A stretch of DNA of 64,000 bases from Mustelus asterias (Eukaryota): contig NC_135819.1 in assembly GCF_964213995.1 (NCBI RefSeq), forward strand, positions 46,438,001 to 46,502,000, given 5' to 3'. Positions 1 to 64,000 of the stretch are shown here, one piece after another; position 1 is the first letter of the stretch; each line of letters starts with the position of its first letter. The notes beneath the pieces are model-generated. The model was not told where the DNA came from and did no database searches. It saw only the letters and a program-made list of their open reading frames with translations. A program made the position numbers and the translations under genes.

Positions 1-901
1 ACAAAATAATATATCAATTTGTTGGGCTTGATTTAGTCTTTGCTCAAACATATGATCTGAATATAATGTCAAAATATTTAACAATTACCAAGAACTTTTC
101 TGATATATATCTAAACTAAGTCATTATGCCAAATTAGTTTCAAGACCACAATACATTGATTAAAATATAAAACTTGTTATTCTTCTTTACAATCTGCATA
201 TAAAAAGTTTACTTCAAGTTCTAAAAACGGGCATTCAATGTTACCTAGCACAATAAATTCAGTATACTCTATCTTAGCATAACGCCTTGGTGTAAGTGTG
301 ATATTCATGCCTTAAGCCTTTAATGTTTGCAAGCAGTCAGCAAAAATACTACCTGGTGAAAACCCACAGAAAATTTCAATTAAGCACCTTATTTATTCTT
401 CCAGATGTGATTCAAGGAATGTCATGCAAAGTCAATGAATGACAAGGTTGTGTGATTTTGACAATCACCCCCACCAAAAGCCAACGACTTTAGAGATAAT
501 GATAATACTGTAACCTGTACAGGAAAGAAGATCAAGTACAGAACTCTGATGTTGGTTCTTGTCCAACCTGTTCAACACATTCCATAAGGCTATAATGCAA
601 GACCACAAGAATGAATTTCAATAAAAGCCAACAATCCATGTTTACGAATACTTTTCAAAGTAAAGTTAATAAGGAATTTTAATGAAAGGATACTAGTCAG
701 CAGTTACGCATGTCGGAAATGCTAGACAACATTACGGTGGTAATTTACATTTCCCAATAAATGTTACCTATTGTTGCACTATTTTGCAAATACACTTTTA
801 TCTTAATCCATGTTACAGGATATTTATGAAATTTGACAGGTACAAGTCTTTTAAGGTTTTAAGTTCTTTTCACCTCCCTGGTGAAATACCTGACCACATT
901 T

Positions 902-1336
902 AGAACATAAGAACTAGAAGCAGGAGTAGGCCATCTGGCCCCTCCAACCTGCTCCGCCATTCAATAAGATCATGGCTGATCATTTTGTGGACTCAGCTCC
1001 ACTTACCCGCTCGCTCAACATAACCCTCAATTCCTTTACTGTTCAAAAATTTATCTATCCTTGCCTTAAAAACATTCATTGAGGTAGCCTCAACTGCTTC
1101 ACTGGGCAGGGAATTCCACAGATTCACAACCCTTTGTGTGAAGAAGTTCCTCCTCAACTCAGTCCTAAATCTGCTTCCCCTTATTTTGACGCTATGCCCT
1201 CTAGTTCTAGTTTCACTCGCCAGTGGAAACAACTTCCCTGCTTCTATCTTATCTATTCCCTTCATAATCTTATATGTTTCTATAAGATCTCCCCTCATTC
1301 TTCTGAATTCCAATGAGTATAGCCCCAGTTTACCCC
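902..1336 (-). mobile_element. CR1 LINE 3' fragment
   Basis: ORF2 C-terminus LGLYSLEFRRMRGDLIETYKI...FFTQRVVNLWNSLP plus a ttcttatgttct tail. Confidence 0.92.
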
Positions 1337-2653
1337 ATATTAATTCAATTTTCACTGCCCAGAAGAGAATATTTTCACTCAAATAGTCCAATCGCTGCCA
1401 TAAAATCTGCTGAACACATTGATGGTACAATATTGACATTCATACACTCTAAAGTGGAAAATATTTAGAGTTTAAGTACATATTTTCAGGTTTCTACACT
1501 CAAATGTTTTCACAGTTTTTAATATTTGAAATGAAGTGGATCATTCACATCACACAAGTATTGGCAGCATACAAAATAATCCAACACGATAGAATACAAC
1601 CACTGACAGCATGATGAAATTGCTCTTATATTTCTGGGTACCAACAGTTTAAGTCATTAGCAAGAGTGTTACTTTAATTGGCAGAATTTAAAGGCAACGT
1701 AGCAGAACAGCTACAATATCCAGTATCTCCTAGTTATGTAGGACAAACACTTTATGACAATTAAAAATAGATCGTATTATACAACATGTTTCAATTTTCT
1801 TTACGAAAGCAGGAGATGTTTGAAGAACGCACGGACGTAAACTGCATGCCTCTTCGGAGCAACTGAGAGGTACTGCAAAATAAATTATAGTGCATTGTCT
1901 TGGACAGTCAGAAGTGAGATGAAGGGGGTTACATTAATGTTCAAGGGTGCGAACTTGCATAAAAATTCTTCTAAGCTATTTTTCCACTGGCTAAACTTGC
2001 TATGAAATAATAGGTAGTGCTAGTAGTGGCTGATGGGTTCTCCGAAATAAGTCCTGAAAAGCATCCTCAAAATTGACAAAGCATTATAATGTAGTTGGCA
2101 ACTGAACTAGCAGACCGTAGCAAGAATTCATCCACATGAAATTTTGAAAAAAAAATGTAACACCCTTTTTAACCTCGGGTCTCGTACTTTTTATAAAAAA
2201 GCTTGAAGGTATGCTCGTATGAAATCACAGACTTTATCCAAGATAAATACCCCAGCTCCAAAAGCCATACAAAGGTAGATGGAAATCTTACTGAACCCCT
2301 CAACGATCAGGCAATGGTGTGAACTGGCAATATTTGATATCTGCAGAAGTAACTTGTCAGTTGGCATCATCTTACAGTTATTTCAACTTCAAAGATGCCT
2401 CACCTACCTTCCCCTCTCCAATCTAAAACTAAACAGTGCAAGCACTTCAGAGTGCAAATTATTTTCATCCAACATAAAAGGCTAGGAATTGGCCATGGAA
2501 GGAGCATTCATGATGGGTTTAAATGGGTGATAATCAGCTCAGGATCCTTCCACCACTTTCCCACTATTCCCCAAAGGAAAAAAACGGTGTGTGAGAGAAG
2601 ATAAGCTAAAAAAAAGTTAATATAATATATACTAGTTTAATACAAACTCTTAC

Positions 2654-2795
2654 TAGGGAAATCTTTTCCATCCGGAAAATAATATTCAGTGAATTCAATA
2701 TGAATAGCTGACATCTCTGTTGGAAGATATAATGACTTCTTGTTGCAGCAGATCATTGCTTTTGGGGAATCTCGACGCTGATCTGCTGTAGAAAC
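2654..2795 (-). CDS. BLTP3B: BLTP3B coding exon (~exon 12)
   Basis: VSTADQRRDSPKAMICCNKKSLYLPTEMSAIHIEFTEYYFPDGKDFP; tgcag| ... |gtaag; 142 nt. Confidence 0.95.
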
Positions 2796-3384
2796 CTGCA
2801 GAAAGAATAAAGTGAGGAATTTTATGAAGTTATCCAAAGAGTGATATCAACAGTACCATAAAGCATCAGAGCACCAAAAATCTGATTTCAAAATCCCACA
2901 ACACCAAGCTGTGAATCTGAACAAATAAAAATAATAGTTTGTGGACTAACACCAGAAAATCATCATGACAGTTCCCTACTCTGGGCTACGTGTGATTCCA
3001 GTTCATGCCATGTGGTTGACTCATTATACCCTTGGGGTACTTAGTAATGGCCAATAAATACTACTTGCCAATGTCGCCCACATTTGAAGACAAAAAAAAT
3101 ATTTAAGTTCTAATATTGAGGCCAATCAGTGCTTAGAGAGAGCAAGTCAGCATATTCTATAAATAGTCAGTCTTATAAAAATCACAAAAACAGCGTCCAA
3201 GGTGTAAATGTATTTTGGAAGTTATGGTCTACAACCCGTGAACTTCTTCATGTTCAGTGATGGCTATATAACAGAGAACTCCTACTCTGCCTGGAAACAT
3301 TGTTTAGAGCCTCTCAAATATACAAAAGGTTATTGTCGAATTAAGATTTTGCAATTTATGCCTCAAAGATGCTCATTGTTCCAT

Positions 3385-6300
3385 TGGAGCAAGCAGAGAG
3401 GGAGTGATCTGTGGCAGGAGTGCTGGTGAGAGATTTATTTATTTAGTCAATTAGTGTGTTTTTTTTGCCTTTATTTTTGTAGTAGTATTTTTCTTAATTT
3501 TAAACTGAAAACCGGAAGTGGGCTGCTAAGGAGTCTGGGAAGGGTTTTTTTAAGCGCGCAAAGTATAAAAGATAGGCTGTAGTATACAGCGGGCAGCGTC
3601 GGGAGCGGGCAGTGGAGTGAGCAGGGAGCAGAGTGTGAGCTATAAGGGCTTTGGCTCACAGGGCTTCGGGGGACAGGGCGAGCAGGGGTGAGTTTTTAAT
3701 TTCTTATTTACTTTTCTCGGTGTACCTTGGTATAAAGGGGCAAATATGAGTGTAAAGCCAGTGTGTTGTTCCCAGTGTAGGGTGTGGGAGGTCCTGGAGG
3801 CACCTGGCCTCCCGGACATCCACATCTGTGAGGGGTGTGTCGAGCTGCGGTTCCTGAGGGACCGTGTTAAGGAGCTGGAACTGCAGCTCGAGGATCTTAG
3901 GCTGTTAAGGGAGAATGAGGAGGTGATAGACAAGAGCTATCATCAGATGGTCACTCCAGGGCCACGGGTGGAGGCCAAGTGGGTGACGGCCAGGAAGGGT
4001 AAATCTCGGGTGATTGAGAGCACCCCGGTGGATGTGCCCCTACACAACAAGTACTCCTGCCTGAGTACTGCTGGGGGGGACAGCCCGCCTGGGGGAAGCA
4101 GCAGTGGCCATGTCTCCGGAGTGGAGTCCGGCCCTGTAACTCAGAGGGCTAAGGAAAAGAGGAGGAAGGTAGTGTTAATCGGGGACTCGACAGTAAGGGG
4201 GTCGGACAGGCGTTTTTGCGGAGGCAGGCGGGAGTCTCGGATGGTGGTCTGCCTCCCTGGGGCCAGGATCCAGGATGTCGCTGGTCGACTCCCAGAAATC
4301 CTGAGGGGGAGGGAGAGGAGCCAGAGGTAGCGGTACATATTGGTACCGCTGATGTGGGAAGGAAGGAGGAAGGGGGAATGGGTCATGAAAAGAGAGTATA
4401 GGGAATTAGGGAGACAGCTGAGAAGGAGGAAAGCAAAAGGTAGTAATCTCAGGATTGCTGCCTGTGCCACGGGAAGGTGAGGGCAGGAATGGAGTGAGGT
4501 GGAGGATGAATGTGTGGCTGAGGGACTGGTGCATGGGGCAGGGATTCAGGTTCCTGGACCACTGGGGCCTCTTTAGGGGCAGGTGTGACCTGTACACAAA
4601 AAACGGGTGGCACTTGAATCCCAGGGGGACCAATATCCTGGCAGGAAGATTGTCTAAGGCTACTGGGGAGAGTTTAAACTAGATAGGTTGGGGGGAGGGG
4701 ATTAAGACGAGGTGACTGGGAGCGAGGAAGTTAGCTCGCAAACAGAGAAGGGTTTTAGACGGTGCAAGAGGGAGGATGGACGGGGGATAGAGAAGGGGAG
4801 AACTCAGACCAAAGGATTGAGATGTGTTTACTTTAATGCCAGGAGTATAGTGAATAAAGGGGATGAGCTCAGAGCGTGGATTGATGCCTGGAAGTGTGAT
4901 GTGGTGGCCATTACGGAGACTTGGATGTCTCAGGGACAGGACTGGATACTACAGGTGCCGGGATTCAGATGTTTCAGGAAGGACAGGGAGGGAGGCAAGA
5001 GAGGAGGTGGAGTAGCACTGCTGATCAGGAATAGTGTCACAGCTGTAGAGAAGGTGTATGCTGTGGAGGGATTGTCTATAGAGTCTCTGTGGGTGGAAGT
5101 TCGGAGTGGGAAGGGGTCGATCACTTTGCTGGGAGTTTTCTATAGGCCGCCCAATAGTGACAGGCAGGTGGAGAAGCAGATAGGGAAACAGATCCTGGAG
5201 AGTTGCAATAATAGCAGAGTTGTTGTGATGGGAGACTTTAATTTCCCAAACATAGATTGGAATATCCCAAGGGTAAGGGGATTGGATGGGGAGGAGTTCG
5301 TTAGGTGTGTTCAGGAGGGTTTCCTGACACAGCATATGGACAAGCCTGCAAGAGGAGAGGCTTCACTTGATCTGATGCTGACCAATGAACCTGGACAGGT
5401 GTCAGATCTCTCAGTGGGAGAGCATCTTGGGGATAGTGATCATAACTCTATCTCCTTTATGCTTGCATTGGAAAAAGAGAGGATCAGGCAAGCTAAGAAA
5501 GCGTTTATATGGAGTAAGGGGAAATATGAAGACATGAGGCAGCAAATTAGAGGAGTAAATTGGAAGGAGGTATTCTCGGGGAAATCTACTGAAGAGAGGT
5601 GGACGTTTTTCAAGGAATGTCTGTCTAGGGTTCTACAGGACAATGTTCCAAGCAGACAGGGAGGAGTTGGTAGGTTAAAGGAACCGTGGTGCATGAAAGC
5701 TGTGCGGGACCTAGTCGAGAAGAAAAGGAAAGCGTGCAAAAGGTTCAGAGAGCTTGGCGAAGATAGGGATCTAGATGAGTATACGGCTTGTAGGAAGGGA
5801 CTAAAGAAGGAAATTAGGAGAGCCAGAAGGGGTCACAAGAAGGCCTTGGCAAGTAAAATTAAGGAAAACCCTAAGGCATTCTATAATTATGTGAAGAGTA
5901 AAAGGATGAGTCGTGAAGGAATAGGGCCTATAAAAGGTGAAGGCAGGAAAATCAGTACAGAACCAGTAGAAATGGCAGAGGTGCTTAATGAGTATTTTGC
6001 CTCGGTTTTCACAGAGGAGAAGGACATGGGTGGATGTACTGTGGGCTTGCGGTGGACTGAAAAGATTGAGTATGTGGACTTTAACAAAGAGGTTGTGCTG
6101 GAATCTTTGAATGGCATCAAGATAGATAAGTCGCCGGGTCCGGATGGGATGTACCCCAGGTTACTGTGGGAGGCGAGAGAAGAGATTGCAGAGCCTCTGG
6201 CGATGATCTTTGCGTCGTCGATGGAGACGGGAGAGGTGCCGGAGGATTGGAGGATTGCGGATGTGGTTCCTATTTTCAAGAAGGGGAATAGGGATAGCCC

Positions 6301-7630
6301 AGGAAATTACCGACCGGTGAGTCTAACCTCAGTGGTTGGTAAGCTGATGGAGAAGATCCTGAGGGTCAAGATTTATGAGCATTTAGAGAGGTTTAGTATG
6401 CTCAAGAATACTCAGCATGGCTTTGTCAAAGGCAGATCGTGCCTTACGAGCCTGGTGGAGTTCTTCGAAAATGTGACTAAACACATTGACAAAGGGAAAG
6501 CGATAGATGTGGTTTATATGGATTTTAGCAAGGCGTTCGATAAGGTCCCCCATGCAAGGCTTCTAGAAAAAGTGAGAGGGCATGGGATCCAAGGGGCTGC
6601 TGCCCTGTGGATCCAGAACTGGCTTGCCCAAAGGAGGCAGAGAGTGTGTATAGATGGGTCTTTTTCTAAATGGAGGTCAGTCACCAGTGGTGTGCCCCAG
6701 GGATCTGTTCTGGGACCCTGGCTTTTGTCATTTTCATAAATGACCTGGATGAGGAAGTGGAGGGATGGGTTGGTAAGTTTGCCGACGACACGAATGTTGG
6801 TGGGGTTGTGGATAGTCTGGAGGGATGTCAGAAGTTACAGAGGGACATAGATAGGATGCAAGACTGGGCGGAGAAGTGGCAGATGGACTTCAACCCAGAT
6901 AAATGCGTAGTGGTCCATTTTGGCAGGTCAAATGGGATGAAGGAGTACAATATAAAGGGAAAGACTCTTAGTACTGTAGAGGATCAGAAGGACCTTGGGG
7001 TCCGGGTCCATAGGACTCTAAAATCGGCCCTGCAGGTGGAGGAGGTGGTTAAGAAGGCGTATGGTGTGCTAGCCTTTATCAATCGAGGGATTGAGTTTAG
7101 GAGTCCGGGGATAATGATGCAGCTATATAAGACCCTCGTCAGACCCCACTTGGAGTACTGTGCTCAGTTCTGGTCGCCTCATTACAGGAAGGATGTGGAA
7201 AAGATTGAAAGGGTGCAGAGGCGATTTACAAGGATGTTGCCTGGATTGAGTGGCATGCCTTATGAGGGAGCTTGGTCTTTTCTCCTTGGAGAGACGTCGG
7301 ATGAGAGGAGACCTAATAGAGGTATATAAGATGTTGAGAGGCATGGACTCTCAGAGGCTTTTTCCCAGGGTGGAATTGGCTGCTGCGAGAGGACACAGGT
7401 TTAAGGTGCTGGGGTGTAGGTACAGGGGAAATGTTAGGGGGAAGTTTTTCACACAGAGGGTGGTGGGCGAGTGGTGGAGGCAAACTCAATAGGGTCTTTT
7501 AAGAGACTCCTGGATGAGTACATGGGACTTAATAGGATGGAGGGTTAGAGGAAGGACTAGAAGGTAGGGATATGTTCGGCACAACTTGTGGGGCCGAAAG
7601 GCCTGTTTTGTGCTGTAGTTTTCTATGTTT
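3385..7630 (+). mobile_element. Full-length CR1 (HER1-like) LINE, inactivated: 5'UTR, ORF1 (zinc finger/leucine zipper + SGNH esterase), ORF2 (APE endonuclease + RT)
   Basis: ORF1 3746-4682 is frameshifted (CSQC..HICEGC, IGDS, HIGT, GWHL). ORF2 runs from ~4682 with NARS, ETW, MGDFNFP, SDH, NYRPVSLTS, QHGF, DFSKAFDKV, GVPQGSVLGP, FADD, and is disrupted near 4703, 6720 and 7265. CR1 tail present; 5' boundary approximate. Confidence 0.95.
3509..3572 (+). promoter_or_regulatory. Candidate CR1 internal Pol II promoter motifs
   Basis: ETS-like ACCGGAAGT (~3511) and TATA-like GTATAAAAG (~3563) in the CR1 5'UTR; motif match only. Confidence 0.35.
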
Positions 7631-7969
7631 AGATGTTACAAATGTTAACGTAATCACAAATTCTTAAATTCATGTAGAATCCAACATTTCAGTGTTTGCA
7701 TTCTTGCTTGCTACTGCTGTTTATTATGTTTTTATCATTTTCTTTAAAATATGAAATTTGAGTGTACCCGACATCTGGATTGATGCTGAAATGTGATGGA
7801 CACTCAGAGTAAATCAGCATATATGCCATGTTCTGAAAGAACAAGTGTTATGTATTGAATGTATAATACAAGGCCTGCTGCTAATGTGCAGCTGGGTCTT
7901 TTAAAAGCCACAAGACATAATTGTTAAGTAAACAGAGCCTATTGCTTATTCAATGAACTACTGTAGGGA

Positions 7970-8063
7970 TTTCTGATGAAGGGTCATCAACTTGAAACTT
8001 GCTTCTCTCTCCACTGATGCTGCCTCATCTGATTTGCTATTTCCAGTATTTTGTTTTATTTCA
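7970..8063 (+). mobile_element. Penelope-like pLTR fragment (second family) with degenerate hammerhead core
   Basis: CTGATGA-agggtcatcaactt-GAAAC followed by ctctctccactgatgctgcc; related pieces at ~44478-44552 and, on the minus strand, ~49570-49690. Confidence 0.6.
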
Positions 8064-8616
8064 TAAGCACACCATCAACAGTATTTTGCTTTTATCTGGT
8101 TATTCTACTATGGAATCACCTTCTATCTCACCCTTAAAGATAAAATTCCTTCCCCCACCATTTCTAAAAAACAAACAATGCCACTGCTGACCCTGCAACC
8201 ATCAATTTGCCTCGCCAACAGATAATGACCATGGTTCTAATTTTTATAATTGTGTTTATTAACCCCAAATCAATTTACTTATCTCAGAATCTGTGGCATA
8301 TATCCATTAACCTGTGTGAGGAAAAAAATGTTTTCAACTCTAAACTTGTTCAAGACATATGAATTTCGTACTTCAGTATCAGTTGGGAGTATAAAGCACA
8401 AGAGGGCATTATCTTAAAAGTACAGCTAGCCCATTTAGGAGTGAAATCACAAATAACTTTTTCCACATTATTGCTCATGAAAATTTGGAAGTCTCTCCAC
8501 CAAAAGTGGTATCAATTAAAAATTTCAAGACTGGAATCAATGGATTTTTCTGAGATAAGAGCATTCAGGGCCATGGAGCAAAGGCTACTAAACAGAGTTG
8601 AGGCACAGATAAGTGG

Positions 8617-8828
8617 GTGGAGTTTGCACATTCTCCCAGTGTCTGCATGGGTTTCCTCTGGGTGCTTTGGTTTCCTCCCGCAGTCCAAAGATGTGGGGTC
8701 AGGTTAATTGGCCATGCTAAATTGTCCCTTAGTGTCAGAGGGATTAGTGGGGTAAATACAATAGGGCCTGGGTGGGATTGTGGTCGGTGCGGTTGAATGG
8801 CCTCCTTCTGCACTGTGGAACTCTACGG
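8617..8828 (+). mobile_element. HE1-like V-SINE, 5'-truncated
   Basis: V-domain gtggagtttgcacattctcc...gggtttcctctgggtgct and CR1-type tail; sits within a degraded CR1 3' remnant (~8330-8900). Confidence 0.85.
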
Positions 8829-9099
8829 TAAGCCATAAAATAAATGAATGACAGAACAGTCCCAAGGGACTGAATGGCTTGTATTCCTATTTCTATGTCC
8901 TCTAATCCTAAAACATGCCACACCTTCCCCCACAGTCTTTTTCCCCCCAGGAAAGGTTCAAGCCTTTCTCCAGATCTGTGTAGCCCAATGCCGGACGTCA
9001 TCTGGATCACTCTGAATCCTTTATAACATATGTATAGGCTTTCAGATATCCAAAATAATGTGCCACATTCCAGCACTAGCCGCACCATTCTAAATGTAT

Positions 9100-9660
9100 C
9101 ACTAATTTATAATCCAGTGCCATTGTATGCCTTTTTTAGCTTTTTCACATTTACTGTCACTTGTAGCTACATGCACTAATTCATAATGAAATTCACCAGC
9201 CATATTTCACCTCACCCACATTTTCTTCATGTTGAGTTAAACACAGTAAATAGTTTTTTGAGTCATTACCCAGCCATGAAGCTTGGGCAGATTTAACACT
9301 ATCATTATAGATAACTGTTCAAATCATCATTCTCAAAGATAAAAAATTGCAGTGGCACCAGAACAGATCCGTGCAGAAACCACACTAATTGCAAAAGCCA
9401 AGTGCCTTCCTTTATCAACACCCTCTATCTTTTGTGGTCACGCTAATTGTCAAACCAGTTACATAATTGGATAATAAGCTTCCTTCCTCACTGCATAAGA
9501 AGCTTGTCAAATGTCTTTTGAAATTCTAAATAAGTTACAATATATTTTACGGAAATATTCTCCCTCACAAGCTTAGTTATCATTTCAAAATATTCCAGGA
9601 TGTTTGTACAGTATGATGCAAGACTCATAAAACCACACGACTGCTCCTTATGATCAAAAC
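9100..9660 (-). mobile_element. Ancient degraded CR1 RT fragment
   Basis: Minus strand reads LxFQKTFDK-like at ~9500-9535 and a GVPQGSVL-like remnant at ~9350-9380. Confidence 0.55.
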
Positions 9661-9941
9661 TCCACTTAATTGGAGCAGCAGGACTGTGAGCACAAAAAAG
9701 CTTAGCAGTTGCACACCAGGAGCTTTTGATTTTTTAACGAATTAAAATGCATAAAATATAGGTTTCCTTGAGATTTATTCTAAGGGAAATCTAAAGGAAT
9801 TTACTCTGTAATATCAAACATAGTTTCTCCCTTAAGCGGAATTACAATAGTATTACATTAGAATTTAATATAAGATCAGAAAAACATGTCAGAAATTATA
9901 CAGGTTAAATAAATTCCAGCTCCAAAATATCTTGTCCTCAC

Positions 9942-10099
9942 CTGATAAATATTTAAATCCTCCACTCTGAATACAAAGCAACTGGATAATAATTTTGTCT
10001 TTGATTGCTGACTAGCTGCAGGTGAAATATTAGCAGGACTGGTTCCTTTTGACAGCTGTTCTTTTCCTGTAGTTACAGGTTTATGTCTGAGTGTGGTTT
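9942..10099 (-). CDS. BLTP3B: BLTP3B coding exon (~exon 11); alternative in-frame acceptor possible at 10066
   Basis: Read manually: (E)TTLRHKPVTTGKEQLSKGTSPANISPAASQQSKTKLLSSCFVFRVEDLNIYQ; tacag| ... |gtgag; phases fit both neighbours. Confidence 0.87.
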
Positions 10100-10489
10100 C
10101 TGTATAAAATCAAAACAAGTGCATAAAAGATGTGGACCAAAAATTCTTGAAATGATGGTTACTGCTTTACGAAGTTGTGTGTGTTTCAAATACTTTGCAA
10201 ACAGTGCAAGCACAGCTTATCCACAACAAGATTCCTGAAAAGTCCTTTGCCAAGCAAATTAATCTATCAGGCAATTGTTTAAATAAAGAGAGATGTGCAA
10301 ATGAAGAAGTTTCAAAGTGGCTGCAATCAGAAAGTGCAATTGGTTTGGTACTTTTTCCTTTTGAAGATGGAATCTAATCAACTTGAAACATCTGACAATC
10401 CCAAAACCAGCTTTGGTTCTAATTGATTCTCTTGTGGCAATTTCCTAGCACTCTTCGATGCAAGCTAAGCCAAAGCAGGGCAATAAGAG

Positions 10490-10700
10490 GATGTTAAGTG
10501 CCTGGAATGAGCTGCCAGAGGAGGTGGCGAAGAAGATACAATAGCAACATTTAAGTGGCATCTTGACTGATACATGAATAGGCAGGGAATAGAGGAATAC
10601 AGAGCCTATAGAAGTAAAAGGTTTTTAGATGGTGCCATGTGTCAGCGCAGGCTTGGTGGGCTGAAGAGCCTGTTCCTGTGCTGTACTGTTCTTTTTTCTT
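10490..10700 (+). mobile_element. CR1 3' end fragment
   Basis: tggaatgagctgccagaggaggtgg...gcctgttcctgtgctgtactgttct tail. Confidence 0.8.
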
Positions 10701-10892
10701 CAGTAGCAAGATTTGTGCATGCCTATTTTATCTCAAGTCTACTATGATCAGTATTGCAAGTTACAACTTTAGTCAACATTTTTCATAGTTAACTGGAAGC
10801 ATCTGTATCAGCATTCAAAGATATAAGACCCCTTTCCCTCACAATATTAGAAAAAATTGCTACTTATTTTAAAGAACAAAAGGTATACCTAC

Positions 10893-11072
10893 CTATTAAT
10901 ACATGCGGAGGTGATCCATGTGGAGGTGATGTAGGTTTTGATTTACTATAATCCTTCACTGCTTGTTTTAGCATGTCAACATTGGACTTGAATTCCTTCA
11001 GTAACTCTTTTGCCCACGTTGACCTAGTTTTTGTGGATTCATTATAATACATCCAGTGCTGGCAGCTGTCTC
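10893..11072 (-). CDS. BLTP3B: BLTP3B coding exon (~exon 10)
   Basis: (G)DSCQHWMYYNESTKTRSTWAKELLKEFKSNVDMLKQAVKDYSKSKPTSPPHGSPPHVLI; gtag| ... |gtagg; 180 nt. Confidence 0.92.
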
Positions 11073-11549
11073 CTACACATTATTTTACAAAACAAAGCTT
11101 GTCAAGTCAGGAATTTCACTCCTATATGACATATGAAATATTCAAACACTCGTATTTTGAAAAGCACAAAGTACCATGTTCCTTTGGCAGGGTCGGGGGA
11201 GAAATGAGTCAAGAGTTATTTTCAAATTTCTCCAGGCATCTATTCCAAATATTCCCTTCTTCAAGCACTGTTCCCAATCTTTACCCAGCTCACACTGCAC
11301 CAGGGCTGTTTGCAACCACAGCATCCTATGTTGAAATTCTGACCCTATATGCTTTAAATCATAAAGACTGTCCATTTCCACTTTCATACTATTGCTCCTG
11401 CCTTAACATTCATCTACCGCCAAAATCTTCACGCATGCCTTTGACAACTCCAGATTCAACTATACCAATGCTCATCTGGCTTATTTCCCATCTTCCATTT
11501 TCCCACCGCAATAAATATTATTTAAAGCTAAGATGCCCGATTCTTCTTG

Positions 11550-12180
11550 ATGAATGGTATGCTCTGTCTGTATAGCGCACAAGAAACAATACTTTCCACT
11601 GTATGCTAATACATGTGACAATAATAAATCAAATCAAAATCAATCCCATGCCTAATCTTGCTTACACATCACCACTGTGTTCACTGACCGACATTGGCTC
11701 CAAGCCTCCCCAATGCTTCCAATTTAAAATTCTCATCTTCACATTCAAATCACCAAATGGTTTTGCTTGCCCAATCTCTGTAACCTTCTCCAGTCCTATA
11801 ATCAATTGAGAATCGTGCATTCTTTCAACTCCAGCCCGTCAAATATCCCACATGTCCTTCAGTCCATCCATTATTAACCAGCGTGCCTTCAGCCATCTAG
11901 GCTCCAAGCTCTGGAATTTCATCCCTTGGGGCATTTTCACAGTAATTTTATTGCAGTTTTAACATAATTTCATTTGTGACACTAACAAATAAACTTAAAT
12001 GAACTTAGTCTCTCCAGTTCCCTTTACTCCTCTAAACTCTAAAGCACTATTTAAAATCCATTTTAACTAAGCCCCGAGTCATATTGCCCATTGCTTTTTT
12101 AACTGACTGTGTTTCTGTGAAGCACCATGTAACATTTTACGATGTTAAAAGCAAAATATAAAAGTAAGTATTTGTTGTTT
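11550..12180 (+). mobile_element. Cluster: Rex1/Babar 3' tail (11550-11645), L2-like 3' remnant, solo SINE tail (11926-11998)
   Basis: atgtgacaataataaatcaaatc tail matches the Rex1 copy at 39342; L2-like remnant cacatcaccactgtg...aaaattctcatc. Confidence 0.6.
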
Positions 12181-12201
12181 AACAATCATTAACAACAACA
12201 C

Positions 12202-12534
12202 CGGCACGTTAGCACTGCTGCCTCACAGCTCCAGAGACCTGGGTTCGATTCCTGGCTTGGGTCACTGTCTGTGTGGAGTTTGCACCTTCTCCCCGTGTTT
12301 CCATGGGTTTCCCTTGGGTGCTCCTGTTTCCTCCCACACTCCAAAGATGTGCAGGTTAGGTTGATTGGCCATGCTAAATTGCCCCTTAAATGTCCTGGGA
12401 TGCATAAGTTTGGGAGATTAGCGGGGTAAATATGAGGTATGAAAGGGATAGGGCCTGGGTAGGATTGTTGTCGGTGCAGACTCGATGGGCCAAATGGCCT
12501 CCTTCTGCACTATAGGGTTTCTACGACTCTATGA
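12202..12534 (+). mobile_element. HE1-like tRNA-derived V-SINE
   Basis: tRNA head with B box ggttcgattcc, V-domain, CR1-type tail. Confidence 0.9.
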
Positions 12535-12852
12535 ATCAGATAACAGGAACAATTATTAGGAAAAATGACAAAACATAACTGAAAAGATAAGCTTTTTGAT
12601 TTTGAATGTGCTTTTAGAAGTCAAGAGTGGTAGTAAGGGGGGCTGAGGGAGGGAGTTCTAGAGAGCAGGGCAGAGACAGCTGAAATTGTAGATAATGGTG
12701 GAGTGGATAGAAGTTCAAAGGCGGGTAGAATATGAGAATTAAAGAACACTAAGATGTAGGGTTGGAGGTGGGTGAAGAGAGATGGTGAAATGAGGTGATG
12801 GAGAGATTTGTAATGTACATTTTGGGAATTTCATAGTATTTTAATATTATAC

Positions 12853-12936
12853 CTGCTCTGTGATAGGGATAGTAATCCACTGTAATCTGTGTAAAAGACA
12901 ACTGCATGGCTCCACCTGTGATCTGTTTTGGAAACC
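12853..12936 (-). CDS. BLTP3B: BLTP3B coding exon (~exon 9)
   Basis: (G)FPKQITGGAMQLSFTQITVDYYPYHRA; gacag| ... |gtat; 84 nt. Confidence 0.93.
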
Positions 12937-14080
12937 CTGTCAATAAATGTTAGAAAACAAAGATTACTGGAACTATATCAACAAATTCAAAATAACAATA
13001 CTGGAATCATATTTTTTCCTTAAACATCATCTTCACCATCAATTAATAAGCAAGCTAACGATTCACCCATTTTCACAAAACTTGATACACTCGAGTTCAA
13101 ACTTTGGAAGACAGGGTGAGCTTTACCTGCGGAGTTGTAACTTGTCCAACCAAATCTCAATAATTGAAAATAACAGATTTCTAAAAGGTTTTGGATTACA
13201 TTTTGCCCAAAAAGGTATCAAACATGTTTAAAGTGATGAGAATTTGAAGTAAAGTTTGGAAATAAATAAGAAATTGACTAGGCCAGTAATTTCACTCTTA
13301 TTTGGATTCAGAAACTTCAATGAGTAGAATAAGCATATATACTTCAGAATATCAAAGCATGAGAGGTGATCTCATTGAAACATATAATATTCTTGAATGG
13401 CTTGACAGGGTAGATGCTGAAAGGCTAATTTGATTAGCTGGGGAGTCAATTTCAGGATATTGGATCAGACATTTAGGACTGAGATAAAATTAAAAGGCTT
13501 CACAGTGTTGTAAATCTATGGAATTCTCTACCTCAGATATACAGGTGAGGAGTATATTCAAGACTGAAATTGATAGATCCTTGGGCATTAAAGGAAATCA
13601 AGAGTTATGGAGATAAAGGAGGAAATTTAAGCTAATGTCGAAGTTTAGCATGACCTTATTATGATGTTATATTCTTTAATGCATTGATTTGCAGACCTGA
13701 CAATATACTGTGACAGTAAAGTTAGACAAGACGACAGTGTACAAAATGAGCTAAATAATATACAATTAACAGAACAGTAAATGAAATTCAATTACATACT
13801 GCACATATTGGAAGGAAAAAAATAGGTGACAAGCATAATCCATGAATCAAACTAGGTCAGATGAAATTGCACAAGAATTCTGGGGTGTTAGTAGCCTCTT
13901 CATTTAGTTGACTCAGTCACAAGAGCAGCGAATAAGTAGAATGATGAAACATATGTTAAATACCATGCCCAGTTTCAGGCACAACCATTAAACCATCAAG
14001 CTCATTTCTGCTGTCAGTTTTGAGTCGTAACATAGCTTGAGAGAATCTTGCATTCTTGAAAGAAAATAATCAAGAAAATA

Positions 14081-16443
14081 ATCTTGGATCTGGTCCTGTG
14101 TAATGATGTGGAGATGCCGGCGTTGGACTGGGGTAATGAGACAGGTAAAATTAATGATCTTCTTGTGAGGGATCCTCTTGGAATGAGTGATCACAATATG
14201 GTTGAATTTCTAATACAAATGGAGGGTGAGAACGTAGGGTCCCAAACCAGTGTCCTCTGCTTGAACAGAGGGGAGTACAATAGGATGAGGGCAGAATTGG
14301 CTAATGTAGACTGGGAGCACAAACTAGTTGGTAGGACAGCTAAGCAACAGTGGCGGATTTTTAAGGAGATTTTTCTCAGTACTCAGCAAAAATATATTCC
14401 TGTGATGAAGAAGGAATGTAAGAAAAGGGATAACCAGCCGTGGATAACTAAGGAAATAAAGGAGAGTATTAAATTAAAAACCAATGCGTACAGAGTGGCC
14501 AAAACTAGTGGGGAATTAGAAGATTGGGAAAGCTTTAAAAAACAAAGAACTACTAAGAAAGTGATAAAGAAAGGAAAGATAGATTATGAAACTAAACTAG
14601 CACAAAATATAAAAACTGATAGTAAAAGTTTTTACAAATATCTAAAAAGGAAAAAAGTAGCTAAAGTAAGTGTTGGACCCTTAGAAGACGAGACGGGGGA
14701 TTTAATAATGGGAAACGAGGAAATGGCCGAGGCCTTAAACAAGTTTTTTGTGTTGGTCTTCACGGTAGAGGACACAAATAGCTTACCGAAAATTGATGGT
14801 CGTGGGACTGTAGGGAGTGAGGTCCTTAAAACAATTACTATTACTAAAGAGGTAGTGCGTGGTAGGCTAATGGGACTAAAGGCAGACAAGTCCCTGGGCC
14901 CGGATGGAATGCATCCCAGGGTACTGAAAGAAATGGCAGAAGTAATAGCAGATGCATTGGTTGTAATTTATCAAAATTCACTGGACTCTGGGGAAGTGCC
15001 GGCTGATTGGAAAACAGCTAATGTGACGCCACTGTTTAACAAAGGAGGTAGACAAAAGGCGGGTAACTACAGGCCGGTTAGCTTAACGTCCGTAGTTGGG
15101 AAATTGCTGGAATCCATCATTAAAGAAGAAAAAGCAGGACACCTGGACAAAAATGGTTCGATCAAGCAGACGCAGCATGGATTCATGAAGGGAAAGTCGT
15201 GTTTGACGAATTTACTGGATTTTTATGAAGATGTAACGAGGGCAGTTGACAGAGGGGAACCGGTGGATGTGGTGTTTTTGGATTTCCAGAAGGCGTTCGA
15301 TAAGGTGCCTCACAAAAGGTTGCTGCAGAAGATTAGGGTACATGGAGTTGGGGATAAAGTGTTAGCGTGGATTGAGGATTGGCTATCTAACAGGAAGCAG
15401 AGAGTTGGAATAAATGGGTGCTTTTCTGGTTGGCAGTTGGTGACTAGTGGCGTGCCGCAGGGATTGGTGCTGGGGCCTCAACTGTTTACCATATACATAG
15501 ATGATCTGGAGGAGGGGACTGAGTGTAGGGTAACAAAGTTTGCAGATGATACAAAGATGAGTGGGAAAGCGAATTGCATGGAGGATGCGGAAAGTCTGCA
15601 GAGAGATTTGGATAGGCTAATTGAGTGGGCGAGGATCTGGCAGATGGAGTATAACGTTCACAAGTGTGAGGTTATCTACTCTGGAAGGAATAATAGTAAA
15701 ATGGACTATTATTTAAATGGTGAAAAATTACAACATGCTACTGTGCATGAATCGCAAAAACTCAGTTTGCAGGTGATCAAGGCGGCAAATGGAATGTTGG
15801 CCTTTATCGCGAAGGGGGTGGAGTATAAAAGCAGGGAGGTCTTGCTGCAATTGTACAAGGTACTGGTGAGGCCACAACTAGAGTACTGTGTGCAATTTTG
15901 GTCCCCTTATTTGCGGAAGGATGTATTGGCCGAGGAGGGAGTATAGGGAAGATTCACCAGGTTGATACCGGAGATGAGGGGGTTAACTTATGAGGAGAGT
16001 TTGAGTAGATTGGGCCTGTACTCGTTGGAGTTTAGAAGGCTGAGGGGAGATCTTATAGAGACATATAAGATAATGAAGGGGCTAGATAGGGTAGAGGCAG
16101 AGAGATTCTTTCCACTTAGAAAGGAAACAAGAACTAGAGGACACAGCCTCAAAATAAGGGGGAGTCAGTTTTGGGCAGAGTTGAGGAGGAACTTCTTCTC
16201 TCAGAGGGTAGCGAATCTCTGGAATTCTCTGCCCATTGAAGCAGTGGAGGTTACCTCGTTAAATATGTTTAAGTCACAGGTAGATAGATTTTTGATCAAT
16301 AAGGGAACTAAGGGTTATGGTGAGCGGGCGGGTAAGTGAAACTAAACCACTATCAGATCAGCCATGATCTTATTGAATGGCGGGGCAGGCTCGAGGGGCT
16401 AGATGGCCTACTCCTGCCCCTATTTCTTATGTTCTTATGTAAG
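14081..16443 (+). mobile_element. CR1 LINE, 5'-truncated ORF2
   Basis: ORFs 14084-15946 and 15962-16339 cover the end of EN, RT and the C-terminus; closely related to 25790-28150. Confidence 0.95.
14107..14139 (-). mobile_element. Solo Penelope-like 3' tail micro-insertion
   Basis: Reverse complement of the ccccagtccaacgccggcatctccaca tail seen at 46241-46267; GTAATGA duplicated at 14100-14106 and 14133-14139; absent from the homologous CR1 position at ~25810. Confidence 0.85.
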
Positions 16444-16494
16444 AATGAATCACAAAAAACATTTAATGGTATTGAGCAAGTATAGTGAAGATAC

Positions 16495-16833
16495 GGGCGG
16501 CACGGTAGCACAGTGGTTAGCACTGCTGCTTCACAGCTCCAGGGTCCCAGGTTCGATTCCCGGCTCGGGTCACTGTCTGTGTGGAGTTTGCACATTCTCC
16601 TCGTGTCTGCATGGGTTTCCTCCGGGTGCTCCGGTTTCCTCCCACAGTCCAAAGATGTGCGGGTTAGGTTGATTGGCCAGGTTAAAAAAAAAAAATTGCC
16701 CCTTAGAGTCCTGGGATGCGTAGATTAGTGGGTAAATATGTGGGGATAGGGCCTGGGTGGGATTGTGGTCGGTGCAGACTCGATGGGCCGAATGGCCTCC
16801 TTCTGCACTGTAGGGTTTCTATGATTTCTATGA
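16495..16833 (+). mobile_element. Full-length HE1-like V-SINE
   Basis: gggcggcacggtagcacagtggttagc A box, ggttcgattcc B box, V-domain, ttctatga tail. Confidence 0.93.
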
Positions 16834-17199
16834 TATGTCCATAATATTATCTAGTGGAATTGATCAAAGACAAATTTCACAGTTTAAATGTCAGGTGGGA
16901 GTTCTTCATTTGATGCAACTTGGATAAAATCACTGGGGCCAAAACCTTGCAATTACATTTTTGCACCAAGGAGTTAATTCAAGGGCAGTTGGATGCTTGG
17001 GGCAGCGAGGAAAAATATGGGCTGGAATATTCTGGCCATTCACACTGGTGGGATCTTCCAGTCCGCTGACAGCGCATCCCTGCTGCAGGTTTCCCAGCAA
17101 CAAGAGGAGTATTCAATGGGAAACCTCATTGACAACAGCAATGAGATCATGCTACCTTGAAACATGCGGTGGGTTGCGCAGTAAATCCCATTTATGGTC

Positions 17200-17510
17200 T
17201 TTTGCAGGTGGGTGAGCGCCCCTACCTCTGGCCCAGAAGTTTCAGGTTCAAGTCCTACTTCAGGGCTTGATGGCCATGCATAACATGACTAAACAAATTG
17301 ATTATTAGCCTGTAAATACTTCTGAAATGCCTGATGGCAGATGGTCAAAAGTGGCAAAGTTTCTTGATCTGCCATTTTGCAGAAGGCAACATGCAAATCG
17401 CTGCTGTGGTACTTTGCCAAGCATAATCATGGACAAATCCATTGGAAGTCCATGGTCCCCATTAATCTCTAAAGGCATGGTACCTGAAGGAAGAGGAGGA
17501 TGCACGTGGA
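17200..17510 (+). mobile_element. Old tRNA-headed SINE with RTE-like 3' segment
   Basis: caggttcaagtcc B-box-like motif; gcaaatcgctgctgtggtactttgccaag resembles RTE-derived SINE cores; degraded. Confidence 0.4.
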
Positions 17511-17739
17511 TGAGCTACAATTGCTCAAATGATGTATCAATATTCATTGATGTAATTGACAAGATACCATCCTCATTAGAACATGCAAAATATCTGTGGT
17601 GATAAACACTGCAGATTCGTGAACAAGTGGCATCCTGCAACACGCACCCATCTGTGAATGCCCAGCAAGTATTCATTAAGTAATTAGACAGGTTGTGAAA
17701 TTCAGCATTTAATTTGGCATTTAATAATTGCTGAGTTGA

Positions 17740-18305
17740 TATAAATTTTATTTTTATTTACATTTACACTGAGGATGTGCAATCAATAAGCCAAAAAGTT
17801 ATACACCTACCATTATCCTCATTTGTATTTATCTTACAATCTGCAACTTGGAAGACACACAATTTGCAAAACAAAATGTGTTCTCTGACTGCAAGGATCG
17901 AGTACATCATTCCATATTCTCTCTTTTTATATATGTGTCTATTAATATCTCATTGATCTACTTGTTATTTTGTAGCCAAATCTGTCCTTTTTTGAACTGC
18001 TCAGTGCATTCAGGCATGTCTCTCATTTCACCATCAGGAGTATCTCCACGATATGCTCGGACAGAGCCAGCACCAAGTACAGTACGTATAACGCTTTGTC
18101 TGGACAGGCTCAGAACATTCCGCACCACTGACATCTTCCACCTTCTTCAAGGTAACAGACGTTATTTTGGATTTACGGGAAAGTATCCCTGGCGAGAGGG
18201 CAAGGAAAGCTTCACATTTGCCTTTGCAATGTTTTAGCCAGTTGCTGAGGAGGAGAGCTGTTGTGTTCGGCTCTTGTTACGGCGAGCGGGGCGGAAGTCG
18301 GTTCA
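17740..18305 (-). pseudogene. SDHAF2: Processed, internally deleted SDHAF2-like retrocopy (58-aa ORF at 17958-18134)
   Basis: MSVVRNVLSLSRQSVIRTVLGAGSVRAYRGDTPDGEMRDMPE resembles the SDHAF2 N-terminus (LSR...RRFYRGDSP...KDMIE); CpG-containing 5'UTR-like start; AATAAA at ~17747-17760. Confidence 0.6.
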
Positions 18306-18469
18306 AGACAAATAAGTGAATGTGGCTTTTACTAAACTGCACAAAGGCAAAATTTGTATTAACTTTACCAAACTAGTTCTATGTTTGAGTTTCATAACTC
18401 TTATTTGCGCTCTATGACATTGCAAAATTAAAGTTTTACAAATTTCAATTAATAAATCTGGCAAAATTT

Positions 18470-19158
18470 TATGATGAGACTATTTGGTGCATTTCATATT
18501 TAAGGTGGTGTTGCTTTTTGATACAAAAGATGGTTGGTCTGGTAAACATGCAGCAGATGCTGAGAATGCAGGCTAATAACTGGTTTTAGTTAAGGAATGT
18601 GTAACTTTGCAGAGTTAATGTACCTTTTGTTTATTTAATTCCCCCTGAGGTTTCAGAATAGAGTTTTGATTAGGTTGATTGACAGGGACAGAGTCATGTG
18701 TTTAATGGGAGGAGCTAAACTTGCAAGAAAGGAAGCTTTCCGTTCTGGACTGCCAGAAAAAAAAAGGTGCTGCTCTCTCCAGAGGTGTTCTGAAAGCTCT
18801 AGGACTGTTAACCCAAGTCAAGCAAGTACGCCTGTGTTTTTTTAACTAATTTTAAAGAGGGTGTTTAACTCTATAAGAGGAATATTACTTGAATTGGAAC
18901 TCATAACGATAGGTTAGGAGTTAAGAATTGTATTTTGTCATGTTTAAGCATTGTTCAAATGTTAAGCTAATTAGTTTGTTATGGTTAAATTGTGCTGTTA
19001 AATAAAAGCTGTTTTAATAAGAAAACCCTAGTTTGTCAGTAGAATTGAGCCTGGAGTGAAACATCATATCCTCACATTAATGCCAAAATAGCAAATTGTT
19101 GGGGTCTAATCTGATTTTATAATATACCTGTTTCGGTTTCTAACTTGGTATCCTAACA
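18470..19158 (+). mobile_element. Probable solo LTR (Gypsy-like)
   Basis: Ends ...cctaACA; AATAAA at ~19001; shares gattaggttgattgaca...gagtcatgtg with the inverted copy at 22859-23625. Confidence 0.55.
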
Positions 19159-19189
19159 TCATGTGCAAAAAGGTCTGAGAATTGCACAT

Positions 19190-19860
19190 GATAGGACTCT
19201 TAAATCGGCCTCGCAGGTGGAGGATGCGGTCAAGAAGGCGTACGGCGTACTAGCCTTCATTAATCGAGGGATTGAGTTTAGGAGTCGGGAGATAATGCTG
19301 CAGCTTTATAGGACCCTGGTTAGACCCCACTTGGAGTACTGCGCGCAGTTCTGGTCACCTCATTACAGGAAAGATGTTGAAGCCATTGAAAGGGTGCAGA
19401 GGAGATTTACAAGGATGTTGCCTGGATTGGGGGGCATGCCTTATGAGGATAGGTTGAGGGAGCTTGGTCTCTTCTCCCTGGAGAGACGAAGGATGAGAGG
19501 TGACCTGATAGAGGTTTACAAGATGTTGAGAGGTCTGGATAGGGTAGACTCTCAGAGGCGATTTCCAAGGGCTGAAATGGTTGCTACGAGAGGACACAGG
19601 TTTAAGGTGCTGGGGGGTAGGTACAGAGGAGATGTCAGGGGTAAGTTTTTCACTCAGAGGGTGGTGGGTGAGTGGAATCGGCTGACGTCGGTGGTGGTGG
19701 AGGCAAACTCGTTGGGGTCTTTTAAGAGACTTCTGGATGAGTACATGGGATTTAATGGGATTGAGGGCTATAGATAGGCCTAGAGGTAGGGATATGATCA
19801 GCGCAACTTGTGGGCCGAAGGGCCTGTTTGTGCTGTGGCTTTCTATGTTCTATGTTCTAT
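19190..19860 (+). mobile_element. CR1 3' fragment (same family as 3385-7630)
   Basis: Intact ORF2 C-terminus (LVRPHLEYCAQFWSPHY...) and (ttctatg)n tail. Confidence 0.93.
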
Positions 19861-19941
19861 GCACGTAAACATTGAACAGAATTCCAAGTTTCATTCTAAT
19901 CATTACAGTTCTTGGGTTCATAAAGGCAGTGCACTCTGTAC

Positions 19942-20122
19942 CTCTCTCCTTCACATGAATGTCGTCACAGACGTGCAGATCCAAATGAGAAATTATTAAA
20001 TGGTGAGACGTTTCCTTTACATCAAAAGCATTGAAGAGTTTGGCAAGGGCATCGTTCTGATCAGCTGCAGCTGTAGCTTGTGGTGTTCTAACCTGCTGTG
20101 AAATGGGAACCGGAGTTGCACT
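19942..20122 (-). CDS. BLTP3B: BLTP3B coding exon (~exon 8)
   Basis: SATPVPISQQVRTPQATAAADQNDALAKLFNAFDVKETSHHLIISHLDLHVCDDIHVKER; closer to BLTP3B than to BLTP3A; tacag| ... |gtac; 181 nt. Confidence 0.93.
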
Positions 20123-22398
20123 CTGTAATGGAGAATATATCAATGTTATGTCAATTCTATCAATATAAATTTAGGTGAACAATAAATATTTAGAATATTT
20201 TGCCATCAGCGAATAATTTAAAACAAATCAAAAAATAGTCCATGTTAATTTCATAGATGGTTTAGAGATGTCAATTTATTAAACTGCCTGTTGCAATTGT
20301 GGCCTCTTTCTGCACTGTAGGAATTCAATGATCCAGTTTGAACTTCAAATGCCAAACTTCATCCCATGAAGACAATTTATTTCCACCTTTACAGCATTGA
20401 TCATGTCCATTTTGCTCTAGTGCCTCTGCTATAGGATGCTACATTCATGCTTCTGGCATTTTATAATTCAGCTTCACCAAGATATTCCTCTTTCAATCTT
20501 GGTAAAATTCAACTCATCCTAAAATCAGCTACCATATCATGTCCTATACAAAGTTTCAATCACCCATCATTCCATTCTTTACCTACAAAGGCTACCTGAC
20601 TTGAACGCATTCAATTTAAAATCCTTGCTCTTGTTTTCAAATCTCTCCTCAGTCTCAAAGTGCCCTTTCTCCTCAGCCTCAACCTACCCCATTATTGCAA
20701 ACTTCTCCAAGTTTTATATCCACTCTACACCCTTGACACCAATAACTCTGGCTTTTTTTCCTTTGTCCCTTCCCTTCATCACTTTCTTCAGCCATTTCCA
20801 CTCTGCTCTAACTACTGCCATGAACATCTCTTCTAAAGTCTTCAGCCACCCTTCCCAATCTCTGTGCACAGCTCATCATCTATTCCTTGCTTTATCTTGT
20901 TATCCTTTCTCACCCACTCTGAGACTTTCAATATTAAAGATGCCAGTTATAATAACTTTTCCAGCACCAAAAAAAAGTTGAGCACAATTGCAATTTTGCA
21001 ACAGTTCTATGTGAATTGCAATCTTCCCTAACTAAATATAAATTAGGCATGCAGTGAGTAATGGAGCTAACATATTCAATGGTGGAAGTTACACTGCTCC
21101 CACCATTTTTCTGGAATTTACCATCATCTCAACATATATCCCATGCATTTGTTATTTTTGTTTAAATGGTAGATTTTCCTTCAATGCTCTATTACAATAA
21201 TATTTATAATATCATAAATAACCCCAAGTAATTGCACAATCTTTTAGCTGATGTGCTTTTAGTATAAATATATTGCAAAAAGGTTAATTCTCTCGGTGCC
21301 CCGCACAAAACAGCAGGCAATTCAGAATATTTTGGAAATAAACTGAATATGCTTTCACATGACCACTTTTCTGGTTGAGGCACTGAATGCATAAAACAGA
21401 AAGACCAGAAACATCCTAAAGTTGATGCCAAGCTGCATTACATTATCTCAGCCAGAGCTGCAGTTGAGGTGTTACAATTGGCCTCAGCACCCCTTGGTTA
21501 AGGAGGGCAAAAATCGGGCAAGGATTCTGCGCCCAATCGCTATCTCGCAACCAATGTCAGAATTGCTCAAGTGTGAATGCTGAGTAAGGATTGGGATAAG
21601 GCTGCATTGTGAGATTCCCAGAGTCAAGTAAACTGCCTGGTGCCCATAGAACCAGAGCCCAGTAAACATCCACACCAAAAGAAGGCGGCTAGTGAAAAAA
21701 ATGAATAATAGTAACTGAATAGAACTGTTGAAGTCATCGTAAATGCACAACTATGCATTGTGTATATCTCATCAGTAGAGGGCATTATTTTATAACTTTA
21801 TCCAACAGAAAACACTTAAAATACATAACTTTCTGGGGTACAACCAAGTGAGTTGAACACTTAATGAGCTTTAAATTACAAACCATAGGAAAACAACATC
21901 AGACTCTGGATTATAACTGTAATAAGCACCAGGTCTCCATACCTAGTTATTAATTATGAAATAGGACTATTAAACATCATATGCGAGCATTTCATTCCAA
22001 CCTCCTTCAGACAACTGTCAGTTGCACCGTGCTGAGAAACAAACTGAAGGGAAACACTATCTACAATCTACTATCATTTGGCTGATTAACTCAATCCCAA
22101 AAACAGTTAAAGGCACTGATTTTATTTTGGGCTCAGTCCAAATATAAACAAATGAGGATTCCTCTCCTTTGAGATGATTGGAAGTTCTCAAAGGATTCAC
22201 TGCTTTGCCACACGCCTGGGATTGTGCAATTCTAGAAGTGATGAACACAAGTAGGAATAGGCCATACAAGCCACCAAGTTTGCTCCACCATTCAGTATGA
22301 TCATGGCTGATCTTGGGTTTCAACTCCACCTTCATGCCCATTCCCCACATCCCTTGATACCCTGAGATATCAAATGTCTGTCTATTCCAGCCTTAAAT

Positions 22399-22609
22399 AT
22401 GAGAGATCACACAACCAGGTTATAGTCCTACAGGTTTATTTGAAATCACAAGCTTTCAGAGTGCTGTTCCTTCATCAGGTGGAGTCACCTGGTGAAGGAG
22501 CAGTGCTCCAAAAGCTTGTGATTTCAAGTAAACCTGTTGGACTATAACCTGGTGTAATGTGACCTTTCACCTTGTCCACCCTAGTCTAACACTGGCATCT
22601 CCATATCAA
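22399..22609. mobile_element. Miniature palindromic Penelope-derived element with two inverted hammerhead cores, inside an old minus-strand CR1 3' remnant (~22247-22630)
   Basis: Inverted arms centred on caggtg-gagt-cacctg (22476-22491); PLE tail ctagtctaacactggcatctccatatc; AGCCTTAAAT duplicated at 22389-22398 and 22610-22619. Confidence 0.85.
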
Positions 22610-22858
22610 AGCCTTAAATGTATTCAACAATGAGATTCGTTCTCAGTATAGCTCAGCCATTAATATTTACATATAAATGATTCAGCTTGAGCATATGTCA
22701 TGGTGCTGCAAAGTTTTTGAGATTTAAATCTATAAAAAAATTTTTTAAAGCAAACAATAAGCACAAGTGGCCATTATGAAGTGGTATTATGAAGACATAA
22801 TAAAGCACATACACTTATGTTTTCACTGCTACTTTTGGCATGGTACCAATTTACATAT

Positions 22859-23625
22859 TGTTATGATCCTAGTTGCTATCAATACTGGATAAGTCAGATT
22901 GCAGAGGAAAACCTGGCTTGACACATCCAAAATTTAAGAAATCTTGGGAGGCAAGTAATTGAACAAATTCACAAGAGTCTACTGATGAACTTTTGATAAA
23001 AAGAAATATTTATTAAAGCAAGTGAACAACATTACACCCAACAAAAATAATGGGAAAGATCTCAATATAAACACACAAAGACAATTCAAATTCCCACTAT
23101 TCCTTTACCCCAGTAATATCTTCACAGACACACAAACCAGTGAAGGGTTACCATTAGTTTGATACAAAGGCTTCTTGCTTGGGATTGGCACGGTTGCACT
23201 GATTTTTTTCTAGCACATTCCTCAGCATTCACTTTGCTAGGAGAGAGAAGGAGAGAGCGAGCGAGGGAGAATGAGAAAGATCTTGCAAATCTGCTCCTTG
23301 CAGATCCAAGCAGAAACTAAACCTGTTCTTCCCTGTTGGCTTAACTCTTCCCATTAGCACATGACTCTTTTTTTCTTGTCAATCAACCTAATCAATCTCT
23401 TCTCTGAAACCCCAGGGGAGAAACCAAAAATACTTGGACAGAAATGGATTAGCTCAGATTAAAACAAACACCCCAGTATCTAGGATCAATTATTCTTCTA
23501 CATTCTCAACATGTGGACTGCGTGGAGCAGACAGATCAGCACCATTTGAACAGAGCTGGCTCTTAACATATGGTTAAAAGAACCATGATACAAATACATT
23601 TCTTAAAAGGCACAGTATTGTCACA
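22859..23625 (-). mobile_element. Probable solo LTR (Gypsy-like)
   Basis: TGTTA...TCACA termini; internal motif shared with 18470-19158; no clear TSD. Confidence 0.6.
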
Positions 23626-23843
23626 GTTTCTCATCCACTTATATCTCTCCTTGAGACACCCAAAAACTCCACTCAAAACTCAATGTTTCTTCAACTGCAG
23701 AGCAAACAAAGGAGTCCCCCAAACTCAGTTTTCCAGTATCACCTCCATTAAATTGATCATTTTACTGAGGCCTATAACATTATCCAGTTAACCACTGTTC
23801 CACTAGCTTTGCAGTTTCTGAGAGCTTAAAATCCCTATCATCT

Positions 23844-26800
23844 TTTGAGGTTTTTTTAGTGCACGGGAGGTTTAAAAGGCAGTCCCCACTATCTAACAGG
23901 CAGCGTTGGGAGCGGGCAGCAGAGTGAGAGGGAGCTGAGTGAGAACTGAGGGACTTTGGCTCATCGGGCTTAGGCAGAAAGGGCGAGCAGGGGTGAATTT
24001 CTTATTTTTTTTATTTATTTCTAATTTACTTTTCTCTGTGTACCTTGGAAGAAAGGGTGAAATATGAGTGTTAAGCCAGTGTGGTGCTCGCAGTGCAGTA
24101 TGTGGGAGGTCCTGGAGGCACCTGGCCTCCCGGACATCCACATCTGTGAGGGGTGTGTCGAGCTGCGGTTCCTGAGGGCCCGTGTTAGGGAGCTGGAACT
24201 GCAGCTTGACGATCTTAGGCAGGTGAGGGAGAATGAGGAGGTGATAGACAAGAGCTATCATCAGGTGGTCACACCAGGGCCACGGGAGGAGGCCAAGTGG
24301 GTGACAGCCAGGAAGGGTAAAACACGGGTGATTGAGAGCACCCCGGTGGAAGTGCCCCTACATAACAAGTACTCCTGTCTGAGTACTGTTGGGGGGGGAC
24401 AGCCCATCTGGGGGAAGCAGCAGTGGCCGTGTCTCCGGGGTGGAGTCCGGCCCTGTAACTCAGAGGGCTAAGGAAAGGAGGAGGAAGGCGGTATTAATCA
24501 GGGACTCGACAGTCAGGGGGACGGACAGGCGATTTTGCGGAGGCAGGCAGGAGTCTCGCATGGTGGTCTGCCTCCCTGGGGCTGGGATCCAGGATGTCGC
24601 TGGGCAAGTCCCAGAAATCCTGAGGTGGGAGGGAGAGGAGCCGGAGGTAGCGGTACATATTGGTACCGCTGATGTGGGTAAGAAGGGGGAAGGGAACATG
24701 AAAAAAGAGTATAGGGAATTAGGGAGACAGCTGAGAAGGAGGAAAGCAAAGGTAGTAATCTCGGGATTGCTGCCTGTGCCACGGGAAGGTGAGGAAAGGA
24801 ATGGAGTGAGGTGGAGGATGAATGTGTGGCTGAGGGAATGGTGCATGGGGCAGGGTTTCAGGTTCCTGGACCATTGGGACCTCTTTAGGGGCAGGTGTGA
24901 CCTGTATACTAAAAACGGGTGGCACTTGAATCCCAGGGGGACCAATATCCTGGCAGGAAGGTTGGCTAAGGCTACTGGGGAGAGTTTAAACTAGATAGGT
25001 TGGGGGGAGGGGATCAAAGCGACGTGACTGAGAGTGAGGAAGGTAGCTCGCAAACAGAGAAGGGTTATAGGCAGTGCAAGAGGGCAGGTGGACTGGGAAC
25101 AGAGAAGGGGAGAGGTCAGACCATAGGATTGAGAGGTGTCTACTCTAATGCCAGGAGTATAGTGAATAAACAACTAGCTAAAGGAGGAGAGGGCTTGGGA
25201 GATGTTAGTAGTTCTTCAACAAACCGGGTCCAGATAAAGGCTGGCGTAAAGACACTTTGCCTGAATGCACGAAGCATTCGAAACAAAGTAAATGAGTTGA
25301 TGGCACAAATCCATACAAATGAATATGATCTAGTGTCCATCACAGAAACGTGGTTGCAGGGTGACCGGGACTGGGAACTGAATATACAGGGTTATCAGGC
25401 ATTTAGGAAGGATAGACAGGTTGAAAAAGGAGGTGGGGTAGCTTTGTTAATAAAGGATAATATCAGGACGGTAGTGAGAGACGACATAGGCTGTAAGGAG
25501 CAAAACGTGGAATCGTTGTGGGTGGAGAGAAGGAATAGTAGAGGGAGAAAGACACTGGTAGGTGTGGTCTATAGGCCCCCAAATAATAACTTAGAGGTGG
25601 GGAGGGCTATAAACAAGCAAATAATGGCTGCGTGCAAAAGTGGAACGGCAATAATCATGGGGGATTTTAACCTACATATTGATTGGTCGACTCAAATTGG
25701 ACGTGGAGGGCTTGAGGAAGAGTTCTTGGAATGCTGTCGGGATTGTTTCATTGAACAGTATGTTACAGAACCTACGAGAGAGCGAGCTATCTTGGATCTG
25801 GTTCTGTACAATGAGACAGGTAGGATTAAGGATCTTCTTGTGAAGGATCCTCTTGGGATGAGTGATCATAATATGGTGGAATTTCTGATACAGATGGAGG
25901 GTGAGAAAGTAGAGTCCCAAACCAGTGTCCTCTGCTTGAACAGAGGGGAGTACGATAGGATGAGGGTGGAATTGGCTAATGTAGACTGGGCGAGCAGACT
26001 GGTAGGTAGGACAGCTGAGGAACAGTGGAGGATTTTTAAGGAGATTTTTTTAAGTACTCAGCAAAAATATATTCCGGTGATAAAGAAGGACTGTAAGAAA
26101 AAGGATAACCGGATGTGGATAACGAAGGAAATAAAGGAGAGTATTAAAATAAAATCAGATGCGTACAGAGTGGCCAAAGATAGTGGAGAATTAGTGGATT
26201 GGGAAAGCTTTAAAGAAAAACAAAGGACGACTCAGAAAGAGATTAAGAAAGGAAAGATAGATTATGAAACTAAACTAGCTCAAAATATAAAAAATGATAG
26301 TAAAAGTTTTTACAAGTATATAAAAAGGAATAGAGTGGCTAGAGTGAATGTTGGACCCTTGGAAGATGAGAGGGGGGATTTAATAGTGGAAAACGAGGAA
26401 ATGGCTGAGACTTTAAATAAGTTCTTTGTGTCGGTCTTCACGGTGGAAGACACAAATAGTTTGCCGAATATTAGAGATCGAGAGTTGGTGGGAGGGGAGG
26501 TCCTTAATACAATTACTGTTACTAAGGAGGTGGTGCTTGGTAGACTAATAGGACTGAAGGTAGACAAGTCCCCGGGCCCGGATGGAATGCATCCCAGGGT
26601 ACTGAAAGAAATGGCTGAGGTAATAGCAGATGCGTTAGTAGTAATTTATCAAAATTCGCTGGACTCTGGGGTAGTGCCGGCTGACTGGAAAACAGCTACT
26701 GTTACACCGCTGTTTAAAAAAGGAAGTAGACAAAAGGCGGGTAACTACAGGCCGGTTAGCTTAACGTCCGTAGTTGGGAAGATGCTAGAGTCCATTATTA

Positions 26801-28153
26801 AAGAGGAAATAACAGAGCACCTGAACAAGAATGGTTCGATCAAGCAGACGCAGCATGGATTCATGAAGGGAAAGTCGTGTTTGATGAATCTACTGGACTT
26901 TTATGAAGATGTCACTAGTGCGGTTGACAGAGGGGAACCGGTGGATGTGGTGTTTTTAGATTTCCAGAAGGCGTTCGATAAGGTGCCTCACAAAAGGTTG
27001 CTGCAGAAGATTGGAGTACACGGAGTTAGGGGTAAGGTGTTGGCGTGGATTGGGGATTGGCTATCTAACAGGAAGCAGAGAGTTGGGATAAATGGGTGCT
27101 TTTCTGGTTGGCAGTTGGTGACCAGTGGCGTGCCGCAGGGATCGGTGCTGGGGCCTCAATTGTTTACCATTTACATAGATGATCTGGAGGAGGGGACTGA
27201 ATCTAGGGTATTCAAGTTTGCTGATGACACGAAGGTGAGTGGGAATGCGAATTGCGTGGAGGACGCGGAAAGTCTGCAGAGAGATTTGGATAGGCTGAGC
27301 GAGTGGGCGAGGATCTGGCAGATGGAATATAACGTTAGCAAATGTGAGGTTATCCACTTTGGAAGAAATAATAGTAAATTGGAATATTATTTAAATGGAG
27401 AAAAATTACATCGTGCGACTGTGCAGAGAGACCTGGGGGTCCTTGTGCACGAATCGCAAAAACTCAGTCTGCAGGTGCAGCAGGTGATCAAGGCGGCGAA
27501 TGGAATGTTGGCCTTTATCGCGAGGGGGATAGAATATAAAAGCAGGGAGGTCTTGCTGCAACTGTACAAGGCACTGGTGAGGCCGCAACTGGAGTACTGT
27601 GTGCAGTTTTGGTCCCCTTATTTGCGAAAGGATATATTGGCCTTGGAGGGAGTGCAGAGAAGGTTCACCAGGTTGATACCGGAGATGAGGGGTGTAGCTT
27701 ATGAGGAGAGATTAAACAGATTGGGTCTGTACTCGTTGGAGTTTAGAAGGATGAGGGGTGATCTTATAGAGACATATAAGATAATGAAGGGGCTGGATAG
27801 GGTAGAGGTGGAGAGATTCTTTCCACTTAGAAGGGAAACCAGAACTAGAGGGCACAGCCTCAAAATAAGGGGGGGGCGGTTCAGAACAGAGTTGAGGGGG
27901 AACAACTTCTCTCAGAGGGTAGTGAATCTCTAGAATTCTCTGCCCATTGAAGTGGTGGAGGCTTCCTCGTTGAATATGTTTAAATCACGGGTAGATCGTT
28001 TTCTGATCGATAAGGGAATTAGGGGATATGGGGAGCAGGCGGGTAAGTGGAACTGATTCGCTTCAGATCAGCCATGATCTTGTTGAATGGCGGGGCAGGC
28101 TCGAAGGGCCAGATGGCCTACTCCTGCTCCTATTTCTTATGTTCTTATGTTCT
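23844..28153 (+). mobile_element. Near-intact chimeric full-length CR1 LINE
   Basis: ORF1 24064-24994 has one frameshift in a G8 run; ORF2 is open for 977 aa (EN+RT) until TGG>TAG at 27931; cttatgttcttatgttct tail. Confidence 0.96.
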
Positions 28154-28549
28154 CTCTGAGACACATGCTGAACACTCCATCTCTCAATACCCGTCTTTGC
28201 TGTCCATATTCCTGGATCACTGTCAATAGGCAACAGTGAAGCTTGTCTACTTTTTTTCCCCCAGAATCACTGAACTTTCCACCCATTTTAACCTATTTCT
28301 AACTTCAGCGATTGTAAGACCTCATTAAAAAGGTACATATACAAACATTGCCATAAGACCTGAAACTGTTACCCGGACTCCCGGGCACCAAGGTGCATAA
28401 ACAAAACTTAAATGAAACTGAAATCCTTTTTACCTTTTTTAACAGAGAAATATATATAAATTCAATTTAAAATTATACATTGATTATTCCGATTTGCATT
28501 TGCCATTCACAAAATAAAACTCAAAAATAGAGGAATAGTAAATACAGAC

Positions 28550-28720
28550 CTGGGTGGGTTCAGAAGCCATACTCTTCCTTTGCTGTGCAGATTTTTCTAT
28601 GGCCTCACTCAAAGATTTAGAATACTGTGCCATTGCCTTCAACTGGGAGTCAGTCAAAACCCACAACAAATCATCCAATATAAGTACCAACTTTGATGCC
28701 ACCACGTTACAATCCTTTAA
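28550..28720 (-). CDS. BLTP3B: BLTP3B coding exon (~exon 7)
   Basis: LKDCNVVASKLVLILDDLLWVLTDSQLKAMAQYSKSLSEAIEKSAQQRKSMASEPTQ; acag| ... |gtct; 171 nt. Confidence 0.95.
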
Positions 28721-29054
28721 CTGTCCAAGTAAGAGGAAATAAGAAAAAAAACTATTTTTAATCTTATCTGAGACTCAATACATCCAGTTGCACTTGCCAA
28801 ACTTATTCTGCTGTAAAGTCTGCCAAGCATTCATTGGGTACTTTTGCATTAAAAAGACACAATGATGGCAAGCATGACAATGGGTACATCTTCAACATTG
28901 GTTATATACTTAAAGGATACCAAAGGGAGAAGAATATCACAGTAAAACACCAGTCATGATGATGGAATATCCAATATGACATTAAAAAGGTTAACTAGTC
29001 TAATTGCTTTTTGGAATTTTCCAATCAAACCTTAGCACTGCAGGTAGTATCACC

Positions 29055-29205
29055 AAGGCAGTAGCGCAGTGATATTGTTACTGAACTAGTAATCCAGAGA
29101 CCCAGGGTAATGCTCTGGGCACCAGGTTCGAATCCCACTATGGCAGATAGTGAAACCTGAATTCAATAAAAATCTGGAATTAAAAGTCTAACGATGAAAG
29201 TCTAA
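29055..29205 (+). mobile_element. tRNA-headed SINE fragment
   Basis: gtagcgcagtg A-box-like motif, ggttcgaatccc B box; related degraded copy on the minus strand at ~33780-34040. Confidence 0.6.
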
Positions 29206-29512
29206 TGTTGATTAATACTGTAAGTCTTCTGGCTGCAAGTCAAACATTTCATCATTTTGGCAAGCCAAACAACTTTTTTTTGTGGTCTTTTTACATGTTA
29301 TGATCTTCTCAAACAAATATTGCAAAAGACAACAAACATATCAAGAAAAATTGAGCCAGTTTTATTCACTTTGCCTATCGATCTTAATCAATAACTTTGC
29401 ACTTCAGCCACTCTAGCCTTTAATCCATTTTGGTGTTGCATGCGTACAACATTGCATCGTCATGATACGGCCTTATTTTTCCCCCCCTCAAAAAGAAAAT
29501 TCAATGTTGTAC

Positions 29513-29653
29513 CCTTCGCTTCAAGCTGACTTTCATTCTGGACTGGTTAGTGATGAGCCGCACTGGTGCACTCAGGATATCATGTTCCTCACTCTGGATA
29601 GCATCTGCCTCTATTCGGATCATCTGCCAGGTAATCTCCTTAAATGTCAGGAC
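29513..29653 (-). CDS. BLTP3B: BLTP3B coding exon (~exon 6)
   Basis: VLTFKEITWQMIRIEADAIQSEEHDILSAPVRLITNQSRMKVSLKRR; ccag| ... |gtac; 141 nt. Confidence 0.94.
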
Positions 29654-30139
29654 CTGGGCATACAAGAAACAAATGAGTTGCCAATCAGCAGCAGCAAACA
29701 TCAACTAAGTCAAACCAAGGAATACAACTGGGAATTACGGCGTTAAACTAAAATACTACAAGCCTTTTTAAAAAAAATTACAGTACCATCAGACCTTATA
29801 TCTGGTCTAAGAAACTCGGAATGGCACATAAACATTAATAAGCATTTTGGTACAAGTGGTTTTCTGACACAACACTAAAAATGCCACAGAGGTCAAGATT
29901 ATAGGTTATTTGTCTCTTGGGAAAGAGCAGAAAAAACAGAAAATAAGCCCAGCGCTGCCTGGCACATCTATTTGCAGTGAATTGTAGTGCACTACCATTC
30001 ATAAAATCATAGTTGATCTAACTGTAGTCTCAACTTCCTGTTTGCCCTTGGCAGAGAAGGCTCAAAGGACCAAATGGCTTAGTCCTGCTCTGATGTTCCT
30101 ACGTGTAGATCCAGGCAGTGAGTTCTTGCATATAATTTG

Positions 30140-30880
30140 ATCACTAGACATCCATTTCCTCAATAGATAGGGGATATTGAGAGGGGTGAAGGAAATGAGA
30201 AACCTGGAATACATGTCCACGGGTCCCTGAAGTGGTAAAAAATTGCATGCTTTCCTTTATTGGATGAAGTATTGCCTACAAAAACAGGGATGTAATGCTG
30301 GAGCTGTACAAAATGCTGGTTAGGTCACAGCTGGAACTGTGTAGAGTTCTGGTCACCACATTACAGGATTGCAAAAATTGCTCTGGAGAGAGTGTAGAGG
30401 AGATTTACAAGAATGCCAGGACTTGAAAATTGCAGCTATAAGGAAAGATTGGACTGGCTGGATTGTTTTCCCTAGAGCGATGGAAGCTGAGGGGTGGCCT
30501 AAATGAGGTATACAAAATTGTGAAGGACCTTGTTAGGGTAGACAAGGGAGACCTATTCCCCCCTAGTTGAAGGGACAGTTACCATGGGGTACAGATTTAA
30601 AGTGATTGGTAGAAGGGTTAGAGGGGACATAAGGAAAAACCTCATCAACCAGAGATTGGTGGGTGTCTGGAATTCACTGCCTAAATTGATGAGTTGAGGC
30701 TGAAACACTTAACTCATTTTAAAAGAACCTGGATCTGCCCATGTAGTGCTGAAACCTGCAAGGCTATGAACCAGATGCTGGAAAGTGGGATTAAGCGGCT
30801 ATTTTATTTTCTCTTTTTTGGCCAGCACAGCCACGATGGCTAAATGGCCTCTTTCTACAGCATAACCTTTCTATGGTTCA
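30140..30880 (+). mobile_element. Degraded CR1 3' fragment
   Basis: Remnants of LYKMLVR.QLE...FWSPHYR and WNSLP; ttctatggttc tail. Confidence 0.85.
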
Positions 30881-31009
30881 ATCCTTGTATCACTCACTGC
30901 TCACACAGGCACTTTTTTCCAGCTCTTATTAGGAATCGGAATGGAAACCCAATAGAGAGGCTGAGATTTTAATTATATTTCCAAATAGATATTCATAACA
31001 CTTTACTTC

Positions 31010-31440
31010 CTTGTTTATCAAAAATCTATCTAAATTAGCCAAAAATAAATTCATTGACCCAGCCTACACTGCTTTCTGGGGAAGAGATTTCCAGATAAAT
31101 GACACTCCTCGATTTCTCCTCATCTCCGTCTTAAAAGGGAACCTTTCATTTTTAAAGCATGTTCCCTAGTTCTAGTCTTACCCACAAGAAGAAACATGCT
31201 CCCAGTATCCACCCTATCAAGTCCCCTCAGGATCTTCTATGTTTCAATAAGGTCACCACTGATTGTTCTAAACTCCAATGGGTACAGACCAGATCTGTTT
31301 AACCTTTCTTCATAAGAGTAGCCCTTTATCCCAGGAATGAGTCGCATGAACCTTTGTTGAACTGCTTCTAACCCAACTCTATCCTTTTACAAACAAGGAG
31401 ACCAAACTGTACACAGTATTCCAAGTTTTGGTCTCCTTTT
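31010..31440 (-). mobile_element. Degraded CR1 3' fragment
   Basis: Reverse-strand remnants of the RGDLIET and LEYCVQFWS motifs. Confidence 0.75.
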
Positions 31441-31860
31441 GTGAAAAATACAATTACACATGAAGAATAGTCATTTTTAACATCCATGTGATGTACTTCA
31501 GTATGAATCATGCAAACATCAAAACAACATTTAAACTAGCCTTTTAAGTTATGGATCAGTGTTTTAAATGTGGGGGAAGTCGTTGCCAAATTTGAGTTTT
31601 TGGATGAGGGCAATGCTGTTGATATGTTGGGTGTGACCTGGGTGTGTGCGTACACAAATCACTGAAGGTTCCAGGACAAATTGAGTGAATAGGTAATAAA
31701 GCATATGGCATCCTGGGCTTTAAAAATGGGCATATAGTACAAAAGCAAGAAAGTTATGTTAAACATGTACAAAACACTGTAGCCAAGTAAAAGCAAATTT
31801 CAGATACATAATGAAATATGGAATGAAGCAGCAAAGGGCAATAATCCAAAAGATATTTAC

Positions 31861-32050
31861 CTCCCCACGTTGAGGATCTTGTATTCGGGTAAATCGCAAA
31901 TCACTTTGCTTCCAGCTTGTATTTACACTGTGTATTTGTAGCTGGGACAATTCAAAAGATGCATTGAAAGCTTTTGCTTTGATTTTGATAATGATGGAAT
32001 TCACAGAAAGAGAGATTCCTTCTACAACTTTTTCAGCAAAGCCATACTCA
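31861..32050 (-). CDS. BLTP3B: BLTP3B coding exon (~exon 5)
   Basis: EYGFAEKVVEGISLSVNSIIIKIKAKAFNASFELSQLQIHSVNTSWKQSDLRFTRIQDPQRGE; catag| ... |gtaaa; 190 nt. Confidence 0.95.
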
Positions 32051-32352
32051 CTATGAGAAGAACAAGATTAACAAGTCATTAACTGAATAAATATACTCAC
32101 AGCATATGGAACACTTCAATTGTAAGTAAACAACCATGTCCTCACTTTTTGAAAGCATTGAAACACATTATAATCATCAATTTAACACAAATGAAATTAT
32201 TCGCCATGTTCTTTTGCACCAAATTTTAATTTTAAATATAAATCTGATACTGCAAAAATTTCCAAATAAAACCAAAATAAATATACTTCATTATTGCTGA
32301 ATTTCTACAGCAATTTTCCTGAACGATTTAGGGTTTTGTCCTCATGACTCAC

Positions 32353-32444
32353 CTTTGACCCGAAGCTGTCGCAATAGGAGATGGTCCATTAGGAGGCCGA
32401 GGTTCCTCACAAGTTCTCATCTCCATTTCTACCTTATCCAGATA
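32353..32444 (-). CDS. BLTP3B: BLTP3B coding exon (~exon 4)
   Basis: Read manually (not in ORF track): YLDKVEMEMRTCEEPRPPNGPSPIATASGQ(S); ctag| ... |gtgagt; 92 nt. Confidence 0.93.
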
Positions 32445-34909
32445 CTAGATGAAGAGAACAGAAAGAAAAAATCACAAGCTCCAGACTAAAGACATTGGAT
32501 ATGCAGATCAGTTGTTACGACATCTCATGCTATCAAAGTCAATTTCAAAATGAATCGGTTTTAGAAATGTTTCTCCTCTTGCACCCCTGCTCTGGAAATT
32601 ATCTTTCATAATGGATTACAGTTCCCCAGTGAACTGTAGCAATCTGGAAACTCACCCATTCTTCCACTCAGTGGTCATTCTTCCTGGGTGATCCTTAATA
32701 CAAGCATCAGTAGGCTCCTCAGTCAAGAGGCATCAGATTCAATGTCTTCTCCATATACATATCTCAAGCAATGGTCAGTGAGTAGCAATTGCAATCAGGA
32801 ACTTCCAAATGATTTTTCTGCTTCTCAAAGCCCAGGGATACAGAGGTCAAAAATATTTGTCTCTGCAGCACCAAATGAGATTGGGTAAACTTCAAGTCTA
32901 TATGATTCAGTGTGTTCTTGGGCAGAGGAAGAGATATTTAATATGTCAATTATGCTGATATACCATAACACCTTAAAATCCATTTCTACTTGGATGTACT
33001 TATTACTGAACCAAAAAATAATGAAATGATTGAATAGAGAGCAATGAAGAAAGAAAATAATCCGAACTATAACATTGGAATACACATAATCCAAGGAATG
33101 GAAAGACTGAAGAATCATAGAAGCTGACAAAACACAGGCTCCATCATGCCCATGTTGGTTACTTGAAAGAGCTACATCAATCTGCCCCACTCCACCAACC
33201 CTTTTCCCCATAAATACAGCAATTTCTTCCCTTTTCAAGCATGTATCTAGTGTCCTGGGTTATGGCTTCACAACTCAGATTTCTATATCTCCATCTGACA
33301 TTTACTCAGATTGATCTCTAATCATGCCAGGACAAGACTGCAATACCTTAGATTCAGGATAAATCAGTTCCGGACCATATTTGTGCCCTTAACAGGAGTT
33401 TGATATATGGACAAGGACATGCACTCATGGTGGGAATTACTAACTGATTTTAATAAAATGGAATAGTTCTAATACATATTTTAATCATAGTTAGATCTAT
33501 TTTTCTTTTACGGTTTTAATTTATTTACTTGTAATTTAACATGGGGGCAATATACCCAAAATGAATTTCCATATGGACAATGAAATGAGATTGACTGTCA
33601 ATGTTCACCTATGTTTATTCTGTACTTCCTATTTCACTTACGGTGACTGAATCCTCCATTGATATCTTTTGTATTTTAAAAGAGTTTTCTTATGGGAAGA
33701 GCACAGACAGAGTCAACTTTCAAAGTAAGCATTGCAAACCCACGCCATTGGAGGAAGCTCACAAAGAAGCTTTGCTCGTCACTTAGGAGAGCAGTTTAGT
33801 GTCAATCACTGTGGGACTCCAGTCACATGTAGATCAGAATGAATAAGGACAGGACATTTCCTTCCCTAAAAGACATGGTGAACTGGTTGGGTTTTTATGA
33901 CAATCTGACTGTTTCTCATGGTCAGTTACTAAAACCACATTTTATTTCAAGATTTTGCTTGAATAAACTGAATTCCAATTCTCTAATGTTACAGCAGGAT
34001 GTGAAATTCACAGTCGCTGAATGATTAGTCCAGGACTCATGGGAAGTTCATAGAAATATAAGAAATTTAATAAGATAGAGAAGATAAGTTTGAAACAATA
34101 CTTGGATATCTCAGAGGTATAGTAAAGGACAGATTTAGAATAGACAGTTTTTTTTTAAAGAGTCAGAGTTTTGCAGCACAAAAAGAGGCCCTTCAGCACA
34201 TCATATCTGCACCCATCTAGTCAAATCCCATTTCCCTGCACTTGGTCCAAAGCCTTGAAATGCACTGGCGCTTCAAGTGCTTGTCTAAATAATGATCAGT
34301 AGCTGCAAGAAGTCACCAAAAAAAGGGTGTTTGAGGGTTCATTTAAGAAAGGGTCAAATGTGAATACAGAAAGGAGGTAGAGCGAATAGTCTGGAAGCAT
34401 GAGATGACAAAGACATGCTTTGCCAACCTGCATCAGATTACTCAAAGATAATAGGTTCTCATTGTTGTGAGTGCCTTTTGAATGGTTTCAAAGTCAGCAG
34501 CAGAGACAATAGTTATAAGAAATCACTCTGCACGAGGCAAATACATACAGAGAGCACAGAATGATAATCATCAGCAGCAACATCTTTGTAGATTACACAA
34601 CTCCATTGTTTAGTGATTATATCTGACAACTCTTTTCCAATTTGCTAAAAATATCTTTCACACAAAAAAAAGCTAAGAATTTTCAGTCTTTATTGGGTAA
34701 ATAATCTGATTCAAATTTTCTAAGGGTGTCATGAAACGTTTTCAAAGATGTGTAAATATACAGACTCTGAAAATTCAAGTAAGGAATCATCAATTGTGAA
34801 TAAGGGAGAAGAACAAATAGCAAAAGAATTGAAAGGTGAGCTTATAATATCTTGAACTTTAACATTTTGTTTTGCCTCTAAAGAGCAACCAATGGCATTT
34901 TCTTTTATC

Positions 34910-35710
34910 CCTTTATTCATTCCCGGGACTTGACTGTCACTGGCAAGACCGGCATTTATTACCCATTCCTATTCACCAGCAAGATGTTGAATGGTGAGCC
35001 TCGGTCCTGAACCGCCCTTCAGCAATATATTTTCAAGTTAGGATTGGTGTGCAATTTGGAGGGGAACTTGGGGAGGGTAATGTTCCCATGGGTCTGCTAC
35101 CCTTGTCCTTCTTGAAAGTCAAGAGTTTGTGAGGTGCTGTTTCAGAAGCCTTGTCGACTTGCTGCAGTGCAACACCTAGTTGGCTTGCACTGAAACCATT
35201 TTGCACCAGTGGTGGAGGGAATAAATGCTCAAGTTGTAAGTTTGTTTATTAGTGTCACAAGTAGGTTTACATTAACACTGCAATGAAATTACTGTGAAAA
35301 TCCCCCAGTCGCCACGCTCCAGCGCCTGTTCGGGTGCACGGAGGGAGAATTTAGCATGGCCAATGCACCTAACCAGCACGGTTTTTGGACTGTGGGAGGA
35401 AACCGGAACACTTGGAGGAAATCCACGCAGACACAGGGAGAACGGGCAGACTCCACACAGTGACCCAAGCCAGGAATTGAACCCGGGTCCCTGGCGCTGT
35501 GAGGCAGCAGTGCTAACCACTGTGCCGCCCCAGAGGTGGTGAATGAGATATCAGTCATGCAGGTGGCTTTGTCCTGGATGCTGTTGAGCTTTTTGGATGT
35601 TGTTGGAGGTAATAATTTTCTGGGGCTTGTATCGTGCAAAGATTTCTTGCCACTAATCAGCCCAAGCCTGAGTATTGTGTAGGTCTTGCTGCATACAGAC
35701 ACTGACTGCA
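34910..35710 (-). mobile_element. L2/Crack-like LINE 3' fragments interrupted by a SINE
   Basis: KKLNSIQDKA remnant; related to the plus-strand copy at 57600-58380. Confidence 0.6.
35238..35531 (-). mobile_element. V-SINE variant with non-CR1 (Rex1-like) tail
   Basis: HE1-type tRNA head and V-domain, but the tail reads ...cttgtgacactaataaacaaactt. Confidence 0.9.
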
Positions 35711-36414
35711 TGAAAAATACTCAGATATAGATATATCTGTTCAGTCTATTGCCCAGAGAGCAGACTGGACTCTGGATAAATGTACTTAAAATGCAGGAAG
35801 AGTTTTGCAAACAAATTATTCAACAAAAAGCAGTAAAGGAAACTGCAAGCATGTAGATTGAGAATGATAATCACACTAATTATTCCTGGTCATAAAGATG
35901 TCATTGCTGTCCTAAATAATGAACATATTAACCTGGACATCCCATAAGGAGGCTTTTTCTATTAACTCCTGTAATGTTAGGCCATCAAAAGAATGACAGG
36001 CACCAAAACCGTGCAAGAATTTAAACAGAAACGTCTCGATTCAGCATCAGAGAGGTGAATTACACAGGAGGAGAAAACAGATTGCCAAGTGACATCATAG
36101 GACAAGGAGGGGCAGTGGGGTTAAGTTTGTAAGTAGACATTTACGATAGCATACATTCAATTTAAACTGTAACAAATAAGCCAAGGTGATTAAATACATA
36201 AATTTGAATTAATTAAATAAATAAAACAAGATAAGATAGGGGTGGTAAGATAGGGCAGCAGGTGTACCACATTGCATATATGGGAGTTTGTGCACAGCTT
36301 TTTAACCCCGCATACCATATTTACCATTAGTGTTTATATCCTGAGGAAATTCAGTTCAGTAAGAAGTTTAACAACACCAGGTTAAAGTCCAACAGGTTTA
36401 TTTGGTAGCAAATG

Positions 36415-36451
36415 CCACTAGCTTTCGGAGCGCTGCCCCTTCGTCAGGTGG
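36415..36451 (-). ncRNA. Minimal type I hammerhead ribozyme (sense to host pre-mRNA)
   Basis: CCAC-CUGACGA-A-GGGGC(agc)GCUCC-GAAA-GCUA-GUGG on the minus strand. Confidence 0.8.
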
Positions 36452-37317
36452 AGTGGATATCTGCTCTCAAACAGGGCATACAGAGACACAAACTCAATTT
36501 ACAGAATAATGATTGGAATGCAGTCTTTACAGATAATCAAGTCTTAAAGGTACAAACAATGTGAGTGGAGAGAGCATTAAGCACAGGTTAAAGAGATGTG
36601 TATTGTCACCAGACAGGACAGCCAGTGAGATTCTGCAAGTCCAGGCAAGCTGTGGGGGTTACAGATAGTGTGACATGAACCCAGGATCCCGGTTGAGGCC
36701 GTCCTCATGTGTGCGGAACTTGGCTATCAGTTTCTGCTCAGCGACTCTGCGCTGTCGTGTGTCATGAAGGCCGCCTTGGAGAACGCTTACACGAAGATCA
36801 GAGGCCGAATGCTCGTGACCGCTGAAGTGCTCCCCAACAGGAAGAGAACAGTCTTGCCTGGTGATTGTCGAGTGGTGTTCATTCATCCGTTGTCGTAGCG
36901 TCTCAGGCAACAGGCAAGACTGTTCTCTTCCTGTTGGGGAGCACTTCAGCGGTCACGGGCATTCGGCCTCTGATCTTCGTGTAAGCGTTCTCCAAGGCGG
37001 CCTTCACAACACATGACACCGCAGAGTCGCTGAGCAGAACTTGATAGCCAAGTTCCGCACACATGAGGACGGCCTCAACCGGGTTCTTGGGTTCATGTCA
37101 CACTATCTGTAACCCCCTCAGCTTGCCTAGACTTGCAGAATCTCACTGGCTGTCCTGTCTGGAGACAATACACATCTCTTTAACCTGTGCTTAATGCTCT
37201 CTCCACTCACATTGTTTGTACCTTTAAGACTTGATTATCTGTAAAGACTGCATTCCAATCATTATTCTGTAAATTGATTTTGTGTCTCTGTGCCCTGTTT
37301 GTGAACAGATCTCCACT

Positions 37318-37354
37318 CCACCTGACGAAGGGGCAGCGCTCCGAAAGCTAGTGG
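37318..37354 (+). ncRNA. Minimal type I hammerhead ribozyme
   Basis: Stem I CCAC/GUGG, core CUGACGA plus an extra A, stem II GGGGC/GCUCC, GAAA, palindromic AGCU stem III, CUA cleavage triplet ending at 37350. Confidence 0.8.
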
Positions 37355-38708
37355 CATTTGCTACCAAATAAACCTGTTGGACTTTAACCTGGTGTTGTTA
37401 AACTTCTTACTGTGTTTACCCCAGTCCAACGCTGGCATCTCCACATCACAAATTCAGTTCATTCAGGATTGTTATTTTTATTATTATTAAGTGCTGATAT
37501 TGCAGGGGATCAGTGAGGGATTATTGAAGTACCTGGGTACTTTGATTCAGGAGGCAATCACACATCTCCAGTTATTTATCGTAGTGCAGGTCTGGTTAAT
37601 AGTCAGGAACAGGAGGATGTGACTTTGAGTCAGGCAGGTAAAGGGACCTCACATGCAGTGCTGGAGCTGCCTTGGCTATTCCCCTTGGACAACAGATGTG
37701 AGGTTGCTACTGCTGGTGTGGATCGCGCATGGTCCGCAGGGTGGTTACACAAACAGTTCATCGCACACGGTTTAAGAAGCCATTCAGTTGGGAGAAAGTG
37801 TAAACGAATGTGGTAGTGATATGGCCAGTTAGAGGAACACACAGTCTTGCATGGGAGCTCCACTAGTTTTGTTGGCTGGTCAGTGTCAGCGTTAAGGCTA
37901 AAGAAGAACTTGAGGGTGGAAAGGAGAAGGTGAAGTTTTAAGGTCTATGTCAACCACCAATTACAGTAAAACAAGGAATGAGGCTCTACTAAGAGCTTGA
38001 AGAGCTCGGGTTGAAGTTTGGAATTGAATATCCCAGGACACTGGACTTTTAGAATAGAAAAATGGTTATGGAGTATCTTTATAATAAAGGATGGAATAAA
38101 GAATGAGAGAGTAGATCTTGGCTTTAAAAAATCAAAATGTAGAATCAATTTGGATGGAGCTAAGAAATAACAAGACAGTAAACAAGGCTTAGAGTAGTTT
38201 AAATTCTTCCCAATAATAGCTGTGCTGGGAATAGGATAAACCAGATAATTAGAGGTGGATGCAATATGGAAGATACATTAATCAAAGGGGACTTTAATCT
38301 AACTGAGCCAACCAAATTTACAGAAATAGCGTGGAGAATGAGTTCTTGGAAAGCATCCAAGATAGTTCACTAGATCAATATATTAAAGAACCAACTCGGG
38401 CCAGGCTATTTTAGATCTAGTATTGTGCAGTGAGAGTGGAATAATTTGTCATTAAGGAGTTCCTGCAGAAAAGTGATTGTACGATAAATTTTATATCGAG
38501 TCTGAAAGTGATTGAGTTAAGTTCAAAACTAGGATCTTAAGCATGAACAAAGCAAAGTATGTCGATATGAAGGGAGAATGGGAAACTAGATTACAAGATA
38601 TGATAGTAGATAAACAATGGTAAACATTTAAAGAATAAATTCATAACTCTCAATGATTATATATTTCCTTGAGGATTAAAAACACACTTCATAGAACCAT
38701 ACAGTGCA

Positions 38709-39160
38709 GATGAGGAGAGATTAAACAGTTTGGACTTATACTCACTAGAGTTTATAAGGATGAGAGGGGGATCTGGTTGAAGTATATCAAATTTTAAAAA
38801 GAGATTGATAAAGTAAAGATGAACCAAATGTTTCCTCTTATGGAGCAATCTAGAACAAGAGGTCACAAGAATAGGTTGAGAGACAATAGATTTAAAACTG
38901 AAATGAGGCGGAAGTACTTCTCACAGAGGGTGGTGAATTTGTGGAACTCGTTGCCCCATGGCGCGGTGGAGTCTGAATCACTGAATGGTTTCAAGAAGGA
39001 GATAGATATATTTCTAATTAAAAAAAGATATAAGGGGATATGTGGAACAGGTGGGAAGGTGGATTTGAGATCATGGAGAGATCAGCCATGATCTGATTGA
39101 ATGGCAGAGCAGGTCAAAGGGCTGAATTTGCCTACTTCTGCTCCTAATTCCTATGTTCCT
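38709..39160 (+). mobile_element. CR1 3' fragment nested in the older CR1
   Basis: FPLMEQSRTRGH...FSQRVVNLWNSLP; cctatgttcct tail. Confidence 0.88.
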
Positions 39161-39341
39161 ACGTACATAAAAAGCAGGAGGTTTATAGATGTTGCCGAAA
39201 ACAATAGCAAGTCTGAGGACTGGGGGGATTTTAAGATTTAGCAAAGGATAGCCAAGAAATTGATAAAGAATGAAAAAACAGAGCATATAACTGATTGTAA
39301 AAGCTTCTATAGATATGGGAAAGTGAAGGGATTAGCAAAGT

Positions 39342-40190
39342 GATTCATTTGATTTGACTTGATTTATAATTATCACGTGTTAGTATACAGCGAAATGTAT
39401 TGTTTCGTAAGCTCTGTACAAAGCACTGTACATAAAGAAGGAAAGGAGAGAGTGCAAAATTTAGTGTTACAGTCATAGCTAGAGTGTGGAGAAAGATTAA
39501 TTTAATGAGAGGTACGTCCATTCAAAAAGTCTGATGGCAGCAGGGAAGAAGCTGTTCTTGAGTTGGTTGGTGCGTGTCCTCAGACTTTTGCATCTTTTTC
39601 CCAAAGGAGGAAGGTGGAAGAGAGTATGGACGGGGTGTGTGGGGTCCTTAATCATGCTGGTTGTTTTTCCGAGGCAGCGGGAAGTGTAGATAGTGTCAAT
39701 GGGTGGAGGCTGGTTTGGATTGGGCTTCGTTCACAATCCTTTGTAGTTTTTTTGCAGTTTTGAACAGAGCCATACCAAGCTGTGATACAATCAGAAAGAG
39801 TGCTTTCTATGGTGCATCTGTAAACATTGGTGAGAGTTGTAGCGGACATGCCAAATTTCCTTAGTTTTCTGAGAAAGTAGAGGTGTCGGTGGCTTTCTTA
39901 ATTATAGCGTCGGCATGGAAGGACCAGGACAGGTTGTTGGTGACCTGGACATCTAAAAACGTGAAGCTCTCGATCATTTCTACTTTGTCTCCATTGATGT
40001 AAACAGGGGCATGTCCTCCATTATGCTTCCTGAAGTCGATGACTAGCTCCTTCATTTCGTTGACATTGAGAGAGAGATTATTGTCACCGCCCCAGTTCAC
40101 CAGATTCTCTATCTCTTTCCTGTACTCCATCTCGTCATTGTTTGAAATCCCACCCATTATGGTGGTGTCATCAGCAAACTTGAAAATCGA
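39342..40190 (-). mobile_element. Rex1/Babar-type LINE 3' fragment
   Basis: IFKFADDTTIMGGISNNDEMEYRKEI...LSLNV...KELVIDFRK and YRCTIESTLSDCITAWYG motifs; (aaatc)n tail. Confidence 0.88.
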
Positions 40191-41493
40191 GTAATGTACC
40201 CACAGCGTGTAATGTGGGTACCTTAGCAACATGGGAAATTATAATGAGGAAGTAAGGAAATGCGAGTGACAATTTATACATTGCATCTGTCTTTATGGTA
40301 GAAGAGAAAAGCATTTAAGAAGTAGTGGGTAAGCGAGGGTCTGTGAAATGAAAAACTTAAAGATGTAAGTTTTGTAAAGAAATAGCATTGGAAGAAAAAA
40401 GCCAATAAGTCCCCTAAAACTCATTACATAGACATGTAAAAAAGTTGATTGCAGAGATGGCTAATGTATTGGTGTTGAGCATCCAGAAGTCCCTAGATTC
40501 TTAAATGGCCCCCATGGATTGATGGGTAGAAAGCATAACCTCACTGTTCAAGAAAGGAGAGAGAAAACATGGGACTACAGACAGTAGGAATAAATGGATC
40601 ATTTTCAGGTTGGCAAGCTACAACCTGTGCCGGGTGGTGGGGGGGGGAACACCGCCGTGAGGAAAACTGAGATATAATCGGCCTGACATCAATATCAGGG
40701 GAAAATGCCAGAATCTGTTATTAAGGACCTGATAACAGAGCACTCAGAAAACCATGATATGAATGGACAGAGTCAATATGGATTTATAAAAGTGACATCT
40801 TGCTTGACAGATCTGTTACAACTTTTGCAACTAGTGGGGGGAGATAAGGGAAACCCATAGATGTAGTCTATTTGGATTTTCAAAAGCATTCAATAAGCAC
40901 AAGTGGTTATTACGCCAAATTAGGGTTTGTGGGATTGGGGGTCATTTTTATTAGCACGGACTGAGGATTGGTTAGAAAACACAGCAAGAATAAATAGATC
41001 ATTTTTGGATCTGCAAGCAGCAACTAGTGAGATACTACAAAGATCATGCTTGGAACTCAGTTATTTATAATTTAAATCAATGACTTAGGTGAGAGATGGC
41101 ATGTAACAAATCTAAGTTAGGTGGTAAAGTAAACTGTAAATAGAATGCAAAGTGGCTGCAAAAGGATTTAGATGGATTAAGTGAGTAGGCAAGAACATGG
41201 TAGATGGACTACAATGTGGGTGAATGTGAGGTTATCCAATTTTCTAAAAAGAGAGAGACTAGAAAATGCTGATACAAGGACATGGGGTCATCGTAAAACA
41301 AAAATCACCAAAATTAGCATACAAATATAGCAAAGAATTAGGAAAGCAAAATGATATGTTAATCCATTATTAATAAAGGAAGTGGAGTACAAGAGTAAAG
41401 AAGTCTCGCAGCAGTGGTATAAGGCTTTGGTTAGACCACACCACTGTATACAGTTTTCATCTCCTTACCTCAAGAAAAATAAGGAAAGTGAGT

Positions 41494-42464
41494 GGACCTC
41501 TGCTGTTTGTGATTTATATAAATGATCTGGAAGAAGGTGTAACTGGGGTGATCAGTAAGTTTGCAGACGACACAAAATTGGCAGGACTTGCAGATAGCGA
41601 GGAGCATTGTCAGAAGCTACAGAAGGATATAGATAGGCTGGAAATTTGGGCAAAGAAATGGCAGATGGAGTTCAATCCTGATAAATGCGAAGTGATGCAT
41701 TTTGGTAGAAATAATGTAGGGAGGAGCTATACGATAAATGGCAGAACCATAAAGGGTGTAGATACGCAGAGGGACCTGGGTGTGCAAGTCCACAGATCCT
41801 TGAAGGTGATGTCACAGGTGGAGAAGGTGGTGAAGAAGGCACATGGCATGCTTGCCTTTATAGGACAGGGCATAGAGTATAAAAGTTGGGGTCTGATGTT
41901 GCAGATGTATAGAACGTTGGTTCGGCCGCATTTGGAATACTGCGTCCAGTTCTGGTCGCCACACTACCAGAAGGACGTGGAGGCTTTGGAGAGAGTACAG
42001 AGGAGGTTTACCAGGATGTTGCCTGGTATAGAGGGGCTTAGTTATGAGGAGAGATTGGGTAAACTGGGGTTGTTGTCCCTGGAAAGATGGAGGATGAGGG
42101 GAGACTTAATAGAGGTGTATAAAATTATGAAAGGCATAGATAGGGTGAACGGTGGGAAGCTTTTCCCCAGGTCGGTGGTGACGTTCACGAGGGGTCATAG
42201 GCTCAAGGTGAAGGGGGGGGGGGGAAGGTTTAACACAGATATCAGAAGGACATATTTTACACAGAGGGTGGTGGGGGCCTGAAATGCGCTGCCAGGCAAG
42301 GTGGTGGAGGCGGACACACTGGGAACGTTTAAGACTTATCTAGATAGCCATATGAACGGAGTGGGAATGGAGGGATACAAAAGAATGGTCTAGTTTGGAC
42401 CAGGGAGCGGCACGGGCTTGGAGGGCCGAAGGGCCTGTTCCTGTGCTGTATTGTTCTTTGTTCT
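41494..42464 (+). mobile_element. Young CR1 3' fragment
   Basis: GPLLFVIYINDL, FADD, LEYCVQFWSP; ttgttctttgttct tail. Confidence 0.93.
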
Positions 42465-42887
42465 AAAGGTTCACCACACTGACTCCTGGAATGAGGGGAC
42501 TGTCATATGAGGACAGATTGCAATGAATGAGTTTGGAGTTTGAGCGGTGTTTGAAACACATAAAAGTGTTAATGGGCCTGGCAAAGTTGCTGCTGAGAGC
42601 ATGCTTCCCCTGGCTGGGAATTCTAGGGCAAAGGGTCACAATCTCAAATTAGAGAGCTAGTCAGAGAATGATAGACTTTTAAACACCAAGAGAACCAAGG
42701 GACCTGGGGATAGTACAAGAATAGAAGGTAGAAGATCAGCCGCAACCTTATTAAATGATGGAGTTGGCTCAAACGGTCAAATTCCCATGCCTATTCCAAT
42801 TTCTTGAATTCTTCTCGCCAGAAATTAGACTACCTGACACAATTAGCTTTGTTTACATTTAATAGTGATTATAAAATGAAAATTTAC

Positions 42888-42926
42888 CAGGCAGATTGGG
42901 TGCGTCTTTAATTTAGTCCAATGTAT
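42888..42926 (-). CDS. BLTP3B: BLTP3B coding exon (~exon 3), 39 nt
   Basis: IHWTKLKTHPICL; gcag| ... |gtaaa; phase 0-0. Confidence 0.93.
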
Positions 42927-43102
42927 CTGCAAGAGACAGAATATGTCATTCAGTAAAACTTTCAGTTTCTGCAATTGTACAGTCTTCCAAACTTCAAATG
43001 AAATAGTTTGACAACATTTATAAATGATCTTGTTCACAAATCTTCTTCTCTGCAAATTTAGCCATTTTAAATTGAAAATGGCAACTCCAGGCCATTCCAT
43101 CC

Positions 43103-43841
43103 TAGAACATAGAACATAGAACATAACAGCGCAGTACAGGCCCTTCGGCCCTCGATGTTGCGCCGACCAGTGGAACTAATCTAAAGCCCATCTAATCTAC
43201 ACTATTCCAATATCATCCATATGTTTATCCAATAACCATTTGAATGCTCTTAATGTTGATGAGTCCACTACTGCTGCAGGCAGGGCATTCCACGCCCTTA
43301 CTACTCTCTGAGTAAAGAACCTACCTCCAACATCTGTCCTATATCTCTCACCCCTCAATTTAAAACTATGTCCCCTCGTGCTAGCCATCACCATCCGAGG
43401 AAAAAGGCTCTCACTATCCACCCTATCTAATCCTCTGATCATCTTGTATGCCTCTATTAAGTCACCTCTTAACCTTCTTCTCTCTAATGAAAACAACCTC
43501 AAGCCCCTCAGCCTTTCCTCATACGATTTTCCCACCATACCAGGCAACATCCTGGTAAATCTCCTCTGCACCCTTTCCAACACTTCCACATCTTTCCTAT
43601 AATACGGCGACCAGAACTGTGCGCAATACTCCAAATGCGGCCGCACCAGAGTTTTGTACAGTTGCAGCATGACCTCCTGGCTCCGAAACTCAATCCCTCT
43701 ACCAATAAAAGCTAACACACCGTACGCCTTCTTAACAACCCTATCAACCTGGGTGCCAACTTTCAGGGATCTATGCACATGGGCACCCAGATCCCTCTGT
43801 TCATCCACACGACCAAGTATCTTACCATTAGCCCAGTACTC
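43103..43841 (-). mobile_element. Young CR1 3' fragment
   Basis: ORF 43197-43808 is an ORF2 C-terminus; (ttctatg)n tail. Confidence 0.93.
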
Positions 43842-43892
43842 GAAGTGACACTAATAGAAAAGCAGAATACCGTGGACACTCAAAATCTGAAA

Positions 43893-44078
43893 TAGAGTCA
43901 GAGACATAGAGGTTGACAGCATAGAAACAGGCCCTTCAGCCCAACTTGTCCATGCTGCCCTTTTTTTTTTAAACCCCTAAGCTAGTCCCAATTGCCCACA
44001 TTTGGCCCATACCCCTCTATACCCATCTTATCCATGAAACTGTCTAAACACTTTTTAAAAGACAAAATTGTACCCGCC
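43893..44078 (-). mobile_element. Short CR1 3' tail fragment
   Basis: Matches 44933-45087. Confidence 0.8.
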
Positions 44079-44152
44079 ATTGTAATTATCGTAATAGAAA
44101 CAGAAAATAGGTAACCACAGATCTGAAACCCACAGACCTAAAATCCATCTTA

Positions 44153-44477
44153 GGACGGCATGGTGGCACAGTGATTAGCACTGCTGCGTCACAGCGCCAG
44201 GGACCCAGGTTCAATTCTGTCCTTGGGTGACTGCCTGTATGGAGTTTGCACATTCTCCCAGTGTCTGCGTGGGTTTCCTCCGGGTGCTCCGGTTTCCTTC
44301 CACAGTCCAAAGATGTGCAGGTTAGGTTGATTGGCCATGTTAAATTGACCCTAGTTTCAGGGGATTAGCAGGGTAAATATGTGGGGTTATGAGAATAGGG
44401 CCTGGGTGGGATTGTGATCGGTGCAGACTCAATGGGCCAAATGGCTTCCTTCTGCATTGTAGGGATTCTATTCTATG
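44153..44477 (+). mobile_element. Full-length HE1-like V-SINE
   Basis: tRNA head, V-domain, CR1-type tail. Confidence 0.92.
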
Positions 44478-45968
44478 GTTAACTTGAGTTTCTCTCTCCA
44501 CAGATGCTGCCTAACCTGTTGAATTTTTCCAACATGTTCTGTTTTTATTTAAGATACCCGACACTGTTGTTCAGCAATTGAGATTACAATGTTAGGAGCA
44601 CAAAGTCAATGAAAAAATAGGATGCAGGCACACTTTAATAAACACAGAACTACTGGTCATGCAGGATATCATGTGCCTTATCAGTTTCTTCCTCTTGACA
44701 CAATAATAATCACCACTGCTCTGGCGGATAAGGTTTTTTTTTAACAAAACGGCCTTTAAGCTTGTTAGTTAATCAAAGTTAGCTTTTCAGTTGAATACAA
44801 CATTAAATTTAATTGATTAGAAAATAGTAAAATAGAAGGAAAAATATAAAAACAAGACATAAAATAGAGCAGGTATATTTTTGTACCTTTTGGTTTAACA
44901 TGTTGCTTTATCTGAACCTTGAAATAGCTTTATAGAGTCACAGAGGTTTACAGCTTCGGCCCAACTTGTCCATACCCTAAAGCCCTAAGCTAATCCCAAT
45001 TGCCCGCATTTGGCCTATATCCCTCTATACCCATCGTACCCATGTAACTATCTAAATATTTTTTAAAAGACAAAATTGTACCCGCCTCTACTACTACCTC
45101 TGGCAGCTTGTTCCAGACACTCACCACCCTGTGTGTGAGAAAATTGCCCTCTGGACACTTTTGTATCGCTCCCCTCTCACCATAAACCTGTGCCCTCTAG
45201 TTTTAGACTCCCCTACCTTTGGGAAAAGATATTGACTTATCTGGCTGATCTATGCCTCTCATTATTTTATAGACCTCTATAAGATCACTCCTCAGCCTTC
45301 TACGCTCCAGAGAAAAAAGTCCCAGTCTATCCAGCCTCTCCTTATAACTCAAACCATCAAGTCCCGGTAGCAGCCTAGTAAATCTTTTCTGCACTCTTTC
45401 TAGTTTAATAATATCCTTTCTATAATAGGGTGACCAGAAGTGCACACGGTATTCCAAGTGTGGCCTTACCAATGTCTAGTACAACTTCAACAAGACATTC
45501 CAACTCCTGTATTCAATGTTCTGGCCGATGAAATCAAGCATGCCAAATGCCTTTGTCCACCTGTGACTCCATTTTCAAGGAGCTATGAACATGTACCCCT
45601 AGATCTCTTTGTTCTGTAACTCTCCCCAACGCCCTACCATTAACTGAGTAAGTCCTGCCCTGGTTCAATCTACCAAACTGCATCACCTCGCATTTGTCTA
45701 AATTAAACTCCATCTGCCATTCGTCAGCCCACTGGCCTAATTGATCAAGATCCCGTTGCAATTGGAGATAACTTTCTTCACTGTCCACCAGGCCACCAAT
45801 CTTAGTGTCATCTGCAAACTTACTAACCATGCCCCCTATATTCTCGACCAAATCATTAATATAAATGACAAATAACAGTGGACCCAGCACTGATCCCTGA
45901 GGCACACCGCTGGTCATAGGCCTCCAGTTTGAAAAACAACTCTCTACAACAACTCTCTGGCTTCTGTC

Positions 45969-46267
45969 TTGTCTGGAGACAATACACATCTTTTTAGCCT
46001 GTCTTGATGCTCTCTCCACTCCCATTGTTTTGTTTCTTAAAGACTGGATTAGTTGTAAGTATTCGCATTCCAACCATTATTCATGTAAATTGAGTCTGTG
46101 TCTTTATAAGTTCTGTTTGTGAACAGAATTCCCACTCACCTGAAGAAGAGGCTTAGAGCCTCGAAAGCTTGTGTGGCTTTTGCTACCAAATAAACCTGTT
46201 GGACTTTAACCTGGTGTTGTTAAACTTCTTACTGTGTTTACCCCAGTCCAACGCCGGCATCTCCACA
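45969..46267 (+). mobile_element. Solo Penelope-like pLTR with hammerhead and tail
   Basis: Homologous to 37156-37447; TTCTGTC duplicated at 45962-45968 and 46268-46274. Confidence 0.88.
46132..46176 (+). ncRNA. Minimal type I hammerhead ribozyme
   Basis: CAC-CUGAAGA-A-GAGGC(uuaga)GCCUC-GAAA-GCUU-GUG; stem II differs in sequence from the 37318 copy yet stays paired. Confidence 0.8.
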
Positions 46268-47329
46268 TTCTGTCAAGAAGCCAATTTTATAACCATTTAG
46301 ATACCTCACCCTGGATCCCATGAGATTTAACCTTAACCTACCATGCGGTACCTTGTCAAAGGCCTTGCTAAAGTCCATGTAGACAACATCAACTGCACTG
46401 TTCTCATCTACCTTCTTGGTTACCCCTTCAAACAACTCAATCAAATTTGTGAGACATGATTTTCCACTCACAAAGCCATGCTGACTGTCCCTAATCAGTA
46501 CTTGAGTCTCTAAATGCCTATAGATCCTGTCTCTCAAAATACCTTCCAACAATTTACCTACCAGATGTGAGGCTCGCTGGCCTGTACTTCCCAGGCTTTT
46601 TCCTGCAGCCCTTTTTAAACAAAGGCACAACATTTGCCACTCTCCAATCTTCAGGCACCTCACCTGTGACTATCAATGATTCAAATATCTCGGCTAGGGG
46701 ACCCGCAATTTCCTCCCTAGCCTCCCACAATGTTCTGGGATATACTTCATCAGGTCCTGGGGATTTATCTACCTTGATGTGCTTTAAAACTTCCAGCACC
46801 TCCTTCTCTGTAATATGTACACTCCTCAAGACATCACTATTTATTTCCCCAAGTTCCCTAACATCCATGCTTTTCTCAACAGCTTTATTAGTTTTATTTC
46901 AACAGTGAAAAAGCTGGAAGCCATCAGGTTGAAATCTCATTGCAAACTTTTTAGATTCAGCATATTCAGGACATAGGTCCGAGGCCTTTCAGCCATAGTA
47001 CACTCAGAGGCTAGAAACTGGTACAGTTCCGAGCTGGATGCTTGACGTGGAACGTACATTTATGAATATCAAAAGCACTGAAATTGTACTGAAACACTTG
47101 AGAGTGGAAAATGCTGTATGGAAAAAAGTTCAATTCTATTGCAATTTCCAATTCAAAAGCTTTTGCAATGTATTTTAACAAATTTTATGAATAAAGTATA
47201 TTTTTGAAAAATAAATCGAGTACCAGTGCTGCAAAGCAAATCAACACAAGAGTCTATTGTCTACGTGTTTTATTCTTAAAGGTCAAATTTCATACTTGAT
47301 TAGAAAATACATGTTTCTGCCATTGATCA

Positions 47330-47725
47330 CTGCCTTGACTCAGTAGCAGCATTCTTACTTGAATATCAGAGGTTCATGGATTTAAGCTGCATTCCAGAAA
47401 CAAGCAAAATCAGTTTAAGATTGGGATGGTGTTGCACTGTTGGGGTGCGCCAGCTTTCAAATGGGATGTTAAACCAGCTTCTCAGACAAACATTGCTATT
47501 TGTAAAAGAACAGGAGGGTTCACCTTGTGCGCTGGCCAACATTTAGCCCTCAATAACAACAAGATGATTTTGTCATTCTTCTCATTGCTGTTTGTGGGAA
47601 TTTGTACATAAATTGGATCCTGATTTTCTTGTACTACAATAGTATCTACACTTCAAAAGTACTTCAATGTTTGAAAATTGCTTTGGGACACTGAAGTTGT
47701 GAATTGGGATATACAAATGCAAGGA
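47330..47725 (+). mobile_element. Old DeuSINE (SacSINE1/AmnSINE-like)
   Basis: tRNA-like head; ctggccaacattt...cattgctgtttgtggga...cacttcaaaagtacttca core; related remnants at ~58860-59140 and ~59930-60110(-). Confidence 0.6.
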
Positions 47726-49969
47726 ATTTCTTGATTAGATTTTGTGAAAATAACATCTGCTCTAAAAGCTACAGGATATTAGCTTACAGATTTTAATTAC
47801 CTTCTATTTGAGGAATCCCAATTCTTTTCATTATGACCAACCTTCAACAGCACATCGGAGGAAGATAACTCAGTGTAATGGAGTTCTTTCTCCAAAAAAA
47901 TTTCTTGACTAATTTGGATGTGTGATGTATATTGTGCATTTCATGGTACAAAGTGTTTGGAAGGGATTTTTTACGTGCACATGCATGTGTACACAGGTGT
48001 GTGCAAGCACAGGCCCACGAGCGCACATACCAGGACATGTCATTGAGGTAGTGTTCACCAGCAGATACATTGTCCAGGAAATCTATTGTAGACAATAACC
48101 TCTCTGTGTGTGAAAGGCTTTCTTCCTGTCTATCATGATTCAGATATTACATCGATTGCTGGTATACGCCTGGAGAGACCCCCTGCTGAGAGCAGAGAAT
48201 GACCACATGCAGGTGCTCCTGCACAGCCCTGGTGGGGCTGATGAGGTACTAAATCCCAATCAGCTGACCCGATTCAAGAAATGTACCTTATATGTCAAGA
48301 AACTTAGACCAGAAAGGGATATAAAGCCACTGCCCACAAGGGCATTGTAGCTACAGCCAGGAAGCATTATTTTAGTCAGTCATGGGAAGTCATGGGAAGA
48401 GCTAGGCTGCCCCCTCTCTCTTTGTCCTGTTTGCATGTTGCATAGAACCCTTTGCTGAGTCTATCAGAAAGCATTCAGGCACAAGAGGAGTGACGATCCA
48501 AGGCGGACACTGGTGAGGTCAGGATGGAGCTCCATTCTGATGCCTTCCCCTGCAACTGAACTGCCTACCAAAGATCATGTTCAAGGCTCATCATCTGTCT
48601 AATAAAAGTCATTGCAAGTGGATGGCGGGATATTACATTTCAGTTGAGTGAAAGTAACAGAATGGCAAATACTTGGAGGGCCAAAGGGCCTGTTCCTGTG
48701 CTGTATTAAAACAGAACAGGAAATAATAACTTGCAGACTGAGAATATAATCTCCCTGCTGTGCTTAATGCCTCCACCCAAAGTATGACCTTTCCAATCAA
48801 ATTTTACCAACTCATTCAATTGCAATATTAGAATAGCTAACTTAACTTGTATATTTAGTGTATAAAAGTCAGACCACACCTCCCATTGACAAGAACCAAG
48901 TTATCTGGTTTGTCCTGTATCTAAGTAAAATCTCAGATATATATCATACTGCGTAAGAAATCTATTGGCATTTCACAACAAACAAGGAGATTCCGCCTGG
49001 CAGTGGTTGCAATTAAGTTTAAAAAGATCAACAGCATTCAAGTATCTTCTTGTGTGGAGAAGACCAGATACCACAATGCAACCAAGACAGAGCACAAAAA
49101 ACATGTGTGCATATGTACACATACATTTTATTATGGCGAAGATGGGGTAAGAATAAAGGCACTTCACAAAAGCATTGTTAAAGCAAAAATTAACACCATG
49201 CTACATCAGACAACATTACGGGAGAAAGCCAAAGATGTCTCAAGAAGTTTTAAGGAGCACGTTAAAGTGAAAGGAGGTAAAAAAGCTGAGATGTTTAGGG
49301 AGGGACTCCTGAGTTTAAAAGCCTAAGCAGCTGAAGACAGGGTCACCAATGATAGCACAATTAAAATCAGGGGCGCTCTAGAAGCCAAAATTTAAACGAG
49401 AGCTTACACCTGAGAATTGCAAGCCTGGAGGACATTTTAGTAGCACGATGTGCCGAAAGAGCGTATTTTAAAGGCATCAGCACTTTTAAAATGTAAGCAG
49501 AATGTCCAAATTCAAATGCATGTCTTCAGCTAAACTTCAGCATACATTTTTCACCTAACACAAAATGTAAAATGTTGCAGATACTGGAAATCAGAAGTAA
49601 AAACAGAATATGTGGAATGCATCCTGATCAGCCAGCATCTGTGGAGATAACAGCAGCTAATATTTTGGGCACAAATCCTACTTCAAAGCTCATTTTTATT
49701 AGCCAAGCATTTTCTATTTTTATTTCCATTTTAACTTCCTAACTCATCCTTTCTAAAAGGTCCTCCATAGCAAATACCATTCTCTAAACAAACCGTCAGT
49801 TTTCTCCTGGCCCTCTGCGAATCTCATTGACGTTGACTGCAAGGTGCTTTGCAAGATGGTGTTTTGGGGATAATTCTCCTCGTGGTGAAGTAGCTGGCAA
49901 AACCTGGTGTCACTCCATTGACCAACCTAGATACCATTAAAGATTGAATAACTTTTTGTTGAATATAAA

Positions 49970-50170
49970 TTTGATCTGATTTATCATATGTACTCGGATA
50001 CAGTAAAAGGTATTGTTGTTTCATGCACAGTATACTGACAAAACATACTGTTCATAAAGTACATAGGAGAGTAGGGAAGGAGAGGATGCAGAAATCGTAT
50101 TGCAGTTACAGATAGGGTGTAGGATGGAGAGAAAGAGCTAGGTCCATTCAAAAGTCTGATGGTAGCAAAA
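49970..50170 (-). mobile_element. Rex1/Babar 3' fragment
   Basis: Homologous to 39345-39545. Confidence 0.75.
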
Positions 50171-51054
50171 GACATCAGCCAAGGTAACCCAAAGACAGAA
50201 GTTCATTTTAAGCTCAAGAGTCTGGGCTAGATTTGCATCAAGAAGGAAAATAACAATGGCCAATATACCTCAATTCAATTTTCACCATTTCACTGCTATC
50301 AGGAGGGCTTTTTAAAAACAAGGTCCCATAGAAATTGATTACAGCTCTGTTTGGATGCATAACAAACAGTGCACAGACCATCATGCCTCAAACAGGAGGT
50401 GCAACTTATCTCACCGAGAATCAGATTCAAGCACATTCTGGCTGGCAACAGTGGGAGGTAGAGAATGGAAGAGGGCCGGTCATGATGAGTCAGCAGCAGC
50501 CCTCAGGGGTGTTGCTAGGACAGGGTAGAACACATTTGCTCCTCCTGGTGCCACATCAAGCTTTCAAACGAAAACATAATTACCATTTTGTTCCCAGCCA
50601 CCATTCAATAGCAACAAATAGTAGGCACAACGTCATTACCAGACCCCAGGCATCTCCCACATCCTGAGCCAAGACAATTTTTTAAAACGTCAAAGTCTTA
50701 TTCTATCACTTCCATGAAGTATATTACTTTACTGTGATTTAACTGCAAAAGAACATCAGATTTGGTTTCAACATCTACATTTGGATATTATACAAGTTTT
50801 TTCTTCAGATCAGTATTTATAGATTGTATGAAAACTGCAGAAATCAAATCAAAATCATTCATCAACTTTCACTGTCATAAACAAAAATAATCTTTCCACC
50901 AAATAGCACAAAAAAGTCAATGGCATTTCCATTCCCCCCATCACTATCAACGATAGGCACAATTAATCAATTCCCGTGACCTGACATAGCAGGGATGCAT
51001 ATTCAAAAGGAAACACAGATCACCACCAGGGCAGAGCATTGTAGTTCCAATCTT

Positions 51055-51266
51055 ATTCCTGGTGGAGTCTGAATTGTTGAATAGTTTAAACAAGGAGATA
51101 CATATATTTCTAATTTTAAAAAAAGGATAAGAGGATATGGGGAACAGGTGGGGAGAGGTGGATTTGAGACCAGGGAAAGATCAGCCGTGATCTGATTGAA
51201 TGGTGGAGCAGGCTTGAAGGGCTGAATTTGCTTACTTCTGCTCCTAATTCCTATGTCCTATGTTCT
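51055..51266 (+). mobile_element. CR1 3' tail fragment
   Basis: Homologous to 38965-39160. Confidence 0.85.
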
Positions 51267-51561
51267 AATTCTTCCAACAGTTGGCTCACAGCTAGGATCC
51301 CACAGTCATGGAATTACATTAGAAACTTGGACGATTGTTATATTAATGCGTCAATATACCATGAAGGGCAAAGTCAACACTGAATGTCAATCGGCACTGA
51401 CTAAATTGTCAAGCACCTCCAAAAGCTTTGCTCTATTCTCAGGGAATCTGAATCTTTTGAAGACCTCTATTAAATTTATCTCCACCATGCACTCAGACAA
51501 CGATTCCAGATCCTAACCACTCACTGCGTAAAGATTTTCCTCACATCACATCTGGTTCTTT

Positions 51562-51865
51562 AAAGTTTATTTATTAGTGTCACAAATAGGCTTACAGTAA
51601 CACTGCAATGAAGTTATTGTGAAAGTTCCTTCGTCGCCACACTCCAGCACCTGCACAGGTGCACTGAGGGAGAATTTAGCATGGCCAGTGCACCTAACCA
51701 GCACATCTTTCGGATTGTGGGAGGAAACCAGAGCACCTGGAGGAAACCCACAGACACGGGGAGAATGTGTAGACTCCGCACAGACAGTGACCCAAGCCAG
51801 GAATCGAACCCAGGTCCCTGGCGCTGTGAGGCAGCAGTGCTAGCCACTGTGCCACCATGCTGCCC
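51562..51865 (-). mobile_element. V-SINE variant with Rex1-like tail
   Basis: Same structure as 35238-35531. Confidence 0.9.
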
Positions 51866-54189
51866 TCATTTTGCCATTCATTTTAAATCAATGTCCCTTC
51901 CACCTCCATCCATTCTGTTCAGACCCCTCATGATTTTTAACAGCTCTATCTAAACTCTGAATTTTCTCCTCAAAATTGGCTCCAGCTTCATCAATCTATC
52001 CTCATAACGGAAGTCTCAAATCCTGAAACCATGCTCGCAAATGTTTTCTTCAACCTGCCAACACAAAATAATTTTTATGAAAAGTTATGATCTTAGGTTA
52101 TGTAGTGGTGGGTGAGAGTGTGGTTTTAGATCTGGTTATGAATCAATAATGTTTTCTTTAAAGTAGTTAAAACTTGAGATTTAAAACCCATGCTTTTGAA
52201 ATAAAGCCACAAAATTCCATAGGTTTTGAACAAAAACAAAAACTCTACAAATTCAGAAGGATAAAAACAATTTTCAATATGTGTCTTATACTCTAACATT
52301 CAGAGTATGAGGTACATATGAATTGACAGATGAGCTGTGGTCAAACACACCACACTACAGAGTAACTGACAGATGCAACCAAGACAGAGTCCATGGATTT
52401 TACAAGAACCAAACCAGGTGTCAGTAAACACAAAGTCGAACAATCTCATTGAAACACTGTTGCACAAGGAATTCTAAGCTTCACCTTCAGAGATCTATCC
52501 CTGGAAGGCTCTCCAAAAGGCCCTTCCATTCAAACAGCTTAAACAATAGGCGATCTCGGGGTTTACAATATTGCCTTCCGAGATAGAATCCCACGTACAC
52601 GGAACACCAGCCTACAAGTATACTTTCAAATTGATGACCATGCTAAGCAGAACACCACTGCTCCAAAGAGGTACCTTTGCCCCAATGACCCTCCTAAAAG
52701 TCTGTTCTCCACAGCTCTTTCTTAACTGGAACTGGTTTCTGTCCCTTTTTATGATTGGGGCCCTTGGCAGCTAACAAACTACCTCAAACTGACTGTCTCA
52801 AGAGCAGTTCACTGACCCTTGGACTGATCCGATGATCTATAAATATACTCCTAGAAGCTCCCATCCTTGTTATGTGGCAGAAACCAACATAAGCACTGGA
52901 ACATCCTGTACCTTAAATGTTACAATCTTCATAGGGTACTAATTTAATACCCAGGGATACACAGATCAATGGATTTCATGACACTGTTCAATGCACTGCC
53001 TACCAGGAAATTATAAAACAATTAAATTGAAAAAACTGTAACAAAATTGTGGGCATATCTTCGCACTACATGACAATTAAAACCTAATTAAATTGCCTTT
53101 TCCATTCTATTATACAATTTAATAGTTCTTCAGCCTACAGCACTCAAGTATTTAATAGGGTGAAGTAAAGTCTTATACAAACATTTGTAATTTCTTGCTT
53201 GTGCCACATAATTCATCCATTTATTCATTACGTACTGAGTTTCATTTCTCTTCAAGCTACGAAGTAATATCTAATCTGACTTGTGTATGTTTGCTATGCA
53301 TTTCTAAGTTTTGCTAAAATCTCCGATGTCTTAAGAGGAAAAGCATTTGCATGCATTTTAGAAAGTAAGCACATTATATCAGAGCTAGTAATTCTGCATA
53401 CTCCTCTTTCCTCAGTATCAGCTTGTCTGTCTGTCTGGGCGCTATAGATAGCTGTGTGCTTCCCTACCCAACTACTTGTTCTTTGATATTTCATATTTTA
53501 TAGATGGAAAAAAAATTAGGAAATTGCAAACATTCAAAGACTTTCATCAAGAAGAAAGATCTGGGAAGTGAGTGCAGCAAGCCTAAAATGATAAATGAAT
53601 CAAAACTGATCAATGGCACGAAAGCTGGGAAAACAATCTTTCCTAACAGCTTTTCTGCTTCATGCTTTAAACCTCTGAAATTTTGGCTATATTAATAATA
53701 TTTTACTTGACTTATTGTGAAAAATTGGAAGCCTGAAGCATCACAAACTGCTGAAGATCATTTCTGATAAACATGATTGAATATTTTGAGGAACTATGAG
53801 AGTCAACAATAGTAATGTGTTTGATGTGGTATACGTACATTTTACATGGCTTCCTATCTTTCAAGTCATTGTGAGCATAAATAATCATCTTTACCCCTAG
53901 ACTTTATGTTTTAAAAACTAGAAATTCTTCTGCATTCTGGAAACATGAAGGGAGGAACCCTCCTGTCTCAAAAGTTTCAGTTACGAGATGGTGTTTATCA
54001 TTACTTTTGTTTGAAACAGAACCTGCAAAGGATTGGTGAGTTTATTTTGCAGGCCTGTTTTGTCGTCTTTTTAGACTGGCAACATTCCTTTGCATCATTT
54101 TCATCTGCATAGCCCCAGCAGTTGCCTTAGTTTTTTCTTCCCATAGCAGGATTTGCATCTGTGGAACAAAGTTTACTCCAGATTCTTAC

Positions 54190-54352
54190 CCGAATTGCAG
54201 CTTTGTTGCAGAACACTCTGGTGATTGCTAACCAAGTAGGCAAATCCAGCATGTTTTGCAGTACCTCTTCATCGAGCTCCAAGTTGGTCAGCTGACCTTC
54301 ACCTTTGAGAGTACTCAAATTAATTTTATCTGGTGACAGATTCTTGGTGAAC
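54190..54352 (-). CDS. BLTP3B: BLTP3B/UHRF1BP1L coding exon (~exon 2), chorein-N region
   Basis: Encodes (R)FTKNLSPDKINLSTLKGEGQLTNLELDEEVLQNMLDLPTWLAITRVFCNKAAIR; acceptor ttttttag|, donor |gtaag; 163 nt. Confidence 0.95.
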
Positions 54353-54829
54353 CTAAAAAACAAAGAACAAGGATACTTTGATTTCAACTTCGTGACTTCA
54401 AACTACTTTTCAGTGAATGAAGTCTCTTTGTTTAAATTTGGGTCAGATACTGTAACAGGTTCTGTCAATATGATACACACTCATGACCAAAGTTATAGAG
54501 GAATACAATTAGTGGCAAGTGAAGACCACACATTGGAGTGCATACCTCCACCATGCTGTGGTTACACAATGTTATTAAATTTCACAGCTCTTCCTTAAGC
54601 TTTATCCCTACCTGGAGGTGGGGAAAATTTTGTCAAAGTTGAATAAATAAATATTTTTATTAAAGGCTCCCATCTCACTGAGCTTCAAGTCAATCCACAT
54701 CCAACAAGCTGCTCTGAAAACCTTGCTCACATTGCTGTAGCTGTGACAGATTGCAACCAAAGCAGCTGAGACAATTTACACCATGAAACAGTAAACAACA
54801 CTAAATAAAACAACCCTTAATATTCTAAA

Positions 54830-55115
54830 GTCAATTTGCCCCATCTCCAGCTATTAATAGATTCATTAAAAAAATTCCAGGATATGGATCCGCACCTTTG
54901 CAAAAAAGAATTTGTTTTTCCTTGGTACTCCGTGTACAAAGTTTTGATGAAATCTGGTGATTTGTTTTTGAGATAACTTGTTTACAAACAGACGAACAGG
55001 TGAAAATTCGATTCGAGAATTCAAAGGGAAGCAAAAGATGCCAACGACGAAAGCACGAGTTATGCACAACAGGAACTGACTGAAAAACAATCCACACCAT
55101 TCACCTTCTTAGCAT
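54830..55115 (+). mobile_element. Possible Helentron/Helitron-derived non-autonomous fragment
   Basis: aaagttttgatgaaatctgg...tttttgagataacttgtttacaaacagac...ggtgaaaa resembles Helentron-associated repeat cores. Confidence 0.4.
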
Positions 55116-57599
55116 TGCCTGTCATACAATTTAAAATTGTACAAATAGAAAATAAAACTATATTTGTGCAATACATGTTCACAAACCTATATTTGAGACT
55201 TTATCATCAAGCTCTCACTAGTTAGTATTGGAACATATACACCAAAACAGATTATGCAACATGCCTCAAAAGAGGGAATCAAATTCACTACATAGTCTCG
55301 TGTGACTTAAACATGAGCCTGCTCTCAAATGTTCTATTCCAGAAAAGCAGGCAGAGAAGGATGGAATTAGATCTTAATCTTCATACAATTTATAAACTTT
55401 AATTTTACAAAGATGTACAATACAAACATGACCATCAAAACCCAACCATAATTTCACACACATCATTGTAGAATGCCCAGTTTTGTGCAGAAAGTATCTA
55501 CAATCTTAATGCTATTAAAACGTCTTCTCTAAATAGCTGTTGCATTGTTAGCCTTTCAGCTGAGTCAGGTTGTGATTTTATTATTTGAGAATCTACCATA
55601 TAAAGCCAAAGTTCATACTACAGCATTAAAAATTGTAAAGAGCAACATTTAAGTCAAGAATTAATCGTTACAAATTTTAAAAGTCTCAAAAATCTTAGCT
55701 TTCAAATCATTGCATTTTCCTAACTTTCGAAGTTCTAAAAAAGAATGCATTACAATGGGACACTGCAATGGATTGTCTTTTGACACAGTGAAGGTTTGGA
55801 GACCAGGAAGAGCTCATACATCAGTTTATTTGGTACAGAGAAGATACAAGTGAGAAAAGGAGCACTGATCATAGTGTTACAATTAAAATAGAAGGAAGCA
55901 AGGAAGATTACAATGCATAGAAGCTGGTAGTTCAAGAAGTCACCAACCTTCAATGTCCCCACCCCTTTAATTTTACTGGAGTTCAAATTACTTAATCTAC
56001 CCTCCCCAATATAATTTGTGTGCGTTTGAAAGCCAGAGAATAGTTCGTTATTTTGACTTGACACCAGGTTGAATACAATTAAAAAATCCTCTTTTCCTTT
56101 TAAAAATTCAAGAAAACCCGTGTGGTTGTGTCTTCATTATTAAACAATTATACCATTAAAAAAAAACCTGTTGTGGTCAAACAAAGAGGGGAAAAAGAGG
56201 GGAGCCATTCAACCGCTTCCTAACAACTGAAACATGATTTTCATTGGCCCAAAGGAAACAGAGGAAATTGGATATAATCAAGACACTGCACTGTGACAGG
56301 ACATTGTGTGTCACTAAGGGCTTGTGATCCAAGGGAAACAGAATTTATAGCCACATGAATAAGGAATGTGAGATGCTGGATTTCCAGCTGTACTATCACC
56401 CATCTTAACTGGGTTACGGTATGTAGGGTGCTGCAATTTATTCAACACGTAGTGCTACAAAAGGTTAAAAGGGTCAAGCAAAAGCAGAAATTTCCACTCC
56501 TAATCATTAACTTACAGTAGATGCTTGAAGAGAAAGGGATCTGTGTGGGCTGAGACACCACAACTAAAAAACATCATCACAGTAGAACAATAACTTACAT
56601 ATAGCCCTATTAATGTAGAGGACTGTCCCAATATGATTCAAAGAACGACGAGGAAAACATAGATATAGATTAGGAGGATAAGTTATGACTGCTAACCCCA
56701 AAGTATTACGCGTAGGCAACTAAACAAGCGCAAGAAGAGCTCACATAACAGCATGTGGCATTAAAAGGCAGCTGGTATTAATTGCAAATTAATTTTTAAT
56801 TGCATGCAGGTGGTGGGTATTAATTGGTGACTCATTTAAATACATATAAATAGACACACACAAACTGTGGTGGTGGGGTTATGAGGTATATGCTTGTAAT
56901 GTATAACTCTTAAATAAATATGTATGTGTGTAGCATCAGTCAGCAATTACAATTAGAATCAGTCAGAATAGTTAATATAATAACAGATCACGTGCATAAA
57001 GTAAAATAAAAGAGGAGAGGATGACAATATTGAGAGATGGCATCCAAATCTATACTGTAATTTCCATTGCAAAATATGGGCCTGTACTACAATGATGATG
57101 TACAAAAGGCCAGAATTAGAGGAGCATTACAAATCTAGGGTGGAATTCCCTCCTTGACATGTTTTCCAGCGATGGAGGTGGCTCACCATTAACCACTGGT
57201 GGGATCTTCCAGTCCTGCTGATATCTACTGCATTTGCGTGGCTCGCCTATTAGAAACTGGACCACTGGATTCGTTTCATTAATACTCTAGTTTGAAGTGG
57301 TCGCATTCCTATTTTAGAGAACACGCTTTTCCCATGGGTGGTGTTTTGGAGCGACGTCAATATGCTGTACTTTTTCCTTTTCCCATTTCAATTTTAATCC
57401 TATTTTCAGTTCCAATGTGCCATTAGTCAATTGCTCAGGCAGTTTTTAGTAGAATCATTTCCTTCAATGACAGCACAGTGAGCCCCACAAGTGGTCTTGG
57501 ATCATAGAATCCCTACAGTGCAGAAGGAGGCCATTCAGCCCAACAATTTGGCACTGACTTTCTGACAGAGCATCTCACCCAGATACTGAAGCTGCCCAG

Positions 57600-58380
57600 G
57601 CTTGTGCACAGCTTGGGCTGACAAGAGACAACTGACATTAGTGCCAGACAATAATATCTCCGACAAGATAAAATCTAATCGCTTCCCCTTAAAATTCAAA
57701 GGCATGGCTTATCACTGATAACCCCATTACCAATGACCAGAAACTGAACTGGACCAGCCACGTAAGTACCATGCGACTACAACAGCAATCAAAGGTCTGA
57801 AATTCAGAAGTGAGTAACTCACCTCACGACTCCCCAAGGTCCATTTGCAACATACAAGTCAGGACTGTGGTGGAATATTCCCCACTTGCCTAGATGAATG
57901 CAGCTCCAATAACACTCAAGAAGCTTGACTCCATCTAGGGCAAAGCAGCCCACTTGATTAGCACCCCATCCACTACCTTAAACACTCACTCCCTCCATCA
58001 CCATGAGTGGCAGCAGTGTGTACCATCCACAAGATGCCCCACAGCAACTTGCTAAGCCTCTTCCAAACCAGCAACCTCTACCACCTGGATGTACAAGGGC
58101 AGCAGATGCATTGAAATAACACCACCTGCATGTTTCTCTCCAAGCCACATCCCATCCTGACTTGGAACTATTTCACCGTTTCTCCAATGTCACTGGATCA
58201 AAATCCTGAACTCCCTACCTAGCAACACAGTGGATGTACCTACACTGTGGGTGTACCTACAATACATGGACTGCAGCGGTTCATGAAAGCAACTCACTAT
58301 CACCTTCGCATAGGCAATTATGTATAGCCAAACAAATGCTGGACTTTTCAGCAATGCTCATATTCCATGAAAGAATAGAA
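57600..58380 (+). mobile_element. L2/Crack-like LINE 3' part
   Basis: QKLNWTSH...VVEYSPLA...TLKKLDSI remnants. Confidence 0.7.
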
Positions 58381-61300
58381 AAACTGAGAAGTTGTCTGGT
58401 TACTCTGATGGTTCAGACAGACATTCACATTCCATTAATTGAAAAACGAGAGGGAGAGCTCTTAGTGTCCTAATCAACTGAAACAAAACACACATTTGTC
58501 ACTGCTTAATGTTTACCCATGTTTACAAATGCCACAGTACCATAAGGCAATAAAAAATACTCAAGTAAATCTGGTCTTCAAACACATAATATTTCAACCC
58601 AACCAGTGGGTAAATTTAAAGCCAACAATTTGAAAAAGAAATTGCATGCTTTAAAGTAGTTCTGAAGACCCCAAGACGTGTCTTACAAATGCAAGACATT
58701 CTTAAGCATTAAAATGAGAGAAAACAATAACTTTGAATACATGAAGAGGCAATAATTAGCTTGAGATTCATTCACTGATGCCATAAGTACAACATACAAA
58801 TGAATCCTTGGAGCTGCCAAATGTCCTCAAGAATTTTCTATTAATCATGGAGAGTGGTGTTACTAGCAAGTTTGAATTGGAAACAGTATTTCAAAATGCC
58901 ACCCATTCACTTTACAGCAAGTGCACCCATCCGTATGTGGTTCTTTGGGCACCTTCCCTCACCCTTCAGACAACGCTGAGTTTCATCTCCATCTCGTTTG
59001 TGGGACCATGCAGAGCACCAACTGGTTGCCATGTCTGGCAAACAAAACAACAGTCACTAAAGCAATTCAGTGGCTGTGAAGTGCTTTGGGGTGTTTGGTG
59101 AGCATGCAAGATGCTATGTAAATACACATTTGTTCTTGTATTAAAAATTGTACCTTAACTTCTAGAAAACAGATGAGTCAATTTGTGCAAGATTAGAGAG
59201 TGTGTTTCAAGCTCAGGAGAAAACAGTGTTTTTTTTCAATAGGTTGAGTGGGTAGTGATGCAGCACACTGCAGGCACAATTAAAATTAAACTGAAGACAG
59301 TTTGCCTGAGTAAGTTATTGTCAGAATGGTGGCATCTTTGCTTGAAATCATATGCAAACTCTTTCCCCATTTTTCTGCTTTATTCTGTAAAGAAATGAGA
59401 TTCACTTTTCATATTTGGTCTCCAAAGGGATTTCTACAAAGAAAATTGCTTAATGTACTTTTTTTTAAAATTACATCACAAGTTCTAACAGATTGCTTGC
59501 ACAGTTCAGCAATAACTGACCCAGAAATCTGGTACCTAGGTTTTTAACTAATTTCTGCCCCAATTCCTCAATCATGTAATTGTAATTGATCTGCACACAC
59601 ATTTGCATTCAGTATCGCTTTTTTTTAAGATTGACCCAATGAGAATCAAAGGTTGTTAAACCAAACAGCATTGATAAAATTTCAACCTGACCTTTAGACG
59701 TTTTTTATTTGCAGGCAGTTTACCTACTAGAAGCTAAAGTTTATCTAAATTTGCTGTTTACAATGCGAATAAAGATACCACATTCGAAGAAACAGTTACA
59801 AACAGAATAAAATATATATTCTAGCCTTTTCACCAACTTGTCAGTGTTCACATGTGGCATAGATTTCACACAAATCCAACCTTTTAAGATGTCTTATAAA
59901 CTCAAAATTGATCAATGTAAAATGTTCCAAGTTACATTTTATGATACACCACACTATTCTTTTCAATCAAGTCCTCCTCCCACTCCAAAGCACCACTATC
60001 CAATGTGATCAGCAAGTAACAAGACACTCAACTGAAGTGATAAATCACAATGACAATAAAAAATAGCATCCTGGTAGACGAGTGAATATTGGTTAGGGAA
60101 CTGTAGCTATCATTCTGGCATTGCAACAAAAGCCATTAAAAAATGTAAGCACTAACAAAGTGCAACCACTTGCCAGTGATCACAGAAAGCTTTGAAGCTT
60201 AGATCAAACATCCTCATGACTTCATTATTGCAAAATACCACCTAAACTTTGATTGAAAAGGAATACAAACAAATCAAATAGGTTTGAAACAGCAAATAAC
60301 TGTATCCTAGATCTATGCTCTTGAAATCAGTAGCTGACATGTGCCAGAGTTGATTCAGTTGACTCATCGCCTGACTTTCTCCAACTTCCGCTGTTTGGGA
60401 AAAGACTCCATTCAGCTACTTCCTCTAAATGCCCAGCTGAAATCAAGAACCAGATGGAGATTATTATAAAGTTTGATTACTACCTCCTCTAATAGTCTAC
60501 TGGTTTAGCTAGTTCATTCGATCCTATTGATTTTTGATGATTTAAATCTCTTGTTTTTTTCAGCTTAATTCTTTGGTATTTCAACACAGTTCATGAAGTG
60601 TCTTGCCTATTTTTATTTCCTATGTGCAGTACTCTGCACTTGCCTGCATTAAAACCTTAATCTCTCTTCGTTTTGCCAACTTGCATATTTTTTCAATTGA
60701 TTGTGCAATTTCTGAGCTGGTCCCATTCAATTCCACTGTCCCTCCTATTTTAACATCTTGTGCTAATTTGAGTATCCGATTCCAGGTCACATTTCTAAAT
60801 TAGAAAGTGGTAATACTGGTCTCCGATCCTTCAGCCAGTTTCTTATTTGTTTCCAATGTTAGCTTGAATGGTCACAGTTTTGAATTAATGTGTCCTTTCT
60901 TAAACAGAATGAAAAGTCTAGGTACATCACAAAAGGTTTATTATAGTCCACTTGGGTTCTCACTTCTTGGTTAAGTAGAATTGCCAAACTCCAACCCTGT
61001 CTCAGTTCGTGTGTTGCTCATCCATATGCCTTTGTTACCTTTTGACTCTTCCAACATACCCTGAACAGTTTCCCATCTTGTACCCTTCCCATCTTCCATA
61101 ATTTTAAGCTCATTCAAAACTGATGCAATTACTCCAACTCGTACCAAGTTCATTTCGATATTATCCCTGCGCGAGCTAAGCTACGTTAGCTCCCAATTAA
61201 GCAACATCTCGATTTTAACATTCTCGTCCTGATTTCCTAGGCTCTGCCCCGCCCCCATCTCTGCAACCTCCTTTAGTCCAACACCAAGATAACAGATTCT

Positions 61301-61539
61301 TCCAATTCTGCCCATGTGAGCATCCCCGATTTTAATCGCTCCGTCACTAGTGGCTGAGCCTTCAATTGCTAAAACCCTTTGCACTGGAATTCTCTGAAAA
61401 CATCTCTGCCTCTACTTTTTTTTCTTTTAAGCATGCTTCTGACCAAGATATTGGTCATTTGCACTACTATTTCCTAATGTGGCTCAGTGCTAAATTTTGT
61501 TTCGTTAGACCCGTGAACATTGGCACATTTATTATGTAT

Positions 61540-61930
61540 GGGCACAAGGGATTCCAGTTTTGTGGATAGATTAGGGAATTTGAGGATATTCTCCTTAGAG
61601 CACCGAAACTTGACAACAGATTTGATAGCGGTATTTAAAATCATAATGGGTTTAGTGAGTAAATAAGAAAATTTTCAAAGGCTGAATGGCAAACAACAGG
61701 AGGACACAGATTTAAGATGATTGATGTGAGGATTTATTTTCCAATGTGACAAGTTGCTAGAAATTGGAATGCACCGTCTGATGTTTGGTGGATAGAAATT
61801 TAATTCCAGTCTTCAGAGGGGAATTGGGTAAATACTTGAAGAAAAATTGCAAGACATGGGGTGAGATTACCTGGATGGCTCTTTGAGAGCCAGCATGGGC
61901 TTGATGCTCTAAACTTCTATGATTCTATAA
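61540..61930 (+). mobile_element. Degraded CR1 3' fragment
   Basis: FSLE..DLIAVFKI and GHRFK remnants; ttctatgattcta tail; preceded by an L2-like remnant at ~61140-61540. Confidence 0.7.
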
Positions 61931-62569
61931 GGGGCTGGCTGAGGGGAGGGTTGTGTCGTTAAAATCTGAACTAAACATTTGTAGAGCATTTTTGTAAATG
62001 TAAACATTTCTATTCTGTACCCCTACCTTGACTTTTACAAATAGCTCCATGGATATCAACAGCCATCTGGTAAATCCACCCCCACCCCTGCCAATCACTC
62101 CCCACCTGTAATTATTTCAGTAATACTTAAATAGAGCAGAATATTTGACAGGCAGACATCTCAGCCAAGCCAGAATTTTCTTCTCAGCAAATATTCACAT
62201 GCAGAATTTATATATTGCTGCATTGTAATTGGAAGCAGAAACTGATTTACCTCCCTGTAATTCAGCGACACATCATTTCGAACAGTCCATTGCTGCCTTG
62301 CTTGACATCTTGCCATCTGCATACCTCAGTAAGACACTATGCAATGCACTTAATCAGATAGTCATGCAGGAGTTAAAAAAATGCATATTATCCTTTTTCT
62401 TGAAAAAAATAGTTAACATTTTAAGCAGGTCAGCTTGTTTTAATCTACATATTTTAGATAAAAGAATTATATTGCCCCACGATATGCATTCTGATGAAGC
62501 AATTGCTCTAATTATGGAGTACCATTATCTCATAAGCAAACAACCTCTGAAACCTTAAAATCCACTTCA

Positions 62570-63630
62570 CTTGGAATCAGAGTCATCTACAGCACAAGAG
62601 GAGGCTATTCAGCCCATCAAGTCCATGCCAGCTCTTTGCAGAACAATGCACCCAGTCTCACTCCATTCCTCCATCCCCATGACCCTGAAGGTTTATTTCC
62701 TTCCAATGTCCATTCAATTTCCTTTGCAAATCATAGATTATTTCCGCTTCCACCACCCTCCTGAGCAGCATTAACACTCACTGTGAAAAAAGGTTCCTTT
62801 TCACATCTCCTGCCCAAAACCTTAAAAATGTGTCCCCTCGTCCTTGCACCATCAGCTAATGGGAATGGGTTTTTCTAGCCTACCTTATCCAAGCCTGTAA
62901 TAATTTGGCTAGATCCCTTCTCATTGAATTGTCATTAGTCATCTTCCAAGCCAGACCTACTTTACACCATTCCTCATTTTTCTCCATTGCTATTATAAAC
63001 CTTATGATATGATGGTCACTCTTGCCCAAATGGTCTCCCCCACTGACACTTTGTCTGCTTTATCCACCTCATTTTCCAGCACCAGATCCAGCAATGCCTC
63101 CATTCTAGTTGGGCTTAGAACATGCTGATCAAGATCCTGAACACATTTCAGAAATTCCTCCTCCCAAATATTGATTGGGATACAATCCCTCAATATCACC
63201 ACTCACAGAATGGTTACAGTACAGAATGTGGTCATTTGCCTGTAAATGTCTGTACTAGCTCTCCGAAGGGGCAAGTGACAAAGTGCCAGTTCCTGGCCTC
63301 TCCCCATAGCTCTGCACATTCTTCCTCTCTGAAAATAAATTAAATCTGGAATTGCATATTTCTTAGATTTCCCTGAAATTTGTTTCTCTACTTTTCTCGC
63401 TCACACACACACTATTTGGAGGCTCAGTAGCATGATCATACCCTTTTTACTTCTCGACTCTAACCAAATGCCTTCTGCCCTTGCCCCCTCAAGAAAATCC
63501 CCTCTTTCCAACACCACAATGTCTTCCTTAAATCAGTACTGCTGCCGCTCCTTCCCCTTTTGCCTCCCTATCTTTTCTGAACACTTTTTACATCCTTGAA
63601 TATGAAACACTTTCTCATAATTTTTAAGCC
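62570..63630 (-). mobile_element. Degraded CR1 fragments (3' tail and endonuclease pieces)
   Basis: EEFLKCVQD..QHV..PTR.EALLDLVL motif; CR1 tails at ~62575 and ~63205. Confidence 0.7.
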
Positions 63631-64000
63631 ACTGTTTTTACAGGAACCGTTGATGATTACTAAGGAGTAATTACATTTCACTTGATTCAACTGCACTTTT
63701 GCTTGGCTACTTAGATCTTACGAAAGGCAGTAATTCCCTTGAAATCAGTGGGGAAGCAACAAGTTTATTTTTAGTTTCTGTCACTTAGTTATCAAGATAA
63801 TGGTCAGAACGAGACCCACACAATTAACCCATGATTCCAGATTTCCCTTCCTTGCTCCTCACTTTAATGAGTATTACTTGATGCTGTTGAAAGTCTGGAA
63901 TTCAATGCTAGAAAATCACCATCCCAGAGAGATATGAGGAATTTTAGCAGCAGGAAGAATAAAAACAGAGTGAAGAAGCAAAGCTATATTGTCAGTGATG

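Follow-up and report, generated by a model that had tools for sequence, protein, structure and literature searches.

Programmed −1 ribosomal frameshifting is the best reading of the junction between ORF1 and ORF2 of CR1 LINEs, and we give it a probability of about 0.8. The junction carries a compact cassette, made up of a slippery heptamer, a stop codon, a 7-base spacer and a G-rich motif, at which ribosomes would slip one base back. The arrangement, the phase and the conservation of this cassette, together with the open linker lacking AUG behind it, are seen directly in the DNA, and they point to a real, deeply conserved element of the recoding type. The copy described here lies in a window of 64,000 nucleotides, that is, the whole stretch of DNA that was analysed. 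The original prediction, namely that −1 frameshifting joins ORF1 and ORF2 into a fusion, finds its support in comparative sequence: heptamer, phase and open linker are all conserved.

Among LINEs, it is only for L1 and SART1 that the way in which the second gene is translated has been settled, and CR1 is a widespread vertebrate LINE and the dominant one in most vertebrates. If the frameshifting reading is true, the strategy of gag-pol is shared by the retrotransposon that is most abundant in birds, reptiles and sharks, the CR1 replication enzyme carries a membrane-binding esterase, host control could act at the shift, and ORF2 annotations begun at the first AUG lose endonuclease motif I. Moreover, the G motif would represent a novel type of natural stimulator.

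In the proposed mechanism, most ribosomes would stop and release the 309-aa ORF1 protein, while in a minority the Leu- and Asn-tRNA on UUA AAC would re-pair on UUU AAA and the ribosome would read on into the linker. The predicted product is an ORF1–ORF2 fusion of about 1330 residues in unbroken members, with Ser-Leu-Asn and then Leu-Asp-Arg at the junction, and its purpose would be a control of product ratio like that of gag-pol. The least secure step concerns the pause, which would come from the adjoining stop and from the G motif as unpaired RNA, probably via a bound protein; a hairpin or pseudoknot is not favoured as its source.

The junction and the CR1 copy around it

The features of the copy, and of a second copy in the window, are the following.

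23840–24063, + strand: 5′ UTR of the CR1 copy, 5′-truncated; the match to sister copies L002 and L011 starts near 23840, and the edge is approximate
24064–24994, + strand: ORF1, with a Cys-rich N-terminus, a coiled-coil-like part (judged by eye) and an SGNH esterase (PF13472, E 6.7e-11)
24967–24969, + strand: TAA closing the ORF2 frame, with 5 open codons between it and the heptamer, which rules out an upstream AUG start
24985–24991, + strand: slippery heptamer U_UUA_AAC in X XXY YYZ phase, the last 7 bases of ORF1
24991–25146, + strand: open linker in the −1 frame, without AUG, from the shift site to the first endonuclease motif I
24992–24994, + strand: ORF1 stop adjoining the heptamer, TAG here and TAA or TGA in other lineages
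24995–25001, + strand: 7-base spacer, fixed in length and variable in sequence (per-position counts over 26 groups)
25002–25012, + strand: G5-N2-G3 motif starting at +11 after the heptamer, a candidate 3′ stimulator
25147–25170, + strand: first (stranded) endonuclease motif I, the end of the part from the 'GESLN' lineage
25171–25263, + strand: in-frame recombination seam, from 25218 onward 89–91% like the linker end of the 'RALN' lineage (L231–L233)
25264–27933, + strand: ORF2 body with the second motif I, APE endonuclease and reverse transcriptase
28057–28152, + strand: 3′ UTR with a short doubled repeat at its end, without poly(A)
4673–4700, + strand: second CR1 copy with the same cassette (heptamer at 4673–4679, TAG, spacer, G motif), a non-recombinant relative

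The predicted layout held when the sequence was re-read: TTTAAAC at 24985–24991 stands in X XXY YYZ phase directly before TAG at 24992–24994, the ORF1 frame at 24983–24994 being AGT TTA AAC TAG, so that the 0-frame heptamer expected of a programmed −1 site is present. A slip of one base gives TTT AAA CTA GAT AGG TTG GGG, which was verified to be the long ORF2 frame; that is to say, an open −1 frame overlaps the heptamer and runs into a functional domain, as programmed sites also have it. Between its stops this frame measures 987 codons, and counted from the heptamer 982; the 977 aa given for it earlier is correct as to a long frame, the figure being a count from the TTG at 25000. Its first in-frame AUG is at 25300, and the other four ATGs in 24900–25300 are out of frame. 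The placing of that AUG past the NARS motif I stands as well, with the amendment that there are two such motifs (25147 and 25264), both of them upstream of the AUG. By itself TTTAAAC is not rare, with 27 occurrences in the window on the two strands together; its place, phase and conservation exceed chance. A third TTTAAACTAG in the window (31530–31539) has neither G motif nor ORF context and is taken as chance.

The element spans about 23840–28152 and, from its sequence, is a canonical CR1 LINE with an esterase ORF1, an ORF2 of APE and reverse transcriptase, and 3′ repeats without poly(A). Its 5′ UTR (23840–24063) also aligns to the second CR1 copy in the window, and the doubled 8-base unit at 28137–28152 is common to the sister copies L237 and L238. 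The genome around the window is that of an animal and measures 3.68 Gb. The closest relatives of the element's ORF1 are shark and ray proteins, and homologues of the esterase ORF1 are found in sharks, rays, frogs, turtles and lizards. ORF2 matches PF03372, PF14529 and PF00078, and the PF03372 endonuclease match starts at codon 99 (25264), which places the AUG at 25300 12 codons inside the endonuclease. When the endonuclease was searched against PDB as a single sequence no match was obtained, and a profile of eight such domains matched L1 endonuclease structures from motif I onward. The Asn of NARS motif I is catalytic.

The window copy is broken: its ORF1, beginning with ATG at 24064, is frameshifted in the G run at 24391–24398, and its ORF2 has a premature stop at 27931–27933, 41 codons earlier than in sister copies. 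In unbroken sisters ORF1 encodes 309 aa; in L237 and L238, which have such an ORF1, the −1 frame is open for 1023 and 1024 codons, respectively. Thirty sister loci, drawn from the 40 that were scored among 2635 candidates in the genome, all keep the heptamer (30/30), with TAG as the stop in 29 and TAA in one, and the full 310-codon ORF1 frame is open in 8 of the 30.

The family itself has, from its sequence identities, arisen as a recombinant of two CR1 lineages in which motif I was duplicated. The part at 24085–25170 is 92% like the second window copy and 80–86% like L229, L230, L239 and L242, and from 25218 onward the copy is 89–91% like L231–L233. At the seam 117 bases have been gained without a change of frame, and the two NARS motifs are left behind. 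That the family kept the frame over it speaks for frameshifting, though by itself this is one chance in three. L001–L030, L237 and L238 make up a young high-copy family in which the two lineages are joined in frame just past motif I (25147–25270). Elsewhere in the window, 3590–7630, the range around the cassette at 4673–4700, holds a CR1-type copy, broken and with the full cassette, and 14060–16339 and 41377–42282 hold CR1-type copies that match the reverse transcriptase only, no motif I being seen in them.

Conservation of the heptamer in genes and proteins

The junction set was composed of genome searches (G000) with five divergent ORF1 proteins, 60 unselected 10-kb stretches and metagenome contigs, the last giving 35 loci of which 10 extend past the junction. 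The ORF1 tails of these contigs are 35–50% like lizard and turtle proteins (sauropsid-type), and we take their CR1 ORF1s to be bird-like. Each junction was placed by the position expected from the esterase His motif, the ORF1 queries having been shortened by their last 11 residues, and 156 raw calls became 119 after 37 had been dropped (31 duplicates and 6 locus ends). The exact heptamer is present in 111 of the 119, from the shark-type genome and the sauropsid-type contigs; 118 have at most one mismatch, and the remaining miss looks like a false call. In 108 of the 119 calls the heptamer lies no more than 3 bases from the predicted place. Most of these junctions are young copies of six groups, and therefore the unselected sample matters: among the 60 unselected stretches, seven of nine complete junctions are exact and two have one change.

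In the codon test, 16 groups with an open ORF1 end were compared, one of which duplicates another, and 12 of the 28 groups were left out as having no open end. The last Leu of ORF1 is TTA in 16/16 groups and the Asn is AAC in 15/16, and the codon before TTA has T as its third base in 16/16, though the preceding residue varies. Against the ORF1 background, in which TTA makes up 10% of Leu codons, AAC 31% and a third-base T 23%, the joint expectation is 0.7%. The Leu at −22, which is equally invariant, uses four codons; the His at −23 has the single codon CAC in 13/13, and therefore descent alone can fix one codon. Around the constant heptamer the stop (TAG, TAA, TGA), the preceding residue and the length of the linker all vary, and it is the synonymous positions of the heptamer, as in programmed −1 sites, that are conserved. 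On the ORF1 tree, from which 14 groups were left out as broken, 12 lineages are 24–78% identical in the esterase domain, with a median of 33%. The lineages share ancestry, and the junction counts overstate their independence. The conservation of heptamer and phase across CR1 families, on which the prediction had been staked, thus holds at a median ORF1 identity of 33%, with an open −1 linker; the check in named CR1 consensus sequences likewise gave a conserved heptamer, from sharks to crocodilians.

This check was made in the consensus table of PMC13343379, where 18 of 23 motif matches are ORF1 ends as read from their context. The search appears to have covered about the first 400 characters per row, so these figures form a lower bound and give no rate. 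The rows with the heptamer belong to sharks, rays, chimaera, bowfin, coelacanth, frog, lizard and crocodilians (species taken from the abbreviations). The row AldAff_Crack-2, a 'Crack' consensus, has an esterase-type ORF1 end, the heptamer and the stop but lacks the G motif, and may be a CR1 under the wrong name. In the supplement available for PMC4316615, the search gave matches only near the 3′ end of ORF2.

The same pattern is visible in proteins. ORF1 proteins of sharks, rays, Hyla, Xenopus, turtles, Podarcis and Varanus end with LN, 23 residues past the catalytic His. Among 161 complete esterase ORF1 tails 111 end with N, namely 95 in LN, 9 in QGN, 1 in KN and 6 in other ways. The residues K, E, Q, M and W, whose codons never end in U, precede LN in 1 of 80 distinct ends, compared with 17.6% nearby (P 3e-6; the lineages are not independent, so this P makes the significance too strong). 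LN, GN and KN are the residues encoded by U_UUA_AAC, G_GGA_AAC and A_AAA_AAC, which are listed among the most shift-prone heptamers in the available part of PMC5009743. Ends in QGN or KN belong to distant esterase ORF1s (P0165, P0173, P0177–P0180, P0183, P0218, P0244 and P0196), and we predict that the DNA of the QGN group would show G_GGA_AAC, which its end fits. This DNA was not found in viral or prokaryote contigs, and the viral contigs also gave no shark-type ORF1.

Teleost-named esterase ORF1s, which are taken as L2-type, have ends other than LN, and therefore LN is not needed for the fold. Those observed (P0080–P0116) mostly have T, P, I or V as their last residue; for each of these there is a codon with A in third place, and such ends would fit an AUGA stop-start overlap in a sister clade. 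In addition, public databases contain CR1 ORF1 under three misleading names (P0038, P0046, P0098): as a Pseudomonas aeruginosa hydrolase, which is likely contamination, and within the sawfish S24 and Komodo WDR87 models, which are likely mis-annotation.

The linker, its start codons and rival readings

Behind the stop, the linker is 110 to 290 bases long across groups, and in each of the five groups with at least 8 copies the commonest length keeps the −1 phase. In four of them 25/27, 21/23, 9/13 and 4/5 scorable copies are in this phase. In the fifth, a young group whose linker has an AUG, it is 15 of 25 copies and the G run varies. Several old unselected copies are out of −1 phase. The young group (L051–L075) is a very young one in which a long variable G run shifts the phase of ORF2 in 10 of 25 copies, and its AUG stands 23 codons before motif I. 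One of its copies, L057 (G000:C71:6613369-6617283), has lost the ORF1 stop and by its G-run length fuses ORF1 and ORF2 into an open frame of 1280 codons; as a single copy it is likely a post-insertion change or an assembly error. A search for naturally fused forms gave one unrelated match of 571 aa among 8000 scored candidates, which is weak evidence.

Over 15 groups, and counting −1-phase copies only, stops in the linker number 1 in 889 codons of the −1 frame as compared with 53 in 829 and 68 in 844 in the other two frames. The −1 linker is nearly without stops, and it is therefore translated from close to the heptamer. It contains no Met at all in 7 of the 15 groups (6 distinct). The original statement that ORF2 has no usable AUG thus applies to the window family and six other groups of the 15, and not to all CR1. 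No start codon just 3′ of the stop is common to all groups: in the window family the near-cognate codons AGG and TTG (25000) follow the stop, in the L196 group no start-like codon does so, and 5 of 12 lineages, which lie dispersed over the ORF1 tree, have an in-frame AUG within the first codons. Two of the 12 have an overlapping UAAUG, which is absent in the window family, and two more groups have an AUG further down the linker.

These start codons permit a second route, in which frameshifting is ancestral and some lineages have added reinitiation at an AUG, giving fused as well as free ORF2. We hold this to be rather unlikely, and its share of probability overlaps with that of the best explanation. 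The AUG-bearing lineages lie in both the shark-type and the sauropsid-type branches and keep the heptamer, as such a double route would have it. However, the ancestral spacer has a T/G pattern from which ATG easily arises, and within one lineage the position after the stop alternates between ATG and ACG.

If reinitiation were the whole mechanism, ORF2 would be a separate protein, translated after termination from an AUG, or from a near-cognate codon, next to the stop, with the G motif holding the ribosomes there. SART1 and L1 are reported to work in this way (PMC2881922 and PMC3708506, in the parts available), and an open linker would be required here as well. The AUGs of the five lineages, those beside the stop in some published consensus sequences, and the TTG of the window family would all serve it. 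What it leaves unexplained are the seven fixed bases upstream of the stop, three synonymous positions among them, and the keeping of the heptamer in the very lineages that have an AUG. The AUG state also needs 3 changes on the tree, and lineages such as the L196 group offer no start-like codon past the stop. Calicivirus reinitiation makes use of an upstream UGGGA motif; no constant UGGGA exists here, it being missing from many groups. Since reinitiation accounts for the open linker but leaves the fixation of synonymous bases before the stop unexplained, frameshifting is preferred; reinitiation as the sole route is judged improbable.

Lower still stands the view that the heptamer is kept for some other reason, either for the C-terminal Leu-Asn of the esterase or as a DNA or RNA signal (splicing, protein binding), with ORF2 made from a spliced or internally started RNA. 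LN is indeed the commonest ORF1 end, and G tracts are known splicing elements in the literature available in part. Nevertheless, a need of the protein cannot fix synonymous bases, the teleost-named esterases do without LN, and a start codon before motif I would still be needed, which is missing in 7 of the 15 groups, so this view is very improbable. Three joints in assembled contigs are without splice ends and have no bearing on expression or splicing. Finally, passive inheritance of a common AT-rich heptamer, for which the 27 occurrences in the window might speak, has a negligible probability, being contradicted by the junction counts, the codon fixation, the published consensus sequences and the keeping of one position at a median ORF1 identity of 33% while neighbouring codons drift.

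The G motif and comparison with known systems

Under the frameshifting reading, the candidate stimulator is the G motif. G occupies +11 to +15 in 24, 26, 23, 23 and 22 of 26 groups and +18 to +20 in 22, 25 and 21 of them, third codon positions included, while elsewhere in ORF2 G makes up 32% of third positions. In 27 of 30 representatives the first base of the motif lies at +9 to +12, the background elsewhere being 37 in 84,788 bases. Of the G-rich tract proposed earlier as a stimulator, seen at 24998–25012, the conserved part begins at +11 (25002) rather than +7; its fixed place is conserved, and as a stimulator it is a candidate in which no shared structure was seen.

Several kinds of structure were looked for. 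Folding of the 30 representatives, by a scan covering structures other than pseudoknots, gave a z below −2 in 2/30 and no shared helix, and no structured 3′ stimulator at the usual 5–9 bases is conserved among them. A local hairpin is rejected, there being no common fold. Long-range pairing with ORF2 or the 3′ UTR had its best partners at unrelated places in a short-duplex scan. A universal G-quadruplex is rejected too, for the three-tier pattern occurs in 2 of 26 groups and the two-tier pattern in 13 of 26, which makes it impossible in half. Rfam gave nothing at gathering level, and one weak snoRNA match below it is taken as chance. What is present is a motif that is short, conserved and without structure, about 11 bases beyond the site on its 3′ side, such as defines an arterivirus-type signal, and the preferred reading of the stimulator is a G motif that would be bound by a protein. 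Candidates for this protein are binders of G tracts such as hnRNP F/H, and also the ORF1 protein.

A wider proposal, tentative as a whole, can be put forward: the cassette that yields the esterase–endonuclease–RT fusion would be ancient and driven, without RNA structure, by a protein on the +11 G motif, a G-rich mirror of the arterivirus signal, and distant relatives would have swapped the heptamer for G_GGA_AAC and retained the rest of the design.

No report of CR1 frameshifting was met with in the literature searched, the first descriptions of CR1 from chicken and turtle, and Repbase, lying outside it; the available parts of PMC11835228, PMC5006619, PMC3905857 and PMC4120745 do not report it, and that of PMC5009743 does not mention CR1. 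As far as searched, frameshifting is therefore new for the CR1 clade, with a precedent in the Dictyostelium TREs. The vertebrate canonical CR1 LINEs of PMC13343379 share with our element, in the part of that source available, the esterase ORF1, the ORF2 of APE and RT, the lack of poly(A) and the same junction. The words frameshift, overlap, start codon and translation do not occur in its available main text; the cassette is contained in its data and is left undescribed there.

Among non-LTR elements, TRE5-A and TRE3-A of Dictyostelium need a −1 frameshift for ORF2 according to the available part of the review PMC5911963, and like CR1 they are of APE type. They belong to another clade, have another ORF1 and carry no known G motif. 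SART1 and L1 resemble CR1 in having a bicistronic LINE RNA and an ORF2 dependent on the translation of ORF1, and two CR1 lineages possess the UAAUG overlap; the window family differs in that it has no stop-start overlap, no AUG before motif I and fixed bases upstream of the stop.

Coronaviral and retroviral −1 sites use the same U_UUA_AAC, one of the most shift-prone in mammalian ribosomes (PMC5009743, as available), and carry a pseudoknot or hairpin 5–9 bases downstream (PMC7618472, as available), whereas CR1 has no conserved structure and has a stop directly after the heptamer. Published G-quadruplex stimulators are three-tiered and lie at 6–8 bases (PMC3919603), and natural ones are not known according to PMC5009743, both in the parts available. 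The nearest likeness is that to the arterivirus nsp2 frameshift, in which CCCANCUCC, unstructured and 11 bases 3′ of the site, is bound by nsp1beta/PCBP (available parts of PMC5009743 and PMC7618472). The spacing is the same, the two-part G motif of CR1 starting at +11, but the CR1 motif is G-rich and the arterivirus motif C-rich, the heptamers differ, and the binder in CR1 is a presumed one.
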